From Thermoanaerobaculia bacterium (GTDB taxonomy: Bacteria > Acidobacteriota > Thermoanaerobaculia > UBA5066), in the NCBI GenBank assembly GCA_963719225.1, contig CAVRAY010000001.1, positions 3,232,001-3,296,000 of the forward strand: DNA of 64,000 bases, given 5' to 3'. The position numbers and the translations under genes were made by a program. The notes beneath the pieces are model-generated. The model worked only from the letters and a program-made list of their open reading frames with translations, did not search any database and was not told the origin of the DNA. Positions 1-64,000 of this stretch are shown here, piece after piece. Position 1 is the stretch's first letter; each line of letters begins with the position of its first letter.

Positions 1-141
1 GTCGTTCGCGCGGCGCCGCGTCGCGCGGAGATCGGTCAGGAGGATCGAGGCGAGGACGCCGAGGACGAGCGCGAAGACGACGAGGATCCCCATCACGAGA
101 AGGAGCGAGCTTCCGCGCTCGCGCCTCGCGGCGGACCTCAT
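1..141 (-). CDS. Partial pilin/pseudopilin-like protein (PilX/GspK-like N-terminus), runs off the window edge
   Basis: ATG at 141 overlaps the stop of 138..677. Reads MRSAARRERGSSLLLVMGILVVFALVLG: basic leader, Gly, then a hydrophobic helix. Confidence 0.6.
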   Translation of the reverse strand, partial: MRSAARRERGSSLLLVMGILVVFALVLGVLASILLTDLRATRRRAND

Positions 142-677
142 CGGGCCTTCTCCGTCGGTCGGCCGCAGGCCAGCGCGATCAGCTCGGTCCGGTCGCCCTC
201 GCTCCACTGCAGGAGGAGGCGCCCGTTCGCGAGCTCGGCCGGATCGAGGGAAAACGTGCCCGGAAGCGTCCAGGTCGAGGTCGCGCTCACGACCTCGCCG
301 TCCGGCTTCTTTCTCGACGACGTCCGCTCGACCTTGCTCCCGTGCACGTTCCACGAAATCTCCGGATCCTCCTCGCGGAGCGGCACGAGGTCCAGCCGGA
401 AGGCGGCCGAGGGAAACGGCGGCGAGACCGCGGCGGCGGACGCGCGCGCGAGGTCGGTCGAGAGGCGCTCCCAGAGAAGCGGGAACATCTCGACGCTCAG
501 GCGTTTCGCGTCGAGGCCCGCCTGCTGCCTCAGGAGTCCGAGGGCCACGGGCAGGAGCGAGAACAGGAGGACCACGCCGATGAGGACGACGACGCACAGC
601 TCGACGAGAGAGAAACCAAAGGCCAAGCCAAAAGCCAAGCCGTGAGCCAAGCCGGGTACCGGGCGCGGCGCCCTCAT
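138..677 (-). CDS. Prepilin-type N-terminal cleavage/methylation domain protein (minor pilin/pseudopilin)
   Basis: G|FSLVEL class III signal followed by a hydrophobic helix; 4-nt overlaps with both neighbours. Confidence 0.75.
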   Translation of the reverse strand: MRAPRPVPGLAHGLAFGLAFGFSLVELCVVVLIGVVLLFSLLPVALGLLRQQAGLDAKRLSVEMFPLLWERLSTDLARASAAAVSPPFPSAAFRLDLVPLREEDPEISWNVHGSKVERTSSRKKPDGEVVSATSTWTLPGTFSLDPAELANGRLLLQWSEGDRTELIALACGRPTEKAR

Positions 678-1084
678 GGCGGCGGCGGCAGCGTGCCCGC
701 GCCGCGGAAGACGTAGCCTTCCTGCACGAGCTGCTTCGCCATCTTCTCTCCGAACCCGATCTCGAGGTGGACGAAGAAGAGCCCGTCGACCTCCGTCGAT
801 TTCACCCTCAGAAACGGATTTCGGGGGTCGAGCGCATCAACGAAGTCGCCCGGTCCCACGAAGGGCCGTCGGTCCTTCGGATAAACGTCGCTCCGAAACG
901 GCCCGCGCAAGTAGATCCACTCGCTGGCGAGCGCGCGCACCGCCCGCTCGCGATCGAGACGCTCCCGCTCGAGAGAGCGGCGGCGCGCGAGGAACCCCGC
1001 GCCGAGCGTCAGGACGACCCCGAGGATCGCCAGGGAAACGAGCGCCTCGAGGAGGAAGACGCCGCGGGAGCGCCGGTCGCTCAT
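674..1084 (-). CDS. Prepilin-like protein (PilV/GspI-like minor pilin)
   Basis: MSDRRSRG|VFLLEALVSLAILGVVL, with Glu at +5. Confidence 0.75.
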   Translation of the reverse strand: MSDRRSRGVFLLEALVSLAILGVVLTLGAGFLARRRSLERERLDRERAVRALASEWIYLRGPFRSDVYPKDRRPFVGPGDFVDALDPRNPFLRVKSTEVDGLFFVHLEIGFGEKMAKQLVQEGYVFRGAGTLPPPP

Positions 1085-1102
1085 CGTGTCCCGCGCGGCC
1101 GG

Positions 1103-1720
1103 TCAGCGCAGCGACGAAACGAGCTTCTTCACGGCGCGCTCGGCGGCGTCCTCGGCGGCCTGAGCTTCCGCCTCGGTGTCGAGGGTGCTCACCTGGGAGG
1201 TCCCGTTGCGGCCCGTGACGTCGATGGCCTTCCCGGGCGTGCCGGGCGCCGTCACGATCGAGACGCTGACGGAGCAGTCGGCCTCGTACGAGACGACGAT
1301 GTTCTCCACGCGCACGGGCGTGCCCGTTCCCGGGTTCACCTGGCGGTCGTAGATGCGGCCCTCGTGCCGCTGGATCCGGCACGGGGAGAGCAGGATGCCG
1401 AGGTACACGTCCGCGGGCCAGGCCTTACGGAACTCCGCTCCCGCCTCGCCGGGCACGGCCACGTCGGCGAGACGCGCGCCCGAGAGCCGCGCGTCCACGA
1501 TCGCCCCGAGGCCCCGGTCGCTCGCCGTGGAGAGAAAGCGAGGCACGAAGCGGTCGAGCTCCGGCGCATCGCCTTTCGCTTCCACGAGGACGATCGCCTT
1601 TTTCGGCGACTGGGCCGGCGCGGCTCCGGACGCGGCGGAACCGGACGGCGACGGAGAGGAAGCGCAGCCGGAGAGCGCGAGGAAGGATGCGAAGACGGCA
1701 AGAGGACGCATGACCTGCAT
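1103..1720 (-). CDS. Putative lipoprotein
   Basis: MQVMRPLAVFASFLALSGC lipobox; TACACT -10-like hexamer 8 nt upstream; 3' part of ORF 1103..3157. Confidence 0.7.
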   Translation of the reverse strand: MQVMRPLAVFASFLALSGCASSPSPSGSAASGAAPAQSPKKAIVLVEAKGDAPELDRFVPRFLSTASDRGLGAIVDARLSGARLADVAVPGEAGAEFRKAWPADVYLGILLSPCRIQRHEGRIYDRQVNPGTGTPVRVENIVVSYEADCSVSVSIVTAPGTPGKAIDVTGRNGTSQVSTLDTEAEAQAAEDAAERAVKKLVSSLR

Positions 1721-1759
1721 GGCGCCGAAGTGTACGCCGCCTCCCGTTATCCTCCATCC

Positions 1760-2791
1760 ATGGAAACCGCGGCCGATCCCGTCGATCTCCTCGTCGTCGG
1801 GGCGGGTCCGGTCGGTCTCGCGTGCGCGCTCGAGGCGGCGCGCCAGGGTCTCTCGCACGTCGTGATCGAAAAGGGCGCGCTCTTGGACACGCTCGTACAC
1901 TGGCCCACGTACACGGTTTTCTTTTCGACTCCGGAGCTGCTCGAGATCGGCGGCCATCCGTTCGTCACCGCCTCGGCCAAGCCCACGCGCCGCGAGGGCC
2001 TCGTCTATTACCGGAAGGTGGCCGAACGCGAAGGGCTGAGGGTCCGTCTTCACGAGCGTGTCCTTTCGGTGGCGAAGGAAGATGGCGTCTTTCGCGTCGC
2101 GACGACGGGCGGCGTCCATGGGGCCCATGCCGTGATCGTCGCGACCGGCTTCTATGCCACGCCGAACCTCCTCGGAGTTCCGGGGGAGGAACTCCCGAAG
2201 GTGTCGCATTACTACACCGAGCCGTTCGCGCACGCGCAGACGGACGTCCTCGTGGTGGGCGGTAAGAACTCGGCCGTCGAAGCGGCGCTCGACCTCCATC
2301 GGAACGGCGTTCGCGTCACGATGGCGGTACGCAAGAGGGAGTTCGGGACGAGCGTCAAGTACTGGCTCAGACCCGACATCGAGAATCGGGTCAAGGAGGG
2401 CTCGATCCGGGCCCACTTCGAGACGACGGTGAAGAGGATCGAGGAACACCGCGTCGTCCTCGAGACGAAGGGCACCACCTTCGAGATCCCGAACCACTTC
2501 GTCTTCGCGCTCACGGGATACCGGCCCGACTTCCCGCTCCTCGACGCCTGCGGAATCGCCGTCACGGGCGACTTCGAGGTCGTTCACGACCCGGAAACCA
2601 TGGAGACGAACGTGCCCGGCCTCTACGTCGCAGGCGTCCTGGCCGCGGGCGCCCGGATCGGAAAGCTCTTCATCGAGAACGGCCGCCTCCACGCCGTCGC
2701 GATCGTGAAGCACGTCCTCGCGCGCAAAGGCAGCGCTCCCGCCGCGCCACTCCTTGCCCCCCGCCTCCGGAGGTTCCAGGACGGGGACTAG
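1760..2791 (+). CDS. ypdA: YpdA family FAD-dependent disulfide reductase (putative bacillithiol disulfide reductase)
   Basis: GAGPVG FAD motif, FFSTPELLEIG, KPTRREGLVYY, GGKNSA, VKYWLRPDIENR, ETNVPGLYVAG, FIENGRLHA. Confidence 0.85.
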   Translation: METAADPVDLLVVGAGPVGLACALEAARQGLSHVVIEKGALLDTLVHWPTYTVFFSTPELLEIGGHPFVTASAKPTRREGLVYYRKVAEREGLRVRLHERVLSVAKEDGVFRVATTGGVHGAHAVIVATGFYATPNLLGVPGEELPKVSHYYTEPFAHAQTDVLVVGGKNSAVEAALDLHRNGVRVTMAVRKREFGTSVKYWLRPDIENRVKEGSIRAHFETTVKRIEEHRVVLETKGTTFEIPNHFVFALTGYRPDFPLLDACGIAVTGDFEVVHDPETMETNVPGLYVAGVLAAGARIGKLFIENGRLHAVAIVKHVLARKGSAPAAPLLAPRLRRFQDGD

Positions 2792-3267
2792 GACGGCGAC
2801 GCGGGGGAAGGCGGCGCGTTCCAGATGTCGACGACGCATCTCCACTGCCCGTCGGCGTCCAGGCGCCAGACCGTGATGCCCCGCCCCGGCAGCGTCCGCG
2901 GCACGCCGTCGGCCCCAGGCACGGTCATTTCGTTCGTGCTGCGCATGTAGGCGAGCTTGCCGTCCGGCGAGAAGACGACCTTCTCGGACTTCCAGTGGAT
3001 CTGGAAGCCCGGGATCTTGAGACTGTCCGCGACGAAGCCGCGGAGCGCGGTCTTTCCTTCGACCGCCGGCTGCCCTGGCGGAATGACGAGCGCGTCGTCG
3101 GTCCAGTACGAGACGATCTTCTCGACGTCCTTCCCCGCCGCCGCGTCGGCCGCCCACTCCGCGTCCCGCTTCAGCACCTTCGCCTCCTCGGCCTTCGCGT
3201 TGAAAGCCGGCCGCGCGCAGCCCGCGGCGAGCGGGAATCCAACGACGGCTGTGGCACGACGATGCAT
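2788..3267 (-). CDS. DUF4440/SnoaL (NTF2-like) domain protein, probably a lipoprotein
   Basis: YWTDDALVIPPG...GK; GRGITVWR..DGQWRCVVDIWN. Confidence 0.75.
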   Translation of the reverse strand: MHRRATAVVGFPLAAGCARPAFNAKAEEAKVLKRDAEWAADAAAGKDVEKIVSYWTDDALVIPPGQPAVEGKTALRGFVADSLKIPGFQIHWKSEKVVFSPDGKLAYMRSTNEMTVPGADGVPRTLPGRGITVWRLDADGQWRCVVDIWNAPPSPASPS

Positions 3268-3293
3268 GGGGCCTCCTTCGACGAGAATCCCGG

Positions 3294-4314
3294 TCACCCG
3301 CCCGCCGCCTTCGGCGCTGCGGGCTCGGCGTCCGGAAAGGGGTTCACCTTGTGCTCGATCGGCGCGAGGGTGTTGAGGAAGTCGTACAGCATTCCGAGGT
3401 CGTCCTCGGTCATGCCCGAAAGCGGGAGCCACGGCATGACGGTGTTGCGGCCTTTCGGCGCGGGCGGGGCGTTGTCGCCCGTGAGCGCGACGAAGGACTT
3501 GAAGCGCCCGATGAACTCCGCCTTCGTGGCCTTGCCCATGTACGTGTCGGGGTGCGGCGTGAGGTTCGGCGTGAGGTTGCGTCCCCACGGCCCCTTCATC
3601 TCCCAGCCGCCGGAGTAGTCCTTCCCCGGGAGGCGCTTTCCCTTGTCGTCGTGGGGCGAGTGGCATTCGCGGCAGTTGGCCACGACGGAGAGGTAACGCC
3701 CGTATCCGATGCGGTCCGTCTTCGGGTCGGGGGCGGACACGGGGCCCTCGAGCGGCTGGGGCTCGAGCTTGACGAGGAGGTTGACCGGGAAGTCGAGCTT
3801 CCGCGCGGGCACCGCGTGTTTCACCGGGGCGAGCGTCCGGATGTAGGCGACGACCGACTTCGCGTCCTCGTCCGAGAGAGAACGATACGACTTGTACTGC
3901 ATCATCGGGAAGAGCGCGTTGCCGTTCTTGTCCACCCTCTCTCACGGCGCGCAGCACCTCGCCGTCCGTCCACGTGCCGATCCCGTTCTCGGGATCGGGC
4001 GTGATGTTCTGCGCGCAGACGACGCCGGGAACCGCGTAGTCCTTGCCGAACGGGAAGCCGCCCTGGCCCGCGGTGCCGGGCTTGACCGGCACGCCGTAGC
4101 GGTCGGCCCGGAGGTCCGAGTGGCACCCGAGGCAGTCCACCACGTGCTCGACGAGATACGTGCCGCGTGCGAGGCGCTCGGGCGTGCGCTCGATGCGCTC
4201 GGCCGAAGGCGGCCGCTGGGCGGGACGGCGAAGGGCGAGGGCCGCGACGGCGACACCGGCGACGACGACGAGGCCGAGGGCCAGGATGAGGATCACCCGC
4301 ATCAGTTTTTTCAT
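3294..4314 (-). CDS. Diheme cytochrome c, membrane-anchored; frameshifted near 3935
   Basis: CLGCH and QNITPDPENGIGTWTD in one frame; VDKNGNALFPMM...CRECH...PNLTP in another; the frames join at GAGGGTGGAC. Confidence 0.8.
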
Positions 4315-5693
4315 GGGCGGGGATTATTGCGCGAGAGCGGCAGCTTCAGGATCACGACGTCCTCGAGCTTCTCGGCGGGCAGCTCGCCGTCTCCGATCAG
4401 GTCCGACTGGCTGTTCGCGATGAAATAAAACACGCCGTCCGCAACGACGCCCCGCGTCGGCCCGTGGAACTTCGGATGACAACATTCGAGGACGTCACCC
4501 TCTTCGAGCGCCATCCCGTCCGCCGCCACCCGCCATCGCGCGACGCGCCCGGCGCTCACGACGTTCATGATCCCGAGGATCGATCCGTCGTGAAGGACGA
4601 GGCCGCCCAGGCCGGCCGGGAAGATACCCGGGACCTGGTCGACGGCCTGGACCTCGCCCGTCGCGGGGTCCACGTGGAAGAGGCCCTGCGCGATGTCGGC
4701 CACGTAGAGGTGTTTCCCGTCTGCGCTCATCGCGATCCCGTTCGGCGCGACGAACGGGCCCCTCTTGACGAGCGTCTTCAGCTCCGCGCCACCGGCCTCG
4801 AGGACCAGAACCTCGGCGGACTCGGTGTCGGTCACGTAGACGTTGCCGGCGGGATCGAGGACGAGATCGTTGAAGAGATGCGTCAGGGGCCCCGGCACGG
4901 AGATCCTTCGCACGAGCTTTTTCGAGACGAGGTCGTACTCGCACAGGGCCGAGCGTCCGTAGGCCTCGGATTTGAAGCCCTTCATCTCCGGAGCGGCGGC
5001 GCTCGCGGCCCAGAGGCGGCGGCGCACCGCGTCCACCTTGATTCCGTGCACGGCGTCCAGCTCGTCCGCGCCCTCCTCCACGAAGTCCGACACGACGGCG
5101 GGCGCGCCGGGACGGCCGGGCTTCACCTTGACGACCTTCCGTTTCCAGAGGCTCGAGAGGTAGAAGACCTTCTCGACGGGGTCGTACGCGAGACCCTCCG
5201 GCACGAGGTCCCTCTCCGTCACGGTGAACGCGACGACGGAACGGTGTTGTTTCGCGGCCTGGGCGCGGATGATGGCGTCCGCGTTCTTGAAGGCCGGCTC
5301 GCTCTCGATCGACGCGAAGGACTTCGGGCTGGGCACGAGGCAGCTCCCGAGCTGCCAGAGCCGCTGTAGCCACTCGAAGGATGCCTCGGGCTTGCGCGCG
5401 CGGACCCAGGTCGCCGCCGAAAGATAAGCGGCGACGTCGTCCTTCGGGTTTGCCCCGTACACGCGCGAAAAAGCCTCCGACGCTCCCCGCCAGTCGCCTC
5501 GGCTGAAGGCCCGTTTGCCCGCGGCGTAGTTGTTTTCGATGATGCTGATCTTCGCCTTGCCCAGCCGCGGCGCGGCCGGGGCGGAGCCGGAAGGGCGCGA
5601 TCCGGCGCACCCCGGGATCTCCCCGAGGAGCGCCACGGCGAGAAGCGTCGGAAAAGCACGGTTCGGGCGGCTATGTGGCGTCATCGTCTCCAT
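4311..5693 (-). CDS. SMP-30/gluconolactonase-like beta-propeller protein with N-terminal TPR, secreted
   Basis: PEGLAYDP, LFNDLVLDPAGNVYVTD, PNGIAMSADGKHLYVAD; signal peptide. Confidence 0.75.
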   Translation of the reverse strand: METMTPHSRPNRAFPTLLAVALLGEIPGCAGSRPSGSAPAAPRLGKAKISIIENNYAAGKRAFSRGDWRGASEAFSRVYGANPKDDVAAYLSAATWVRARKPEASFEWLQRLWQLGSCLVPSPKSFASIESEPAFKNADAIIRAQAAKQHRSVVAFTVTERDLVPEGLAYDPVEKVFYLSSLWKRKVVKVKPGRPGAPAVVSDFVEEGADELDAVHGIKVDAVRRRLWAASAAAPEMKGFKSEAYGRSALCEYDLVSKKLVRRISVPGPLTHLFNDLVLDPAGNVYVTDTESAEVLVLEAGGAELKTLVKRGPFVAPNGIAMSADGKHLYVADIAQGLFHVDPATGEVQAVDQVPGIFPAGLGGLVLHDGSILGIMNVVSAGRVARWRVAADGMALEEGDVLECCHPKFHGPTRGVVADGVFYFIANSQSDLIGDGELPAEKLEDVVILKLPLSRNNPRP

Positions 5694-6429
5694 TTTCCCA
5701 GAGACTTCGCTGAAGCTCCCGGGGAGGCTGCGCGCGCTTCGGCGGCTTCGAAGGGAGCGGAGCGGCGACGTCGAAGACCGACGGGTCGTCGATTTCGGGC
5801 GAATTGACGCGCGGCGACACGTCGAACGCATCGAGCGTGCCCGCGGAAAGAGGGCGCAGGACTTTCTCGAGGGATGCCGGGTCCTCGACACTCGGATCGA
5901 GCCACAGGTCTTCGGCGCCGGGTTCGAGGATGACGGGCATGCGGTCGTGCACGTCTGCGACCTCCGGGTTCGCATCCGTCGTGAGCACCGCGAAAGTGCG
6001 CAGCGGCGGCCCCCCCCGCGGACGCCACTCGTCCCACAAACCCGCGATCGCGAACGGCTCTCGCGACTTCCTCCGGAATCCGAACGGCACGGCCTTGTTT
6101 CCGTAACGCCTCCACTCGAAGAAGCCGTCGGCGGGCACGAGGGCGCGCCGCCTTTGGAAGGACTCGCGGAAGCTCGGCTTCGCGGCGGCCGTCTCGGCGC
6201 GCGCGTTGATCGGCCGGCCAGCGTCCGCGGGATCCGACGCCCATGCCGGCACGAGACCCCAGCGCATGAGCTCGAGACGGCGCTCCCCCGCTTTCCCGAC
6301 ACGGATGACCGGGAGATCCTGTCCGGGCGCGGCGTTCCAGCGCGGCATGAGGGGGACCAATTCCCCTCGAACGCGGAAGCGCGAGACCAGGACGTCGGCA
6401 GGCGACGTGATCCAGTACCGGCCGCACAT
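5671..6429 (-). CDS. SOS response-associated peptidase (SRAP/YedK/HMCES abasic-site protein)
   Basis: MCGRY with catalytic Cys2, RWGLVP, INARAET, ADGFFEW, HDRMPVIL. Confidence 0.92.
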   Translation of the reverse strand: MCGRYWITSPADVLVSRFRVRGELVPLMPRWNAAPGQDLPVIRVGKAGERRLELMRWGLVPAWASDPADAGRPINARAETAAAKPSFRESFQRRRALVPADGFFEWRRYGNKAVPFGFRRKSREPFAIAGLWDEWRPRGGPPLRTFAVLTTDANPEVADVHDRMPVILEPGAEDLWLDPSVEDPASLEKVLRPLSAGTLDAFDVSPRVNSPEIDDPSVFDVAAPLPSKPPKRAQPPRELQRSLWENGDDDAT

Positions 6430-6446
6430 GACCCGATGCCGACGTC

Positions 6447-8048
6447 TCAGCCCGCCGCGGCCGCCGGCGGCGTGATGCGGGTTCCGTCTTCGTCGTTTTC
6501 CGCGTTCCGCTCCGGAGCCTTGACCGGGATCGCCGCCGCTCCGTTGCGGCTCCACCACCGTTCGGCCAGCTCGCGGGTCCAGGGCTCCTGAAGGACGAGC
6601 CCGGCGAGGCGTGCGTCGAGCACCCGCGCGCTCTCGGGCCTTTCGTCCGGGTCCTTCGCGAGACAGTCGAGGAGAACCCGCTCGAGCTCCGGTTCGATCG
6701 GCGTCGCGACGCGTTTCGAAGGCGGGATCGGCGTCGTCGAGGCGTGGTCGTGGATCGTCTCGAGAGCCGTCTTCCGGTCGAAGACCGGGAGGCCCGTGAC
6801 GAGCATGTATCCGACGGCACCGAGCGCGTAGAGATCCGTCCGGGCGTCCACCGCGCGCCCGAGCGCCATCTCCGGCGCCATGAACGCAGGCGTGCCCGCG
6901 AAGAAGCCTGTCTGCGTGATGTCGGCGGCCGAAGCCGCGAGCGTCTTCACGAGGCCGAAGTCGAGCACCTTCACGAAATCGGGATCGCCGCCGTAGCGGC
7001 AGGTGAAGATGTTGCCGGGCTTGACGTCGCGGTGGACGAGACCTGCTGCGTGCGCCTCGGCGAGCGAGTGGCAGACCTGCCGGAGGAGGTGCACGACACG
7101 CCCCGACGGAAGGGGCCCGAAGCGGCGGACGACGTCCTCGAGCGTGAAGCCTTCGAGAAGCTCCATGACGTAATAGAACGCGCCGTCGTCCGAGCGCCCG
7201 AAGTCGTAGAGCTGGATCGTATGCGGCGAGCGGAGAGCGGCGGTGGCCTTCGCCTCGCGCTCGAAGCGCGCCATCATCTCGCGGCTCGACGCGTCCGTGC
7301 CGCCGCGCACGAGCTTGATCGCCGCGTCGCGCGCGAGCATGCGGTGCTCCGCCCGCCACACTTCGCCCATGCCGCCGTGGCCGAGAAGCGCGACCAGCCG
7401 GTAGCTCCCGAGCTCCCGCGCGCGGCCTGCCTCCTCCGAGAGGCGGTAGACGATGCGCGACCCCACGATCGCGACGACCGCCGCGACCGCAGTCGGAAGG
7501 AACATCGCGACCACCATCGCGGCGGGCGGCGCGGGCCGGTACAAGAGCGCGACGAGGAGTCCGATCGGGTCCATTGCGGCTGTCGCGAGCGTCGCGAGGA
7601 CCGTCTTCCCCCGCGTGGACGGCACGAGCAGCGGAAACGCCAGGATGAGGACCGCCACGGACGAGAACCCCTTCGGGAGGAAGCCTGGTGCTTCCGGGAT
7701 GGAATGGTAGATGGCGGCGAGCAGGAACCCGATGAAGACCTCGTACACGAGCGCGCGGTCGAGGAGCTCGGCCGCGTCGAGGCCGGCACGGCGCGTGAGC
7801 GCGTACATCCCGAGCGAGACGACGACGACCGCGACCTGGCCGAAGAGGACGATCCCCGCGAACGGGCGGACTCCCGCGGCCGCCGCAACGACCCTCTCGA
7901 CGACGGCAAAGACCAGGACCAGCCCGGCGATGAGCAGGGCGACGGCGCCGAGGCGGCGCACGCCTGCGGACAGCAGCTCCGGGGGCAGCGTGCGGGGCGC
8001 GCGGGAGACGGTGGGCGTGGAGTCGGCCTTGCAACAGGTCCGCGTCAT
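6447..8048 (-). CDS. Membrane-bound Hanks-type Ser/Thr protein kinase
   Basis: N-terminal TM helices; LGHGGMGEVW, AIK, HRDVKPGN, DFG, GTPAFMAPE. Confidence 0.92.
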   Translation of the reverse strand: MTRTCCKADSTPTVSRAPRTLPPELLSAGVRRLGAVALLIAGLVLVFAVVERVVAAAAGVRPFAGIVLFGQVAVVVVSLGMYALTRRAGLDAAELLDRALVYEVFIGFLLAAIYHSIPEAPGFLPKGFSSVAVLILAFPLLVPSTRGKTVLATLATAAMDPIGLLVALLYRPAPPAAMVVAMFLPTAVAAVVAIVGSRIVYRLSEEAGRARELGSYRLVALLGHGGMGEVWRAEHRMLARDAAIKLVRGGTDASSREMMARFEREAKATAALRSPHTIQLYDFGRSDDGAFYYVMELLEGFTLEDVVRRFGPLPSGRVVHLLRQVCHSLAEAHAAGLVHRDVKPGNIFTCRYGGDPDFVKVLDFGLVKTLAASAADITQTGFFAGTPAFMAPEMALGRAVDARTDLYALGAVGYMLVTGLPVFDRKTALETIHDHASTTPIPPSKRVATPIEPELERVLLDCLAKDPDERPESARVLDARLAGLVLQEPWTRELAERWWSRNGAAAIPVKAPERNAENDEDGTRITPPAAAAG

Positions 8049-8066
8049 CGCCTTATTCTCTCTCGG

Positions 8067-9002
8067 ATGCCCGAGCTGCCGGATGTGACCATTTACCTCG
8101 AGCACCTGGACCGACTCGTGGCGGGTCAGGTCCTCCGGAAGGTCCGGCTTGCGAGCCCGTTCGTCCTGAGGTCGGTCGAGCCGCCGCTCAGGGACCTCGA
8201 GGGCCGAGCGCTCGAAGCGGTATCACGCCTCGGCAAGCGACTCGTATTCACATTCGAAGAATCCCTTTTCCTCGTTCTGCATCTCATGATTGCGGGCCGA
8301 TTGCGATGGCGCGAGTCGGGAGCCCCCATTCCAAAGAGAATCGGCTTGCTCTCTCTCGATTTCGACTCCGGGTCCGTTCTTCTGACGGAGGCGAGCCCGA
8401 AGAAGCGTGCGTGGGTGCGGGTCGTCGCGGGACGCGAGGCGCTCGCCGCCCTCGATCCCGGCGGCCTCGAGCCGCTCGAAGCGACGCGCGAGGCCTTTTC
8501 CGCGCGCTTGAGGAGCGAGAACCACACCCTGAAGCGCGCCCTGACGGATCCGACCCTCTTCTCCGGTATCGGAAACGCCTACTCGGACGAGATCCTCCAC
8601 GCGGCGAAGCTCTCCCCCGTCGCCCTCACGGCGCACCTCTCCGACGGGGAGGCCGCCCGTCTCCACGACGCGACGAAAACGACGCTTCTCGACTGGACGG
8701 AACGGCTGCGAAGGGACGCCGGCGAGAAGTTCCCCGAGAAGGTGACCGCGTTCCGTCCGGAGATGGCCGTGCACGGGAAGTTCGGCGAGCCGTGCCCCGT
8801 CTGCGGGACGAAGGTCCAGCGCATCGTGTACGCCGACAACGAGACGAACTACTGCCCGGCGTGTCAGACCGGCGGCAAGCTCCTGGCCGACCGCTCCCTT
8901 TCACGCCTTCTCCATGGCGACTGGCCGAAGAGCCTGGAAGAAATGGAGGAGCGGAAGACGAGGGAGCAGCTCGTCAGATCAACTCGGCCATCCGCCTCCT
9001 GA
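8067..9002 (+). CDS. Fpg/Nei family DNA glycosylase/AP lyase
   Basis: MPELPD N-terminus, HLMIAGR, GIGNAYSDEIL (H2TH), CPVC...CPACQ zinc finger. Confidence 0.92.
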   Translation: MPELPDVTIYLEHLDRLVAGQVLRKVRLASPFVLRSVEPPLRDLEGRALEAVSRLGKRLVFTFEESLFLVLHLMIAGRLRWRESGAPIPKRIGLLSLDFDSGSVLLTEASPKKRAWVRVVAGREALAALDPGGLEPLEATREAFSARLRSENHTLKRALTDPTLFSGIGNAYSDEILHAAKLSPVALTAHLSDGEAARLHDATKTTLLDWTERLRRDAGEKFPEKVTAFRPEMAVHGKFGEPCPVCGTKVQRIVYADNETNYCPACQTGGKLLADRSLSRLLHGDWPKSLEEMEERKTREQLVRSTRPSAS

Positions 9003-9885
9003 GCTTTTGGTCCGGCAGCCGGCCGAACGCCGCGTCGAGATCGTCGTCCAGGTGCGCACGCTTTCCGGTCGCGGGAATCGCGCACGTGACGGCGGGGTTC
9101 GCGAGAATCCACTTCAGGAAGAACTGCGGCCACGAGGAGCAGTCGAGCTCGGCGGCCCAGTCGGGGAGAGGCCGCGAGAGGACGCGTTTGAGGGCCTCGC
9201 CTCCCGCGAAAGGGCGGTTCACGAGGACGGCGACGCCTTTCTCCCGCGCGAGCGGGAGAATCCGCGCTTCCGCCTCGCGCTCGGCAAGCGAGTAGTTCAC
9301 CTGGAGGAAGTCCAGCTTCTCCCGGAGAAGAACGCGCTCGACGGCCGGATACGCGCTCGCCGTGTAATGCGTGACGCCGATGTAGCGCACGCGACCGGCG
9401 TCCTTCAGCGCCCGAAGCGTCGCGAGATGGGTCTCGAGGTCGAGCAGGTTGTGCACCTGGAGGAGATCGAGGCGCTTCGTGCCGAGAAGCCGCTCGGACG
9501 CTTCGATCTGGCGAAGACCCGCCTCGCGTCCGCGCGTCCAGACCTTCGTGGCAAGAAAGAGCTTCCCGGTGAGCCCCCGCTTCTTCGCGATCGCGCCCAC
9601 CACCTCTTCGGACTGCCCGTACATCGGCGAGGAATCCACGAGCCGGCCGCCGCGCTCGACGAACCGCGCGAGGACCTCTTCGAGAGGCGTCCGTTCCGCT
9701 GCGGACGACCCCACGTCGAACGTCGACCAAGTCCCCAGCCCGATGACCGGAATCCGCTCACCGGAAGACGGGATCGCGCGAAGCATCTGCTCGGCCGACG
9801 CGCCCGCGCCGGACGCGCCGAGAAAAGCGCCCGCGGCGGTCGCTCCGAAGACGCGCAGAGTGTCGCGCCGCGAGAGATCCCCCAT
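8974..9885 (-). CDS. Aldo/keto reductase with Tat-like signal
   Basis: SRRDTL twin-Arg; IGLGTW, DSSPMYG, ATKVW, LDLLQVHNL. Confidence 0.88.
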   Translation of the reverse strand: MGDLSRRDTLRVFGATAAGAFLGASGAGASAEQMLRAIPSSGERIPVIGLGTWSTFDVGSSAAERTPLEEVLARFVERGGRLVDSSPMYGQSEEVVGAIAKKRGLTGKLFLATKVWTRGREAGLRQIEASERLLGTKRLDLLQVHNLLDLETHLATLRALKDAGRVRYIGVTHYTASAYPAVERVLLREKLDFLQVNYSLAEREAEARILPLAREKGVAVLVNRPFAGGEALKRVLSRPLPDWAAELDCSSWPQFFLKWILANPAVTCAIPATGKRAHLDDDLDAAFGRLPDQKLRRRMAELI

Positions 9886-9887
9886 GG

Positions 9888-10433
9888 CTACTTGCCTTTC
9901 TGGTACGTCCCCATCAGCTGTGCCTCGGCGAGGACGTGGCCCTTCATCGCCGCCTCGAGCTTCGCCTTCGTCGGCTTGCCGAGGTCGGGGAGGACGGAGT
10001 CGAGGGCGTAGAGCTTGAAGAAGTAGCGGTGGCGGCCGATCGGGGGACACGGGCCGCCCCACCCGGTTCGCTTCCAGTCGTTCGTCCCTTCCAGCGTGCC
10101 CTTCGGCAGGTCTCTGGCCGCGACGGCCTCGGGAAGCCCCGTCGCCGACGCCGGGAGGTCGTAGAGGACCCAGTGGACATACGTCATCTTCGGCGCCGCC
10201 GGATCGGGGGCGTCGGGGTCGTCGACGATGAGAGCGAACGACTTCGTTCCAGCCGGTGCGCCCGTCCACGCGAGCGCCGGCGAGAGATCAGCGCCTTCGC
10301 AGGTGTACTTCGCCGGGATCGCCCCGTTGTTTGCGAATGCGGTCGACGTGATTTGCATCTTTGCCTCCGAAACGGCCCGCATGGGCATGAGCGCGAAAAA
10401 GGCAGGCAAGAGAAGAGCCGCGAGCCTTTTCAC
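9888..10433 (-). CDS. YbhB/YbcL family (PEBP) protein
   Basis: DDPDAP, YVHWV, GPCPPIGRHRYFFKLYALD. Confidence 0.92.
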   Translation of the reverse strand: MKRLAALLLPAFFALMPMRAVSEAKMQITSTAFANNGAIPAKYTCEGADLSPALAWTGAPAGTKSFALIVDDPDAPDPAAPKMTYVHWVLYDLPASATGLPEAVAARDLPKGTLEGTNDWKRTGWGGPCPPIGRHRYFFKLYALDSVLPDLGKPTKAKLEAAMKGHVLAEAQLMGTYQKGK

Positions 10434-13400
10434 TTCTTCTCCTCCCTGGGCATCGCCGCCACGGGCGGGATGCCCTGTTCCTGAACCGTCTTGTTGAAGT
10501 CCGCGAGGTCGGTGTCGAGAACGTTCTCGAGCTGCTTCTTCAGGTCGGCGAGGCGAGCCTTCAATTCCGCGAAATAGGCGATCGCGGCCTTCGAGGGCGC
10601 CGCCTCGCCCGAGGAGACGACGCTCGCCACGCCGACGAACTGGTGATCGAGCTGCGGCGGGAAATTCAGGACGTCCTGCTCGCTCTTGACCTTCGGGTTC
10701 ACGAGCTTGTCCTCGAGGGCCGAGAGCTTCTCGGACAGCAGCTTCGCCTTTCCCGCGAGAGGCTCCTTCTTGCCGAGCTTGGCCGCCCGCTCCGCGATCT
10801 CCTTCGCCTGGCGCTTGACGTCCCGGCAGGCGAGCGCCGCTTCGTGCGTGTCCGACAGGCGATCACGTGCCTCGGCGAGAAACTCCGCCTGCTTCTTCAG
10901 GTCGGCCGGTGAAACCCTGAGATTCGGATTCGCGCGCACCTCGAGCGGCTGAGACAGGCCGGTCTCACCCTTCCTCAAGCGCACCGTGTACGTGCCGGGC
11001 GCGACGCGCGGGCCGTTCTTGCTTCCCCACAGGATCGCCTTCGGAACGAGCGACGGCTTCCACATGCGAAGGTCCCACGTAAAACGGTTGAGGCCGACTT
11101 TCGGCTCGAGCGGTTTCTCGGCATCCTCGTTCCGGGCCTCCGGGGTTCCGGCGTCCTCGGCCGGCTTCTCGCTCGTGAAACGGCGGAGGACCTTGTCGCC
11201 GTCGAGGATCTCGATCACGACGGCATCCTTCGCCGCGGCTTTTTTCGGAGGCGCGTCCTTGAGCCAGTACGAGATCAGGGCGCCCCCGGACCGGTTCTGC
11301 CCGACGCCCCGCGGGAGGCCGCGCTCCGGGTCCCCCCAGTCGCCCGAGGAGCCGTACCGGATCGTCGGGCTCGGACGGAAGAGGTGCAGGTCCTTCTTCT
11401 CGACATCCGCGTTCCAGTTCTCGAGCGTCGCGAGGTCGTCGAGGATCCAGAACGAGCGTCCCTGCGTCGCGACGACGAGGTCTCCGTCCTTGATCGTGAG
11501 GTCCGTGACCGGCACGACGGGCAGGTTTCGCTGGAAGGGCAGCCAGGAGGCGCCGTCGTCGAACGAGAGGTAGAGGCCGGTTTCCGTGCCGGCGAAAAGC
11601 AGCCCGCGCCGCACGGGGTCCTCGCGCACGACACGCGTGAAAGCGCCGTCCGGGATGCCGCTCACGATCTTCGTCCACGTCTTTCCGAAGTCGCCGGTCC
11701 TGTAGAGGTACGGGCGCGTGTCGTCGTGCTTGTACATCGTGGCCGCGACGTAAGCGACAGCCGGGTCGTGCGGCGAGAGCTCGAGGGAGTTGATCTGGAT
11801 GCGCTCGGGCAGGCCTTTCGGGGTCACGTTCTTCCACGTCTTCCCGCCGTCCCGCGTGAGCTGAACCAGCCCGTCGTCCGTGCCCGCCCAGATCGTGCCG
11901 GCCTCGCGCGGCGACTCGGCGAGCGCGAAGATGACGCCGTATACCTCGACGCCCGTGTTGTCGTACGTGATCGGGCCGCCCGAGTAGCCCTGGGTTTCCT
12001 TCTCGTTCCGGGTGAGGTCCGGGCTGATCTCCTGCCACGTCTCGCCCTCGTCCGTGCTCTTGAGGAGGATCTGGGCGGCGTGATAGAGGGTCTTCGGATC
12101 GTGGGGCGAGATGAGGATGGGCGCGTTCCACTGGAAGCGGTACTTCAGGTCCTTCGGGGCCTGGCCGATCGCGAGCTGGGGCCAGGCGACGACGTCCCGG
12201 CCGTCACCCGTCCGGAAATCGTAGCGCTCGATCGCGCCTCCGTAACAGCCCGCGAAGGAGACGTCGGGGTCCCCCGGCTTCGGCGCGACCCAGCCGCTCT
12301 CGCAGCCGCCCACGGGATGCCAGTCGCCCGGGCCGATGCTCCGGCCGCGCGTCCGGCTCAGGATCTCGACGGTCGTGTTGTCCTGCTGCGCGCCGAAGAC
12401 GCGGTACGGAAAGCGGTCGTCGGTCGTGACGCGATAGAACTGCGCCGTCGGCTGGTTCAGGAGCGACGACCAGCTCCGCCCGCCGTTGAACGTGACGGTC
12501 GCGCCGCCGTCGTTGCCTTCGATCATGCGGCTCGGCTCGTTCGGATCGATCCAGAGGTCGTGGTTATCGCCGTGCGGCGTGCGGATGGACTCGAACGTCT
12601 TTCCGCCGTCGCCGGACCGGAAGAACCCGACGTTCAGTACGTAGACGGCGTCGGCGTTCTTCGGGTCCGCGTAAACGTGCGAGTAGTACCAGGCGCGCTG
12701 CCGGAGCTTGTTCTCGTCGTTCAGCTTTTTCCAGGTCTCGCCGCCGTCGTCCGTTCGGAAGACGCCGCCCTTCTCGGCTTCCACGATGGCCCAGACGCGC
12801 TCGGGCCTTGCGCCGGAGACCGCCACGCCGACGCGCCCCACGACGCCCTCGGGCAGCCCGCCTGCGAGCTTCTTCCAGGTGTCGCCGCCGTCCGTCGTCT
12901 TCCAGAGGCCGCCGTCCGGCCCGCCGCTCTCGAGTGACCACGGTTTCCTGCCGACCTGCCAGAAGCCCGCGTAGAGGACCCGCGGGTTCACCGGATCCAT
13001 GACGAGGTCGGACGCCCCCGTCCGGTCGTTGACGAAGAGGATCTTCTTCCAGGTCTTCCCGCCGTCCTGCGACCGGAAGACGCCGCGATCCGGATTCGGG
13101 CCCCACGTGTGCCCGAGCGCGGCGACGTAGACGAGATCGGGGTTCTTCGGGTGCACCCGCACGCGCGGGATCTGCTGCGTCTCCTTCAGCCCCGCGTAAA
13201 CCCAGGTCTTGCCCGCATCCGTGGACTTCCAGACGCCGTCGCCCGCGGAGACGTTGCCGCGGATGCAGCCTTCGCCCATTCCCGCATAGACCACGTTCGG
13301 ATCGGACTCGGCCACGGCGAGAGCTCCCACCGAGCCCGTCTTGAAGAACTTGTCCGACACGGCGTCCCAGCTCGCGCCTCCGTCCGTCGTCTTCCACACC

Positions 13401-13618
13401 CCGCCGCCCGTGCCGCCGAAATAGAACGTGAGCGGCTGGCCCGGAACGCCGGCGACAGCCGTGACGCGTCCGCCTCGAAACGGGCCGATGTTGCGGAACT
13501 CGAGGCCCTGGAGCTTTTCGGAGAGGGTGGATGGGGATTGATTGGGCGTCGGCTCAGGCGACGCCTGCGCGCCTAGGGTGATCGCGAGCGCAGCCGCAAC
13601 GGTGAAAAGCCTCCCCAT
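10430..13618 (-). CDS. Secreted BNR/Asp-box (VPS10-like) repeat glycosyl hydrolase-like protein
   Basis: Signal peptide; FRNIGPFRGGR; many S/T-x-D-G-G-x-T/S-W Asp boxes; helical C-terminus. Confidence 0.88.
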   Translation of the reverse strand: MGRLFTVAAALAITLGAQASPEPTPNQSPSTLSEKLQGLEFRNIGPFRGGRVTAVAGVPGQPLTFYFGGTGGGVWKTTDGGASWDAVSDKFFKTGSVGALAVAESDPNVVYAGMGEGCIRGNVSAGDGVWKSTDAGKTWVYAGLKETQQIPRVRVHPKNPDLVYVAALGHTWGPNPDRGVFRSQDGGKTWKKILFVNDRTGASDLVMDPVNPRVLYAGFWQVGRKPWSLESGGPDGGLWKTTDGGDTWKKLAGGLPEGVVGRVGVAVSGARPERVWAIVEAEKGGVFRTDDGGETWKKLNDENKLRQRAWYYSHVYADPKNADAVYVLNVGFFRSGDGGKTFESIRTPHGDNHDLWIDPNEPSRMIEGNDGGATVTFNGGRSWSSLLNQPTAQFYRVTTDDRFPYRVFGAQQDNTTVEILSRTRGRSIGPGDWHPVGGCESGWVAPKPGDPDVSFAGCYGGAIERYDFRTGDGRDVVAWPQLAIGQAPKDLKYRFQWNAPILISPHDPKTLYHAAQILLKSTDEGETWQEISPDLTRNEKETQGYSGGPITYDNTGVEVYGVIFALAESPREAGTIWAGTDDGLVQLTRDGGKTWKNVTPKGLPERIQINSLELSPHDPAVAYVAATMYKHDDTRPYLYRTGDFGKTWTKIVSGIPDGAFTRVVREDPVRRGLLFAGTETGLYLSFDDGASWLPFQRNLPVVPVTDLTIKDGDLVVATQGRSFWILDDLATLENWNADVEKKDLHLFRPSPTIRYGSSGDWGDPERGLPRGVGQNRSGGALISYWLKDAPPKKAAAKDAVVIEILDGDKVLRRFTSEKPAEDAGTPEARNEDAEKPLEPKVGLNRFTWDLRMWKPSLVPKAILWGSKNGPRVAPGTYTVRLRKGETGLSQPLEVRANPNLRVSPADLKKQAEFLAEARDRLSDTHEAALACRDVKRQAKEIAERAAKLGKKEPLAGKAKLLSEKLSALEDKLVNPKVKSEQDVLNFPPQLDHQFVGVASVVSSGEAAPSKAAIAYFAELKARLADLKKQLENVLDTDLADFNKTVQEQGIPPVAAMPREEKK

Positions 13619-13674
13619 CTTCTTTCTCCCCTTTCTAAGAAAATTTCCTTCTCTTCTCTTCCTCTTCGACGATA

Positions 13675-14970
13675 TCAAGGCGTCGAGCGCGCCGAGGTCC
13701 AGTCGTAGTCGCGAATGAACTTCGCGCGCCACGCGACGATCGCGACGACCAGGAGAGTGCCGACGCCGCCGGCGACGACCGCGACCGAGGCTCCGAGCGC
13801 CACCGACGCGAAGAGGCTCGCGACGAACCCGGCCTCCAGCTCGCCGAGCTGCGGGCCGCCCATGAAGAAGATCATGTTCACGCCCGTCATGCGCCCGCGA
13901 AGCTCGTCGGGCGTGACGAGCTGCCGCACGGTCTGGCGCACGACGGTGGAGATCGTGTCCGAGAGCCCGACGAGGGCGAGCGCAATGAACGTGAGGGTGA
14001 AGCTCCGCGACAGGCCGAAGACGATCGTCGTGACGCCGTATGCCGCGACCGACCACAGGAAGACCTTCCCCTGCCGGCGCGGCAAGCCGCGCACGGAGCT
14101 CCAGACGGAGCCCACGAGCGCCCCGATTCCGGGAGCGGCGCGCAGCCAGCCGTATCCGGCGGGTCCCGCGTTCAGGATCTGGTCGGCGAAGATCGGGAGA
14201 AGCGACATCGATCCCGCGAAGAACGTGGCGAAGAAATCGAGCGTCATCGTCCAGACGAGGATCGGCGTCGTGAAGACGAAGCGCAGTCCTTCCTTGAGAG
14301 AGGCGATGGGGTGCTCGGGCGCTCCTTCCGCGCGGACGACCTCGCCCGACGTCTTCAGCGTGACGAGCGTCAGGAGAACGCCGAAGAAGGACGCCGCGTT
14401 GAGGAAGTAGATGAGCGCCAGGCCCCCGGCGTGGGCGTGCGACGGCAGCCCGGATCCGGCTCCCGCGGCGCCGGCGAGGACGAGGCCCGTGAGCGCGGGG
14501 CCTCCGATCGACGCGAGCTGAAACGTCGACAGCATGATCGAGAGCGCGCCGGGGAGGTCGTCCCTCGGGACGAGACGCGGAATGAGGGACTGGCGGGACG
14601 GGTTGTCGAAAGCGCCGGCGGCGGAGGTGAGCGCCGTCAGGAGATAGACGAGGCCGACGGAATCGCGCCCGAGGAGCGTCGCGGCTCCGAGCGCGAGCGC
14701 GACGAGCGTCATCGTGGACTGCGTGACGAGGAGGACCCGGCGCCGGTCGCGCCGGTCCGCCACGAGGCCGCCGACGAGCGAAAGGACGACGATCGGCACG
14801 ACGCGCACGAGGCCCACGAAACCGAGCGCGAGCGGCGAGCGCGTGAGGACCCAGACGTGCCAGTCGATCGCCGTGTTCTGCATTTGCGTGCCGACGAGCG
14901 ACACGAGCATCGCGACGGCCATGCGGCGGAAGTCGCGGTGCCGGAAGGCCTCGTAGGGTTTCGGCTTCAG
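13675..14970 (-). CDS. MFS transporter (DHA3/EntS-like)
   Basis: About 12 hydrophobic segments, GGLVADRRDRRR motif A, PDELRGR; probable CTG start overlapping the upstream stop. Confidence 0.85.
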   Translation of the reverse strand: MKPKPYEAFRHRDFRRMAVAMLVSLVGTQMQNTAIDWHVWVLTRSPLALGFVGLVRVVPIVVLSLVGGLVADRRDRRRVLLVTQSTMTLVALALGAATLLGRDSVGLVYLLTALTSAAGAFDNPSRQSLIPRLVPRDDLPGALSIMLSTFQLASIGGPALTGLVLAGAAGAGSGLPSHAHAGGLALIYFLNAASFFGVLLTLVTLKTSGEVVRAEGAPEHPIASLKEGLRFVFTTPILVWTMTLDFFATFFAGSMSLLPIFADQILNAGPAGYGWLRAAPGIGALVGSVWSSVRGLPRRQGKVFLWSVAAYGVTTIVFGLSRSFTLTFIALALVGLSDTISTVVRQTVRQLVTPDELRGRMTGVNMIFFMGGPQLGELEAGFVASLFASVALGASVAVVAGGVGTLLVVAIVAWRAKFIRDYDWTSARSTP

Positions 14971-15830
14971 ATCTTCTTCAGCCAGTCCGACACGTCGGCG
15001 ACCATGCGGTCCCAGGAGGGGGACACGAAGAGCGTCTTCTGGTACTGCGTGGGGTCGTATGGCGTGCGCGACGCGACCTCGAGGTCCAGCGGGACGAGGT
15101 TCGGGTGCCTTTGGAGGTCGCCGAGCTCGCCGTACGAGGACAGGAGGCCCGCGCCCCACGCCTTGAGGTTCCCCTTCTCCTCGACGACACCGAACTCCAC
15201 GGTGTACCAGTACGCGAGCTCGAGGCGCTTCATCGTGGACTCGCCCGCACGCCGCGCGGCCTCGCCGAAGAGGCGGGACAGTCGGACGATGTCGGGATGG
15301 AAGAGGCCGGCGGCGTGGCCCACGAGCTCGTGGACGACGTCCGGCTCGGGCGTGTAGAGAGGCACGCTGTGATGCCTCACGTACTGCGTCGCGAGGAACA
15401 CGTCCTCGGCCATCGCGCCGAGGAAACCGCGCCCCGAGATGAGGCCTGCAACGGGGATCATCCGGAAGCCGGAGCCCGCCCGCAGCGTCTCGCTCACGTC
15501 CGCGAGCTGCGGCACCTTCGTGCGGTCGAGGGAAAGCGCGTCAGCGCTCTCCCTCCACGGGCTCGCCGCGAGGTGCTCGTGGAGGGGGCCGAGCTTCTCC
15601 CACACCGCGCGCCAGACCGCTTCCTCTTCGGGCGTGTACGAGACGCGCGGCAAGGGGTCGCCTTCGCGGTACGCGAGCGCCATGCGGGCGATCTCGTTGC
15701 GGCGCACGCGGTAAACCGCGTCGCGGAAGCCCGGATGGTCCGGATCGAGCGGCACGAGCTCGCCGGCGCCCGCGGCAATCGGCTTCGACGGAGCGGGGGC
15801 GTAGCGCGTCACGGCCGCATCTTCTCCCAA
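14967..15830 (-). CDS. phhA: Phenylalanine 4-monooxygenase (pterin-dependent aromatic amino acid hydroxylase)
   Basis: TQYVRH, YTPEPDVVHELVGH, YWYTVEFG, GAGLLSSYGE. Confidence 0.9.
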   Translation of the reverse strand: MGEDAAVTRYAPAPSKPIAAGAGELVPLDPDHPGFRDAVYRVRRNEIARMALAYREGDPLPRVSYTPEEEAVWRAVWEKLGPLHEHLAASPWRESADALSLDRTKVPQLADVSETLRAGSGFRMIPVAGLISGRGFLGAMAEDVFLATQYVRHHSVPLYTPEPDVVHELVGHAAGLFHPDIVRLSRLFGEAARRAGESTMKRLELAYWYTVEFGVVEEKGNLKAWGAGLLSSYGELGDLQRHPNLVPLDLEVASRTPYDPTQYQKTLFVSPSWDRMVADVSDWLKKI

Positions 15831-15868
15831 CGCGGATCTTACCGCCCGCGGTCAGGCGCCAGGAACTC

Positions 15869-16633
15869 TCACGGCGAGATCGTGACCGTCATCCCCGCGT
15901 GGACGAACGTGTTGAACTGTTGAAGGATGGGAAAGCCGACAAGCGCCCCGCCAATGAGCTGCCCGAGCGGGCCCTGCGGAGACGTCGTCAGTTCGAGGTC
16001 CGCCGTACCGATCCTGATGTCCGGCACCTGCGTTTCCATCTTGACGGCACCGGCGCCTGCCTGCCGCCACCAGTTGGCAGCGAACGAGCCCGACGGAGCG
16101 AGCGACTCGACCACCGTCCCGTCGAGCGAGAGACGTGGATTTCCAGGACGCCGTACCGTCACTTCGAAGGCAGCCGCCCCTCCTGTCGATTCGAAGTCGA
16201 CGTCGATCGTCTCGACGTGCTGGGCCGGGATGCCGAAGTCCTGGAGCGCGTGGGCCAGCCTCGCGTCCGAAGTCTCGTACCAGAAGGTGTAGTTGTTGAT
16301 GTCTCCGGTGAAGTCGGGCGGGACGATCACCGCGCCGATCTGTACGATCGCGCCGGGCTCGGCCTTGTGGCCGTCCACCGATATGCCGCTGCAACGGGAC
16401 GTGCGGACGACGAGAGGCGTCACCGGCTGGCCTTGTCCGGCGAGAACAAACCCGGAAGGAACGAGAGCCTGTGCGCCGTCGGTCGCGACCAGGGCCACGC
16501 CGATGCTCTCGATGCAACCGGTGAACTCGACGGTGAGCGTGGACGGCGGCTTGCCTTTCGACGGCGCGGCCTCCAGGCCAGACGTTGCCAAACCGATGAG
16601 GATGCAGACGGCCGGGACTTTCGAGAGGATCAT
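15869..16633 (-). CDS. Secreted hypothetical protein
   Basis: AGGAGG RBS, signal peptide, coding-like composition. Confidence 0.65.
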   Translation of the reverse strand: MILSKVPAVCILIGLATSGLEAAPSKGKPPSTLTVEFTGCIESIGVALVATDGAQALVPSGFVLAGQGQPVTPLVVRTSRCSGISVDGHKAEPGAIVQIGAVIVPPDFTGDINNYTFWYETSDARLAHALQDFGIPAQHVETIDVDFESTGGAAAFEVTVRRPGNPRLSLDGTVVESLAPSGSFAANWWRQAGAGAVKMETQVPDIRIGTADLELTTSPQGPLGQLIGGALVGFPILQQFNTFVHAGMTVTISP

Positions 16634-16661
16634 TTTCCATTCCTCCTTTGTCGTGAAGTCG

Positions 16662-17306
16662 TTAGAGCTCGCTCAGCAGAACCCGCCTCTTCTCCTGGTA
16701 CTCCGCTTCGGAGATCGTTCCCGCCTTGAAGAGGCGCTCCGCCTCCTTCAGACGTTCCTCGACCGAGGTGCGTGCGGTCGGTGCCGCGGCGGCGCGGCCG
16801 CCGAGCCCGTCCGATCCGGCGCCTTGAGGGCGGGTGTGCGTGAACAGGACGTTGCGAAACTCCTCCGGGTGGAGGATGCGCGGAAAGACCACGGTGCTGT
16901 CGCTTCCGGCGGTCTGCAGCTCGATGTCGCCGTACGACAGCCAGCGGCCGCCGAGCGTCGAGCGGACATTGATGTCCTGCACTTTTTCGAGCGGGATCTG
17001 GCGCACACTTCGCGTGACGAACCCGCTCTTCTTGATGACGCGAAAGGACGTGATGGCGAACTCGTCGAAGGAATCGACGAGAGCCCGCCCGGCCATCCCG
17101 AGGACGCCGGCGAGGAAGAGGACGCCGGCGACGACGAGGAGCGAGGCCTTGAGCGAAGACTCGGCCGGAACGAAAAGGCCGGCCGCCGCCGCGAGTCCGA
17201 CACCGAAAACGACGACCGATGCACCCGGGACGAACCTCACCCAGTGGTAGCGGGGCCGAAGCAGGATCTCCTCTCCCGGGGCGAGGTTCTTGGCGACGTA
17301 CGACAT
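16662..17306 (-). CDS. Bacterial PH domain membrane protein with C-terminal SHOCT domain
   Basis: Two TM helices; IPLEKVQDINV...GDIELQTAG; LFKAGTISEAEYQEKRRVLL. Confidence 0.8.
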   Translation of the reverse strand: MSYVAKNLAPGEEILLRPRYHWVRFVPGASVVVFGVGLAAAAGLFVPAESSLKASLLVVAGVLFLAGVLGMAGRALVDSFDEFAITSFRVIKKSGFVTRSVRQIPLEKVQDINVRSTLGGRWLSYGDIELQTAGSDSTVVFPRILHPEEFRNVLFTHTRPQGAGSDGLGGRAAAAPTARTSVEERLKEAERLFKAGTISEAEYQEKRRVLLSEL

Positions 17307-17369
17307 CGCGAAGCATCATATGAAAGATGCCGGGTCGCCCGGAGATCGCGCCGGCCCGCAGCCGGCGTC

Positions 17370-20300
17370 TTACCTGCTAATGGGGATGTAGCTGCCGTCG
17401 GAGTTGTGCTGGTCGTTGAGGACTCCGTACGCGGCCCAGCGCGAGGAGCCCGAGAGCCTCTCGACCTTCGCGAAGCCGGCCGCCGCGCCGCGCTCGGCGA
17501 GCGGCCCGTTGAACTGCTTCCACTCCCCCGGCGACAGCGTTGCCGTTTCGGGATTCGAAAGGAGCGATCCGTCGGGCCCGTAGTACGTCACGCGTAGCGT
17601 GATCGAATCGCCCGCGTCGCCGCGGTTCACGACGGCGAGGTTCGAGCGCTGGACGTCGTTCTGCTGCAGGCCGTTCACGTACGCGAGCGCCGTCGCGCTC
17701 TCGCCGAACGTCAGGCCGGGGTAGAAGAGACCGAACGTGCCGCCGCCCGCCGCGTTCGTGAACGTCCGCGCTCCGACTGCGAGCGAGGAGGCAGGCGTGC
17801 CAGAGGGAGCATTGACGAGGAGCGATCCTCCAACATTGCCGGAAGTGGGGATCGGGAGACCGAGATTCCTTAGAAAGGTCATGGAGTCGGCTTCTATCCG
17901 CTGTTCGCCCGCCGGCAGCGTGAACGGCACCATCCCCGAGCCCGCGGCCGAGAGCTGAGGCGAGCCGGTGTACGTCAGGCTCAGCGCGAGCGGCTGGTTC
18001 GTGAAGTTCGTCAGCGTCAGCTCGGTCTGATACCCGGCCGCGCTCAGCACGATCGGGACGAGGCGGTCGGCCCCGGAGCCGTCGCCCGGGATGATTGCCG
18101 GCACGAACGATCCGTCCGAAGTCCCCGCGTCGTTGAGGACGCCGTAGGCCGTGAAAGGCGAGGTTCCGGAAACCCTCGTCACGACCGCCAGCCCCGAAGT
18201 CGCCTTTCCGAGGAGCGGCTGGTTGAGCTGCGTCCAGCCCCAGCCGGGGAGGTTCTCGTCGGCAGGTTCCGTCAGCCTCTCGCCGTTCGCGCCCTCGAGC
18301 GAAACGCGCAGCGTGATCGGGTCCGGTCCCGCATTGATCAGGGCGAGGTTCGAGCGCTGCGCGGCGTTCTGCTGCAGTCCGAAAACCGTGGCTGTCGTCG
18401 TCGAGGTGGCCGCCGCCGTGTAGAAGAGCCCGAAGGTGCCGCCCGCCCCCGGCGTCGACGTGCGCGCGCCGATGAAAACGTCGCTCGAAGACGACGCGCC
18501 CTGGAACACGGCGCGCAGCGTCCCGATCTGCGCGGAACCATCCTGGGGAATCGCTAGCGACCGCGTGCGCAGGAACGCGATCACGTCGGGAATGACCCGC
18601 AGCTCGCCCGCTCCGAGCGTCAGGCTCGCGAAGCCGCTGCCCGAGCCGACGGAGGGTGTGTACTGGAGGAGGACCGTGACGGGCGCGCTCGCCTTCGAAG
18701 CCAGCGTGAGCTCGGACGTGTAATGCGCCCCGCCCGCGCCCGGCGTGTCGAGGACGACGGGCAACAGCTGCTCCGGCCCTCCGGTGAACGCGGGAGCGCG
18801 GACCGTGACGGTCGTCGTCGCCGTGGAGACGAGCCCGAGGGTGTCGCGCACTTTCAACGTCACGACGTACGTTCCCGGTGCCGCGAACGCGTGGTCCACC
18901 GGACTGCCCGAGCCGGCCGTCCCGTCGCCGAAATCCCAGGTCGACGTCGTCGGATCGTTCGGATCGACCTGCGTCACGTTCGCGACGAAGCGGACCATCG
19001 TCCCTGCGTCCACCGTTCCTCCGCCCGCGAGAGGCGCGATCGCCGCGCCGGGCGCGGAGTCGCCGGTGGGAGCCCAGGCCGAAAAGACCTCCGTGTTCGC
19101 GGGCGAGTCGTCCGTCCACATGACGAGGAGGTTGCCGAGCGCGTCCGTCGCGCCCGCGGCGCCGGTCGAGACGCCTGGATTCGCCGACAGGTTCACGGGT
19201 GGCTCGAACGTCTTCCCCCCGTCGGACGAGCGCGCGGTGAAGATGTCGCTCTGGTCGTTCCCGGTGTCGTCCTCCCAGACGATCGAGATGCCCCCGCGGG
19301 AGTCCGCAACGACCGACGGATAGAAGCTCTGCCCGGCGTTGTTAGAGACGTCGACCGGAGCCGAGAACGTCGCACCGCCGTCCGTGGATCTGATGAACAT
19401 GACCTCGCGGTTGAGGGACGAGTCGGCGTTCACGGTGCGGTTGTAGAACGTGACGAGGAGCGCGTCGCTCCTGTCCACGGCGACCCGGGGCGCGAACGAG
19501 TTCACGCTCGAGTCCGAGACCGTCTTCTTCACGGAGAACGTCGTGCCGGCGGGCGCGATCGCCATGCGGCACGTGAAAGGCGTCCCCGCCGAATTCGTCG
19601 TCGTCGACCAGGCGAGATAGGCGGCGCCCTTCGAGTCGAAGGCGAGCGAGAGCGGCTGAAGCGGGTTGATGTTGTTCTCGTCGGGCAGGGACTGGACCGT
19701 TCCGAACGTCGCGCCGGCATCCGTTGAACGCACGGCGTTGATGACGAGGAGGCTGTTCGCCGGATCCTGGTCGATGAAAGCCACGACGACGTTGCGGTTC
19801 GCGTCGACCGCGATCGCCGAGAGGTCGGCGTTCCGTCCCGCCTTGCTGACCCTGACCGGAGCCTGGAAGGTCGCACCGCCGTCCGTCGAGCGCGTCACCC
19901 AGATCTCTCCGATCGCGCCGTTCTGAGTCGTGAACGAGACGTAGGGGTTCCCCGAGGCATCCAGAGCGAGGACGCCACCCGTCGCGGCTGCCGTGTTCGT
20001 GGAGACCTTGAGCGGCGCCGACCAGGTGAGGCCGCGATCCGTCGACCGCCGGTAAACGACGTCCGAGCCCGTCACGTTCCGGGTGTCGTCGTCATAAACG
20101 AGGTGGATCGCGCCCGCCGAGTCGATGCGCGGCGGGCCCGCCAGGCTCGAGAAGCCCGCTGAGCGGCTCACGTTGAGCGGGAGCGACACGGGGCGGACCG
20201 CCGGCTGCACGTCGAAACGGACGTTAGTCTTTCGCGCGAAGGACGTTCCCGCGGCCGCGACGGTCACGAGATACGTGCCCGGAGGAAGGGACGGCGCCGC

Positions 20301-22039
20301 AAGAACCGTGAGCCGCGATGCCTGCCCGGCCGCCACCGTCGCGCTGGAAAACGTGTACGCAAGGCCGGGCACATTCGGCGAAGCGGAGAGCGAGAGCGAG
20401 CCCTGAAAGCCGTTCGCCGCGGTCGTCGTCACGTCGACCGTCGCGGACTCGCCGGCGCGCAGGGAAGCGTAGACCTGCCGCGCCGAGACGTTGAAATCGG
20501 GGCCGGCGGCGACCGTCGACGGAAAGAAGGCGTAGTAGACATCCGGATCGCTGCCCCGCTCGTCGCTCCACGACAGATGGAAAGTCCCCGCGTCCCCCGC
20601 CATGCCGTCGTAGTCCCCGTGGTAGCTCCCGAACGAGCTCGGTCCGAAAACCCAGTTGTGGTCGGTGACGCGGAGGTTCTTGCCGAACGTGGCGCCGCCG
20701 TCCGCGGAGACGCTCATGTAGACGTCGGTCAGGCTGTCGTTCACCGGGTCGTTGCGACGGTCCCACCACTTCACGCCGACGCGCGCGTCCGCGGCGACGG
20801 CGATCGCGGGCGACCATTGGCTCGTCGACGTCGCGTCGTCGTTGACGCGAACGGGAGCGCTGAACGTCGCCCCCCGTCCGTCGAGCGGACGTAGAAGATG
20901 TCCGACCGGTCCGCGGTCTGACCGGGCGAGACGGCCGCGTAGGCGAGATGGTACGTCCCGCTCGTGTCGACGGCGGTGACCGGGAAGGTGTCCGCCCGCA
21001 CGCCGTTGCCTCCCGGGAGGGTGCCCGCGATCTCCGTGAGCTTTGCGGCCGTCCGGATCGCCGAGAACGTGGCGCCTCCGTCCGTGGACTTCGTGACCGT
21101 GATGCCGGAGCTTCCGGAGTGGCTGTCGTTGTACGACACGTAGATTTCGCCGGCCGGACCGATGGAGATCGTGGAGTTCTGCACGAGGGTTGTTCCGTCG
21201 ATCGGCGAAAGAGCCAGCGGGCTGGAGAACGAGGCGCCCCCATCCGTGGACACCGCAAAGAGGATGAAATCGCCGCCGAGTGTCTGGGAAAAGTCGGTCC
21301 ACGTGACGTAGATCCTGCCTCGATACTTCGAGGACGTCGTGTCCACGGCGAGCCAGGGTTTGTCCTGCGTGTCGAAGACGTTCGCGGCGACCGTGCTCGC
21401 CTCGACGCAACCCCAGGAGACGGCGCCGTCGCTCGAGGAGCAGAGCGCGATGATGCTGACGCCGTCGCCCGCCGCGGCGAGCGTGGCGTAGGAGATCTCC
21501 CCGTCGGGACCGAAGGCGACCACGGGATTGCCGAAGTTCTGTCCGCCCCCGATCACCGGGAGACTCCCATGCCGGAACGTGCCGCCGCCGTCGGCGGAAA
21601 TGCCGTATCCGGACTCCATGACGGTGTTCGCGTCGTTGAAGCCGACCATCACGCTGCTCCCGCGTGCGGCGATCGAGGTCTCACTGTTCGTATGGCCGTC
21701 GACGTCGGTGGAGGGGTCGTTGACGCGGACGTTTTGCCCAGGCGCCGGCGTCGAGGACCGGAGCGTGCGCGCGAGCGGCGGGCGCGAAGGCCGCGCGCCC
21801 GGAGCCGGCAGCAGCCCCGCGGCCCGGAGGACGGCTCTCTGTCCCGCGGAGGAGAGCCGCCGAAACGCCTCGGGCTTCAGGAGAGGCGGCAGGTTCGCGC
21901 CTTCCTCGGCGAGCCGCAGAGCGTCGGCGTTGCGCGGGAGGGCGCCCGTGGAAACGCGCGCCGGCGGGACGGCTTCGATTCGTGCCGTGAGAAAAACGAG
22001 GGCGACGGCGGCCGGGAGAGTGGACGAGTGTCGTAGCAT
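17370..22039 (-). CDS. Large secreted sialidase-like (BNR/Asp-box) protein with PKD domain and duplicated C-terminal domain; frameshift at about 20870-20875
   Basis: Signal peptide at 22039; repeated STDGGATFS boxes continue across a G6 run into ORF 17370..21410; WDFGDG PKD motif; two RSNLA...YGVLND...DGS repeats. Confidence 0.8.
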
Positions 22040-22051
22040 CGGTTCTCGAGT

Positions 22052-23497
22052 ATGCGAAATAAGTGCCTCGTGAGGTTGGGTCTCGTCGCCCTCCTTTCCG
22101 GAGGTTCCGCCGCGCCGGCAGCCTCTCCTGCGCCTGCCGGGGAAGCGCGCACCATCGTCGAAGCGCTCGTCGCCTGCGGCACACGCCACTCCCTGTCCTC
22201 CTGGTCGGACACGAGGCGCGGCATCGGCTGCGGGCGCGACGTGGTCGTCCGCAATCTCGAAGCGGTCGAAAACGAGTCCGGAAAACGGATGCGGGTCGTC
22301 GTCGACAAATTCGAGACGACCGCGCCACGCACGAAGAACGCCGCCGTGCCGATGGAAAACGTCTACGCGATCCTTCCGGGCATCGATCCCGCGCGGGAGC
22401 GGACGGCGTTCGTCGTCTCCGGCCACTACGACTCGATGCCCTCCGACGTCATGGATCCCGCGACGGACGCGCCCGGCGCCGACGACGACGCGTCCGGCAC
22501 GGCGGTCTCGATCCTCACGGCGCGCGCTCTCGGCGCGACGCCCGCGCGCGCGACGCTGATCTTCGCGGCCGTCGCGGGCGAGGAGCAGGGCCTCCTCGGC
22601 GCGAAGCGGATGCTCGAGTGGCTCGGCAAGCACGGGTACGCCGTAGGCGGAATGATCACGTGCGACATCGTCGGCGCGACGAACGGGAGCACAGACCGCC
22701 GCGTGCGCGTCTTCTCCGAAGGCGGGCCCGACGGCGTCGACTCGCCGGGACGGCAGATGGCGCGCCTCGTCGAGGACGTGAACGGCAAGGACAAGGTGCG
22801 CCTCGTCTTCCGCCTCGACCGCTTCGGGCGGGGCGGGGACCACCGGCCGTTCACCGAGGCGGGCCTCCCCGCCGTGCGCTTCACGGAGCCGCTCGAAGAT
22901 TATCGCCACGAGCATCAGACCCCACGCGTCGTGAACGGAATCGAATACGGCGACCTCGTGAAATTCATGGACTTCGACTTCGTCGCGGACACGGCGAGAG
23001 CCGTCGAGAGGACGCTGGAGGAAATGGCGAATGCTCCCGCGCCTCCCCGAAAGGTGACGCTCGGCGGAGCCGTGACGCCGGACGCGAAGATCTTCTTAGA
23101 AAGTAATGAGGACCCGGAGCGCGCGGGCTATGAGATTCTGTGGCGAGAGACGACGGATGCACGATGGAGTGTCCTTCGAACGGTCGATCCCAGGTCGGCG
23201 CAGGCGGAGGCCGCTGCGAACGCCGCACCTGCGGCGGCGCCGGCTGCGCCGCAGGCCGCCTCAGGGGCCCCCCGCTCCCCCTCTCTTTCACTCGAAGAAT
23301 CTCTCTCCTCGGTCCTCTCTTCGATCTCCACGGACAACCATTACTTCGCGGCGCGGAGCGTCGGAAAGAACGGGAAAAAGAGCATCGCCGTGCCGGCGGT
23401 CGCCGCCGTGAGACTGCCGCCCGGATTCGTTGCGGCTGACGCGCCGAAGCCGGCCGCAGCTCCCGCGCCAACAGCCACGACAGTTCCGAAGAAGTGA
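22052..23497 (+). CDS. M28 family metallopeptidase, secreted
   Basis: SGHYDS, PGADDDASG, GEEQGLLGA, DIVG, GGDH, HEH. Confidence 0.88.
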   Translation: MRNKCLVRLGLVALLSGGSAAPAASPAPAGEARTIVEALVACGTRHSLSSWSDTRRGIGCGRDVVVRNLEAVENESGKRMRVVVDKFETTAPRTKNAAVPMENVYAILPGIDPARERTAFVVSGHYDSMPSDVMDPATDAPGADDDASGTAVSILTARALGATPARATLIFAAVAGEEQGLLGAKRMLEWLGKHGYAVGGMITCDIVGATNGSTDRRVRVFSEGGPDGVDSPGRQMARLVEDVNGKDKVRLVFRLDRFGRGGDHRPFTEAGLPAVRFTEPLEDYRHEHQTPRVVNGIEYGDLVKFMDFDFVADTARAVERTLEEMANAPAPPRKVTLGGAVTPDAKIFLESNEDPERAGYEILWRETTDARWSVLRTVDPRSAQAEAAANAAPAAAPAAPQAASGAPRSPSLSLEESLSSVLSSISTDNHYFAARSVGKNGKKSIAVPAVAAVRLPPGFVAADAPKPAAAPAPTATTVPKK

Positions 23498-23516
23498 GCT
23501 CCACGGCGGCTCGCGC

Positions 23517-25295
23517 ATGACCATCACGCCGCTCGACTGGGCCATCGTCGCCGCCTACTTCCTTCTCTCGATCGGCGTTGGAGTCGCCTTTACGAAGAGG
23601 GGCGGCGAATCGCTCGAGCAGTACTTCGTCGCGGGGCGCAAGGTGCCGTGGTGGCTCGCGGGCGCCGCGATGATCGCGACGACGTTCGCGGCGGACACGC
23701 CGCTCGTCGTGACGGGCCTCGTCGCGGCCCACGGGGTCGCCGGCAACTGGATCTGGTGGAACTTCGTCATGTCGGGAACGCTGACGGTCTTTCTCTACGC
23801 GCGCCTCTGGCGCCGCGCGAAGGTCATGACGGACGTCGAGTTCGCCGAGATCCGCTACAGCGGGCGGCCCGCGACGTTCCTGCGCGGCTTCCGCGCGCTC
23901 TACCTCGCGCTCCCGATAAACCTCATCATCCTCGGCTGGGTCACGCTCGCGATGGTCAAGATCCTCCAGATCTCGCTCGGGATCCGGCCGCTCTGGGCCG
24001 TCGGCCTCTGCTTCGTGATCACGGTCGGGTACTCCGCTGCCGCGGGGATGTGGGCCGTCCTCTGGACCGACCTCGTCCAGCTCGTCATCAAGATGACCGC
24101 GGTCATCCTCCTCGCGTATTTCGCGGTGAAGAAGGTCGGCGGCATCGCCGGGCTCGAGGACGGGCTCGCGAAGCACTTCGGCTCCGTCGACGCGGCGATC
24201 TCCTTCCTCCCGCCCGCGGGCTCGGCGTGGATGCCCGCGATCGCGCTCTTCACGTTCCTCGCGGTCCAGTGGTGGGCCGCTTGGTACCCGGGCGCCGAGC
24301 CGGGCGGCGGCGGCTACGTCGCGCAGCGCATCTTCTCGGCGAAGACCGAGCGCGACGGCATTCTCGCGACGCTCTTCTTCAACGTCGGCCACTACGCGTT
24401 CCGCCCGTGGCCCTGGATCCTCACCGGCCTCGCGACCGTCCTCCTCTACCCCGCCGGCGTCCTCGTGAACGGCAGGCCCGACCACGAGGCCGCGTACGTC
24501 CAGGCGATGGTCGACCTCATGCCCGCCGGCTGGAAAGGCTTCATGCTCGCCGGCTTCGCGGCGGCTTACATGTCGACGGTCGGGACCCACTTGAATTGGG
24601 GGGCTTCGTATCTCGTCGGGGATGTCTATAAGAGATTTCTCAGAAAGGGGGAGAGCGAGAAACACTACGTGGCCGTTTCTCGCTGGACGACGGTTGGTTT
24701 GTTTCTGCTCTCCATCCTCGTCACTCTGAATCTGTCGTCCATCGAAGGAGCCTGGCGGTTCCTCCTCGCGCTCGGGAGCGGGACGGGCCTCGTGCTCATC
24801 CTCCGTTGGTACTGGTGGCGCATCAACGCGTGGAGCGAGATCGCCGCGATGCTGACGTCGATGGTCGTTTCGCTCGCGGCTTTCGCGTTCGTCCCGACCG
24901 GTTCGGGCCCCGGCGCGGTGTTCGAGCAGCAGGCGATCGTGATGCTCGTGACGGTCGTGGCGACGACGGTCGTCTGGCTCGCGGTGACGTTCGCGACGAA
25001 GCCCGAGCCCGACGCGACGCTGGACGCGTTCTACCGCCGCGTGCGTCCGGGCGGGCCCGGATGGGCGCGCGTCTCGGCGCGGCTCGGCTTCGGGAAAGAA
25101 CCGATCCCCGGCGGGGCGATGTCCTTCCTGAACTGGGCTCTCGGGATCGTCCTCGTGTACACGGCGCTCTTCGGGATCGGGAAGATCGTCTTCGGGCAGC
25201 TCTGGCTGGGTTTCGAGCTTCTCGATGTCGCGGCCGTTTGCTTCATCCTCATCATGTGGAGCCTGAAGAGGCAGGAGAAGAAGGAAAAGACGTAG
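23517..25295 (+). CDS. Sodium:solute symporter family protein
   Basis: YFVAGR, ATTFAADTP, VLWTD, AAYMST; many TM helices. Confidence 0.9.
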   Translation: MTITPLDWAIVAAYFLLSIGVGVAFTKRGGESLEQYFVAGRKVPWWLAGAAMIATTFAADTPLVVTGLVAAHGVAGNWIWWNFVMSGTLTVFLYARLWRRAKVMTDVEFAEIRYSGRPATFLRGFRALYLALPINLIILGWVTLAMVKILQISLGIRPLWAVGLCFVITVGYSAAAGMWAVLWTDLVQLVIKMTAVILLAYFAVKKVGGIAGLEDGLAKHFGSVDAAISFLPPAGSAWMPAIALFTFLAVQWWAAWYPGAEPGGGGYVAQRIFSAKTERDGILATLFFNVGHYAFRPWPWILTGLATVLLYPAGVLVNGRPDHEAAYVQAMVDLMPAGWKGFMLAGFAAAYMSTVGTHLNWGASYLVGDVYKRFLRKGESEKHYVAVSRWTTVGLFLLSILVTLNLSSIEGAWRFLLALGSGTGLVLILRWYWWRINAWSEIAAMLTSMVVSLAAFAFVPTGSGPGAVFEQQAIVMLVTVVATTVVWLAVTFATKPEPDATLDAFYRRVRPGGPGWARVSARLGFGKEPIPGGAMSFLNWALGIVLVYTALFGIGKIVFGQLWLGFELLDVAAVCFILIMWSLKRQEKKEKT

Positions 25296-25304
25296 TGAGC
25301 CGCC

Positions 25305-26924
25305 TCAGGCGGCGCGCATCGCCGAGCGCACCGCGTCGGCGGGGGGGACGAGGCTCATCGCCCTCTCGGCGAGCGCCGTGATCGTGAGAGAAGGATTCAC
25401 GCCCGGGTTCGCCGAGATGGCCGAGCCGTCCACGACAAAGAGCCCTTCGTAGCCGAAGACGCGGTGGCGGGCGTCGATCACGCCGGTCGCCAGCGACGCC
25501 CCCATGCAACAGCCACCGAGGATGTGCGCGGTCGTCGGGATCCCGAGGAGCGTCTCGGTCGCGAGGCTCTCGGTATAGCCGTCGAGCTTCTTCTCCACGC
25601 GGCGCGCGAGCTCGGTGGCTTCCGGGACCCACGCCTTCGCCTGCGGCCCGCTCCCCGTTCCCGTCGTGAGGCCGCGCCGGAAGAGCGTCCGGATGCCGCG
25701 GCCGAGCTTCATGCGGAGCGTCCCCTCGGACGTGCGCATGTAGAGCAGGATCATCGTGTACCTCGCCCAGTCCGGCACGAACGCGGCCTTCAGTGTGGCC
25801 CACGGCTTCTTCACGAACATCGCCCCGGCGTTCAGGAGACGCGTGCCGACGGTGTCGCCCGGCGCGTGCGGCATCGCCAGCGGGCGAAAAAAGCCGGAGC
25901 CCGCGGGATAGCGCACGGGCTCGAGGTGGGAGTGCGCGTCCGTCTGCAGGATGGAGCCGATCGCGATGCCCTCGGAGAGGTCCACGTCGCGCCGCTCGGT
26001 CACGACGCCCATGAGGACTTCCGAGTTCGTGCGCACGAAATCGCCGAGACGGTCGGAGATGTTCGGGAGGCCGTGGGGGCTTTCCTTCAGCTTGAGGAGG
26101 AGCTCCACCGTGCCGAGAACGCCCCCCGAAAAAACGACGCTCCTGGCCGCGAACGTCCGCGTTCTTCGCAGGAAAGGAAACGGCGAGCGTCCGGTGCGCG
26201 CTGTGATGGCATAGCCGCCGCCCTCGAGAGGCCGCACCCACGTGACCTCCGTGTCGGCCTCGACCTTCACGCCGCGCCTCTCGGCGAGCCAGAGGTAGTT
26301 CTTGTCGAGCGTGTTCTTCGCCTCGTGGCGGCAGCCCACCATGCAGCCTCCGCAGCGCGTACAGCCGGCGCGCTCCGGCCCTTCACCGCCGAAGTAGGGA
26401 TCGGGCACCTTCACGCCGGGCTCTCCGAAGAAAACAGCGACGTCCGTGGACGACCAGCCGTCCTCGCGGCCGATGTCCCTGCCCACCTCGCGCAGCACCT
26501 CGTCGGGCAGCGTCGTGAACGGCACTCGCGTAGCGCCGAGCATCCGCTTGGCGGTGGCGTAGTGGGGCGCGAGCTCGGCCTTCCAGTCGGCAAGGTCTCC
26601 CCAGGACGGAGCGGAGAAAAACTCGTCGGCCGGAACGGGAAGCGTGTTCGCGTAGACGAGCGATCCGCCGCCCACGCCGACTCCCGAGAGAGCCGTGACG
26701 TGGGGAAGAAACGTCATCTTGAAAAGGCCGCGGCAGCCCAGGGACGGCAGCCAGAGCCATCGCTTCACGTTCCAGTTCGATTTCGGAAAGTCGGACGCGG
26801 AAAAGCGCGTGCCTTTCTCGAGGACGAGAACGCGATGCCCCTTCTCCGCGAGGCGTAGCGCGCTCACGCTCCCGCCGAACCCGGAGCCGACGATCACGAC
26901 GTCGGCGTCGAACTTCTCTTGCAC
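25305..26924 (-). CDS. GMC oxidoreductase, cholesterol oxidase-like
   Basis: GSGFGGSV, GVGGGSLVYAN, CTRCGGCMVGC, TAHILGG, VVDGSAISANPGVNPSLTI. Confidence 0.88.
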   Translation of the reverse strand: MQEKFDADVVIVGSGFGGSVSALRLAEKGHRVLVLEKGTRFSASDFPKSNWNVKRWLWLPSLGCRGLFKMTFLPHVTALSGVGVGGGSLVYANTLPVPADEFFSAPSWGDLADWKAELAPHYATAKRMLGATRVPFTTLPDEVLREVGRDIGREDGWSSTDVAVFFGEPGVKVPDPYFGGEGPERAGCTRCGGCMVGCRHEAKNTLDKNYLWLAERRGVKVEADTEVTWVRPLEGGGYAITARTGRSPFPFLRRTRTFAARSVVFSGGVLGTVELLLKLKESPHGLPNISDRLGDFVRTNSEVLMGVVTERRDVDLSEGIAIGSILQTDAHSHLEPVRYPAGSGFFRPLAMPHAPGDTVGTRLLNAGAMFVKKPWATLKAAFVPDWARYTMILLYMRTSEGTLRMKLGRGIRTLFRRGLTTGTGSGPQAKAWVPEATELARRVEKKLDGYTESLATETLLGIPTTAHILGGCCMGASLATGVIDARHRVFGYEGLFVVDGSAISANPGVNPSLTITALAERAMSLVPPADAVRSAMRAA

Positions 26925-27002
26925 GCAAGCGAGTCTACGTCTGTTTCTTCGGCCGGATCGTGCCGAGACGCGTGCTACGCTGAGGACGCACTCGGAGGCC
27001 GG

Positions 27003-27455
27003 ATGCGCAGGTTCCTGATCGTCGCCGCCGCGATCGCTCTCGCCGTGTGGCTCTATCGGAAGTCGCACCAGGACGGCGCTCCGACCGCCCGGCCCGTCGG
27101 AGGCGAATCGTCTCCCGGCCCCGGCTGCCTGATGGCCGCCGAGAGCGCGAACGGCGCGTTGGCCGAGGCCACACGCCTCCTGATCTCGATGCCCGTCGAC
27201 TCGTCGAAGTGGAGCGATGCCGAGGGCCGAGCTTCCTCCGCGATCTCGCGGGCCGAATCCGCGTGCTCGGGCGGCGCGACGGAAGCCGAGCGCGCCGGGA
27301 TGGAATCGGCGCGGGAGGCGCTCACTCTCATGCGCGCGACTCTCAGGGAGGCCGCGCACGCCGCCCTCGGTGCGGGAGGTTTTCAGGGCGCGCTACGGCA
27401 GGAGGCGATCGACAACCGACTGGCCTCCGCGCGCGGGAAGTTCGGCCTCCGCTAG
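27003..27455 (+). CDS. Hypothetical membrane-anchored helical protein
   Basis: GGAGG RBS; N-terminal TM segment; two Cys. Confidence 0.6.
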   Translation: MRRFLIVAAAIALAVWLYRKSHQDGAPTARPVGGESSPGPGCLMAAESANGALAEATRLLISMPVDSSKWSDAEGRASSAISRAESACSGGATEAERAGMESAREALTLMRATLREAAHAALGAGGFQGALRQEAIDNRLASARGKFGLR

Positions 27456-27527
27456 CCTCACAGGGCACGGTTCGGTCGCAACATCCTCCCGGCGGTTTCG
27501 TAGAAACCCGTTAATAAGGAGGACGTC

Positions 27528-29054
27528 ATGCGCCGGAACCGATTCGTCGAACGTGTCCTGGTTCTCGGGCTTGCCGCCGGACTGTCGGCGGCGGGCTGCA
27601 CAAGGAAGGAAACCCCGACCCCCGCGGCGGCCGGCCCGGCTCCTGGCCCGACGGCGGTGGGCGGCGGGAAGATCCCGGTGACGACTGCGTCGGCCGAGGC
27701 CAGGGACGAGTTCCTGAAGGGCCGCGAGGACGTCGAGAAGCTGCAGATCACGAACTCCATCGCGCACTTCCAGAAGGCCGCTTCGCTGGATCCGGCCTTC
27801 GCCTGGGCCGAGCTCGGCCTCGCGAACTCGGCGCCGACCGGGAAGGAGTTCTTCGAGCACCTCAACAAGGCCGTCAGCCTGGCCGGCAAGGCGTCGGACG
27901 GAGAGAGGCTCCTCATCCTCGCCACGGAGGCAGGCGCGAACACAGACGCGGCGAAGCAGAAGGAGTATCTGGACGCGCTCGTCGCGGCGTATCCGAACGA
28001 CGAGCGGGCCCACTTCAACCTGGGTGGCTATTACTTCGGCCAGCAGCAATACGCTCAGGCGATCGAGCAATACAGGAAGGCGACGGAGATCGAGCCGGGC
28101 TACTCGACGGCCTACAACATTCTCGGCTACTCGTATCGCCAGACCGGCGACTTCGCCAGCGCCGAGAAGGCGTTTCAGAAGTACATCGAGCTGATCCCGA
28201 GGGACCCAAATCCTCACGACTCCTATGCCGAGCTGCTCCTGAAGATGGGCCGGTTCGAGGATTCCATCGCCCAGTATCGCAAGGCGCTGGAGATCGACCC
28301 CAACTTCCTCAACGCTCATCAGGGAATCGCCATGGACCTGCTCTATTCCGGCAAATCGGCCGAGGCCGAGGCGGAGCTGTCGAACATCACGAAGAAGGCC
28401 AGGACCGACGCCGAGCGCCGGACGGGCCTGCTCGCGCTCACGGTCGTTCACATTGACGGCGGAAAGATGGCAAAGGCGCTCGAGGACGTGGACAAGCAGT
28501 ACGTTCTGGGAGAGAAGACCAACGACGTCCCGGCGATGGCCGGCAACAACGGATTGAAGGGAAACATCCTCCTCGAGATGGGCAAGCCCGACCAGGCCCG
28601 AGCGGAATTCGAACGCGGCCTGAAGCTCGTCGAAGGCTCGAACCTCTCACCGGAGGTCAAGGCCAACGCCGGGCTCGTCAGCCACTACAACCTCGCGCGC
28701 GTCGCGGCGGCGAAGAAGGACCTCGCGGAGGCGAAGAGCGAGGCGGACGTTTTCCGGAAGGGCGCCGAAGCCAAGAAGAATCCGGCCCAGGTCAGGAACG
28801 CCCACGAGCTCGACGGGATCATCGCCCTGGCAGAGAAGGACTACGACCGGGCGATCGCCGAGCTCCAGCAGGCGAATCAGCAGAATCCCCAGGATCTCTA
28901 TCGTCTCTGTCTGGCCTACAAGGCAAAGGGCGACGCAGGGAAAGCGAAGGAGTCCTGCGAAAAGGCGGCGAACTTCAACTCGCTGCCTCAGGTCAATTAC
29001 GCCTTCGTTCGCACGAAGGCAAAGGCCGCGGCGCCGGCAGCCGGAAGAGGCTGA
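27528..29054 (+). CDS. TPR-repeat lipoprotein
   Basis: AAGGAGG RBS; LSAAGC lipobox; multiple TPR repeats. Confidence 0.85.
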   Translation: MRRNRFVERVLVLGLAAGLSAAGCTRKETPTPAAAGPAPGPTAVGGGKIPVTTASAEARDEFLKGREDVEKLQITNSIAHFQKAASLDPAFAWAELGLANSAPTGKEFFEHLNKAVSLAGKASDGERLLILATEAGANTDAAKQKEYLDALVAAYPNDERAHFNLGGYYFGQQQYAQAIEQYRKATEIEPGYSTAYNILGYSYRQTGDFASAEKAFQKYIELIPRDPNPHDSYAELLLKMGRFEDSIAQYRKALEIDPNFLNAHQGIAMDLLYSGKSAEAEAELSNITKKARTDAERRTGLLALTVVHIDGGKMAKALEDVDKQYVLGEKTNDVPAMAGNNGLKGNILLEMGKPDQARAEFERGLKLVEGSNLSPEVKANAGLVSHYNLARVAAAKKDLAEAKSEADVFRKGAEAKKNPAQVRNAHELDGIIALAEKDYDRAIAELQQANQQNPQDLYRLCLAYKAKGDAGKAKESCEKAANFNSLPQVNYAFVRTKAKAAAPAAGRG

Positions 29055-29104
29055 TCTCATTGCATCACTTCGACTTTTGCCGGACTCGCAATATGCTCTG
29101 ACGC

Positions 29105-30403
29105 ATGGCACGGCACGTCGCGATCGTCGGAGCGGGCGTCATCGGATGCGCGACTGCGCTGGAGCTCAAGCGGCGTGGGTTCGACGTGAGCGTCGTCGAC
29201 CGTAACGGCGAAGCCGGGCACGGCACCACTTCGGCGTCGTGCGGCGTCGTGCGGCGGTACTACTCCCAGCCCGGCATGATGGCGATGGCCCACGAGGCGG
29301 CGTCCATATGGGCGGACTGGTCTCGTTACCTGGGCCCCATCGACGAGGACCTCGCGGTGTTCAAGCGGCCGGGCATGCTGTTCATCCTGCCCCGCGTCGA
29401 CGAGACGGTCCACGTCCTCCTGGCCGAGATGAAGCGGGTCGGCATCAAGGCTTCCCTGCTTTCCCCCGACGAGGTGCACGAGCGGTTCCCCTATCTCGAC
29501 ACGGCGTCGCACTTCCCCGCCCGGCCGGTGTCGGATCCCGAGTTTGCCGAGTCTGGCAATCGCCCGATCGCCGGCGCCATCTTCGAGGAGGACTCGGGGT
29601 ACGTCGTCTCTCCGAGCATCGCCACCAGCAATCTGCGGCGGGCGGGCGAGCGTGAAGGGGTGCGCTTTCTCCTGAACCGGCGGGTCGCGAGCATCCGCCC
29701 GGCAGGCGGGCGGCGCTTCCTCCTCGAGACGGAGTCCCGCGGGCCGATCGAGTGCGACGTCGTCGTCAACGCGTCGGGTCCGCATTCCAGCATCGTGAAC
29801 CGGATGGCGGGCGTGACGCTCCCGCTGGAAACGCGACCGCTCCGCCGCGAGGTCCACATCCTTTCGAATCCGCTCTTCGGCCAGCCGGAGGGAGCCGGGG
29901 TTCCCGTGGTCGGCGACGTCGACGGAGGAGTCTATTTCCGGCCCGAGACGGGAGGCCGCGACATCGTGGTCGGCTCGACGGACCCCGAGTGCGACGCCAA
30001 GGAGTTCGTGACGGATCCCGACGAATTCGGCGACCGCATCACGGATCTCTACCGCGAGAGGCAATGCCTTCGGGCGATGCAGCGCTTTCCCGCGATGCGC
30101 CTCGGCCGTCCGCGCGGAGTCGCCTCGCTCTACGACGTCACCGTCCGCGACTGGTATCCGATCGTCGACCGGACGGACCTGCCGGGCTTTTTCGTGTGCA
30201 TCGGCACGAGTGGCTCCTCGTTCAAGACGGCGCCCGTGCTCGGCCGCCTCACGGCCGAGCTCATCCAGCGCGCGGAAGAGGGGCGAGACACCGACCGGGA
30301 CCCGGTCATTCTCGACCTGCCCCGCATCGGTACGTCGGTGGATACACGCTTCCTCTCCCGGCACCGCGGCGAGCTCGAGACCACGAGCACGGTCATCGGA
30401 TAA
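29105..30403 (+). CDS. FAD-dependent oxidoreductase (DAO/sarcosine oxidase beta-like)
   Basis: [36 protein letters not shown]. Confidence 0.85.
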
Positions 30404-30432
30404 CACGCCGCCGCGATACGCTCCGTCGATCA

Positions 30433-31809
30433 ATGAGTGAGCCATCCGTGACGGGTGCGAGGTGGTCGTCGCGGTTCGCGTTCTATCTCGGAGTCGTGGG
30501 CGCGGCCGTCGGGCTCGGGAGCATCTGGCGATTTCCGTACCTGGCCGGGACTTCGGGCGGGAGCGCGTTCGTCCTGGTCTTCGTCCTGGCCATCGCACTC
30601 ATCGCGACACCGCTCCTCGCGGCCGAGTTCCTGATCGGGCGCCGCGCGCGGCGCAGCCCTCCGACGGCGGCCGGGGAAGTGGCCCGGCAATCGGGTCTCT
30701 CGGAACGATGGAATGCCATCGGTCTCCTGGGAACGGCCGCGGCGTTCCTCATCCTTTCCTACTACGCCGTCGTGGCCGGCTGGGTCCTGGCGTACACGTG
30801 GAAGTGCGCGAGCGGCGCGCTCTCCGGCCTGTCGCCCGCGGAGGTGTCGGCGCTCTGGCGCCGTTTCCTCTCCAGCCCCCTGGAGATGGGCGCCTGGCAC
30901 CTGGCCTTCATCGCGCTCGTGGCCTTCTTCTCGGCGCGCGGCCTGCACGGAGGCATCGAGCTCGCCACCAAGATCCGGGGACCCGCCCTCCTCGGCCTGC
31001 TCCTCCTGCTCGACGTCTACGCGCTGACGGCCGGCGCAAGCCGGCGCGGTCTCGTCTTCGCGTTCGCGCCGAACTTCCGCGCGATCACTCCCGAGGTCGT
31101 GCTCGTCGCGATCGGGCAGGCCTTCTACGCGACCGGAGTCGGCATGGCGATGATGCTCGCCTACGGCGCATACGTCTCGCGTGGCACGTCGCTGGTGAAG
31201 TCCGCCGCGATCATCAGCGCGTCGATTCTCCTGGTTTCCCTCCTGGCGACGCTCCTCGTCTTCCCCCTCGTCTTTCATTACGGGATGAACCCCGCGCAGG
31301 GGCCGGAGCTCGTGTTCGAAGTCCTTCCGAAGGTCTTCGCCGAGATGCCCGGGGGCCGGGTCGTGGGAAGCCTGTTCTTCCTCCTTCTCGTCTTCGCCGC
31401 TCTCACTCCTTCGATCGCGGCGCTCGAGCCCGTGAACGCGCACCTCCTGCAACGCACGCGTCTCCGAAGGGTCCACGCCACTCTGCTGTCGGCGGGCGCC
31501 GCCTGGCTCCTGGGCATCGCTTCCGTCCTCTCCTTCAGCGCCTGGGCGCGCTGGCGCCCGCTGGGATTCCTGCCGGGGTTCGGAGCGAAGACCTGGTTCG
31601 ACACCGCGGACTACGTGGCCTCGAACGTCCTCCTGCCGGTCGGAGCTTTGCTCACGAGCGTGCTCGTGGGCTGGCGCCTGGACCGCGCCGTCACGAGCGA
31701 AGAGCTCGCCGAGACGACGCCCTTCGCCCGGCGAGCCTGCATCTTCCTCTTGCGCACTGTCTGTCCGCTCGCGATCGTCGCCGTCCTCGTCGCCAAGCTG
31801 CTCGAATAG
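30433..31809 (+). CDS. Sodium-dependent transporter (NSS/SNF family)
   Basis: GAAVGLGSIWRFPY, GQAFYA, YGAY, GPELVF. Confidence 0.9.
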   Translation: MSEPSVTGARWSSRFAFYLGVVGAAVGLGSIWRFPYLAGTSGGSAFVLVFVLAIALIATPLLAAEFLIGRRARRSPPTAAGEVARQSGLSERWNAIGLLGTAAAFLILSYYAVVAGWVLAYTWKCASGALSGLSPAEVSALWRRFLSSPLEMGAWHLAFIALVAFFSARGLHGGIELATKIRGPALLGLLLLLDVYALTAGASRRGLVFAFAPNFRAITPEVVLVAIGQAFYATGVGMAMMLAYGAYVSRGTSLVKSAAIISASILLVSLLATLLVFPLVFHYGMNPAQGPELVFEVLPKVFAEMPGGRVVGSLFFLLLVFAALTPSIAALEPVNAHLLQRTRLRRVHATLLSAGAAWLLGIASVLSFSAWARWRPLGFLPGFGAKTWFDTADYVASNVLLPVGALLTSVLVGWRLDRAVTSEELAETTPFARRACIFLLRTVCPLAIVAVLVAKLLE

Positions 31810-31829
31810 AGACGGGATCCTGTCGCGCA

Positions 31830-31979
31830 GGGGCTCGCCTTGTTGGAGTCCCACGTTCGGGGCGACACCAAAGGCATGTGAAGCATTTCGCGTCGCCCGG
31901 TTTCTGGGCGTCCTTCGAGAAGCTTCCCGCAAATGTTCAGGATCTCGCGCGACGGCCTCCTCACTCCACGTACTTGTAG
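31830..31979 (+). pseudogene. Relic of a type II toxin-antitoxin pair (antitoxin C-terminus plus RelE/ParE-like toxin N-terminus)
   Basis: ...LLESHVRGDTKGM* overlaps (GTGA, 31878-31881) VKHFASPGFWASFEKLPANVQDLARR, which stops after 33 codons. Confidence 0.55.
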
Positions 31980-33118
31980 CCCGTGCCCGTGTCGAAGACG
32001 ACGACGCGCTCGCCACGGTCGATCTTGCCCCCGGCGACGAGCTTCTTGACCGCCTCCCACGCGGCACCGCCTTCGGGCGCGGCGAAGAGGCCTTCGAACG
32101 ACGCGAGCTCGCCGGCGCCGCGCCGCATCTCGTCGTCCGTGACGGTCACGGCCTCGCCCTTCGACGCGTAGAGGATCTTCAGAATCAGATAGTCCGCGTA
32201 GGCCTTCGGGACGCGGAGGCCCGACGCGTACGTGTGCGCGTTCTCGAACCGCACGGACACCTCCTTCCCTTCCCTGAATGCCCTCGGGATCGGCGCGCAG
32301 CCTTCCGCCTGGACTGAGACCATCCGCGGGCGCGCGGAGCCGATCCAACCATGGCGCTCCATCTCGTCGAACGCTTTCCACATCCCGATGAGGCCGGTGC
32401 CCCCACCCGTCGGGTAGACGACGACGTCGGGCAGCAACCAGCCGAAGTCCTCGGCCAGCTCGTAACCCATCGTCTTCTTGCCCTCGACGCGATATGGCTC
32501 CTTGAGCGTGGAGACGTCGAACCAGCCCTCTGCGTCCTTCCTCTGCCCGACGATCCGGCCGCATTCGTCGATGAGCCCGTCGACGAGCGTCACGTGCGCC
32601 CCGTACGCTTCACACTCGATCCGGAAGACCTTCGGCGTATCTCTCGGCATGAAGACGTGGCACTCGAGACCTGCGGCCGCGGCGTATGCGGCTGCAGCGC
32701 CGCCCGCGTTGCCCGCGGTCGGCAGCGCCACCTTCCGGACGCCGAGCGCCTTCGCCATCGTGACCGCCGCGCCGAGGCCGCGCGCCTTGAAAGAGCCGGT
32801 CGGATTTCCGGCCTCCTCCTTGACGTAGAGCCGCGGCATCGCGTTCTTTCCTCCGAGCCGCTTCGCGTGGAGGAGCGGCGTCCCGCCCTCGCCCAGAGAA
32901 ACGATGTCCTCGGGTCGTCGGGCCGGCATGAGCTCGTGCCAGCGCCAGATCGAGCGCGGACGGCCGGCCGTATCGTCTTTCGAGAGCGCCGCCGTCGTGT
33001 ATTCCGCGAAGAGCGCTCCGCCGCAGCCGGCCTTCGTGCAGACGTTGTGGAGCTTCCCCGGGTCTTCCTGCGCGCCGCACCTCGTGCAGGAAAGCAGGGA
33101 CAGATAGGAGAACGGCAC
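31961..33118 (-). CDS. thrC: Threonine synthase
   Basis: SLGEGGTPL, NPTGSFKARG (PLP lysine), TAGNAG, PTGGGTG. Confidence 0.9.
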   Translation of the reverse strand: MPFSYLSLLSCTRCGAQEDPGKLHNVCTKAGCGGALFAEYTTAALSKDDTAGRPRSIWRWHELMPARRPEDIVSLGEGGTPLLHAKRLGGKNAMPRLYVKEEAGNPTGSFKARGLGAAVTMAKALGVRKVALPTAGNAGGAAAAYAAAAGLECHVFMPRDTPKVFRIECEAYGAHVTLVDGLIDECGRIVGQRKDAEGWFDVSTLKEPYRVEGKKTMGYELAEDFGWLLPDVVVYPTGGGTGLIGMWKAFDEMERHGWIGSARPRMVSVQAEGCAPIPRAFREGKEVSVRFENAHTYASGLRVPKAYADYLILKILYASKGEAVTVTDDEMRRGAGELASFEGLFAAPEGGAAWEAVKKLVAGGKIDRGERVVVFDTGTGYKYVE

Positions 33119-33146
33119 GTCCCTGATCTTATGATCGAGGCCTCGA

Positions 33147-34493
33147 ATGCGAGAGACGCCCCGTTTCCGCCGGGTCGATTTTCCGACCGCCGTGCTGTCC
33201 CTCCTCCTGGCCGGCGCCTGCGCGAGCACGTCTCCCGCCCCTCCCGCTCCCCTTTCCTCCGAAGAAAGGGCGCGCCTCGACGCCCTCGCGACGGACCTGG
33301 AGGAAATCAGGACCTTCCTGGGCATCCCCGGCCTTCAGGCGGCCGTCGTCCGCGACGGAAACCCCGAGTGGTCCCGGGTATTCGGAGGGATGGCTCCCGA
33401 AAGAGCGCTGCCGATCGGGAATTTGACGGAGGGCTTCACGGCCATCGCGGCGCTGAGCCTGGAAAGCCGGGGAAAGCTCCGCCTCGAGACGCCCGTGGCC
33501 GACCTCGACCCCTCCTTCAAGGGTCCTCGCACCGTCCTCCTCCGGCACCTTCTGTCCCACGCTTCGGAAGAAACGCCGGGGACGACGTTTCAGCACGAGA
33601 GCGAAGAGTTCGCGCGGCTGACGCGGATTCTCGAGAGCGCCTCGGGCAGGACATTCGCCGACCTGCTCGAGGAAGAGGTGTTCCGGCCGGCGCGCCTCGA
33701 GTCTACGCGCGCGACCGCGTCACTCACCGCCTCGGCCGGACTCACCTCGAACGCGCGCGATCTCGCACGGCTCGAGACGGCCCTGACGGGGGGTCGTCTC
33801 CTCGGGCCGGAGCCGCTCCGACGCATGACGTCGCCCACGTTCACGCCGAACGGCTTCCTCCCCTACGGCCTGGGCTGGTTCGTGACCTGGTCGGCGGGCG
33901 AGCGGATGATCTGGACGTTCGGGGAATCCCCCGAAGCCTCGGCGCTCTTCTTCCGGCTGCCCGACCGCGGTCTCGCGCTGATCCTCGTCGCGGAAGGCCC
34001 CGGCCTCTGTGCGCCCTTCCGCCTGTCGTACGCGAATCCGCTGCGTTCCTCGTTCGTCCTCTCCTTCCTTCGCCGTTTCGTCTCGCTCGTTCCCGACGCG
34101 TTGCGTCTTCTCGCGACCGACGAGGCGATCGACCGCGCGCTTGCGCTCCAATGGAAGCAGGATCCTCGAGCTGCCGCGGCCTTCCGCGCCGCGCTCGCCG
34201 CCCGGGATGCCTTCGCGGCTCCGGATCCCGCGCTCCTCTTCGGACTCGCGCGCACGAGCGAACCCGATCTCCTCGCGGCGGGGGAAACGATCGGCCGGCA
34301 GGTCCAGGCGGGCGGCTGGGACAACGCCCGGACGCTCCTCGACCTCGCGGTCCTCAACGCGAACGCGCACCGGCCGGCCCAGGCCAGGGACATCATTCGG
34401 GGTCTTCTCGCGCGCGAGAACGTGCGGAGCGTCTCGCTCCTCGCGGAGGCCCGGCGTCTTCTCGAGGAGGTTGAAAAGGCTTCCGCCCCGTGA
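33147..34493 (+). CDS. Beta-lactamase/serine hydrolase-fold lipoprotein with degenerate active site and helical C-terminus
   Basis: LAGAC lipobox; IPGLQAAVV, LRHLLSH, ASAGLTSNARDLAR, YGLGWF; the SxxK position reads NLTE. Confidence 0.75.
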   Translation: MRETPRFRRVDFPTAVLSLLLAGACASTSPAPPAPLSSEERARLDALATDLEEIRTFLGIPGLQAAVVRDGNPEWSRVFGGMAPERALPIGNLTEGFTAIAALSLESRGKLRLETPVADLDPSFKGPRTVLLRHLLSHASEETPGTTFQHESEEFARLTRILESASGRTFADLLEEEVFRPARLESTRATASLTASAGLTSNARDLARLETALTGGRLLGPEPLRRMTSPTFTPNGFLPYGLGWFVTWSAGERMIWTFGESPEASALFFRLPDRGLALILVAEGPGLCAPFRLSYANPLRSSFVLSFLRRFVSLVPDALRLLATDEAIDRALALQWKQDPRAAAAFRAALAARDAFAAPDPALLFGLARTSEPDLLAAGETIGRQVQAGGWDNARTLLDLAVLNANAHRPAQARDIIRGLLARENVRSVSLLAEARRLLEEVEKASAP

Positions 34494-36523
34494 CGGGGAG
34501 CGCCCGTTTCCGGGCCGCGGCCGCTCTCGCCGCGCTCGTCGCGGCGCTTCTCGCGGCCCATCGGGTGCCGACCGTTCTCTCCGAAGCCACGGGCAGGTTC
34601 GAGGATCCGGACGCGATGTTCCACGCGCGGCGGGCCTCGCGCGCCGTGGCCGACGGCTCGTTTCTGCCGCCTCCCTTCGACCCATTCGAGAATTTTCCGC
34701 AGGGTGGCCGGGCGCTCTGGCCGCCGTTCCACGACGCGACGCTCGCTCTTGTCGCGCGGCTCGGCGGCTCGACCCGCGACGCGCCGGCGCGCGGGCTTCC
34801 CTGGGCCGCGGCGTTCCCGGTCGTCGAGCTCTCTCTCGCGGTCCTCGTGGCCGCAGCTCTCGCGCGCAAAACAGGCGGGGACGCGGGAGGCATCTCCGCG
34901 GCGTGGCTCCTCGCTCTGACGCCCGCGATCGTGCGCCGCGGCTCCTTCGGCGAGATCGACCACAACCTGACGGAGGTTCTCTTCGGCCTCCTTCTGCTCT
35001 ATTTCGTATCGGAGCTTTCTTCGAAGGTGAAAGAGAGATCGCGGGGCCCGGGCGGTTTGCTGTTGTGGGCGGGCGGATGGGGGCTGCTCGTGCTCGTCTC
35101 CCTCGGCTTCTATGCCGGGCTCGTTCTCTCAGCGGGTGTTGCAGCCGCCGCGGCTTGCGCCGCGGAGATTCTCTCAGGAGGAGAGGAGAAGAATTTCTTA
35201 GAAGGGGAAAAGGAAGAGAGTGCGGCGGGGGCGAACCTCTCCGCTCTTGCGGCTGGCTTCGCGATCGCTGCAGCCCTGCTTCCGTTCTTCGCGGGACTCC
35301 GCGTGCATCCCGATCCCTCCGACCCCTGGCGCCTCGGCCCGCCTTTCGTGCTGCTCCTCTGCGCGGGCGCCGCAGGAACTGCGGCGGTCTCCCTCTCTCT
35401 CTTTCTCATTCGAAGAAAAACGGCGCTTCACTCTCCGAGGCCTGACTCGACTCGGCAAGCCCCCGCCTCCTTGATCCTCGCAGGCGGCGCTCTTCTGATC
35501 GGGGTCCTCCTTGCGGTTCTGCAGCCACGCCCCGCCTGGGGCGCGCTCGCGCGCGGCTTCGGCTTCATCGGGGCGCGCGACCCGTGGCTCTCGACGATCG
35601 ACGAGTTCCGCCCGCTCGGGACGTCGGCGCTCGCTCTTCTCGCCGCGTTCCCGTCGGTGCCGGTTTTTCTCGTGACGCTGGTTCTCGCCTTTCGCGGCCT
35701 GCGGAAGATCTTTACCGAGAGGCGAGCGGAGGTCGCGCGCCTCTCGACGGCGGCGCTCGCTTTCTTCGTCCTCGCCCTCGCGCAGAAGCGCCTTCTCCCC
35801 CCGGCGGCGGCGCTCTCGGCTGCCGCGGCGGGCGCGGCGTGGATTCCCCTCGCACCCGCAATGCTCTGGGTCCGTCGGGGAGTCCTCGCCGCGGGGATCG
35901 TCGTTGCGACGCGGGCATTCCTCCTGGCGTATCTCTCGATCACGTTCTCGGGAACGGCCGCGCCCGTCGTCTCACCCGGCGAGGAGGCCGCGGCGGCCCT
36001 CGTGACGCTTACTCCGGCGCCGTCGAACCCCCCCGAATGGGGTGTCCTCGCGCCGTGGGACTATGGACACGACCTCCTCACGCGCTCGGGCCGCGCCGTG
36101 GCTCTCGACAATTTCGGCAGCGCGCACTCGGAATTTGACCGGGCGACGCGGATCTTTCTCGAAACCGACCCCGCGGAGGCCGTCGCCGAGCTCGACGCGC
36201 TGCACCTCCGATACGTCCTCGCCGTGTATCCACCAAACGTTCTTCCCCACGCGTCGCACTGCCTCGGGGAGGATCCGCGCAGGCTCTTCCCGGCTGGTTA
36301 CAGCCCGGATCGCATGACCCCGTACCGTCCGACCGAGGCGGGCGCGCGCACGTTCCTGGTGCGCCTCCACCTCCACGACGGAGAGCCCCTCGCGGACGAC
36401 TCGCCGGCCTCTCGCGCCTCTCTCCTTCGACTCCGGAAGATCTGGGAGTCGCCGGAGACGGGCCCCGACCCGGGCGGGCTCGAGGTGCCCTTCATGAAGC
36501 TCTTCGAGGTCCGCCCGCGCTGA
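34490..36523 (+). CDS. STT3/AglB/PglB-like oligosaccharyltransferase
   Basis: EDPDAMFHARR, WPPFHD, GEIDHN (DxH-type), STIDEFRPL, APWDYGH (WWDYG variant), DNFG; multi-TM N-terminal region. Confidence 0.8.
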   Translation: MTGSARFRAAAALAALVAALLAAHRVPTVLSEATGRFEDPDAMFHARRASRAVADGSFLPPPFDPFENFPQGGRALWPPFHDATLALVARLGGSTRDAPARGLPWAAAFPVVELSLAVLVAAALARKTGGDAGGISAAWLLALTPAIVRRGSFGEIDHNLTEVLFGLLLLYFVSELSSKVKERSRGPGGLLLWAGGWGLLVLVSLGFYAGLVLSAGVAAAAACAAEILSGGEEKNFLEGEKEESAAGANLSALAAGFAIAAALLPFFAGLRVHPDPSDPWRLGPPFVLLLCAGAAGTAAVSLSLFLIRRKTALHSPRPDSTRQAPASLILAGGALLIGVLLAVLQPRPAWGALARGFGFIGARDPWLSTIDEFRPLGTSALALLAAFPSVPVFLVTLVLAFRGLRKIFTERRAEVARLSTAALAFFVLALAQKRLLPPAAALSAAAAGAAWIPLAPAMLWVRRGVLAAGIVVATRAFLLAYLSITFSGTAAPVVSPGEEAAAALVTLTPAPSNPPEWGVLAPWDYGHDLLTRSGRAVALDNFGSAHSEFDRATRIFLETDPAEAVAELDALHLRYVLAVYPPNVLPHASHCLGEDPRRLFPAGYSPDRMTPYRPTEAGARTFLVRLHLHDGEPLADDSPASRASLLRLRKIWESPETGPDPGGLEVPFMKLFEVRPR

Positions 36524-36541
36524 GGGCGCGGGCGCAGCGCT

Positions 36542-36922
36542 TTACTGGTCGACGATTCCGAGCGCCTTCCCCGTCGCACAGTCGATCCTGAGAAGGTGCC
36601 TCGAATCGACGCCATACGACGAGTCGAGCTCGTATTGGTTGCCCAGGATCTGATAGTCGCCGACGCCGTTCTTCGAGCGCATCAGGTTCAGGGCCGTACC
36701 GTTTCGAGGGTCCACCATGGGGTTCCGGCAGGTCGTCCCGCTCGGCTCTTCCTTCTGGGCGAGCCCGCTCACGGCGACCATGAAGTGGTCGGGCAGGTTT
36801 TTCGCCTGAGCCACGATCGGCGACTCCATCGAGCTGCTCGAGGAGGCGCAGCCCGAAAGCGCCACGAGCGCCGACGACGCGGCGAGAATTCCGGCAACCC
36901 TCACGAGAGATCTGCTTCGCAT
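36542..36922 (-). CDS. Small lipoprotein
   Basis: LSGC lipobox; CRNPMVDPR...RIDC. Confidence 0.7.
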   Translation of the reverse strand: MRSRSLVRVAGILAASSALVALSGCASSSSSMESPIVAQAKNLPDHFMVAVSGLAQKEEPSGTTCRNPMVDPRNGTALNLMRSKNGVGDYQILGNQYELDSSYGVDSRHLLRIDCATGKALGIVDQ

Positions 36923-36953
36923 GCGCGGACACTAGCAGACGCCGCCCGGCCGT

Positions 36954-37991
36954 TCACCGCGTTTCCGTCACCTTCCGGATGCCGCGCGGGCGGTCCGGAT
37001 CGAGTCCGCGGATCAGCGCTGCGTGGTAGGCGAGGAGCTGCCCGGGAATCACGGAGACGATCGGCGCGAGAAGCTCGGGGACCTCGGGAACGGGAATTGC
37101 GTCCCTTCCGCGCGGTCCGATCCGGATGACAGGGCTCCCGCGCCGCGTCAGGTCCCTGCCGACGGAGCGCATCTCCGCCTCGGGACGCGTCCCCGGAGGC
37201 GATACGAGGATGACGGGGAGGTCTTTCTCCGCCATCGCGATCGGGCCGTGCTGGAAGTCGGCCGCCGAGAAGGGCTCCGTGAGCAGCAGCGCGAGCTCCT
37301 TCAGCTTCAGCGCGATCTCGAATGCGGTCGAATAATGCACGCCGCGCGCGAGGACGACGGCCCGCTCGGCGTGTGCGAGCTTCCGCGCGGCGCGCGCCGC
37401 GGCGGGCTCGGAGGACAGGGCCTTCCCCATGGCATCCGGCACGGCCCCCAGCGCCTCGAGCTCTTTTTTTCGGCGCGCGAAGGACAGGACGAGGAGCGCG
37501 ACGGCCGCGAGCTCGGTCGTGTAGGTCTTCGTCGCCGCGACGCTCCGCTCCGGGCCCGCGTGCAGCGGTAGCACGTCGCGCGCGGCGCGCGCGAGCGGGC
37601 TTTCCGGGTCGTTTACGATCGCGAGAGTCGGCGACCCGTCGCGGCGTGCGGCCGCGATCGTCTCGACGATGTCCGGCGAGCGTCCCGACTGGGAGATGCC
37701 GATCACGAGCGCGCCCTTCAGGCGCGGCGGCATCCCGTAAAGTGTGACGAGCGACGGCGCCGCGAGCGCGACGGGGAGACGCGAGGAGAGTCCGAACGCG
37801 TACTGAACGTACCGGGCCGCGTTGTCCGACGTGCCACGCGCCGCGACGAGGACGAACGGAATGTCCGCGCGACGCCAGCCTGCCGCGAGGGCCGCCGCGT
37901 TCCTGCGCTCGCGGGCGAGAAGGCGCGCGACGGCCTCGGGCTGCTCGCGCATCTCGCGGTGCAGGACGGAAACCGCGCGGTCTTCGGGCAT
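36954..37991 (-). CDS. SIS-domain sugar isomerase (GlmS isomerase-domain-like)
   Basis: EMREQP, ARGTS, SQSGRSPD, VAATKTYT, ALKLKE, FQHGP, PRGIRKVT. Confidence 0.88.
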   Translation of the reverse strand: MPEDRAVSVLHREMREQPEAVARLLARERRNAAALAAGWRRADIPFVLVAARGTSDNAARYVQYAFGLSSRLPVALAAPSLVTLYGMPPRLKGALVIGISQSGRSPDIVETIAAARRDGSPTLAIVNDPESPLARAARDVLPLHAGPERSVAATKTYTTELAAVALLVLSFARRKKELEALGAVPDAMGKALSSEPAAARAARKLAHAERAVVLARGVHYSTAFEIALKLKELALLLTEPFSAADFQHGPIAMAEKDLPVILVSPPGTRPEAEMRSVGRDLTRRGSPVIRIGPRGRDAIPVPEVPELLAPIVSVIPGQLLAYHAALIRGLDPDRPRGIRKVTETR

Positions 37992-38013
37992 CGTGCGATG
38001 CTAGCGCAGCAAG

Positions 38014-39327
38014 ATGTCGGTGCTCTCGCGCGGCGCAAGGAGGAAGCACAGGCGGAGGACGCCGCGATTCCTCAGGCCCGTCCTCCGGCCGATGGCATTT
38101 CGGGTCCTTCCCCGCGCGCTCCGGCCCACGCGCGTGTGGCGTCTCGCCGAAGCGCTGGCTCTCGGAGTTCGCGATGCCGAATTCGAGGTGCTCCTCCGAC
38201 GGATCGACGCGGCCCCGCTGCACCGGGGCAACGCGGTCACCGTGTTCTTCGACGGACCCGCCGCATTCGCGTCGATGTGCGAGGCCATCGAGGCCGCCGA
38301 GAGCGAGGTCCTCCTCGAGGCCTACATCCTCAAGGACGACGCGACCGGACGGGTATTCGTCGAAGCCCTCGCGGCGGCCGCCCGGCGCGGCGTCGCCGTG
38401 CGTGTTCTCGCCGACGCGTTCGGCTCGAGCGACACGCGAAAGGAGTTCTGGCGTCAGATGGAGGAGAGGCACATCGAAGTGCACCTCTATCACCCGCTCG
38501 TTCCCTTCCTCTGGTATCAGCCGTACCGCGATCACCGGAAGATCCTCGTGGCGGATCGGCGCGTGGCTTTCACGGGAGGCATGAACATCGGCGACGAATA
38601 CGGCTCCTCGCTCAAGGGCCGCGGAGCCGAGCTCTGGCGCGACACGCACGCCCGTCTCGAAGGACCCGCGGCATGGGAGATGGCCGTGGTCTTTCAAGAA
38701 GGGTGGGATCGGGCCGGCGGAAAGCCCTTCCAGATTGCCCCGCTCGAGCTCCCCGCGGCGGACGAGCCCCCGCCTCCCGGAGCGTCGATCCTCGTTCTCG
38801 ACTCGAGCCCCGGCCGTGGTCACGAGGAAACGGCTTCCGTCCTCGCCGCGATGGGGGCTGCGGCGCGGAAGTCCGTCTGGCTGACGAACGCCTATTTCGC
38901 GCCGCGCCGCGCCGCGCTGCCGATCCTCGCCCGGGCAGCCGCGCGCGGGGTCGACGTCCGGCTCCTCCTGCCCGGGAAGAGCGACGTTCCCGTCGTGCGC
39001 CATGCCGGGCACGGTGTCTTTCGATACCTGCTCGAGCGAGGCGTGAGGATCTTCGAGTACGACACCTCCGTCCTGCACGCCAAGAGCCTCATCGTCGACG
39101 GCTTCGCCTCGATGGTCGGGTCGACGAACATGGACTTCCGGTCGTTCCACTTCAATTCGGAGTGCAACGTCGTCGTGCTCGACGAAGCGGTCGCGGCATC
39201 TCTCGAGCGTCAGTTCGTCGCGGATCTCGCCGGGTCGCGCGAAATCACCCTGGCCGAGTGGGACCGGCGTACGGCGCTTCACGAATTCGGCGACTTCTGC
39301 GCCCGCGCCCTCTCCCCCGTGCTGTGA
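38014..39327 (+). CDS. cls: Cardiolipin synthase / phospholipase D family
   Basis: Two HKD motifs: HRKILVAD...GGMNIG and HAKSLIVD...GSTNMD. Confidence 0.88.
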   Translation: MSVLSRGARRKHRRRTPRFLRPVLRPMAFRVLPRALRPTRVWRLAEALALGVRDAEFEVLLRRIDAAPLHRGNAVTVFFDGPAAFASMCEAIEAAESEVLLEAYILKDDATGRVFVEALAAAARRGVAVRVLADAFGSSDTRKEFWRQMEERHIEVHLYHPLVPFLWYQPYRDHRKILVADRRVAFTGGMNIGDEYGSSLKGRGAELWRDTHARLEGPAAWEMAVVFQEGWDRAGGKPFQIAPLELPAADEPPPPGASILVLDSSPGRGHEETASVLAAMGAAARKSVWLTNAYFAPRRAALPILARAAARGVDVRLLLPGKSDVPVVRHAGHGVFRYLLERGVRIFEYDTSVLHAKSLIVDGFASMVGSTNMDFRSFHFNSECNVVVLDEAVAASLERQFVADLAGSREITLAEWDRRTALHEFGDFCARALSPVL

Positions 39328-39361
39328 GTTGCAACGTGACCTCGAGTGCTAGCATTTATGC

Positions 39362-40147
39362 ATGGAGGCGTCTATGACTTCCCGCCACCTCGCCCGCCAT
39401 GCAACGTCGCTTGCAGTTTTCCTCCTACTGGCGTTACAGACGCTCGACATATACGCTTCGTCGGCCGTATCGGAAGTCCCTGCTGACGCCGGCGTGCTTC
39501 GAGGCAGCGATGTAAACCGAACCGTCCTCTTCGTCCCGCTCTCGCGGCTGGTCGACGCGAGTGGACGCGTTGAACAGAGGTTTTTTCGGAACGGGGGCTA
39601 CGAGCGTTTTCAAGCGTTCCTCGATAAGGCCGGGCCTTGCCGGCCGCTTCCGCCGAGTTGCCAACTGGGGTCCGGGGCGGTAACGACAGTAGCGCGCGGG
39701 CCCGCTTGGCTCAGCCGCATTGAAAGCACTTCTGTCACAACCAGGGTGCGCGTCATCTCGCGGGCACCCGGAGTCGTCCTTCAATCGTTCTCACCTGCCT
39801 TTCTCGTCACTGTGAGAGTCGAGGAGGTACTGCGAGCCCGTGAGAGTCCGGTGGCCGTGGGCGATCTGCTGACTTACCTGACATCCTCCGCGGATATCGA
39901 AGTCTCGGGTCGGCGCCTTTGCATCTCCGCTCCTGATGAAGTTCTTCCCCAGCCGGGAGATGAATTGCTCCTGACTGGCTTCACCGCGCCTGACTTGCCG
40001 TCCCATCTTGTCAATCAGCCGCTAACGGACGTCTTTGCGATCCGTGGGTCGACGGTCATTATTCCAACCGAGCATCAGGCCCAACCGCTGAGCTCGGTTC
40101 TCCGGTCAATTCGCGATCTCGGCCAATCGATCCCCACGGTGCGCTGA
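39362..40147 (+). CDS. Hypothetical secreted protein (lower-GC island)
   Basis: Signal-like N-terminus; atypical codon usage; TGATG overlap with the next gene. Confidence 0.6.
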   Translation: MEASMTSRHLARHATSLAVFLLLALQTLDIYASSAVSEVPADAGVLRGSDVNRTVLFVPLSRLVDASGRVEQRFFRNGGYERFQAFLDKAGPCRPLPPSCQLGSGAVTTVARGPAWLSRIESTSVTTRVRVISRAPGVVLQSFSPAFLVTVRVEEVLRARESPVAVGDLLTYLTSSADIEVSGRRLCISAPDEVLPQPGDELLLTGFTAPDLPSHLVNQPLTDVFAIRGSTVIIPTEHQAQPLSSVLRSIRDLGQSIPTVR

Positions 40148-41373
40148 TGCGAAGCATCGCCTATGTCTTGCGAGTCGTTTTTGGAATTGTTCTCTGGCTG
40201 CTCTTCCAAGCAACACCGGGGCAGGCGCAGGGATGTGCCACGAACGAGGGAAGAGGTGGCTATCCGGATGGGACAGGAACAGTTGCGGTTCATCCAACTG
40301 GTTCGGATCTTCCTCTCGATGGTATTCAGGGCGGCATCGACCTATGGAATAGTAGTTGCTCCAACTCGACGCAGCACAAGTACCCTGGGTTTGCGTTATC
40401 CAGTTCGGGAACCTGCTCTGCTGCTTGCGTCGATGTAGTATTTGTCCAAGGTCACAGTCCGACCCTTAACCCCGCCAACGGGCAGTACGCCCCAGCCAGC
40501 TCAAGTCCGGAGACGGGCACGATCTATATTTACTCTCAATATGGGAGCCCCTACTTCCTTCAGAATACCCCGCTGGATGCCCACAGCGTCGCTTACATGA
40601 TCGGACATGAGCTAGGCCACATGCTCGGTCTGGGCGAGGATAGCTGCGCATTTGGCGTCATGAATGGCTCGCGTTGGCCCGCCGGAAGTTTCGAGGTCGA
40701 TCCATCCGAGTGCGATATGGCAAACTTCTTGAATGTCACCAATTCGGAGCAATCGCCTCCCGGGCACGGATGCCCCGAAGTTTGCGCTGTCGATCCGGAA
40801 TCGTGCAGCCCACTCAACACCTGCCAGAGTCCAATCATAGTCAACCTCGACGGAAAAGGACTCGAGTTTAGCGGTCCCGATGACCCGGTACGCTTCGATT
40901 TGGGCGCGCTCGGATATAAAGAGCTGATCACATGGACGAAACGCGGTAGCAGCGACGCATTCCTCGTGTTGGATCTAAACGGCAATGGCTGCGTAGACAA
41001 CGGACGCGAGCTATTCGGGAACTACACACTGTTGTCTGATGGGCACATGGCAGGTAATGGCTATGTTGCACTAGCTCAGTATGATGAGCCTGCGGAAGGC
41101 GGAAATCGAGACGGAGTTATTGACAGGTTTGACGCCATCTATTCACGCCTGCGATTGTGGACTGATATTAATCATGACGGAATTGCGCAGGTCTCTGAAG
41201 TGGTGAGCCTAACCGATGCCGGGCTGGTAGCGCTTGATTTGAACTACCATCGAAGTGAGCGGCGAGACCGTTATGGCAATCGGCTGAGATTCATGAGCGA
41301 CGCCTGGATCCGCAAGGGCGGCCACGAACAACGTACCTCGACGGCCGACGTCTTTTTCATCCGGTTGCAGTGA
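40147..41373 (+). CDS. Secreted metzincin-like zinc protease fused to an FrpC-type self-processing-module-like Ca-binding domain
   Basis: HELGHMLGLGED plus GVMN Met-turn; SPIIVNLDGKG...DLNGNGCVDNGRELFG...LRLWTDINHDG. Confidence 0.75.
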   Translation: MRSIAYVLRVVFGIVLWLLFQATPGQAQGCATNEGRGGYPDGTGTVAVHPTGSDLPLDGIQGGIDLWNSSCSNSTQHKYPGFALSSSGTCSAACVDVVFVQGHSPTLNPANGQYAPASSSPETGTIYIYSQYGSPYFLQNTPLDAHSVAYMIGHELGHMLGLGEDSCAFGVMNGSRWPAGSFEVDPSECDMANFLNVTNSEQSPPGHGCPEVCAVDPESCSPLNTCQSPIIVNLDGKGLEFSGPDDPVRFDLGALGYKELITWTKRGSSDAFLVLDLNGNGCVDNGRELFGNYTLLSDGHMAGNGYVALAQYDEPAEGGNRDGVIDRFDAIYSRLRLWTDINHDGIAQVSEVVSLTDAGLVALDLNYHRSERRDRYGNRLRFMSDAWIRKGGHEQRTSTADVFFIRLQ

Positions 41374-41388
41374 TTTAGCGGTCGCGCG

Positions 41389-42498
41389 GTGAATGGTCTC
41401 CTACGCGCCTATGCCCTCGGCTTCGCCTTCGCTATTGCTCTTCCAGCGGCCAGCCAGACGATCACGACGATCGCCGGCGACGGCACGCACGCGTTCTCGC
41501 CGGACGGCAGCCTCGCGGCCACGTCCTCTCTGGCGCTCGCGCTCGATTCGGTCGCGAACGTCGTCGAGGACCGCGACGGCAATCTCGTCTTCTCGGAAGG
41601 CAACGCGGCACGCGTGCGTCGCATCCTGAGGAAGACGGGGGCGCTCGAGACGGTCGCGGGCAGCGGCCGCGCGGCATTCGCGGGCGACGGCGGCCCCGCC
41701 ACGGCGGCGGCTTTGAAAGCTCCGTCCGAGATCGCGATCGACCGCCGCGGCAATCTCTACATCGCCGATGCCGCGAACTACGTCCTCCGGCGCGTCGACG
41801 CGAAGACGAAGGTCATCACGACCATCGCCGGCATCCGCAGGAACACGTTCACCGGGGACGGCCCCGCCTTGGAGATCGCCCTCGCGCGTCCCGGCGGTGT
41901 GGCTTTCGATCGCAAGGGCAGGCTGCTCATTGCCGACACCATGAACGCTCGCTTGAGACGGCTCGACTTCACGTCCGGGCTGATCGAGACGCTTGCCGGA
42001 AGCGGCGACATGGTTTTCAACGGGCGGCCGGGAAAAGGGCTCGAGACCGGCATGGCACGGTTGAGCGCGCCGAGGTCCGACCGCGCGGGAAACGTCTGGT
42101 TCTGTGCGACCGGGAACAATCGCGTCCTGAAGCTGGACGTAAAGACGGGCCTCGTCGAGGTGGCCGCGGGTAACGGGCTGAACAGGTACGGCGGGGACGG
42201 CGGGCCGGGGCCGGACGCGCAGCTCAACCAGCCCTCATCGCTCGTCCTCGACGGCGCGGACAACGTCTTCATCGCGGATACGCTGAACCACGCGGTCCGA
42301 CGTCTCGACGCGAAGACGCGGATCCTGACGACGGTCGCGGGAGACGGCACGCCCGGTTTCGAGGGGGACGGCGGCCCCGCGGCGAAGGCGAAGCTCAACT
42401 TCCTCACCGGACTCGGCCTCGACGGCAAGGGCAACCTGTACGTCGTCGACGCGATCAACGCTCGCATCCGGAAGATAGAAGGCGTGGCGGTCCGATGA
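41389..42498 (+). CDS. Secreted NHL-repeat beta-propeller protein
   Basis: Repeated T.AG.G...GDGGPA...D..GNLYIAD. Confidence 0.85.
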   Translation: MNGLLRAYALGFAFAIALPAASQTITTIAGDGTHAFSPDGSLAATSSLALALDSVANVVEDRDGNLVFSEGNAARVRRILRKTGALETVAGSGRAAFAGDGGPATAAALKAPSEIAIDRRGNLYIADAANYVLRRVDAKTKVITTIAGIRRNTFTGDGPALEIALARPGGVAFDRKGRLLIADTMNARLRRLDFTSGLIETLAGSGDMVFNGRPGKGLETGMARLSAPRSDRAGNVWFCATGNNRVLKLDVKTGLVEVAAGNGLNRYGGDGGPGPDAQLNQPSSLVLDGADNVFIADTLNHAVRRLDAKTRILTTVAGDGTPGFEGDGGPAAKAKLNFLTGLGLDGKGNLYVVDAINARIRKIEGVAVR

Positions 42499-42521
42499 GC
42501 CGGATCGCCCTGGGAGATTCC

Positions 42522-43667
42522 ATGAAAAGCGTCCTCGTGGGAGTCCTGGTGTCCGCCCTGGCTCCGGTCGCTGCTGCCCAGTCTCCTCCCGTGGCTCCCG
42601 TCGCATGGGCGTTCGCCGTTTCGGGGGATTCCCGCGATTGCGGCAATCTCGTGGTCCCCAAGATCGCCCGATCCATCGAGAACGAGGCCGCGGGTCCGCC
42701 CGCGGAGCTCTACTGGCACCTCGGAGATTTCCGGCGGATGTACGACATCGACTGCGACATCCTGAAGCGCCGGCACCCTTCCTACGACTGTAAGACCCGG
42801 CCACCGGACCAGCTCGACCGCTTCGAGATGGCGGAATACCTCGACACCGCTTGGGACGATTTCATCGAGCGACAGCTCGGAGCCTTCAAGAAGACGCCCG
42901 TCTTCCTGGCGATCGGGAATCACGAGCTCTACGGCAAGACTCGCGACGATTACCGGAGGACCTTCGGCAGGTGGCTGCTGCAATCCCCGATTCACGAGCA
43001 GCGCGTCCTCGACAACGCGAAGGGCGTCTTCTCGAGCGAAGGGAGCACGTACTACCGCTTCGTGAGGAAGGGAGTCGATTTCATCGCCCTGGACAACGCG
43101 GACGAAGCCGGTTTCTCGCGGGAGCAGCTCGTCTGGCTCACGCGTGTCCTCGCTGCGGACGCTGCGGACGTTTCCGTGAAGACGATCGTCGTCGGCATGC
43201 ACGCGGCGCTGCCCTACAGCACGTCGCGCGGCCACGCCATGGACGCCACGTGCGCCGGACTCTGCTCCGGGCAGCAGGCTTACGATCTCCTCTACCGCGC
43301 TCAGGGCCTCGCGGGACCGCCCGAGAAGCGCAAGCACGTTTACGTCCTCGCGAGCCATTCGCATTACTTCCTGGAGAACATCTACGACACGCCCGAGCAT
43401 CGCGGTCAGGTGCTGCCCGGCTGGATCATCGGGACCGCGGGTGCGCAGCAATACCGCGAGACGATCCAGTACGGGTACACCCGGATGGAGGTCCTCTCGG
43501 ACGGCACGCTCCTGGCCCGCTTTCGGGAAGTCGGCGCCGACGCTCAGCCTCTTGCGTCGGGTCCCGGCGCGAAGGAGCTCACGGACTTCTGCTACCAGGT
43601 CAACAAGAGGCCGCCCGGCAACGACGCGTTCAAGGGCGACTGCGCCTGCGGCGCGGCCGGAAAGTAG
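42522..43667 (+). CDS. Secreted calcineurin-like metallophosphoesterase
   Basis: GDSR, HLGD, GNHE, MH, SHSH metal-binding motifs; GGAGA RBS. Confidence 0.8.
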   Translation: MKSVLVGVLVSALAPVAAAQSPPVAPVAWAFAVSGDSRDCGNLVVPKIARSIENEAAGPPAELYWHLGDFRRMYDIDCDILKRRHPSYDCKTRPPDQLDRFEMAEYLDTAWDDFIERQLGAFKKTPVFLAIGNHELYGKTRDDYRRTFGRWLLQSPIHEQRVLDNAKGVFSSEGSTYYRFVRKGVDFIALDNADEAGFSREQLVWLTRVLAADAADVSVKTIVVGMHAALPYSTSRGHAMDATCAGLCSGQQAYDLLYRAQGLAGPPEKRKHVYVLASHSHYFLENIYDTPEHRGQVLPGWIIGTAGAQQYRETIQYGYTRMEVLSDGTLLARFREVGADAQPLASGPGAKELTDFCYQVNKRPPGNDAFKGDCACGAAGK

Positions 43668-43682
43668 GCGGCGGCCGCCTTC

Positions 43683-44858
43683 TCAGCGGACGGTCTCGTA
43701 CCCGCCCGGCAGCCCATCCCTCGAAAGCACGAGCTGCCAGACGTCGTTGTAGCGAGCGCGGAACGAGCCCGCGCACGCGCGCAGGTAGTACGACCACAAG
43801 CGGTAGAAGCGGTCCGTGTAGCGCTCCCGGAGCCGGTCCCAGCCCGAGCGGAAGTTCGAGAACCAGGCCATCAAGGTGGGCTCGTAGTGCGGCCCGATGT
43901 TCTGCCAGTCCTCGAGGACGAAGAGGCCCTCGAGCGCCCCCGTGATCTGGGCCATCGAAGGAACGAGGCTGTTCGGGAAGATGTACTTTTCGATCCACGG
44001 GTCGCACGCGGCAGTGGACACCCGGCTCCCGATCGTGTGGAGGACGAGCAGACCTTCCGGAACCAGGCATCGGCGCGCGACGTCGAAGAACGTCCGGTAC
44101 TGCCGGACCCCGACGTGCTCGAACATGCCGACCGACACGATCGCGTCGAAGGTCCCCGTGAGGTCGCGATAGTCCTGAAGGAGGAGCTGCACCGGTAGCC
44201 CGGCGGTTCGCGCACGTCCCAGCTCGAGCTGCTCTTTCGAGACGGTGATCCCGACGGCCGAGACGCCGTACCGCTCCGCCGCGAACGAGGCGAAGGAGCC
44301 CCAGCCGCAGCCGATGTCGAGAACGCGCATGCCGGGCGCGAGGCGCGCCTTCCGGCAGAGGAGGTCCAGCTTCGCCTCCTGCGCTTCGTCCAGCGTCCGG
44401 GCCGAGGCCCAGTACCCGCAGCTGTACGTCATGCGCCGGTCGAGCATCGTCTCGTAGAGGTCGTTGCCGAGGTCGTAGTGGCGCTCGCCGATCTCGAACG
44501 CCTTCGACCGGCGCCCCGAGCTCCTCAGCCGCGCGAGGACGATTCGTGGGAGATCGCGCCAGACCCGGACTTCACGCGCCAGATCGGCGGACAGCAGGCG
44601 GTAGAAGAACGTCTCGAGCTCCTCGCAATCCCACCAGCCGTCGACGTAACTCTCCCCGAGGCCGAGCGAGCCGTTCGCAAGCACGCGATCGCAAAAGCGC
44701 CCGTTGCGGATCCTGGGATCCCACGGCGCGTCTCCATCGAGCGTGATGCCGGCGCGCGCGAAGAGATCCTGGAGAACGAGTCTGCTTCCGGGTATCCCCG
44801 GCTCTCTCTCGGTGAGCCAGGAGGGCTCGGCGTTGGGGGCGGTTGGAGCGAATTCCAT
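43683..44858 (-). CDS. cfa: Cyclopropane-fatty-acyl-phospholipid synthase
   Basis: GLGESYVDGWW, HYDLGN, YSCGYW, LDIGCGWG, SVGMFEHVG, YIFP. Confidence 0.92.
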   Translation of the reverse strand: MEFAPTAPNAEPSWLTEREPGIPGSRLVLQDLFARAGITLDGDAPWDPRIRNGRFCDRVLANGSLGLGESYVDGWWDCEELETFFYRLLSADLAREVRVWRDLPRIVLARLRSSGRRSKAFEIGERHYDLGNDLYETMLDRRMTYSCGYWASARTLDEAQEAKLDLLCRKARLAPGMRVLDIGCGWGSFASFAAERYGVSAVGITVSKEQLELGRARTAGLPVQLLLQDYRDLTGTFDAIVSVGMFEHVGVRQYRTFFDVARRCLVPEGLLVLHTIGSRVSTAACDPWIEKYIFPNSLVPSMAQITGALEGLFVLEDWQNIGPHYEPTLMAWFSNFRSGWDRLRERYTDRFYRLWSYYLRACAGSFRARYNDVWQLVLSRDGLPGGYETVR

Positions 44859-44927
44859 CGCTCTCTCTCTCGAAGCGAATTCTGTGCCGCGATTATCGCC
44901 GGTGTCAACGCCGCGCTCTCTCGGGAA

Positions 44928-45404
44928 CTAGCGTCCGGCGGCGACGGCGCCGCGCGGCGAATCGATGCCGAGAGCTCGCGACGCGCGGGAGGCGACCTCG
45001 AGGAGGGAGACCGTCGCGGGACGGCGAGGCTCTGGGCCTGCCCCCGTCGTCTCGGTGCCGAAGGGGCTGCCCGGCTCACGAAAGTGGTTCGCGATGATTC
45101 CGTTCCGTGCCGGCAGCGCCCCCGTGATCGCGGCGACGTGGGCGGCGGGCGTCAGGGACGGCGTGACGTCCACGGCGCGCCCGGCGAGGAGGCCGCGCTG
45201 GGCGATCGTCGAGAAGCCGCCGGCCGTCAGCTTCCCCCGGGACAGAAGCTCGTTCAGCCTCACGCCGCCGAGACCATCGAACGAGATGACCACCGTGCGT
45301 CCCGCGGGTGCGGGTGGCGCCGACGCGCACCGCACGAGCGCGACGACGCCGAACGCGAGCGCCGCCGCTCGGCGCGGACTAAACCGACGAAGCCAGTTCC
45401 TCAA
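44928..45404 (-). pseudogene. Alkaline phosphatase superfamily (NPP/phosphodiesterase) gene with a large internal in-frame deletion
   Basis: VVISFDG, PSLTPAAH..ITG..P..NGIIAN joined almost directly to a C-terminal-like VSLLEVAS...LGID; only 158 aa. Confidence 0.65.
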
Positions 45405-47167
45405 GTGAGCCTAGGGTGCCACGGAGATCGCCCCGAGAGGTTCCCGATCTGCTGTGCGCTGCGACGCAAGCCCTCGAGCCGCCCGAGCTCGGCGGCGACG
45501 CTCGCGTCGCCTTCGGCGTGCCGTGCTTTCGCTCGCTCGAGCGCGCTCACGGCGGACTGAACGGCCTCCGAGAGGCGTGATCGGATCTCGGCCTCGAGGC
45601 GGCGCCGGCTCTCGCGCACGCGCTCGATGAGGTCGTTCTGGATGCGTGCGCTGTTCGAAGAAAGGAGCCGCTCGAGATACGCGGCGGCGTCGCGGGAGAC
45701 CGCGCGGCGAAGCGCTCCCCTCGTCCGGAAACGGTCCAGGATCCAGGAGAAAAGTGACGGCTGTGCCACCGCGAGGAGCTCCGTGTAGAACAGCCGGGAC
45801 TTCGCCCGGAATCCGGCCTCGGGGCCCAGCTCTTTCGGGAACATCTCGAGTCCGAGCTCGCCGGACTTCAGGAAGCGCCGGAGAAACTCGTTTCCGAGAG
45901 TGAGGAAGCGTTCGGCGGCTCCGCGATAGAGCGCCTCGGCGGCCGGCTGCTCGGACGCGAGCCACGCGTCGAGGCAGCGCCGGGCGATTGCGACGGCCGC
46001 GTCCTGAGCCCGGGCTCGGAGCGGGCGGAGCGAGGTTACCGAAGCTGCCGTCTCGATCTCGCGCACGAGGTCCCGCACGGCCGATTCGAGAGCGGCGGCG
46101 AGAAACGTCTCGCGGTCTTTCTCGAACCTTTTCGTGAGCCGGTCGACCTCCGCCATCAGGAGATAGCCGAGGTCGGCCATCGAGCGCTCGGCCTCCGCCA
46201 CCGACGCGGTGAGGCTCCCGATTCGTTTCTCCGACTCCGCGACCGGCCGAACGAGCGCGTCTCGCTGCTCGTCGAGCTCGGCGATCAGCCGCCCGAGAAA
46301 CCGCTTGATCGCCCTTTGCTCGGCGTCACGCACGAGGGAAGCGCCCGAGTCGCGCGCGAGGCGGTCGAGCGCGGTTTCCAGCTTCTCCCAGTCGCGCGTC
46401 GGGCCCGAGAGGAGCCTCTCGGTCGCGCTGACCATCAGGAGGGGAGAGGGGCGCGGGCCCAGCCGCTCCTTCAGGACACGTTCCGTGAACCGGGCGGCTT
46501 CGGCCGACTCGACGGCCGGTAGCCGGTCGGCCTTGTTGAGGACGAAGAACAGGTTCTCGACGTGGCGCGAGACCTCCTCGACGAGGGCAAGCTCCTCGCC
46601 GGAGATGGGGGGGTCGGAGCCCAGTACGACGATCGCCGCGTCGACGTGCGGGACGAACGCGCGCGTCGTCGTCGTGTTCCCGGCGAAGACCGAGCCGATG
46701 CCGGGCGTGTCCACGAGGCACATTCCCGAAGCGAGGAGCGGGCTCGGCACGAAGACCTCCACCGCCTCGACGCCGATCCTGTTCTCCGAATTACTCTCCT
46801 CGGAGACGTAAGCCGCGAGGTCGTCCGGTGGGACGTCCCGCCACGAGCCTCCCGAGCAGCGCACCCGGGCCGAGAGGCGCTCGCCCCAGCGCAGGACCGT
46901 CGCGACCGACGTGACGGGCAGGACGCCCACCGGGAGGACCGCGCTGCCGGCGAGCGCGTTCAGGAGGCTGGACTTCCCCCGCTTGAACTGCCCGACACAG
47001 GCCACGTAGAAGCGGCCTTCCGCGACCCGCTCGGAAACAGTCGTCGCTTCCGAGGCGATCCGCGGAGCGCCTGCCTCGGACGCGAGCCGCGCGAGGTCCC
47101 GCAGGCCGGCGGCGGGGGGCGCTTCGGCCTCGATGAGCGGGCGGCTCGAATCCTGCTGCTGAAGCAC
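45401..47167 (-). CDS. Bacterial dynamin-like GTPase
   Basis: G1 GQFKRGKSS, G2 LPVT, G3 DTPG, G4 NKAD, helical stalk; GTG start 6 nt after AGGAG. Confidence 0.88.
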   Translation of the reverse strand: MLQQQDSSRPLIEAEAPPAAGLRDLARLASEAGAPRIASEATTVSERVAEGRFYVACVGQFKRGKSSLLNALAGSAVLPVGVLPVTSVATVLRWGERLSARVRCSGGSWRDVPPDDLAAYVSEESNSENRIGVEAVEVFVPSPLLASGMCLVDTPGIGSVFAGNTTTTRAFVPHVDAAIVVLGSDPPISGEELALVEEVSRHVENLFFVLNKADRLPAVESAEAARFTERVLKERLGPRPSPLLMVSATERLLSGPTRDWEKLETALDRLARDSGASLVRDAEQRAIKRFLGRLIAELDEQRDALVRPVAESEKRIGSLTASVAEAERSMADLGYLLMAEVDRLTKRFEKDRETFLAAALESAVRDLVREIETAASVTSLRPLRARAQDAAVAIARRCLDAWLASEQPAAEALYRGAAERFLTLGNEFLRRFLKSGELGLEMFPKELGPEAGFRAKSRLFYTELLAVAQPSLFSWILDRFRTRGALRRAVSRDAAAYLERLLSSNSARIQNDLIERVRESRRRLEAEIRSRLSEAVQSAVSALERAKARHAEGDASVAAELGRLEGLRRSAQQIGNLSGRSPWHPRLT

Positions 47168-47184
47168 GGGCAACTCCTACCTGA

Positions 47185-47234
47185 GGTAGGAGTCATCAGC
47201 CCTCGCAAGGCGGTTCAGGCGGACTCCATCGCCC
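47185..47234 (-). ncRNA. Fluoride riboswitch (crcB motif)
   Basis: Minus strand reads GGCGATGGAGTCCGCC-TGAACCGCCTTGCGAGGGCTGATGACTCCTAC, matching the consensus GGYGAUGG..CGCC...AAC.GC...GCUGAUG.CUCCUAC; followed by an anti-SD hairpin. Confidence 0.93.
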
Positions 47235-47336
47235 TTCGTTCTGCCAAACTATACAGCGCGGACGATCCTCCCGCCTGGCGGCTTCGAGCTGCGGGGGGGT
47301 CAGTTCTGGATCAACGGGAGAGCGTAAAATGGACTC

Positions 47337-47663
47337 ATGGGCGTCTCCTGCGAGCGCTTGAATCTGCTGCTCGTCGCGTTCGCGTTCTTCTTCGCATGCG
47401 TACACGGACCCGAGCGGCGTCACCAGAGCCCTGCGAGTTCCCTCGGCCTTTCTGGCGCCTGCTCGTTCGAGGCGGCCGCACCCGACGCTGACAACGGCAA
47501 CCCCGAGGCTGGTCAGGAGTTCCACGAGAGCGCCGCGGCGGTCGAAGCCCTGCCGCAGGTTGGCTTCCGCACCGAATCGCGATTTGCGCGTCGCAACCTG
47601 AAGGACCCCCGCGAGGGACGTCTCGTAGGTTTCGGCGAAACCCCGCCTCCCCGGGCGGCGTAG
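47337..47663 (+). CDS. Small exported or leader-type protein ending in PPPRAA
   Basis: TAAAAT -10 (47325-47330) 6 nt before the ATG; N-terminal hydrophobic segment. Confidence 0.5.
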   Translation: MGVSCERLNLLLVAFAFFFACVHGPERRHQSPASSLGLSGACSFEAAAPDADNGNPEAGQEFHESAAAVEALPQVGFRTESRFARRNLKDPREGRLVGFGETPPPRAA

Positions 47664-47731
47664 CGCCCCGCGCCGGAACAGGCGCGCGCCTCGAGCTGCC
47701 CAACCCGCAGAGAAGAAAGGGGAATGTCCCT

Positions 47732-47902
47732 ATGTCTGATCTCCGTCCGGATTCCGTGCAACCTCCACCCTCATCGTCCGTCCCCGTCCCTGACTTCACG
47801 CCGATCGTCAAGGAACGCCGCTCGCCCGTCGTCTTGATCCTCGGCGTGGTTGCGGCGCTCGCCGCCACGGTGCTCTTCATCCTCGCAAGCACAGTGTCGT
47901 GA
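47732..47902 (+). CDS. Small single-TM protein, 56 aa (not in the ORF track)
   Basis: AAAGGGGA RBS; MSDLRPDSVQPPPSSSVPVPDFTPIVKERRSPVVLILGVVAALAATVLFILASTVS*. Confidence 0.6.
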   Translation: MSDLRPDSVQPPPSSSVPVPDFTPIVKERRSPVVLILGVVAALAATVLFILASTVS

Positions 47903-48003
47903 CTGTCACTCGTCAAGATAAGCGTGATCTGCTCAAGGTGGCGGCGTTCGTCGGCGCAGTCGTCGTCATCATCGTGCTGCTCAAGATGATTCTCGGCTAT
48001 TGA
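47899..48003 (+). CDS. Small single-TM protein, 34 aa (not in the ORF track)
   Basis: GTGA overlap upstream and TGATG overlap downstream; MTVTRQDKRDLLKVAAFVGAVVVIIVLLKMILGY*. Confidence 0.6.
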   Translation: MTVTRQDKRDLLKVAAFVGAVVVIIVLLKMILGY

Positions 48004-49322
48004 TGCGGGTCGGCGTGCGCTGGTTCCGCCCGTCACTCTTCCTCTTTTTGTTCGTCCCGGCTTCCGCCCTGGCGGCGGAGGCCGGGGCGGCGCACACCGA
48101 TCCCGTGTCGGGGCTCGTGCTCTGGCTGGCCGTGATCCTGATCGCCGCCAAGCTCGGGGGCGACCTGGCGGCGCGCCTCGGCCAGCCTTCGGTGCTGGGC
48201 GAGCTGCTCTTCGGCGTGCTTCTCGGGAACCTCGGCCTCCTCGGTGTCACGGCTCTCGAGCCGATGAAGACCGATGCCGGAATCGACATCCTCGCGCGTC
48301 TCGGCGTGCTGATCCTCCTCTTCGAGGTCGGGCTCGAGTCGACCGTTGGTCAGATGCTGAAGGTCGGCGCCTCTTCCCTCCTCGTGGCGGTCCTCGGCGT
48401 GATCGCCCCTTTCGGCCTCGGCTGGGCGGTTGGCGCCTGGCTGCTGCCGGACCACAGCGCGTTCGTTCACGCGTTTCTGGGCGCGACGCTGTCGGCCACG
48501 AGCGTAGGGATCACGGCGCGCGTGCTGAAGGACCTCGGCAAGTCGTCCAGTCGGGAGGCACGCATCATCCTCGGGGCCGCCGTCATCGACGACGTTCTCG
48601 GCCTCGTCATCCTCGCCGCGATCACGGGCATCATCGAGGCCGCGAACCGCGGCGGCGAGCTGTCGGCCGCGAGCATCGGGTCCATTTTCGTCAAGGCTGT
48701 CCTGTTCCTGGTCGGATCGCTCGCGCTCGGCGTCGCGTTCTCCAGAAAGCTCTTTTCGGTCGCATCGCGCCTCCGGGCGCGCGGTGTCCTCCTCGCCGCC
48801 GGTCTCGCCTTCTGCTTCCTGCTCTCCTGGCTCTCGAGCCTCATCGGTCTGGCGCCGATCGTCGGGGCCTTTGCGGCGGGCTTGATACTCGAAGAGTCGC
48901 ATTACGAAGACTTCGTGGAGAAGGGCGAGCACGAGCTGGAGGAGCTCGTCCATCCCATCTCGCAGTTCCTGGTTCCCGTGTTCTTCGTCCTCATGGGGCT
49001 GCAGACGGACCTCCGCTCGTTCTTGCGCCCCGGGGTTCTCGGCCTTGCCTCGGCGCTCACCTTCGCGGCGATCCTTGGCAAGCAGGCGTGCGCCGCAGGC
49101 GCCCTCGGCAAGGGACTGAATCGCGTCGCGATCGGGATCGGCATGGTTCCACGCGGCGAGGTCGGCCTCATCTTCGCGAACATCGGCCTCGCACTCATGG
49201 TGAACGGCGAGCGTGTCGTCGATCCTTCCATCTACTCCGCCGTTCTCGTGATGGTGATCGTGACGACGATGATCACGCCGCCCGCGCTCAAGTGGGCGAT
49301 GGAGCGCCGAAATAGCCTCTGA
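48003..49322 (+). CDS. Cation:proton antiporter, CPA2 (NapA-like)
   Basis: GQPSVLGEL, LFEVGLES, ATSVGIT, AAVIDDVLG, GMVPRGEV. Confidence 0.92.
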   Translation: MRVGVRWFRPSLFLFLFVPASALAAEAGAAHTDPVSGLVLWLAVILIAAKLGGDLAARLGQPSVLGELLFGVLLGNLGLLGVTALEPMKTDAGIDILARLGVLILLFEVGLESTVGQMLKVGASSLLVAVLGVIAPFGLGWAVGAWLLPDHSAFVHAFLGATLSATSVGITARVLKDLGKSSSREARIILGAAVIDDVLGLVILAAITGIIEAANRGGELSAASIGSIFVKAVLFLVGSLALGVAFSRKLFSVASRLRARGVLLAAGLAFCFLLSWLSSLIGLAPIVGAFAAGLILEESHYEDFVEKGEHELEELVHPISQFLVPVFFVLMGLQTDLRSFLRPGVLGLASALTFAAILGKQACAAGALGKGLNRVAIGIGMVPRGEVGLIFANIGLALMVNGERVVDPSIYSAVLVMVIVTTMITPPALKWAMERRNSL

Positions 49323-49409
49323 TTGCCGGCGAAAGACGCCCGAAAAGGCCGCCGATGAAGGGTGGCTCCATCGCCGTCGTTGCGGATTCAAGTATAACGT
49401 CTCGCGCGT

Positions 49410-49793
49410 ATGCGGCTCTCTCTCCTCCTCCTCGTTTTTCTCGGCGGCGGCATCGGCTCGGTGTGCCGCTACGCGATGGCCACGACGCTTCAGAAGAACT
49501 TTCCAGGCCCGTTTCCCGTCGGCACTTTTCTCGTGAACCTGCTCGGGTGCTTCGCGATCGGCCTCGTCGGGGCCCTCGGCCTCGAGCGCGCGGCGATCTC
49601 GCCCCAGGCGCGCGTCTTCCTGATGGTCGGAATCCTCGGAGGCTTCACGACTTTCTCGTCCTTCGCGTGGGAGTCGCTCGGCCTTCTCACGGTGAAAGAC
49701 CTGCTCCGCGTCTCGCTCTACGTGGGCGGGTCCGTCTTCTGCGGGCTCCTGGGGGCGTTTCTCGGCCGTTCGATGGGGAGGATCGGCACATGA
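49410..49793 (+). CDS. crcB: Fluoride channel Fluc/CrcB
   Basis: GGGIGSVCRY, GTFLVNLLGCF, GILGGFTTFSSF. Confidence 0.95.
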   Translation: MRLSLLLLVFLGGGIGSVCRYAMATTLQKNFPGPFPVGTFLVNLLGCFAIGLVGALGLERAAISPQARVFLMVGILGGFTTFSSFAWESLGLLTVKDLLRVSLYVGGSVFCGLLGAFLGRSMGRIGT

Positions 49794-50143
49794 AGGACGT
49801 CACGACCGCGAAGCTGCTGCGCATCCACATCGGCGAGCTGGACCGGGCGCGGCATCGGCCGCTCTTCGAGATCCTCGTGGGCGAAGCGCGGGCGGCCGGC
49901 CTTTCGGGCGCGACGGTCCTCCGGGGCATCGAGTCCTTCGGCGCGTCGAGCGTCGTCCACCGCGCGCGGCTCCTCGAGCTCTCCGAGGACCTTCCGATCG
50001 TCGTGGAGATCGTGGATACGGAGGAGAAGATCCGGGCTTTCCTCGAGCGCATCGAGCCCATCCTCGACGAAGCGGCCTGCGGCGTCCTCATGACGATGGA
50101 GAGGGTCGAAATCCTGCGCTGGGCTCCGAAGAAGAAGGGGTGA
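49790..50143 (+). CDS. DUF190 (PII-like) protein, typical crcB partner
   Basis: LRIHIGE.D, GATVLRGIESFG, LSEDLPIVVEIVD; ATGA overlap with crcB. Confidence 0.9.
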   Translation: MKDVTTAKLLRIHIGELDRARHRPLFEILVGEARAAGLSGATVLRGIESFGASSVVHRARLLELSEDLPIVVEIVDTEEKIRAFLERIEPILDEAACGVLMTMERVEILRWAPKKKG

Positions 50144-50144
50144 A

Positions 50145-50990
50145 TTGGGCGTGAAACCCGATCCGAGGAGAGATGACCGGCTGTCGTGGGCCTGCCTGTC
50201 GGACCGCGGGCGCGTCCGGCCGGGCAACGAGGACTTTTCGGGCGACCCCGACTCGCTGGCGGCGCTCGCGGGTCCGCGCGCGAATCTCGCCAAGCGAGGG
50301 GCCCTGTTCGCCGTGGCGGACGGAATGGGGGGCCATGCCCGCGGCGAGGTCGCGTCCAAGCTGGCCGTCGAGGTCCTCTTCACGACTTTCTACACGGGGC
50401 CGGGCGAGAGCGCCGAGAAGTTCCGGCGCGCGATGACGACCGCGAACACCGCCGTCAGGCGCGCGGGGGTCCTGGCGGCGCCGGAGAAGGCCGGGCCGGA
50501 TCCCGGAGCCGCCCCGCTGCGGCCGATGGGCACGACGCTCGTGGCGGCCCTCGTCCTCGGCGAATGGGTCCTCTTCGGCAACGTCGGAGACAGCCGGGCC
50601 TATCTCTTCCAGGACGGGCATCTCGAGCAGATCAGCCGCGACCACACCTGCTTCGCGGACGAGGTGCGCCGCGGCCTCGTCACCGAGGAAGCCGTCGCCC
50701 GGCTGCCCTTTCACCACCTCATCACGCGCTCGCTCGGAGCGCGCGACGAGGTCGACGTGGACCTTTTCTGGCGACCCTGGCAGCCGGGCGCGACGCTGCT
50801 CCTCGCGACGGACGGACTCCACGGCGTCGTGGACGAGCTCTCGATCGCCACGATCCTCGCGACGCGCGAGCCCGCGGACGCCGTCCGGGCCCTCGTCGAC
50901 GCCGCGAACGAAGCCGGGGCGCCCGACAACATCACGGCGCTCGTCGTCCGGAGCCTTCCTCCCGCGCCGCGCGAAAAGCGGGCGACCTAG
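50145..50990 (+). CDS. PP2C-family Ser/Thr phosphatase
   Basis: GRVR..NED, VADGMGG, MGTT, NVGDSRAY, TDGL, DNIT. Confidence 0.9.
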   Translation: MGVKPDPRRDDRLSWACLSDRGRVRPGNEDFSGDPDSLAALAGPRANLAKRGALFAVADGMGGHARGEVASKLAVEVLFTTFYTGPGESAEKFRRAMTTANTAVRRAGVLAAPEKAGPDPGAAPLRPMGTTLVAALVLGEWVLFGNVGDSRAYLFQDGHLEQISRDHTCFADEVRRGLVTEEAVARLPFHHLITRSLGARDEVDVDLFWRPWQPGATLLLATDGLHGVVDELSIATILATREPADAVRALVDAANEAGAPDNITALVVRSLPPAPREKRAT

Positions 50991-50998
50991 AATTCCGC

Positions 50999-51697
50999 AT
51001 GCGCGTCCTCGCGGGCACGAGCGGATTCAGCTACGACGGCTGGACCGGCACGTTCTATCCCGAGGATCTCCCTTCGAACGGGCGCCTGGGCTTCTACGCG
51101 ACGAAGCTGCCCGCGGTCGAGATCAACAACACGTTCTACCGGATGCCGAAGCCGGAGCTCCTCGCGAGCTGGGCCAAGCAGGTGCCGGAGACTTTCCAGT
51201 TCGCGCTCAAGGCGTCGCAGCGCATCACGCACATCAAACGCCTCAAGGAAACGTCCGAGGAGGTGCGCTTCCTCGTCGGATCGGCCCGCCACCTCGGGGG
51301 CCGCCTCGGGCCGATCCTGTTCGGGCTGCCGCCGAACCTGAAGAAGGATCTGCCGCGGCTCGAGTCGTTTCTCGCGCTCCTGCCGAAGGACGTGAAGGCC
51401 GCCTTCGAGTTCCGCAACCCGACCTGGCTCGACGAGGAGGTCTTCGCGCTCCTAAGATCCGTCGGCGCCGCTCTCTGCATCGCGGACGACGAGAAAGGCG
51501 CGACGCCGCTCACGGCCACCGCGACGTGGGGATATCTCCGCCTGCGACGCGAGGACTACACGGCGGCGGACCTCGACGCATGGGCGGCGCGCGTCGGCGG
51601 ACAGGCCTGGAGCGAGGCCTACGTGTTCTTCAAGCACGAAGAGGAAGGTGCGGCACCCGAGCTCGCGCGCCAATTCTCGGAGAGGTTCCCGGGCTGA
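50999..51697 (+). CDS. DUF72 domain protein
   Basis: GTSGFSY..W.G.FYP, VEINNTFY, EFRN.TW, YLRLR. Confidence 0.9.
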   Translation: MRVLAGTSGFSYDGWTGTFYPEDLPSNGRLGFYATKLPAVEINNTFYRMPKPELLASWAKQVPETFQFALKASQRITHIKRLKETSEEVRFLVGSARHLGGRLGPILFGLPPNLKKDLPRLESFLALLPKDVKAAFEFRNPTWLDEEVFALLRSVGAALCIADDEKGATPLTATATWGYLRLRREDYTAADLDAWAARVGGQAWSEAYVFFKHEEEGAAPELARQFSERFPG

Positions 51698-51700
51698 CCG

Positions 51701-52447
51701 ATGAAGGTCGTCACCTGGAACGTGAACGGGATCCGGGCGCGCGAGCTGCAGGTCGTGGAATGGATCGAGCGCGAAAAACCCGACGTCCTCTGCCTGCAGG
51801 AGCTGAAGGCGGCTCCCGAGCAGCTTCCCCTTTCGCTCGTCGCACCCGAGGGCTACAAGACGTACTGGCACGGACACAAGGGTTACTCGGGCGTGGGGCT
51901 GCTTCTCCGCAAGGAGATGTTCGGGGACGACGTGAGCTTCACGCATCCGGACTTCGACCACGAGACGCGGGTCGTGGAGGCGCACCTCCCGGACTTCACG
52001 GTCGCGTCGCTCTACGTTCCGAACGGGGGGAAGGACTTCGCCGCCAAGCTCGCCTTCCTCGAGGCGCTGGAGCGCCGCGCGGCCACCGCGCGGACGGAAA
52101 AGAGGAAGCTCCTCCTGTGCGGCGATCTGAACGTCGCGCTCACGGACCGCGACGTCCACCCGAAGGAGCGGAAGCCCGGCGCGATCGGACAGCGTCCCGA
52201 CGAGCGCGCCCTCGTCGAGAAGATCCTCGCGCAGGGACTCGTGGACACGGGCCGCGCGCTCGACCCCGGAAACGATTCCCTGTTCACGTGGTGGGCGCCC
52301 TGGCGGCAGCTCAAGGAGCGGAACATCGGCTGGCGGCTGGACTACCTGCTTGCGAGCGAAGCGCTCGCGTCGCAGGCGTCGGCGACCCGGGTCTACCGCG
52401 AGTTCGGGACCAGCGACCACGGTCCCGTTTTGCTCGAGCTCGGCTGA
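51701..52447 (+). CDS. xth: Exodeoxyribonuclease III (AP endonuclease)
   Basis: TWNVNGIR, CLQELK, GYSGV, YVPNG, GDLN, GWRLDY, SDH.P. Confidence 0.93.
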   Translation: MKVVTWNVNGIRARELQVVEWIEREKPDVLCLQELKAAPEQLPLSLVAPEGYKTYWHGHKGYSGVGLLLRKEMFGDDVSFTHPDFDHETRVVEAHLPDFTVASLYVPNGGKDFAAKLAFLEALERRAATARTEKRKLLLCGDLNVALTDRDVHPKERKPGAIGQRPDERALVEKILAQGLVDTGRALDPGNDSLFTWWAPWRQLKERNIGWRLDYLLASEALASQASATRVYREFGTSDHGPVLLELG

Positions 52448-52486
52448 GAGACGTCGAGGCGTGACGCGCGGCTAGACTCCCGGGCG

Positions 52487-55204
52487 ATGGCGTCTCCGCG
52501 CATCCGCGTCACGGCGAGCCCCGGCTGGGAGGTCCTGCCGGCCGCGGCCGCCCTGCGTGCGCGCGCGGCCGAGGCCGATCCCTTTCTGGAACGCGTCCTC
52601 GGAGACGGGCGCCTGACCCTCGAAGGAGTCCGCTCCGCGCGACCGCGCCGCGGCGCGCCGACCAGCCCCGGCGCCCTGGAGGCCGAGATCGAATCGCCCG
52701 CCCCGGAGGGGTGGGTGGTCGTGGCCCGCCATCCTTCGGGCGCCCTGACGTTTCATTCGGCGACCGAGATCGACCGGGGGCTCCGCCGGTTCGAGGTGCC
52801 CCTCGCGCCGCCGCCGCTCGCGCTCCGCGGACCCGGCGCCGTCCTCCGCGTCTTCTTTCTACGGGTCGCCGGTGCCGTGGCCGGCGCTCTCCTGCCCGCG
52901 CTCGCGCGGGCCTGGGAGAAGAGACGTTTCGCCGAGGCGCACGTTCCGCTCGGCCTCGTGCGGCTCTCGGCCCAGGCGGGGAAGCTCGTCGCGACGCGCG
53001 CCGCGAAGTCCTCTCTGCCCCATACGGAAGAGCGGAGCCTGCTCTTTCTCCACGGCACGTTCTCGCATGCGGCCGCAGCTTTCTCCGACCTGGGCTCCGA
53101 CGGCGCCTTCGAAACGCTTTCGAACCTCTACGGTGGGCGCGTCTTCGCCTTCAACCACATGTCTGTGGGGCGCTCGCCCGAAGAGAACGTAAAGGCCCTT
53201 CTCGAGGCGATCCGCGGCGCCTCCCTCTCCTCTCTCGACGTCGTGACGCACTCGCGCGGCGGCCTCGTCCTCCGCCTTCTCGCGACCTCGACCGGAGCGC
53301 CTCGGTTGAACCGCGCCTTCCTCGTCGCGTCGCCGAACGAAGGCACCCCGCTCGCCTCGCCCGCGCGCTGGGACAGGCTCGCCGCATGGCTCGCGAATCT
53401 CGGTGAGATGTTTCCGGGCGGCGCGCTCGCCTTCGGACTCGACTTCGCGGCGGAGGCGATCGTGTGGATGGCGTCGCGTGCCGGCGGCAGCCTGCCGGGT
53501 ATCGCCGCGATGGATCCGGCCGGCGCGTTTCTGGAAAGCCTGAATGCGGCTTCGAAGCTGCCTTGCGAGGTCGGGGCCGCCGTCGCGCGCTACGAGCCGC
53601 GCGGCAGCGCGGCCCGGCGGCTCCTCGACGCGGCGGCGGGAGTCTTCTTCGAGGACCCGAACGACCTCGTGGTTCCCACGGAGGGCGGAACTCGCCTCGG
53701 CGCGGCACCCGCAGTCCCGGCGGAGAACGTCGTTCGCTTCGGACCGGGCGGCAACGCGGGCGCGGCCACCGGCGCGATCGTTCACCATCTGAATCTCTTT
53801 GGTCAGAAAGAGACGAGAGAGGGAATCAAGAATTTCTTGGAAAGAAAAGAACGAGAGAAGAGACCGTATTCCCCGGATGTCCGGAGTCAAGGGCGCGCTG
53901 CGCGCGCCGCGAAGCGGTCGAAGACCCTTGACACCGGACTTCCGGGGAGAAGATTTTCAACTATCGGCGGCCGCAAAGCGGCCGCCGCATATAAGAAATC
54001 CTCTTCTCCCCGGGGCGGCCGCAAGGCGGCCGCCTCTGCCTCTTCCTCTTCAGCAGAATCTTCCTCTTCCTCTTCTACTTCCGCGCGTGCGCCGCGCGCT
54101 GCGCGCCGCTTCGAGCTCGTGCTCGTGGGCGGGCGTGGAGGCGCGCCCGCCCACCTCCTCGCGAGCTTCGCGGGCGCGCGCGTCGTGGAGCCCTTCGAAA
54201 CGAAGGGCGGCGCCGCCGGAGAGCGCATGCGCGTCATCATCGCGATGCACGAGCGCGTCCTCGCGGCCCTCGGAGGCGGCGGAGCGGAGCCCCTGCCCGC
54301 AGCGAAGGAGCTTCGCGAATACGGCGCCGTCCTTTTCGAGACGCTCTTCCCGGGCGCCGTGAAGCGTCTCTGGGACGAGGCGCGTGCCGCCGCGAAGGGC
54401 GCGCTCGAGGTCGTCTTCACGCCCGACCTCGACTGGATCGCTGACAAGCCCTGGGAGCTCGCGTGGGACGCGTCGCGCAGGCGCTTCCTGGCGGACGACG
54501 CCGTCCTCGTGCGCGGCGTCTTCGGAGCGCCGCCGTCCCCCGCGCCCCCGCCCGGCCGCGGGCCCCTCCATGTCCTCGTCGCCCTCGCCGAACCGCGCGA
54601 CACGGGGCCCGTCGCCGCGCGGCAGGAGTCCGCCGCGATTCGCGCCGCTCTCGGGCCGCTCGTCAAGGCCGGACTCGTGCGTCTCGAGGTCCTCGCGTCG
54701 ACGTCGCCCTCGGGGCTTCACAGGCGCCTTTCGGCGGGCCGCGTGGACGTCCTGCACTTCGTGGGACACGGGGCCTTCGACGAGAAGGAGAAGACGGGCT
54801 CCCTCTTTCTCGTGGACGCGCGCGGGCGCTCGCTCGCGGTCGACACCGACCGCATCCTGCGCCTCCTCGCGGGACGTGCGCTGAAGCTCGTCGTCCTGAA
54901 CGCGTGCGAGACCGGCCGCGGAGGGCGCACCGATTTCCTGAGCGGTGTCGCACCGGCCCTGGCCGCCGGGGGAATTCCGGCGGTTCTCGCGAACCAGTAC
55001 AAGGTGCTGGACGCGTCCGCCACGGCCTTCGCCCGTCACCTCTACTGGGCGCTCGCGAAAGGCCACAGTCTGAGCGCCGCCGCGCGTGAAGCACGGGTCG
55101 CCGTCTCGTACGCAAAGGGCGCCGAACCCATGGACTGGGCCGTGCCCGTGCTCTACGCGCGCGACACGTCGCTCGTGTTCCGCCGGCCCGCCCGAAAAAC
55201 CTGA
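52487..55204 (+). CDS. Alpha/beta-hydrolase (lipase-like) plus CHAT (caspase-like) domain fusion protein
   Basis: LHGTFS, THSRGG, PNEGTPLA, NDLVVP, HH; CHAT motifs PWE, LHFVGHG, LNACETG. Confidence 0.85.
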   Translation: MASPRIRVTASPGWEVLPAAAALRARAAEADPFLERVLGDGRLTLEGVRSARPRRGAPTSPGALEAEIESPAPEGWVVVARHPSGALTFHSATEIDRGLRRFEVPLAPPPLALRGPGAVLRVFFLRVAGAVAGALLPALARAWEKRRFAEAHVPLGLVRLSAQAGKLVATRAAKSSLPHTEERSLLFLHGTFSHAAAAFSDLGSDGAFETLSNLYGGRVFAFNHMSVGRSPEENVKALLEAIRGASLSSLDVVTHSRGGLVLRLLATSTGAPRLNRAFLVASPNEGTPLASPARWDRLAAWLANLGEMFPGGALAFGLDFAAEAIVWMASRAGGSLPGIAAMDPAGAFLESLNAASKLPCEVGAAVARYEPRGSAARRLLDAAAGVFFEDPNDLVVPTEGGTRLGAAPAVPAENVVRFGPGGNAGAATGAIVHHLNLFGQKETREGIKNFLERKEREKRPYSPDVRSQGRAARAAKRSKTLDTGLPGRRFSTIGGRKAAAAYKKSSSPRGGRKAAASASSSSAESSSSSSTSARAPRAARRFELVLVGGRGGAPAHLLASFAGARVVEPFETKGGAAGERMRVIIAMHERVLAALGGGGAEPLPAAKELREYGAVLFETLFPGAVKRLWDEARAAAKGALEVVFTPDLDWIADKPWELAWDASRRRFLADDAVLVRGVFGAPPSPAPPPGRGPLHVLVALAEPRDTGPVAARQESAAIRAALGPLVKAGLVRLEVLASTSPSGLHRRLSAGRVDVLHFVGHGAFDEKEKTGSLFLVDARGRSLAVDTDRILRLLAGRALKLVVLNACETGRGGRTDFLSGVAPALAAGGIPAVLANQYKVLDASATAFARHLYWALAKGHSLSAAAREARVAVSYAKGAEPMDWAVPVLYARDTSLVFRRPARKT
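53870..54034. repeat. Nested inverted-repeat (REP/MITE-like) element inside a CDS linker
   Basis: 24-bp arms at 53870-53893 and 53925-53948 (22/24 complementary); 12-bp arms at 53942-53953 and 54002-54013; GC hairpins at 53965-53987 and 54014-54034. Confidence 0.75.
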
Positions 55205-55265
55205 CCGGCGAAGATTCCGACACGGTGCTCGTGGGAGTGGGTGCGGCTTTCCACGGTCCGATTCT

Positions 55266-57080
55266 TCAACGCAGGACGGTCGTCGTGTCCGAACGGACGT
55301 GCGCGACACCGATCGCCAGCTCGACCGGCTGCGAGGTCGGAACGTGCAGGATTCCGGCTCGCGGGAAGTCGAAGCCGGTGCCTGCCGCATTCACGCGGAC
55401 GGCGCGGACTTCATAGTCACCGGGCTCGAGCACCTGAGGCGCGAAGAGGACCTCGCCGGCGGCGGCGGCGCTCGTTCCCGCCGCTTCCGCGAGGAGCATG
55501 CCGGGGATCGGGATTCCCCCGCGCCAGAACTGAAGCTCCGCGAGCGATTTCACCTTGCCGTCCGCGTCTCGAACCGTGAGGCCGTAGAACGGCGCGGGAG
55601 GCGCGAGCGCGATGGGCGCGGCGCAGACCTCGAGGCCCTCGCATCCGCCGACGGCGGGAAACCGGGACGCCGACAAGCTGAATCCCGGCGCATACACCCA
55701 GAACGGCAGGCCGGCCCACTCTTCGCCTGGAACCTTCAGCTCCCCTTTCGGGTCCGCCGTGCCGATTTTCCTGAAGGAGATGAAACCTCGAGTCGAGTTC
55801 AGGGCGTCCAGGCCGGCAATCGTCGCCCCCGGGAGCGGCGCGCCGCGCGAATCGGTCACGCGAACGAGGATTTCGTCCGACTTGTCGAGCCAGATGGTCT
55901 CCTCGTGCGCGTCTTCCTGGGCGAGATCGAGCCGGAACGGTTCCCTTGCGGCCAGCCCTTTGCAGCGCGGCACGAGCTCGACGGATCCAGCCGAGAGGCC
56001 GTCGAACGCGATCCTGCCCTTCTCGTCCGACTTGAATGTCTGGTAACGCCCGCCCCCACCCGTCATCAGAAGTTTCGCGCTAACGCTGCAGTCCGCGACG
56101 GGGGACTCCGTGCGCCGCTCCCGGAGGACGACGTCCACCGAGCCGACGTGGATGACGATGTCGACGGGATCGAGGCTCGGACCGCGCTCGAACCAGTCGC
56201 CCCGCCCGGCCGGCTTTTCGGACTCGGCCATCAGCGCAACCCGGCGTCCCGGCGGGAGAAGGAGCGAGATCTCGAATGAGCCGTCCGGCGACGAATGCGT
56301 CGTTCCGATCCCCGAATCCTGCGGCGTTCCACGTTCGAAGAGGAATCCCGCCGAGATCGTCGCCTCGACGGGCGTGTCGTCCTTCAGGTGGACCCGGCCT
56401 CGAAACGTCCGCCTCAGAACCTGCACAGTGGTCCGCGCGACATCCGGATCCTCGCTCCGGCCCGAGACGTTGACGAATTCCGAAGCTCCCCGGACTCCCC
56501 ACAGCTCCAGGAATGCCCGGTAGCGCCCTGGCGCAAGCGGGCCGACGCGCGCGAACGAGTCTTCTCCGACGTCGCGCCGGATCATCCGGGTCTTAATCCT
56601 CGCCGGATCGCAGCGATCCTTCTCGGTCTCACAGCGCAGAAGCTGGATGGCTGGGCGCGCGTCCTCCGGCTTGACGTCGAGGCCATCCACCGCAATCTCG
56701 AGCTTCTGGAGTGGAGCGAGGAAGACGTCTCGCCGCCCGGCCTCGAACCCTTCGGGAAGGTTCAGCGTCGTCGACCTAAGTCCCATGGCTTCGACGACCA
56801 GAGTCGTTGCCTTGCGCGGGAGCGCACCAAGCCGGAGGATCCCGTCCGGCCCGGTCGCCGGAGCTTTCTTGCCGAGCAGTTCTCGCGGAGCAGGCTCCGG
56901 GCTCGATTTGGCGCCCGCCGGCGCCGCGAGCGTCGCCCCTTCGATCGGCTTCCGGTCGCTTCGCACGAGGACCCGGAGGATGACTTCGGCGTGCGCATCC
57001 TCCGGGTCTCCGGCTCGAACCTGATTCGCCAGAACCAGGTGAAGCACGAGGACGGTGGCGCGCGGAAGGGTGAACCTCAT
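55266..57080 (-). CDS. Secreted protein with carboxypeptidase-regulatory-like (transthyretin-like Ig) repeats
   Basis: Signal peptide; KPIEGAT, TGPDG, LAPGRY, SDEKG, VTDSRGAPLPGA motifs. Confidence 0.65.
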   Translation of the reverse strand: MRFTLPRATVLVLHLVLANQVRAGDPEDAHAEVILRVLVRSDRKPIEGATLAAPAGAKSSPEPAPRELLGKKAPATGPDGILRLGALPRKATTLVVEAMGLRSTTLNLPEGFEAGRRDVFLAPLQKLEIAVDGLDVKPEDARPAIQLLRCETEKDRCDPARIKTRMIRRDVGEDSFARVGPLAPGRYRAFLELWGVRGASEFVNVSGRSEDPDVARTTVQVLRRTFRGRVHLKDDTPVEATISAGFLFERGTPQDSGIGTTHSSPDGSFEISLLLPPGRRVALMAESEKPAGRGDWFERGPSLDPVDIVIHVGSVDVVLRERRTESPVADCSVSAKLLMTGGGGRYQTFKSDEKGRIAFDGLSAGSVELVPRCKGLAAREPFRLDLAQEDAHEETIWLDKSDEILVRVTDSRGAPLPGATIAGLDALNSTRGFISFRKIGTADPKGELKVPGEEWAGLPFWVYAPGFSLSASRFPAVGGCEGLEVCAAPIALAPPAPFYGLTVRDADGKVKSLAELQFWRGGIPIPGMLLAEAAGTSAAAAGEVLFAPQVLEPGDYEVRAVRVNAAGTGFDFPRAGILHVPTSQPVELAIGVAHVRSDTTTVLR

Positions 57081-57187
57081 ACGCCCTCACGACTCTATCG
57101 GACAGGCAGCCCGGATGTCGAAGGCCGCTTCGTACCTGAGATCGAGTCTCTATAATGGCGCGGCCCCCGGTCGAGAAAGGAGTAGCG

Positions 57188-58858
57188 ATGAAACTGTCTC
57201 GTCCTCACCTGCGCCTCTCCATGGCCGCCGTCGCAATCTGTCTCTTTCCTCTCGCCTTGCCCGCCACTGCGCAGACGAAGGTCGGCGATACGAAGGACGC
57301 CTGCGACGCATCCCACGTCGTGAAGTTCCAGGCAATCGATGGAACCGCGACCGTGAAGGCCCCTGGCTCGAAGTCCAAGGATCTTCCGGGCCTGACGCGG
57401 GAGATCACGTGGTACTGCGGGGGAACCCGGGAACGGAGCGCGAACGACGAGCAATTCGACCACGTGAAGCTCTTACGCGCGAAGAACGGCGCGATGCAGT
57501 GGACCTTTTTCCGCAATGCGAAGCCAGCCGGGCCGACGGGCTCGGAAGTCCCTCCGGACAAGGACGGCACCTCGGGCCTCACGCGGGTCGGTGAGAGCAA
57601 CGACGCCTGCGACGCCTCGCACAAGATCGCGTTCACGGCGAAGAACGGGGAGCGCGTGCGGCTCGCGGCGGGAAAAACGGAGCTCGTCGAGCTCGAGGGC
57701 CTGACCCGCGAGATCAAGTGGAAGTGCGACGACAGCTCGGAGCGCGTCGCGAATCCGAACGAGTTCAACTGGGTGCAGGTCGAGCGGGCCGGAAACGGCG
57801 CGATCCACTGGGTCTTCTACCGGTCTCCCTCGATGCTGCATCCCGGAAACCGGAAGGCCGGCCCCGCCGAGAACGACGCGAGCTTCGGCGACTTCATCCA
57901 CAACATCCCGGGCGACGTGACCGTGGCGCTCGCCGGGACGAAGAAGGTCTTCCCCAATCCCGGCGTCCTCAAGAAGCAGATCGACACGACGTGGGACGGC
58001 CTGAGAGACACGATCAAGGCGAAGGTCGAGGAGAAAGCCACCGATCCGAAGGTCAGGCTGAACTCCGTAACCCCCGCGTCCTCGGCGACGTCCGATCTGA
58101 GGATCGCGAAGACCGCCACGGGCGTCACCCTGAAGTACGTCGTCCATGGGAACAAGGCCACTGGCACGTATATCCAGAAGGACCCCGGCGTGGACGTGAA
58201 CTTCGTCGCGACGTTCGACGTCGAGGTCGCGCTTCCCTTCGCGGGCTCGCAGCGCCTTTCCAAGCTGAAGGTGGCCGACGCGCGGGCGTTCGCACACCAC
58301 GTCGAGATCGCGGGCGACGTCCCGGGCGACGCCCTCATGGTGGGGTTCGCCAAGTCGCGGGTCCGCGCGGTGGAGACCCGGCTCGACGCCGTCTCGTCGG
58401 ACATCACGAAGGAAGTGAACGATTCGCTCGCCGGAATCCTCGCGCTGCTGAAAGCCGTCATCCCCGCGAACTTCACGCTCGCGTCGATCGGCATCGACAA
58501 GGCGGGCACGCTGCTCGTGTGCGCGAAATCGTCGGCGAGCCAGTCCTGCACCTTCCCCGCCTCCTCCGCGCGGCCCGACTCCCGGGCCGTGCTGGGCCAT
58601 TCCGCCGATCAGTGCAGCGCGGGGAAGATCTGGCTGTGGGACGCGGAACGAGGCCGGTTCGTCAGCGTCGCCAAGGGCGCGAAGGACGTCGTCGTCGAGC
58701 TGGGCAACCGCCGCTTCGAGTGGTTCTGCGGCGGCGACGCGCAGGCGGACGAGAACAACGACGAGTGGGCGAGCGGCGATCCGGGGACGTTCGCGGTACG
58801 CGCGTCCCGCGATGCTTCCAGCCGCGAGATCAAGTGGGAGTTTCTCTCCTGGAAGTGA
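57188..58858 (+). CDS. Secreted protein with three ~75-aa two-Cys repeat domains
   Basis: AAAGGAG RBS; signal peptide; two close repeats VG...DACDASH...LTREI.W.C...ER.AN...RA.NGA..W.F.R and a diverged third copy at the C-terminus. Confidence 0.75.
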   Translation: MKLSRPHLRLSMAAVAICLFPLALPATAQTKVGDTKDACDASHVVKFQAIDGTATVKAPGSKSKDLPGLTREITWYCGGTRERSANDEQFDHVKLLRAKNGAMQWTFFRNAKPAGPTGSEVPPDKDGTSGLTRVGESNDACDASHKIAFTAKNGERVRLAAGKTELVELEGLTREIKWKCDDSSERVANPNEFNWVQVERAGNGAIHWVFYRSPSMLHPGNRKAGPAENDASFGDFIHNIPGDVTVALAGTKKVFPNPGVLKKQIDTTWDGLRDTIKAKVEEKATDPKVRLNSVTPASSATSDLRIAKTATGVTLKYVVHGNKATGTYIQKDPGVDVNFVATFDVEVALPFAGSQRLSKLKVADARAFAHHVEIAGDVPGDALMVGFAKSRVRAVETRLDAVSSDITKEVNDSLAGILALLKAVIPANFTLASIGIDKAGTLLVCAKSSASQSCTFPASSARPDSRAVLGHSADQCSAGKIWLWDAERGRFVSVAKGAKDVVVELGNRRFEWFCGGDAQADENNDEWASGDPGTFAVRASRDASSREIKWEFLSWK

Positions 58859-58859
58859 C
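58769..58859 (+). repeat. Direct repeat copy 1 (last 30 codons of the upstream CDS)
   Basis: 82/91 nt identical to 59433-59523. Confidence 0.9.
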
Positions 58860-58904
58860 TTGTTCCGCCGTGGCTTCGAGCCGAAGGCGGCGTAGGGCGA
58901 AACT

Positions 58905-59339
58905 TCAGACGCTGACCCTTTGAATGAATTCACAGGTCAGGGTCACGGTCTCCATTGGCGACGTCCCTCCAGGATTGCCCTTGAGGACGCCGACGTGGAT
59001 CCGGGTCGGCCAGGCATTTTCCAGATAGTACCGGGCCACCGGCTTGCCGTCGGTGCGGTGGAGCACCAGGAAGCAGTTCTTCTTGGCCGCCGTCGAAGCT
59101 CCGCTCGCGGCCAGCTGCCAGGCGATGTGGCGGTCGTCGTTGCTCCGGGGACGAATGAACTTGAGAATGGTCGAGGTTCGAACCCCGGAGAATCGATTGA
59201 TGAAAACCGATTCGCTCTCAACGCTTGAAATGTAATCGACGGAGCCGGCCTGGGTGCTGATGCTTGCAAGTTGCGTGAAGGAGGCGATCTCGCGTCCGTC
59301 CTCGATCAGGCTGAATCTTGCGGCGGCGATGGGCGGCAT
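58905..59339 (-). CDS. Phage/eCIS tail tube protein (T4 gp19/Afp1-like), orphan
   Basis: IASF..L..I; W....G....KKNC.LVL...DGKPVARYYLENAWP.RI.V..LK.....METVTLTCE; TATACT and AGGAG upstream. Confidence 0.78.
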   Translation of the reverse strand: MPPIAAARFSLIEDGREIASFTQLASISTQAGSVDYISSVESESVFINRFSGVRTSTILKFIRPRSNDDRHIAWQLAASGASTAAKKNCFLVLHRTDGKPVARYYLENAWPTRIHVGVLKGNPGGTSPMETVTLTCEFIQRVSV

Positions 59340-59432
59340 GCTCCAACGCTCCTACGAAAAAGTATAGCCGTGATTCAAGGGCGTCGCGAGTGCGTGGGAA
59401 TGGACCCCGGCCAGGGTTTGCGTGCGAACGGC

Positions 59433-59523
59433 GCGAGCGGAGATCCGGGGACGTTCGTGGTGCGCGTGTCTCGCGATGCTTCCGGCCGCGAGATCCGGTG
59501 GGAGTTTCTTTCCTGGAAGTGAC
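59433..59523 (+). repeat. Direct repeat copy 2 (orphan 3' gene fragment ASGDPGTF...WEFLSWK*)
   Basis: 82/91 nt identical to 58769-58859. Confidence 0.9.
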
Positions 59524-59531
59524 CGCCTTGC

Positions 59532-61814
59532 TCAGTCCTCGCCGTTCTCGTCCTTCGCCGCGCGTTGAAGCGCCTGCTTGAAGCGCGGATCGCCGTGCAG
59601 CGAGTCCAGATCGTCGTCGTGCCGGATCTGATTCGGTGAGTTGTAGCCCGCGTCGATCGCCTGGAAGAGGCGCTCGAAGGCCTTGTCCTTCTCCTCGAGA
59701 CGCGCATGGGCGCACGCGAGGTTGTAGAGCGTCGCCGGTTTGCGATAGCCGAGCTCGAGAGCGCGCGTGAACGCCGTGAGCGCCTGCTCGGGCCGCTCCG
59801 CGAGAAGCTGTGCGTATCCGAGGTTGTAGTGCGCGCGGCCGCTCTGGGGATGCGCCTTCGCGTACGCCACGTAGTGCGGCACCTCCTCGCGCCAGGCCGA
59901 GCGGCGCCGGAAGAGGCGCGAGACGCCGGTCTCGAAGTTCGACATCGAGAGGGCGAGGTCCTCGGCCTTCTTTCGGAGCTGCGCGAAGCGGGGGTCGTCG
60001 TGCAGCGTGTCGAGATCGTCGTCGCGCCCGATGAGGCCCGGGTCGTCGAAGCCCGCCTCGAGGGAGGCGTCGAGCGCGTCGAGCGCCTGCGGCACCTTGC
60101 CGGCCCGCGCGAGCGCGCACGCGGCGTTGTACGTCGAGGCGCCCGTGCGATATCCGAGCGACGCCGCCGTGCGGAACGCCTTCTCGGAGAGGTCGAGCTT
60201 CTCGGCGTTGAGGAGCTCCCTTCCGGCTTCGTACCAGCGGGCTCCGTTCTTCGAGCCCTCGGCCGAGAGCTTTTCGAAGCGCTTGACGGCGCGCACCGTA
60301 TCGGCCGTCTTCCCCTCCGCTTTCGCGGCGCGCGCCACCTTCTTCAGCTCGGCGAAGCGCGGGTCCCGGCGCAGGGAGTCGAGATCGTCGTCCCTCCCGA
60401 GGTAGGACGCGACGTCGAAGCCTAGCTCCATCGCCTTGTTCAGCCACGTGAACGCTTCGTCCTTTCGCCCGGCCAGCGCATAGGAGCAGGCGGCGTTGTA
60501 TGCGGCGGTGTCTTCCCGATAGCCCAGCTCCGCCGCTTTGCCGTAAGCCTCCGCCGCCTCGAGGAAGTTATCGTCGTGATAGAGCTCCCTGGCGTGCGCG
60601 TATGCCGCCGATCCGCTCTTGTCTTTGCGGTTGGCCGCGAAGACGACGACGGGGACGGTCTTCACGGCCGCCGCCTTCACCTTCGGGCAAGGGGCCTCCG
60701 TCGGAGCCGCCACGGCCGCGACGAGAGGCTCGTCGCCCTCCGGCAGGGCCGCCATCGCGGGCCGGGCGACACCGGGCACGGCCGCGGCGAGCACGAGCGC
60801 GGCGGCGATTCCAGCGGCCGCGAGCGAGGCCGTCAGGATCCGCGAGGGCGCCCGGCGGCGCCGTTCGGGATCGAGAATGGCGCGCACGCGCTTTTCGAGA
60901 TCCGAGGGGCGCGCCATCGCGAGAACGGGCATCTCCTCCGCAGCTCCGAGCCCCTTCACGATGCCGACGAGATGCGAGGCGTAGTCGGATGCCCGCGTCC
61001 CGTTTCCGAGCACGAGATCGTCCGACGCCTCCTCGGCGCTCCGCTTGAGATGCCGGGCGACGACGTGAACCAGCGGATGGAACCAGTAGGCCGCGGTCGT
61101 GACCTCGGCGACGAGAAGCGCGCCCAGGTCGCGCCGTGAAACGTGCGCGAGCTCGTGCAGGAGGACGACGCGCAGCCGCTCGCGCGGCCACGTGCGCGCG
61201 GACTCCGGCAGCACGAGAACGGGACGAAAGAAATTCGCCGTCATCGGCACGAGTGCTTCCGGCGAGAGGAGAACCGGGACGGTCCGGTTCAGGCCGAGCC
61301 GCGCGGACGCCTCCACCGCGAGAGCCTCGAGGTCCGAATCTCCGGCGGGCCGTGCGTTCCGGATGAGCGTCCGGGCCCGATGGAATCCGACGGCCAGGGC
61401 GGCGAGCGGCACGAGGCCGCCGAGGAGCCAGAGAAACGCCGCGACCTGCGCGAATCCGAGATCGGGGGTCGTGAAGGCCTTCCGGGGACTCTGCGTGAAA
61501 CCGGGCTCCTCGAGGGGAGGCACCTGTACGCCGACGCGCCCGGAGAAGCCCGCGAGGGCGACCGGGACCTCGGATCGCTCGGGAAGCGCGGCGCGCGTCT
61601 CGGGCAGGGGCCTCGGGGCGGGGGAAAGCAGCGGGATCTCCCAGCGCGGCAGGACGAGCCCGAGCACCGGCACGGCGAGCGCGAGAGCGAGACCGAGGAG
61701 CGCGACGAGATGGCGGCTCGCCGCCGAGGCGCGCGCGAGCGCCCGGAGGGCGAACGCCGTCACGAGGAGAAGGAGCGTGGCCTTCACGAGTGAGGCGGCG
61801 AGGAACGCGTTCAT
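59532..61814 (-). CDS. BlaR1/MecR1-type M56 peptidase with extracytoplasmic TPR-like repeats
   Basis: LLHELAHVSRRD, YWFHPL, EEASDD; three YN.AC..A...DDDLD.L..DPRF repeats. Confidence 0.88.
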   Translation of the reverse strand: MNAFLAASLVKATLLLLVTAFALRALARASAASRHLVALLGLALALAVPVLGLVLPRWEIPLLSPAPRPLPETRAALPERSEVPVALAGFSGRVGVQVPPLEEPGFTQSPRKAFTTPDLGFAQVAAFLWLLGGLVPLAALAVGFHRARTLIRNARPAGDSDLEALAVEASARLGLNRTVPVLLSPEALVPMTANFFRPVLVLPESARTWPRERLRVVLLHELAHVSRRDLGALLVAEVTTAAYWFHPLVHVVARHLKRSAEEASDDLVLGNGTRASDYASHLVGIVKGLGAAEEMPVLAMARPSDLEKRVRAILDPERRRRAPSRILTASLAAAGIAAALVLAAAVPGVARPAMAALPEGDEPLVAAVAAPTEAPCPKVKAAAVKTVPVVVFAANRKDKSGSAAYAHARELYHDDNFLEAAEAYGKAAELGYREDTAAYNAACSYALAGRKDEAFTWLNKAMELGFDVASYLGRDDDLDSLRRDPRFAELKKVARAAKAEGKTADTVRAVKRFEKLSAEGSKNGARWYEAGRELLNAEKLDLSEKAFRTAASLGYRTGASTYNAACALARAGKVPQALDALDASLEAGFDDPGLIGRDDDLDTLHDDPRFAQLRKKAEDLALSMSNFETGVSRLFRRRSAWREEVPHYVAYAKAHPQSGRAHYNLGYAQLLAERPEQALTAFTRALELGYRKPATLYNLACAHARLEEKDKAFERLFQAIDAGYNSPNQIRHDDDLDSLHGDPRFKQALQRAAKDENGED

Positions 61815-61815
61815 G

Positions 61816-62217
61816 TCAGCGGCCCTCCTTGCGGGCGTCGGCGATGAGACGGGAAAGGCGCTCGAGCTCTTCCCCGCTCAGCGGGTTCCTGGATTCCAGG
61901 AGCATCGCGGCCACGGCCTTTTCCGTGGAGCCGTCGAAGAACGTCTGGAGAAGGTTCTGAAGCGCCGATCGACGCGCCTTGTTCCTCGGCACGATCGGGC
62001 GGTAGACGTAACGCCCGTTTTCGAGGACGTGCGTGAGATGGCCCTTGTTCTCGAGAACGCGCAGCATCGCGCGGACCGCGGAATAGCCCGGAGGATCCGG
62101 AAGCCTCTCGAGCACCTCGCCGGCCGCGGCCCGGCCCTCGCGGTACAGGATGTCCATGATCTGGCGCTCGCGCCGGGAGAGGTGGAGCTGGTCGGGCGGG
62201 TTGATCGTCTTGGGCAT
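61816..62217 (-). CDS. BlaI/MecI/CopY family repressor
   Basis: LSRRERQIMDILY, YSAVRAMLRVLENKGHL, FFDGS. Confidence 0.92.
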   Translation of the reverse strand: MPKTINPPDQLHLSRRERQIMDILYREGRAAAGEVLERLPDPPGYSAVRAMLRVLENKGHLTHVLENGRYVYRPIVPRNKARRSALQNLLQTFFDGSTEKAVAAMLLESRNPLSGEELERLSRLIADARKEGR

Positions 62218-62267
62218 GAAGTTCTCCAGAAGATTTTCTTGGAAGGGTGAGAGAAATCCTCCTTGCC

Positions 62268-62321
62268 TGCTAGAAAATTAGCATGTGCTGGAAAAATAGC
62301 CCCCGGTCCCGGGTCTGTCAA
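62268..62321 (-). promoter_or_regulatory. Sigma70-type promoter with two tandem 16-bp operator palindromes for the BlaI-like repressor
   Basis: TTGACA (62321-62316), 17-nt spacer, TATTTT (62298-62293); TGCTAgaaaatTAGCA at 62268-62283 and TGCTGgaaaaaTAGCC at 62286-62301. Confidence 0.7.
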
Positions 62322-62403
62322 GGGACGAAAGCGCCTTTTTCATGCCTGGAGATACGCGGAGACGGGCCCGCAGGTTTCGCCCGGCGGGAGGATCGGGCCG
62401 TCC

Positions 62404-62838
62404 CTACTTCGCTGCCAGCACCTTCTGGACGCGCGCCGAGAACATGGCGAACATCTTCCCCCCCACCGCCGTGTTCCTCGCGACCCATTCCGCGTTCTGG
62501 AAGGCGTACGGGGACACCTCGCGCCGGAACTCGCCGAGGTACGGGTCGACCCGGGCGAACAGGTACATTCCCTCGCCGTTCGACTCCATGAAGTAGTCCG
62601 CGTTCACGATGCCGTGCTTCACCAAGCCGTAGACCATCTCCCAGTAGGTCGTCGTTTGGCGCCAGGCCGCGTTGAGGGGGTGGTCGGCTTTCGTGACAGC
62701 CTGGACATCGGCGAACGATTTCGGCCAGAAGTCCCGGTTGATCGCGTTGCGCGAGTCGCGCATGACGCTCTCGCGACGAAGCTCATAGGCGCGGAACGCG
62801 AGTTCGGCGTCGTGGTGGTCGGGGTGTTCCTTGCTCAT
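62404..62838 (-). CDS. Conserved hypothetical protein (DUF4760-like)
   Basis: DAEL..R.YELRRE.VMR.SR; YWEMV...VKHG; TACAGT 8 nt upstream. Confidence 0.7.
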   Translation of the reverse strand: MSKEHPDHHDAELAFRAYELRRESVMRDSRNAINRDFWPKSFADVQAVTKADHPLNAAWRQTTTYWEMVYGLVKHGIVNADYFMESNGEGMYLFARVDPYLGEFRREVSPYAFQNAEWVARNTAVGGKMFAMFSARVQKVLAAK

Positions 62839-62873
62839 GGGCCGGAACTGTAACGCACCGACTCGCGGCCGGG

Positions 62874-63170
62874 TCAGCCGCGGATGGGCGTATAGCCCGT
62901 GCAGAAGTGATCGACCATCCTCAAGTCAACCGTCGGCCGGGGCGTCTGCCCGTTCGAGCGCAGCCGGAAGATCTCGAAGCGCACGCCCGGCCTCGCGACC
63001 GCGCGGACCTCGAGCCGGTGGATCGCGTCGGGCGTGACCGCATAGGGACCACATTCCTCGCAGTCCACGGAAAACCCCCGCTCGGAGGAGGCGAAGAGGA
63101 CGTGCTCCTCTCCCACCGAAGCCGGAAAGCCGCAGAGGAAACACGCGCGGGAGGATGGATCCGCGACCAT
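62874..63170 (-). CDS. Small zinc-ribbon protein
   Basis: CFLC...CEECG.Y. Confidence 0.5.
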   Translation of the reverse strand: MVADPSSRACFLCGFPASVGEEHVLFASSERGFSVDCEECGPYAVTPDAIHRLEVRAVARPGVRFEIFRLRSNGQTPRPTVDLRMVDHFCTGYTPIRG

Positions 63171-63218
63171 TCGATCCCGAGTCTACGCCGCGGACTGCGG
63201 CATGCTACGTTCCCCACC

Positions 63219-64000
63219 ATGAAGAAGCCCGCCGACGGCGTCGCTATCCTCCTTCCCCTCATGGCCCTCCTCCTCGTGCGGTCCCCACGGGCCCGCGCCG
63301 CCGAGCCGGCCGCCAGAACGCCCTATCCGCCGAGCCGGACCGTGAGCGTCACGGACGTCCTGCACGGCGTTCCGGTGAGCGACCCTTATCGCTGGCTCGA
63401 GGAAGCGAAGCGACCCGAGGTACAGGCCTGGATGAAAGCGCAGGACGACCTCACGCGCCAGCGCCTCGCCTCCCTGCCCGGGCGCGACGCGATCGCCGCG
63501 CGGCTCAAGGAGCTCTATTACATCGACTCCGTCTCCGCCCCGCAGCACCGGGGAACCCGGTATTTCTTCACGCGGAAGCATTCGGACAAGGAGAAGAGCG
63601 TCGTCTACTGGAAAGAAGGACCCGACGGAGCGGAAAAAGTGCTTTTGGACCCGAACACCTGGAGCGCGGACGGAAGCGCCTCTCTGGGCGGATGGCAGGT
63701 TTCCTGGGACGGGACCCGCGTGGCCTACCAGAAGAAGATCAACAACTCCGACGAGGCGACGCTTTACGTCATGGACGTCGCGAGCGGAGCGGTTTCCGAC
63801 GTGGACGTCATCGAGGGCGCCAAGTACGCTCACGCGTCGTGGACGCCGGACGGCAGGGCGTTCTACTACACGTGGCTGCCCGTGGATCCGAAGATCCCGA
63901 CGGCCGACAGGCCGGGCTACGCGGAGGTGCGCCTGCACAGGCTCGGCTCCGCCCCCAAAAGCGATGCCGTCGTGAAAACGAGGACGGGTGATCCGACGCT
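63219..64000 (+). CDS. Prolyl oligopeptidase (S9A), partial
   Basis: Signal peptide; DVLHGVPVSDPYRWLE, VLLDPN, SWTPDG. Confidence 0.9.
   Translation, partial: MKKPADGVAILLPLMALLLVRSPRARAAEPAARTPYPPSRTVSVTDVLHGVPVSDPYRWLEEAKRPEVQAWMKAQDDLTRQRLASLPGRDAIAARLKELYYIDSVSAPQHRGTRYFFTRKHSDKEKSVVYWKEGPDGAEKVLLDPNTWSADGSASLGGWQVSWDGTRVAYQKKINNSDEATLYVMDVASGAVSDVDVIEGAKYAHASWTPDGRAFYYTWLPVDPKIPTADRPGYAEVRLHRLGSAPKSDAVVKTRTGDPT

Follow-up and report, generated by a model that had tools for sequence, protein, structure and literature searches.

A stand-alone tube gene of the gp19/eCIS type in a Thermoanaerobaculia genome lies between two copies of the 3' end of a secreted-protein gene, an arrangement that is likely to stem from a one-off, homology-assisted gain and not from a cassette or a switch. 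In a fuller reading, to which we give slightly better than even chances, the gene was gained once from a related strain by a RecA-type event, and its product comes from a sheath-less lineage of tube proteins that would form Hcp-like rings with a role other than injection. The repeat is then an ordinary recombination scar, useful for dating and explaining the gain of one gene.

The window, meaning the whole stretch of DNA that was analysed, comprises 64,000 nt of the Thermoanaerobaculia bacterium assembly GCA_963719225.1 (CAVRAY010000001.1, positions 3,232,001-3,296,000, forward strand). Seventy of its ORFs were scanned with Pfam, and six-frame family searches covered the whole of its genome (G000; 4.75 Mb, 68% GC, two contigs, 97% complete). 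The features of the locus, with those shared with G011, a congener of the same genus that is 74% complete, are as follows.

55266..57080, minus strand: left flank, gene with a carboxypeptidase-regulatory-like domain (Pfam; conserved in G011)
57155..58858, plus strand: secreted protein gene, with a signal-peptide-like start, two Cys-containing beta repeats, a predicted TULIP/BPI-fold domain and a third, C-terminal repeat
58769..58859, plus strand: repeat copy 1, the last 29 codons of the secreted gene with its stop and 1 nt
58859..58904, no strand: 46-nt spacer separating the convergent stop codons, with a hairpin of -18 kcal/mol and no U-run
58905..59339, minus strand: stand-alone gp19/eCIS-type tube gene, 144 aa, without signal peptide (PF06841 above cut-off)
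59349..59366, minus strand: AGGAG ribosome-binding site and TATACT -10-like hexamer of the tube gene (from sequence)
59400..59522, plus strand: possible 40-codon ORF reading copy 2 in frame, with no clear SD
59425..59432, plus strand: possible 8 nt of extra junction homology (blastn extends the G011 match to 59425)
59433..59523, plus strand: repeat copy 2, the secreted gene's 3' end in displaced position, with the flank of the empty site after it
59532..61814, minus strand: right flank, BlaR1-like M56 peptidase/TPR gene (Pfam; conserved in G011)

The duplicated gene end

The original prediction had described a repeat with nine mismatches in 91 nt and 573 bp between the copies, and re-measurement returned the same values for 58769-58859 and 59433-59523 (90% identity). 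The mismatches comprise four synonymous single changes and five nucleotides within four conservative codon changes (A/V, A/V, S/G and K/R), and comparison at the codon level agrees with their description as mostly synonymous or conservative. The longest run of identity between the copies is 16 nt. Only the tube gene, on the opposite strand, occupies the intervening DNA, as had been proposed, and both its ORF and its PF06841 match were confirmed; the short ORF at 59400..59522 is likely to be incidental. An assembly artefact is unlikely, since the copies differ in a codon-biased manner and copy 2 runs into the flank of the empty site.

The tube gene had also been credited with its own -10 and SD. 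The AGGAG motif (59353-59349, 9 nt 5' of the ATG) and the -10-like TATACT (59366-59361) are present, but a full promoter does not stand, as no -35 is visible and a sigma-70 promoter scan returned 0 promoters. No terminator was called in the spacer (58859..58904). The Pfam scans of the 70 window ORFs bear out the claim that sheath, baseplate, integrase and transposase genes are missing from the window; in the six-frame search of the genome the nearest tyrosine integrase (PF00589) lies ~370 kb away, with none in the window.

The secreted gene was left intact by the insertion. Its product has 567 aa from the ATG at 57155, or 556 aa from that at 57188, and has 42 homologs in the searched length range and no Pfam match. 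In the structural model (pLDDT 79.9), three Cys-containing beta repeats are arranged around a TULIP/BPI-fold domain. Aligned with VIA-align, residues 235-447 of the model match latherin at Z 9.3 (166 residues aligned, rmsd 3.3) and five TULIP/BPI family members at Z 8.0-9.3, and the top 8 rows are all members of the family; Foldseek on the whole protein gave no hit at E 0.001. By this model, the central domain has the TULIP/BPI fold, a long helix enclosed by a curved beta sheet, and resembles that of lipid-binding proteins such as latherin, SPLUNC1 and Der f 7, from which the protein differs in being bacterial and secreted, in its three Cys-containing beta repeats and in its lack of a Pfam match. 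No functional link between the secreted protein and the tube was seen, and none of 15 metagenome tube loci read by eye has a neighbour resembling the secreted gene.

The empty site and the probable arrival of the insert

The secreted gene was found in one of 30 relatives, G011, which is syntenic on both sides of the locus and carries the gene at 90.5% identity (91% for the protein ortholog). There, a single gene 3' end is joined directly to the M56 gene. The suggestion to look for an empty site in relatives thus led to presence/absence variation at this position, seen in one genome that is 74% complete. The flank 3' of the G011 stop codon matches the flank of copy 2 and not that of copy 1; therefore, copy 2 marks the old position of the gene end and G000 holds 664 bp more, made up of the tube gene insert and a second copy of the last 30 codons of its neighbour. 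The additional match at 59425..59432 contains one substitution and one inserted base and could, at such a length, be due to chance. Across 17 loci of the genus, several unrelated kinds of DNA follow the M56 gene, which makes this a generally variable site. As a query, the window tube protein matched 0 of 28 congeners. Seven of 174 further genomes in the order had matches, at only 23-28%, making gain a simpler polarity than loss. A 27-nt apparent remnant of the gene end in another congener (G007) was rejected, as it belongs to the end of a different gene.

Copy 1, copy 2 and the G011 end lie at roughly equal distances from one another: they have 3, 5 and 4 private sites, respectively, and at one site all three differ. 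Translated, their majority sequence gives the C-terminus of an ortholog of the secreted protein, P0057 (94% identity). The 5-6 private nucleotides of copy 2 change two residues, both conservatively; its stop is intact and it has no indel. Neutral simulation of its coding lean gave P 0.03-0.055 with six changes and 0.10-0.14 with five, a weak hint that copy 2 diverged as coding DNA and that two coding alleles were brought together, instead of one copy having decayed. In contigs from two other studies (X3 and X8) the end of the secreted gene is followed by a third flank, so alleles of this gene end exist in other contexts.

Separately, the flank after the gene in X3 and X8 shows, by eye, a faint likeness to that of copy 1.

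The search for DNA reads pointed to ten runs with shares of 0.05-0.07, and six different runs were examined; no RNA run was listed. In these six runs, from which this strain is absent, no joint across the insert and no long piece of the tube gene were found, at a depth that proves nothing. In X4, a 161-nt contig links the gene end to the M56 flank; it stops short upstream and fits either the empty site or copy 2.

How did the insert enter? The original suggestion of an insertion by homologous recombination fits these observations, with the displaced 3' end left behind. The donor would have carried the 3' end of the secreted gene beside the tube gene; no such donor was seen. The piece could have entered as a circularised fragment through one crossover or, alternatively, by a homologous anchor combined with an illegitimate join. 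Either route would yield the order gene end, insert, gene end, with the old flank after copy 2, and the two are not separable here. PMC3240628 describes, for E. coli, single crossovers of circularised fragments that leave gene-end duplications of 109-950 bp around the insert, and joins of the anchor-plus-illegitimate type are described for competent species in PMC5361080. The event would by now be nearly frozen, since at most 16 nt in a row are identical between the copies.

An illegitimate insertion of foreign DNA accompanied by a long local duplication, or an ancestral filled state followed by loss in G011 through recombination between the copies, in both cases with later drift, is unlikely but deserves the most attention among the other routes. 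It would account for the 4 sites at which copies 1 and 2 agree against G011. However, copy 2 has kept its frame and stop with a synonymous lean, and G011 is not a simple hybrid of a 5' copy 1 and a 3' copy 2, as its matches to the two interleave; moreover, the tube query finds no congener.

Quite unlikely is a larger integrative element that took the 3' end of the gene as its attachment site, replaced it and was later deleted down to a single gene. The anatomy is that of E. coli e14 at icd and icdC, the copies have diverged and the old flank follows copy 2, all as expected of such a remnant. Against it, the window holds no integrase or other element gene, and the target gene occurs in few genomes (1 of 30 relatives; among 400 genomes of the class, a single match, weak and containing a stop) and would therefore make a poor attachment site. 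Neither 50,697 phage records nor viral contigs contain relatives of the tube, and a PHROGs search gave no match to the tube protein.

The proposal of an att-like or excisable cassette, or of a switch for the C-terminus of the secreted protein, is very unlikely: as the direct repeats share the frame of the gene end, recombination between them would indeed remove the tube gene cleanly, but no recombinase lies near, exchange would alter only four conservative residues, identity runs for 16 nt at most and no joint across the insert turned up, albeit in the six runs that lack this strain. Further copies of the repeat did not appear either. The 4.75-Mb genome holds one strong match to the repeat as its second copy (E 1.7e-29), the next being 49 nt at 80% (E 1.6e-4), and no third copy. 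A genome-wide scan listed 109 local direct repeats of 45-400 nt, of which 7 touch a gene end as placed by a crude gene caller; apart from the window locus, these fall in one repeat array, one repeat-rich surface-protein region and a pair of paralogs, and thus do not make up a family of like cassettes in this genome. A repeat longer than 28 nt flanks none of the 18 testable loci among 19 others (18 tube-like, one sheath). By eye, no core of an integron attC was recognised, and the repeat is coding DNA.

The tube protein and its sheath-less relatives

The PF06841 test suggested for the tube ORF (58905-59339, minus strand) gave 35.6 bits against a gathering cut-off of 28.2, and, together with the structural model and sequence matches to the eCIS tubes 8bl4, 7adz and 9r9h, it supports a gp19/eCIS tube fold. 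A Foldseek search with the model (pLDDT 67.6) ranked CIS tubes (E 3.9e-7) and Hcp first, at prob 1.00. The protein falls below the NCBIfam cut-offs for CIS1 (34.1 against 220) and TIGR02241 (28.8 against 62.4), and it is the only PF06841 match in G000. Its reading frame is open for 148 codons from stop to stop, leaving no room for a signal peptide. Identity to sheath-linked actinobacterial tubes is ~44%; 34 of 49 eCIS-conserved columns are kept, as is the full 40-residue hairpin. In 30 of 30 sheath-linked tubes the hairpin has 39-40 residues; among sheath-less tubes its length varies from 13 to 46. For the window protein, the net charge is +4, compared with -5 to +1 in sheath-linked tubes (median -2, n=30). 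Two near-identical relatives are known, one of full length at 97% identity (P0001) and one with an altered, shorter C-terminus (P0053). A prediction of the three-copy complex scored 0.00 in a setting without folded controls, and it was used neither for nor against assembly.

Seventy-seven homolog loci were fetched and 70 classified, the seven with short matches being left out. A sheath gene is present at 31 of the 70, always within 360 bp, and absent at 39 in the available DNA, which for 10 of these means short flanks. Signal-peptide-like starts, called by a hydrophobicity rule and not by SignalP, occur at 13 of the 39 sheath-less loci and at none of the 31 sheath-linked ones, although the rows are not independent of one another, and a single clade contains 16 of the sheath-linked ones. 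A particle that is assembled in the cytoplasm would not be expected to have such starts, seen at 13 loci. Among 25 genomes with a sheath-less copy, PF04984 was found in 3, PF05943 in 2 and neither in 20, a count in which all three eCIS controls were detected and for which genome completeness is not given. In a tree of 69 rows (L078 and L093 dropped), the window protein, on a long branch (0.53), falls in a nine-row clade without adjacent sheath (support 99/92), and an AU test rejects one shared origin of the sheath-less rows (p 1.7e-7): sheath-less tubes have several origins. The five nearest loci (~50% identity) sit among metabolic and regulatory genes and have dN/dS of 0.32-0.80, below 1 in 10 of 10 pairs, at dS 0.15-0.43; the secreted gene, with dN/dS 0.18, lies much lower than this sister clade. 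No description of stand-alone gp19 tubes as a class was found in the open-access literature.

Could the tube belong to a machine encoded elsewhere in the genome? The search for an eCIS locus outside the window recovered only a lone sheath gene and T6SS parts. At ~270 kb from the window tube gene, the sheath gene (C1:3559875-3560945, 356 aa) adjoins tRNA-Thr, and no further tail gene was seen over 60 kb. Baseplate_J (PF04865) was not found in G000 at its 97% completeness, and the gp25 and spike matches fall within a T6SS region ~130 kb upstream; hence, an eCIS cannot be built from these parts. Searches with Pvc16_N and CIS_tube matched nothing anywhere, controls included, and are uninformative. 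The main TssC of the T6SS region is in five pieces in different frames, through either decay or long-read errors, and the region has two ORFs of its own that look Hcp-like from their sequence features.

The window protein is likely to act without an injection role, a view suggested by its nearest relatives, which also lack the rest of the machine. It is likewise likely to form Hcp-like rings in that role. The protein would remain cytoplasmic, as a hexameric ring or a short tube whose basic surface might bind a small partner; it would serve to bind or scaffold a target other than injected cargo, and the gene would be kept under weak selection. The original idea that a stand-alone tube had been repurposed holds in part: stand-alone tubes do recur widely, and repurposing is plausible for the sheath-less clade, at clade level only.

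Alternatively, the gene may be a slowly decaying relic with no role in this host, which is doubtful but a serious possibility. The long branch, the loss of 15 of 49 conserved columns, the altered C-terminus of P0053, dN/dS values of up to 0.80, well above the 0.18 of the secreted gene, and the lack of a -35 would all suit a relic, whereas the full-length ORF with its SD, the full-length P0001 at 97% identity and a sister clade intact over dS 0.15-0.43 with dN/dS below 1 in 10 of 10 pairs would not. If the sheath-less tubes prove to be relics, the annotation of a lone 'phage tail protein' should not imply a prophage or an eCIS.

That the tube partners the lone sheath in trans, or serves the T6SS as an extra Hcp, is improbable. 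In its favour, G000 alone among 29 genomes of the genus has PF04984. Other PF06841-like genes that lack a sheath occur in five congeners, all of which also have PF05943, compared with 14 of 28 overall; in two (G003 and G007) the PF06841 match lies within ~1.3 kb of the PF05943 gene. These congener proteins may have a T6SS-accessory role. The congeners are kin and not independent, however, and the window protein as query does not detect these proteins. Moreover, of the 25 genomes that have a sheath-less tube of the window kind, just 2 contain PF05943, Baseplate_J is missing from G000 and its T6SS has a TssC in pieces and presumably two Hcp-like ORFs of its own.

Taken more broadly, we tentatively propose, as a reading that is possible rather than probable, that CIS inner-tube genes became separated from their machines in several independent events and survive as widespread single-gene tube or ring proteins, some with export signals and others cytoplasmic with a full hairpin and a basic surface. 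Homology-assisted recombination would spread them as units of a single gene; the window locus would be one such arrival with a readable scar. If a ring or tube with a job of its own is confirmed, this would amount to recurrent re-use of a part of the phage tail.

Comparison with known systems

The locus is not an eCIS, a prophage or a displacement array. An eCIS locus has been defined by at least 10 clustered core genes, including one eCIS-specific gene, in a survey (PMC8213781); the window has one tube gene and no other core family in the 70 ORFs scanned, and G000 lacks the combination of sheath and baseplate (Afp11/Baseplate_J). By its ten-core-gene rule, the survey leaves out single tube genes. 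The window tube shares fold, family and hairpin length with the eCIS tubes Afp1, Pvc1 and Cis1 (PF06841; 9gts/8bl4, 7adz and Afp 6rao) and differs from them in having no adjacent sheath, baseplate or spike, in scoring below the TIGR02241 and CIS1 cut-offs and in its charge of +4 against a median of -2. With T6SS Hcp it has in common the tube fold (Foldseek) and the state of a single tube gene away from its machine. Orphan hcp genes are likewise single tube genes that stand apart from their machine. Unlike Hcp, the window tube belongs to PF06841 and not to the Hcp family, and 23 of 25 homolog genomes have no T6SS sheath match.

Prophage e14 of E. coli is flanked by icd and the C-terminal fragment icdC (PMC13626634). 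The likeness lies in an intact gene, an insert and a displaced, diverged 3' fragment. However, e14 is a 15-kb prophage that excises, whereas the window insert measures 573 bp, has no site-specific recombinase of its own and lies at a rare target gene. In polymorphic C-terminal displacement arrays (of the Rhs, CDI or T6SS effector type), the alternative C-terminal domains are unrelated to one another and come with immunity genes; here the ends differ by four conservative residues and the insert is a tube gene. Single-crossover and homology-facilitated illegitimate recombination share with the window locus foreign DNA beside a homologous anchor and displaced old ends downstream. The systems in which these routes are described include a toxin-immunity array, absent here, and the route at the window is read from the anatomy of the locus. 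The duplicated scar is a known kind of event.

Lone sheath gene and sheath-less tube homologs

Among 29 genomes of the genus, the sole match to the eCIS-type sheath family PF04984 is a lone gene of the genome that holds the window (G000):

G000:C1:3559875-3560945 (L010, ~14875-15946), (-), eCIS-type sheath gene, 356 aa, PF04984 match

The gene has a GC3 of 0.74 and lies beside tRNA-Thr(cgt) and a small toxin-antitoxin-like gene pair, presumably HicAB-like; no flanking repeat was found at it. A nearby 605-aa ORF contains three tandem repeats of ~219 nt (83-89%; L010:13365-14057).

Some tube homologs lacking a sheath gene in the examined DNA begin, by sequence, with a Sec- or Tat-like N-terminus (loci L064, L067-L071, L079-L081, L083, L084, L033, L034; L020). 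They come from six named phyla, and in many of them the polymerisation hairpin is shortened. Two Gemmatimonadota homologs carry an additional N-terminal part of 170-180 residues. In family f2 (L129-L135), the lone gp19 gene usually adjoins one conserved ~150-aa ORF, without a sheath, and the two may form a two-gene module.

Flanking genes and a repeat array

The secreted-type product of window 57155-58858 is predicted to combine a TULIP/BPI fold with three Cys-containing beta repeats. The two repeats nearest its N-terminus are also present in a 765-codon frame at another place in G000, and the homologs P0101 and P0102 have them together with a transthyretin-like domain. From the modelled fold, the protein would represent a bacterial family, so far uncharacterised, whose members are secreted and join a TULIP/BPI fold to three such repeats.

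G000:C1:317087-317710, (-), paralog of the secreted gene
Window 59532-62217, (-), BlaI/BlaR1-like gene pair
G000:C2:545188-563461 and G000:C1:10093-13521, ~105-nt repeat array, 13 copies (two partial), 91-100%

The M56 protein of the BlaI/BlaR1-like pair bears three TPR-like repeats, and the DNA following its gene differs widely within the genus. The ~105-nt copies alternate with short ORFs resembling immunity and toxin-antitoxin genes, and the array looks like an integron-like or immunity cassette array.

T6SS genes and adjoining gp19-type proteins

G000:C1:3140700-3168000, T6SS region: gp25, VgrG, split TssC, two Hcp-like ORFs
L018, G003:C4:1290171-1290548, PF06841-matching gene, PF05943 gene within ~1.3 kb
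L019, G007:C2:298890-299270, PF06841-matching gene, PF05943 gene within ~1.3 kb

The main TssC of the G000 region is in five pieces in different frames; the two ORFs are taken to be Hcp-like from their sequence features. In the congeners G003 and G007, the L018 and L019 proteins (304-341 aa) match PF06841 and are gp19-type proteins adjoining T6SS genes, the PF05943 genes being TssC-like.
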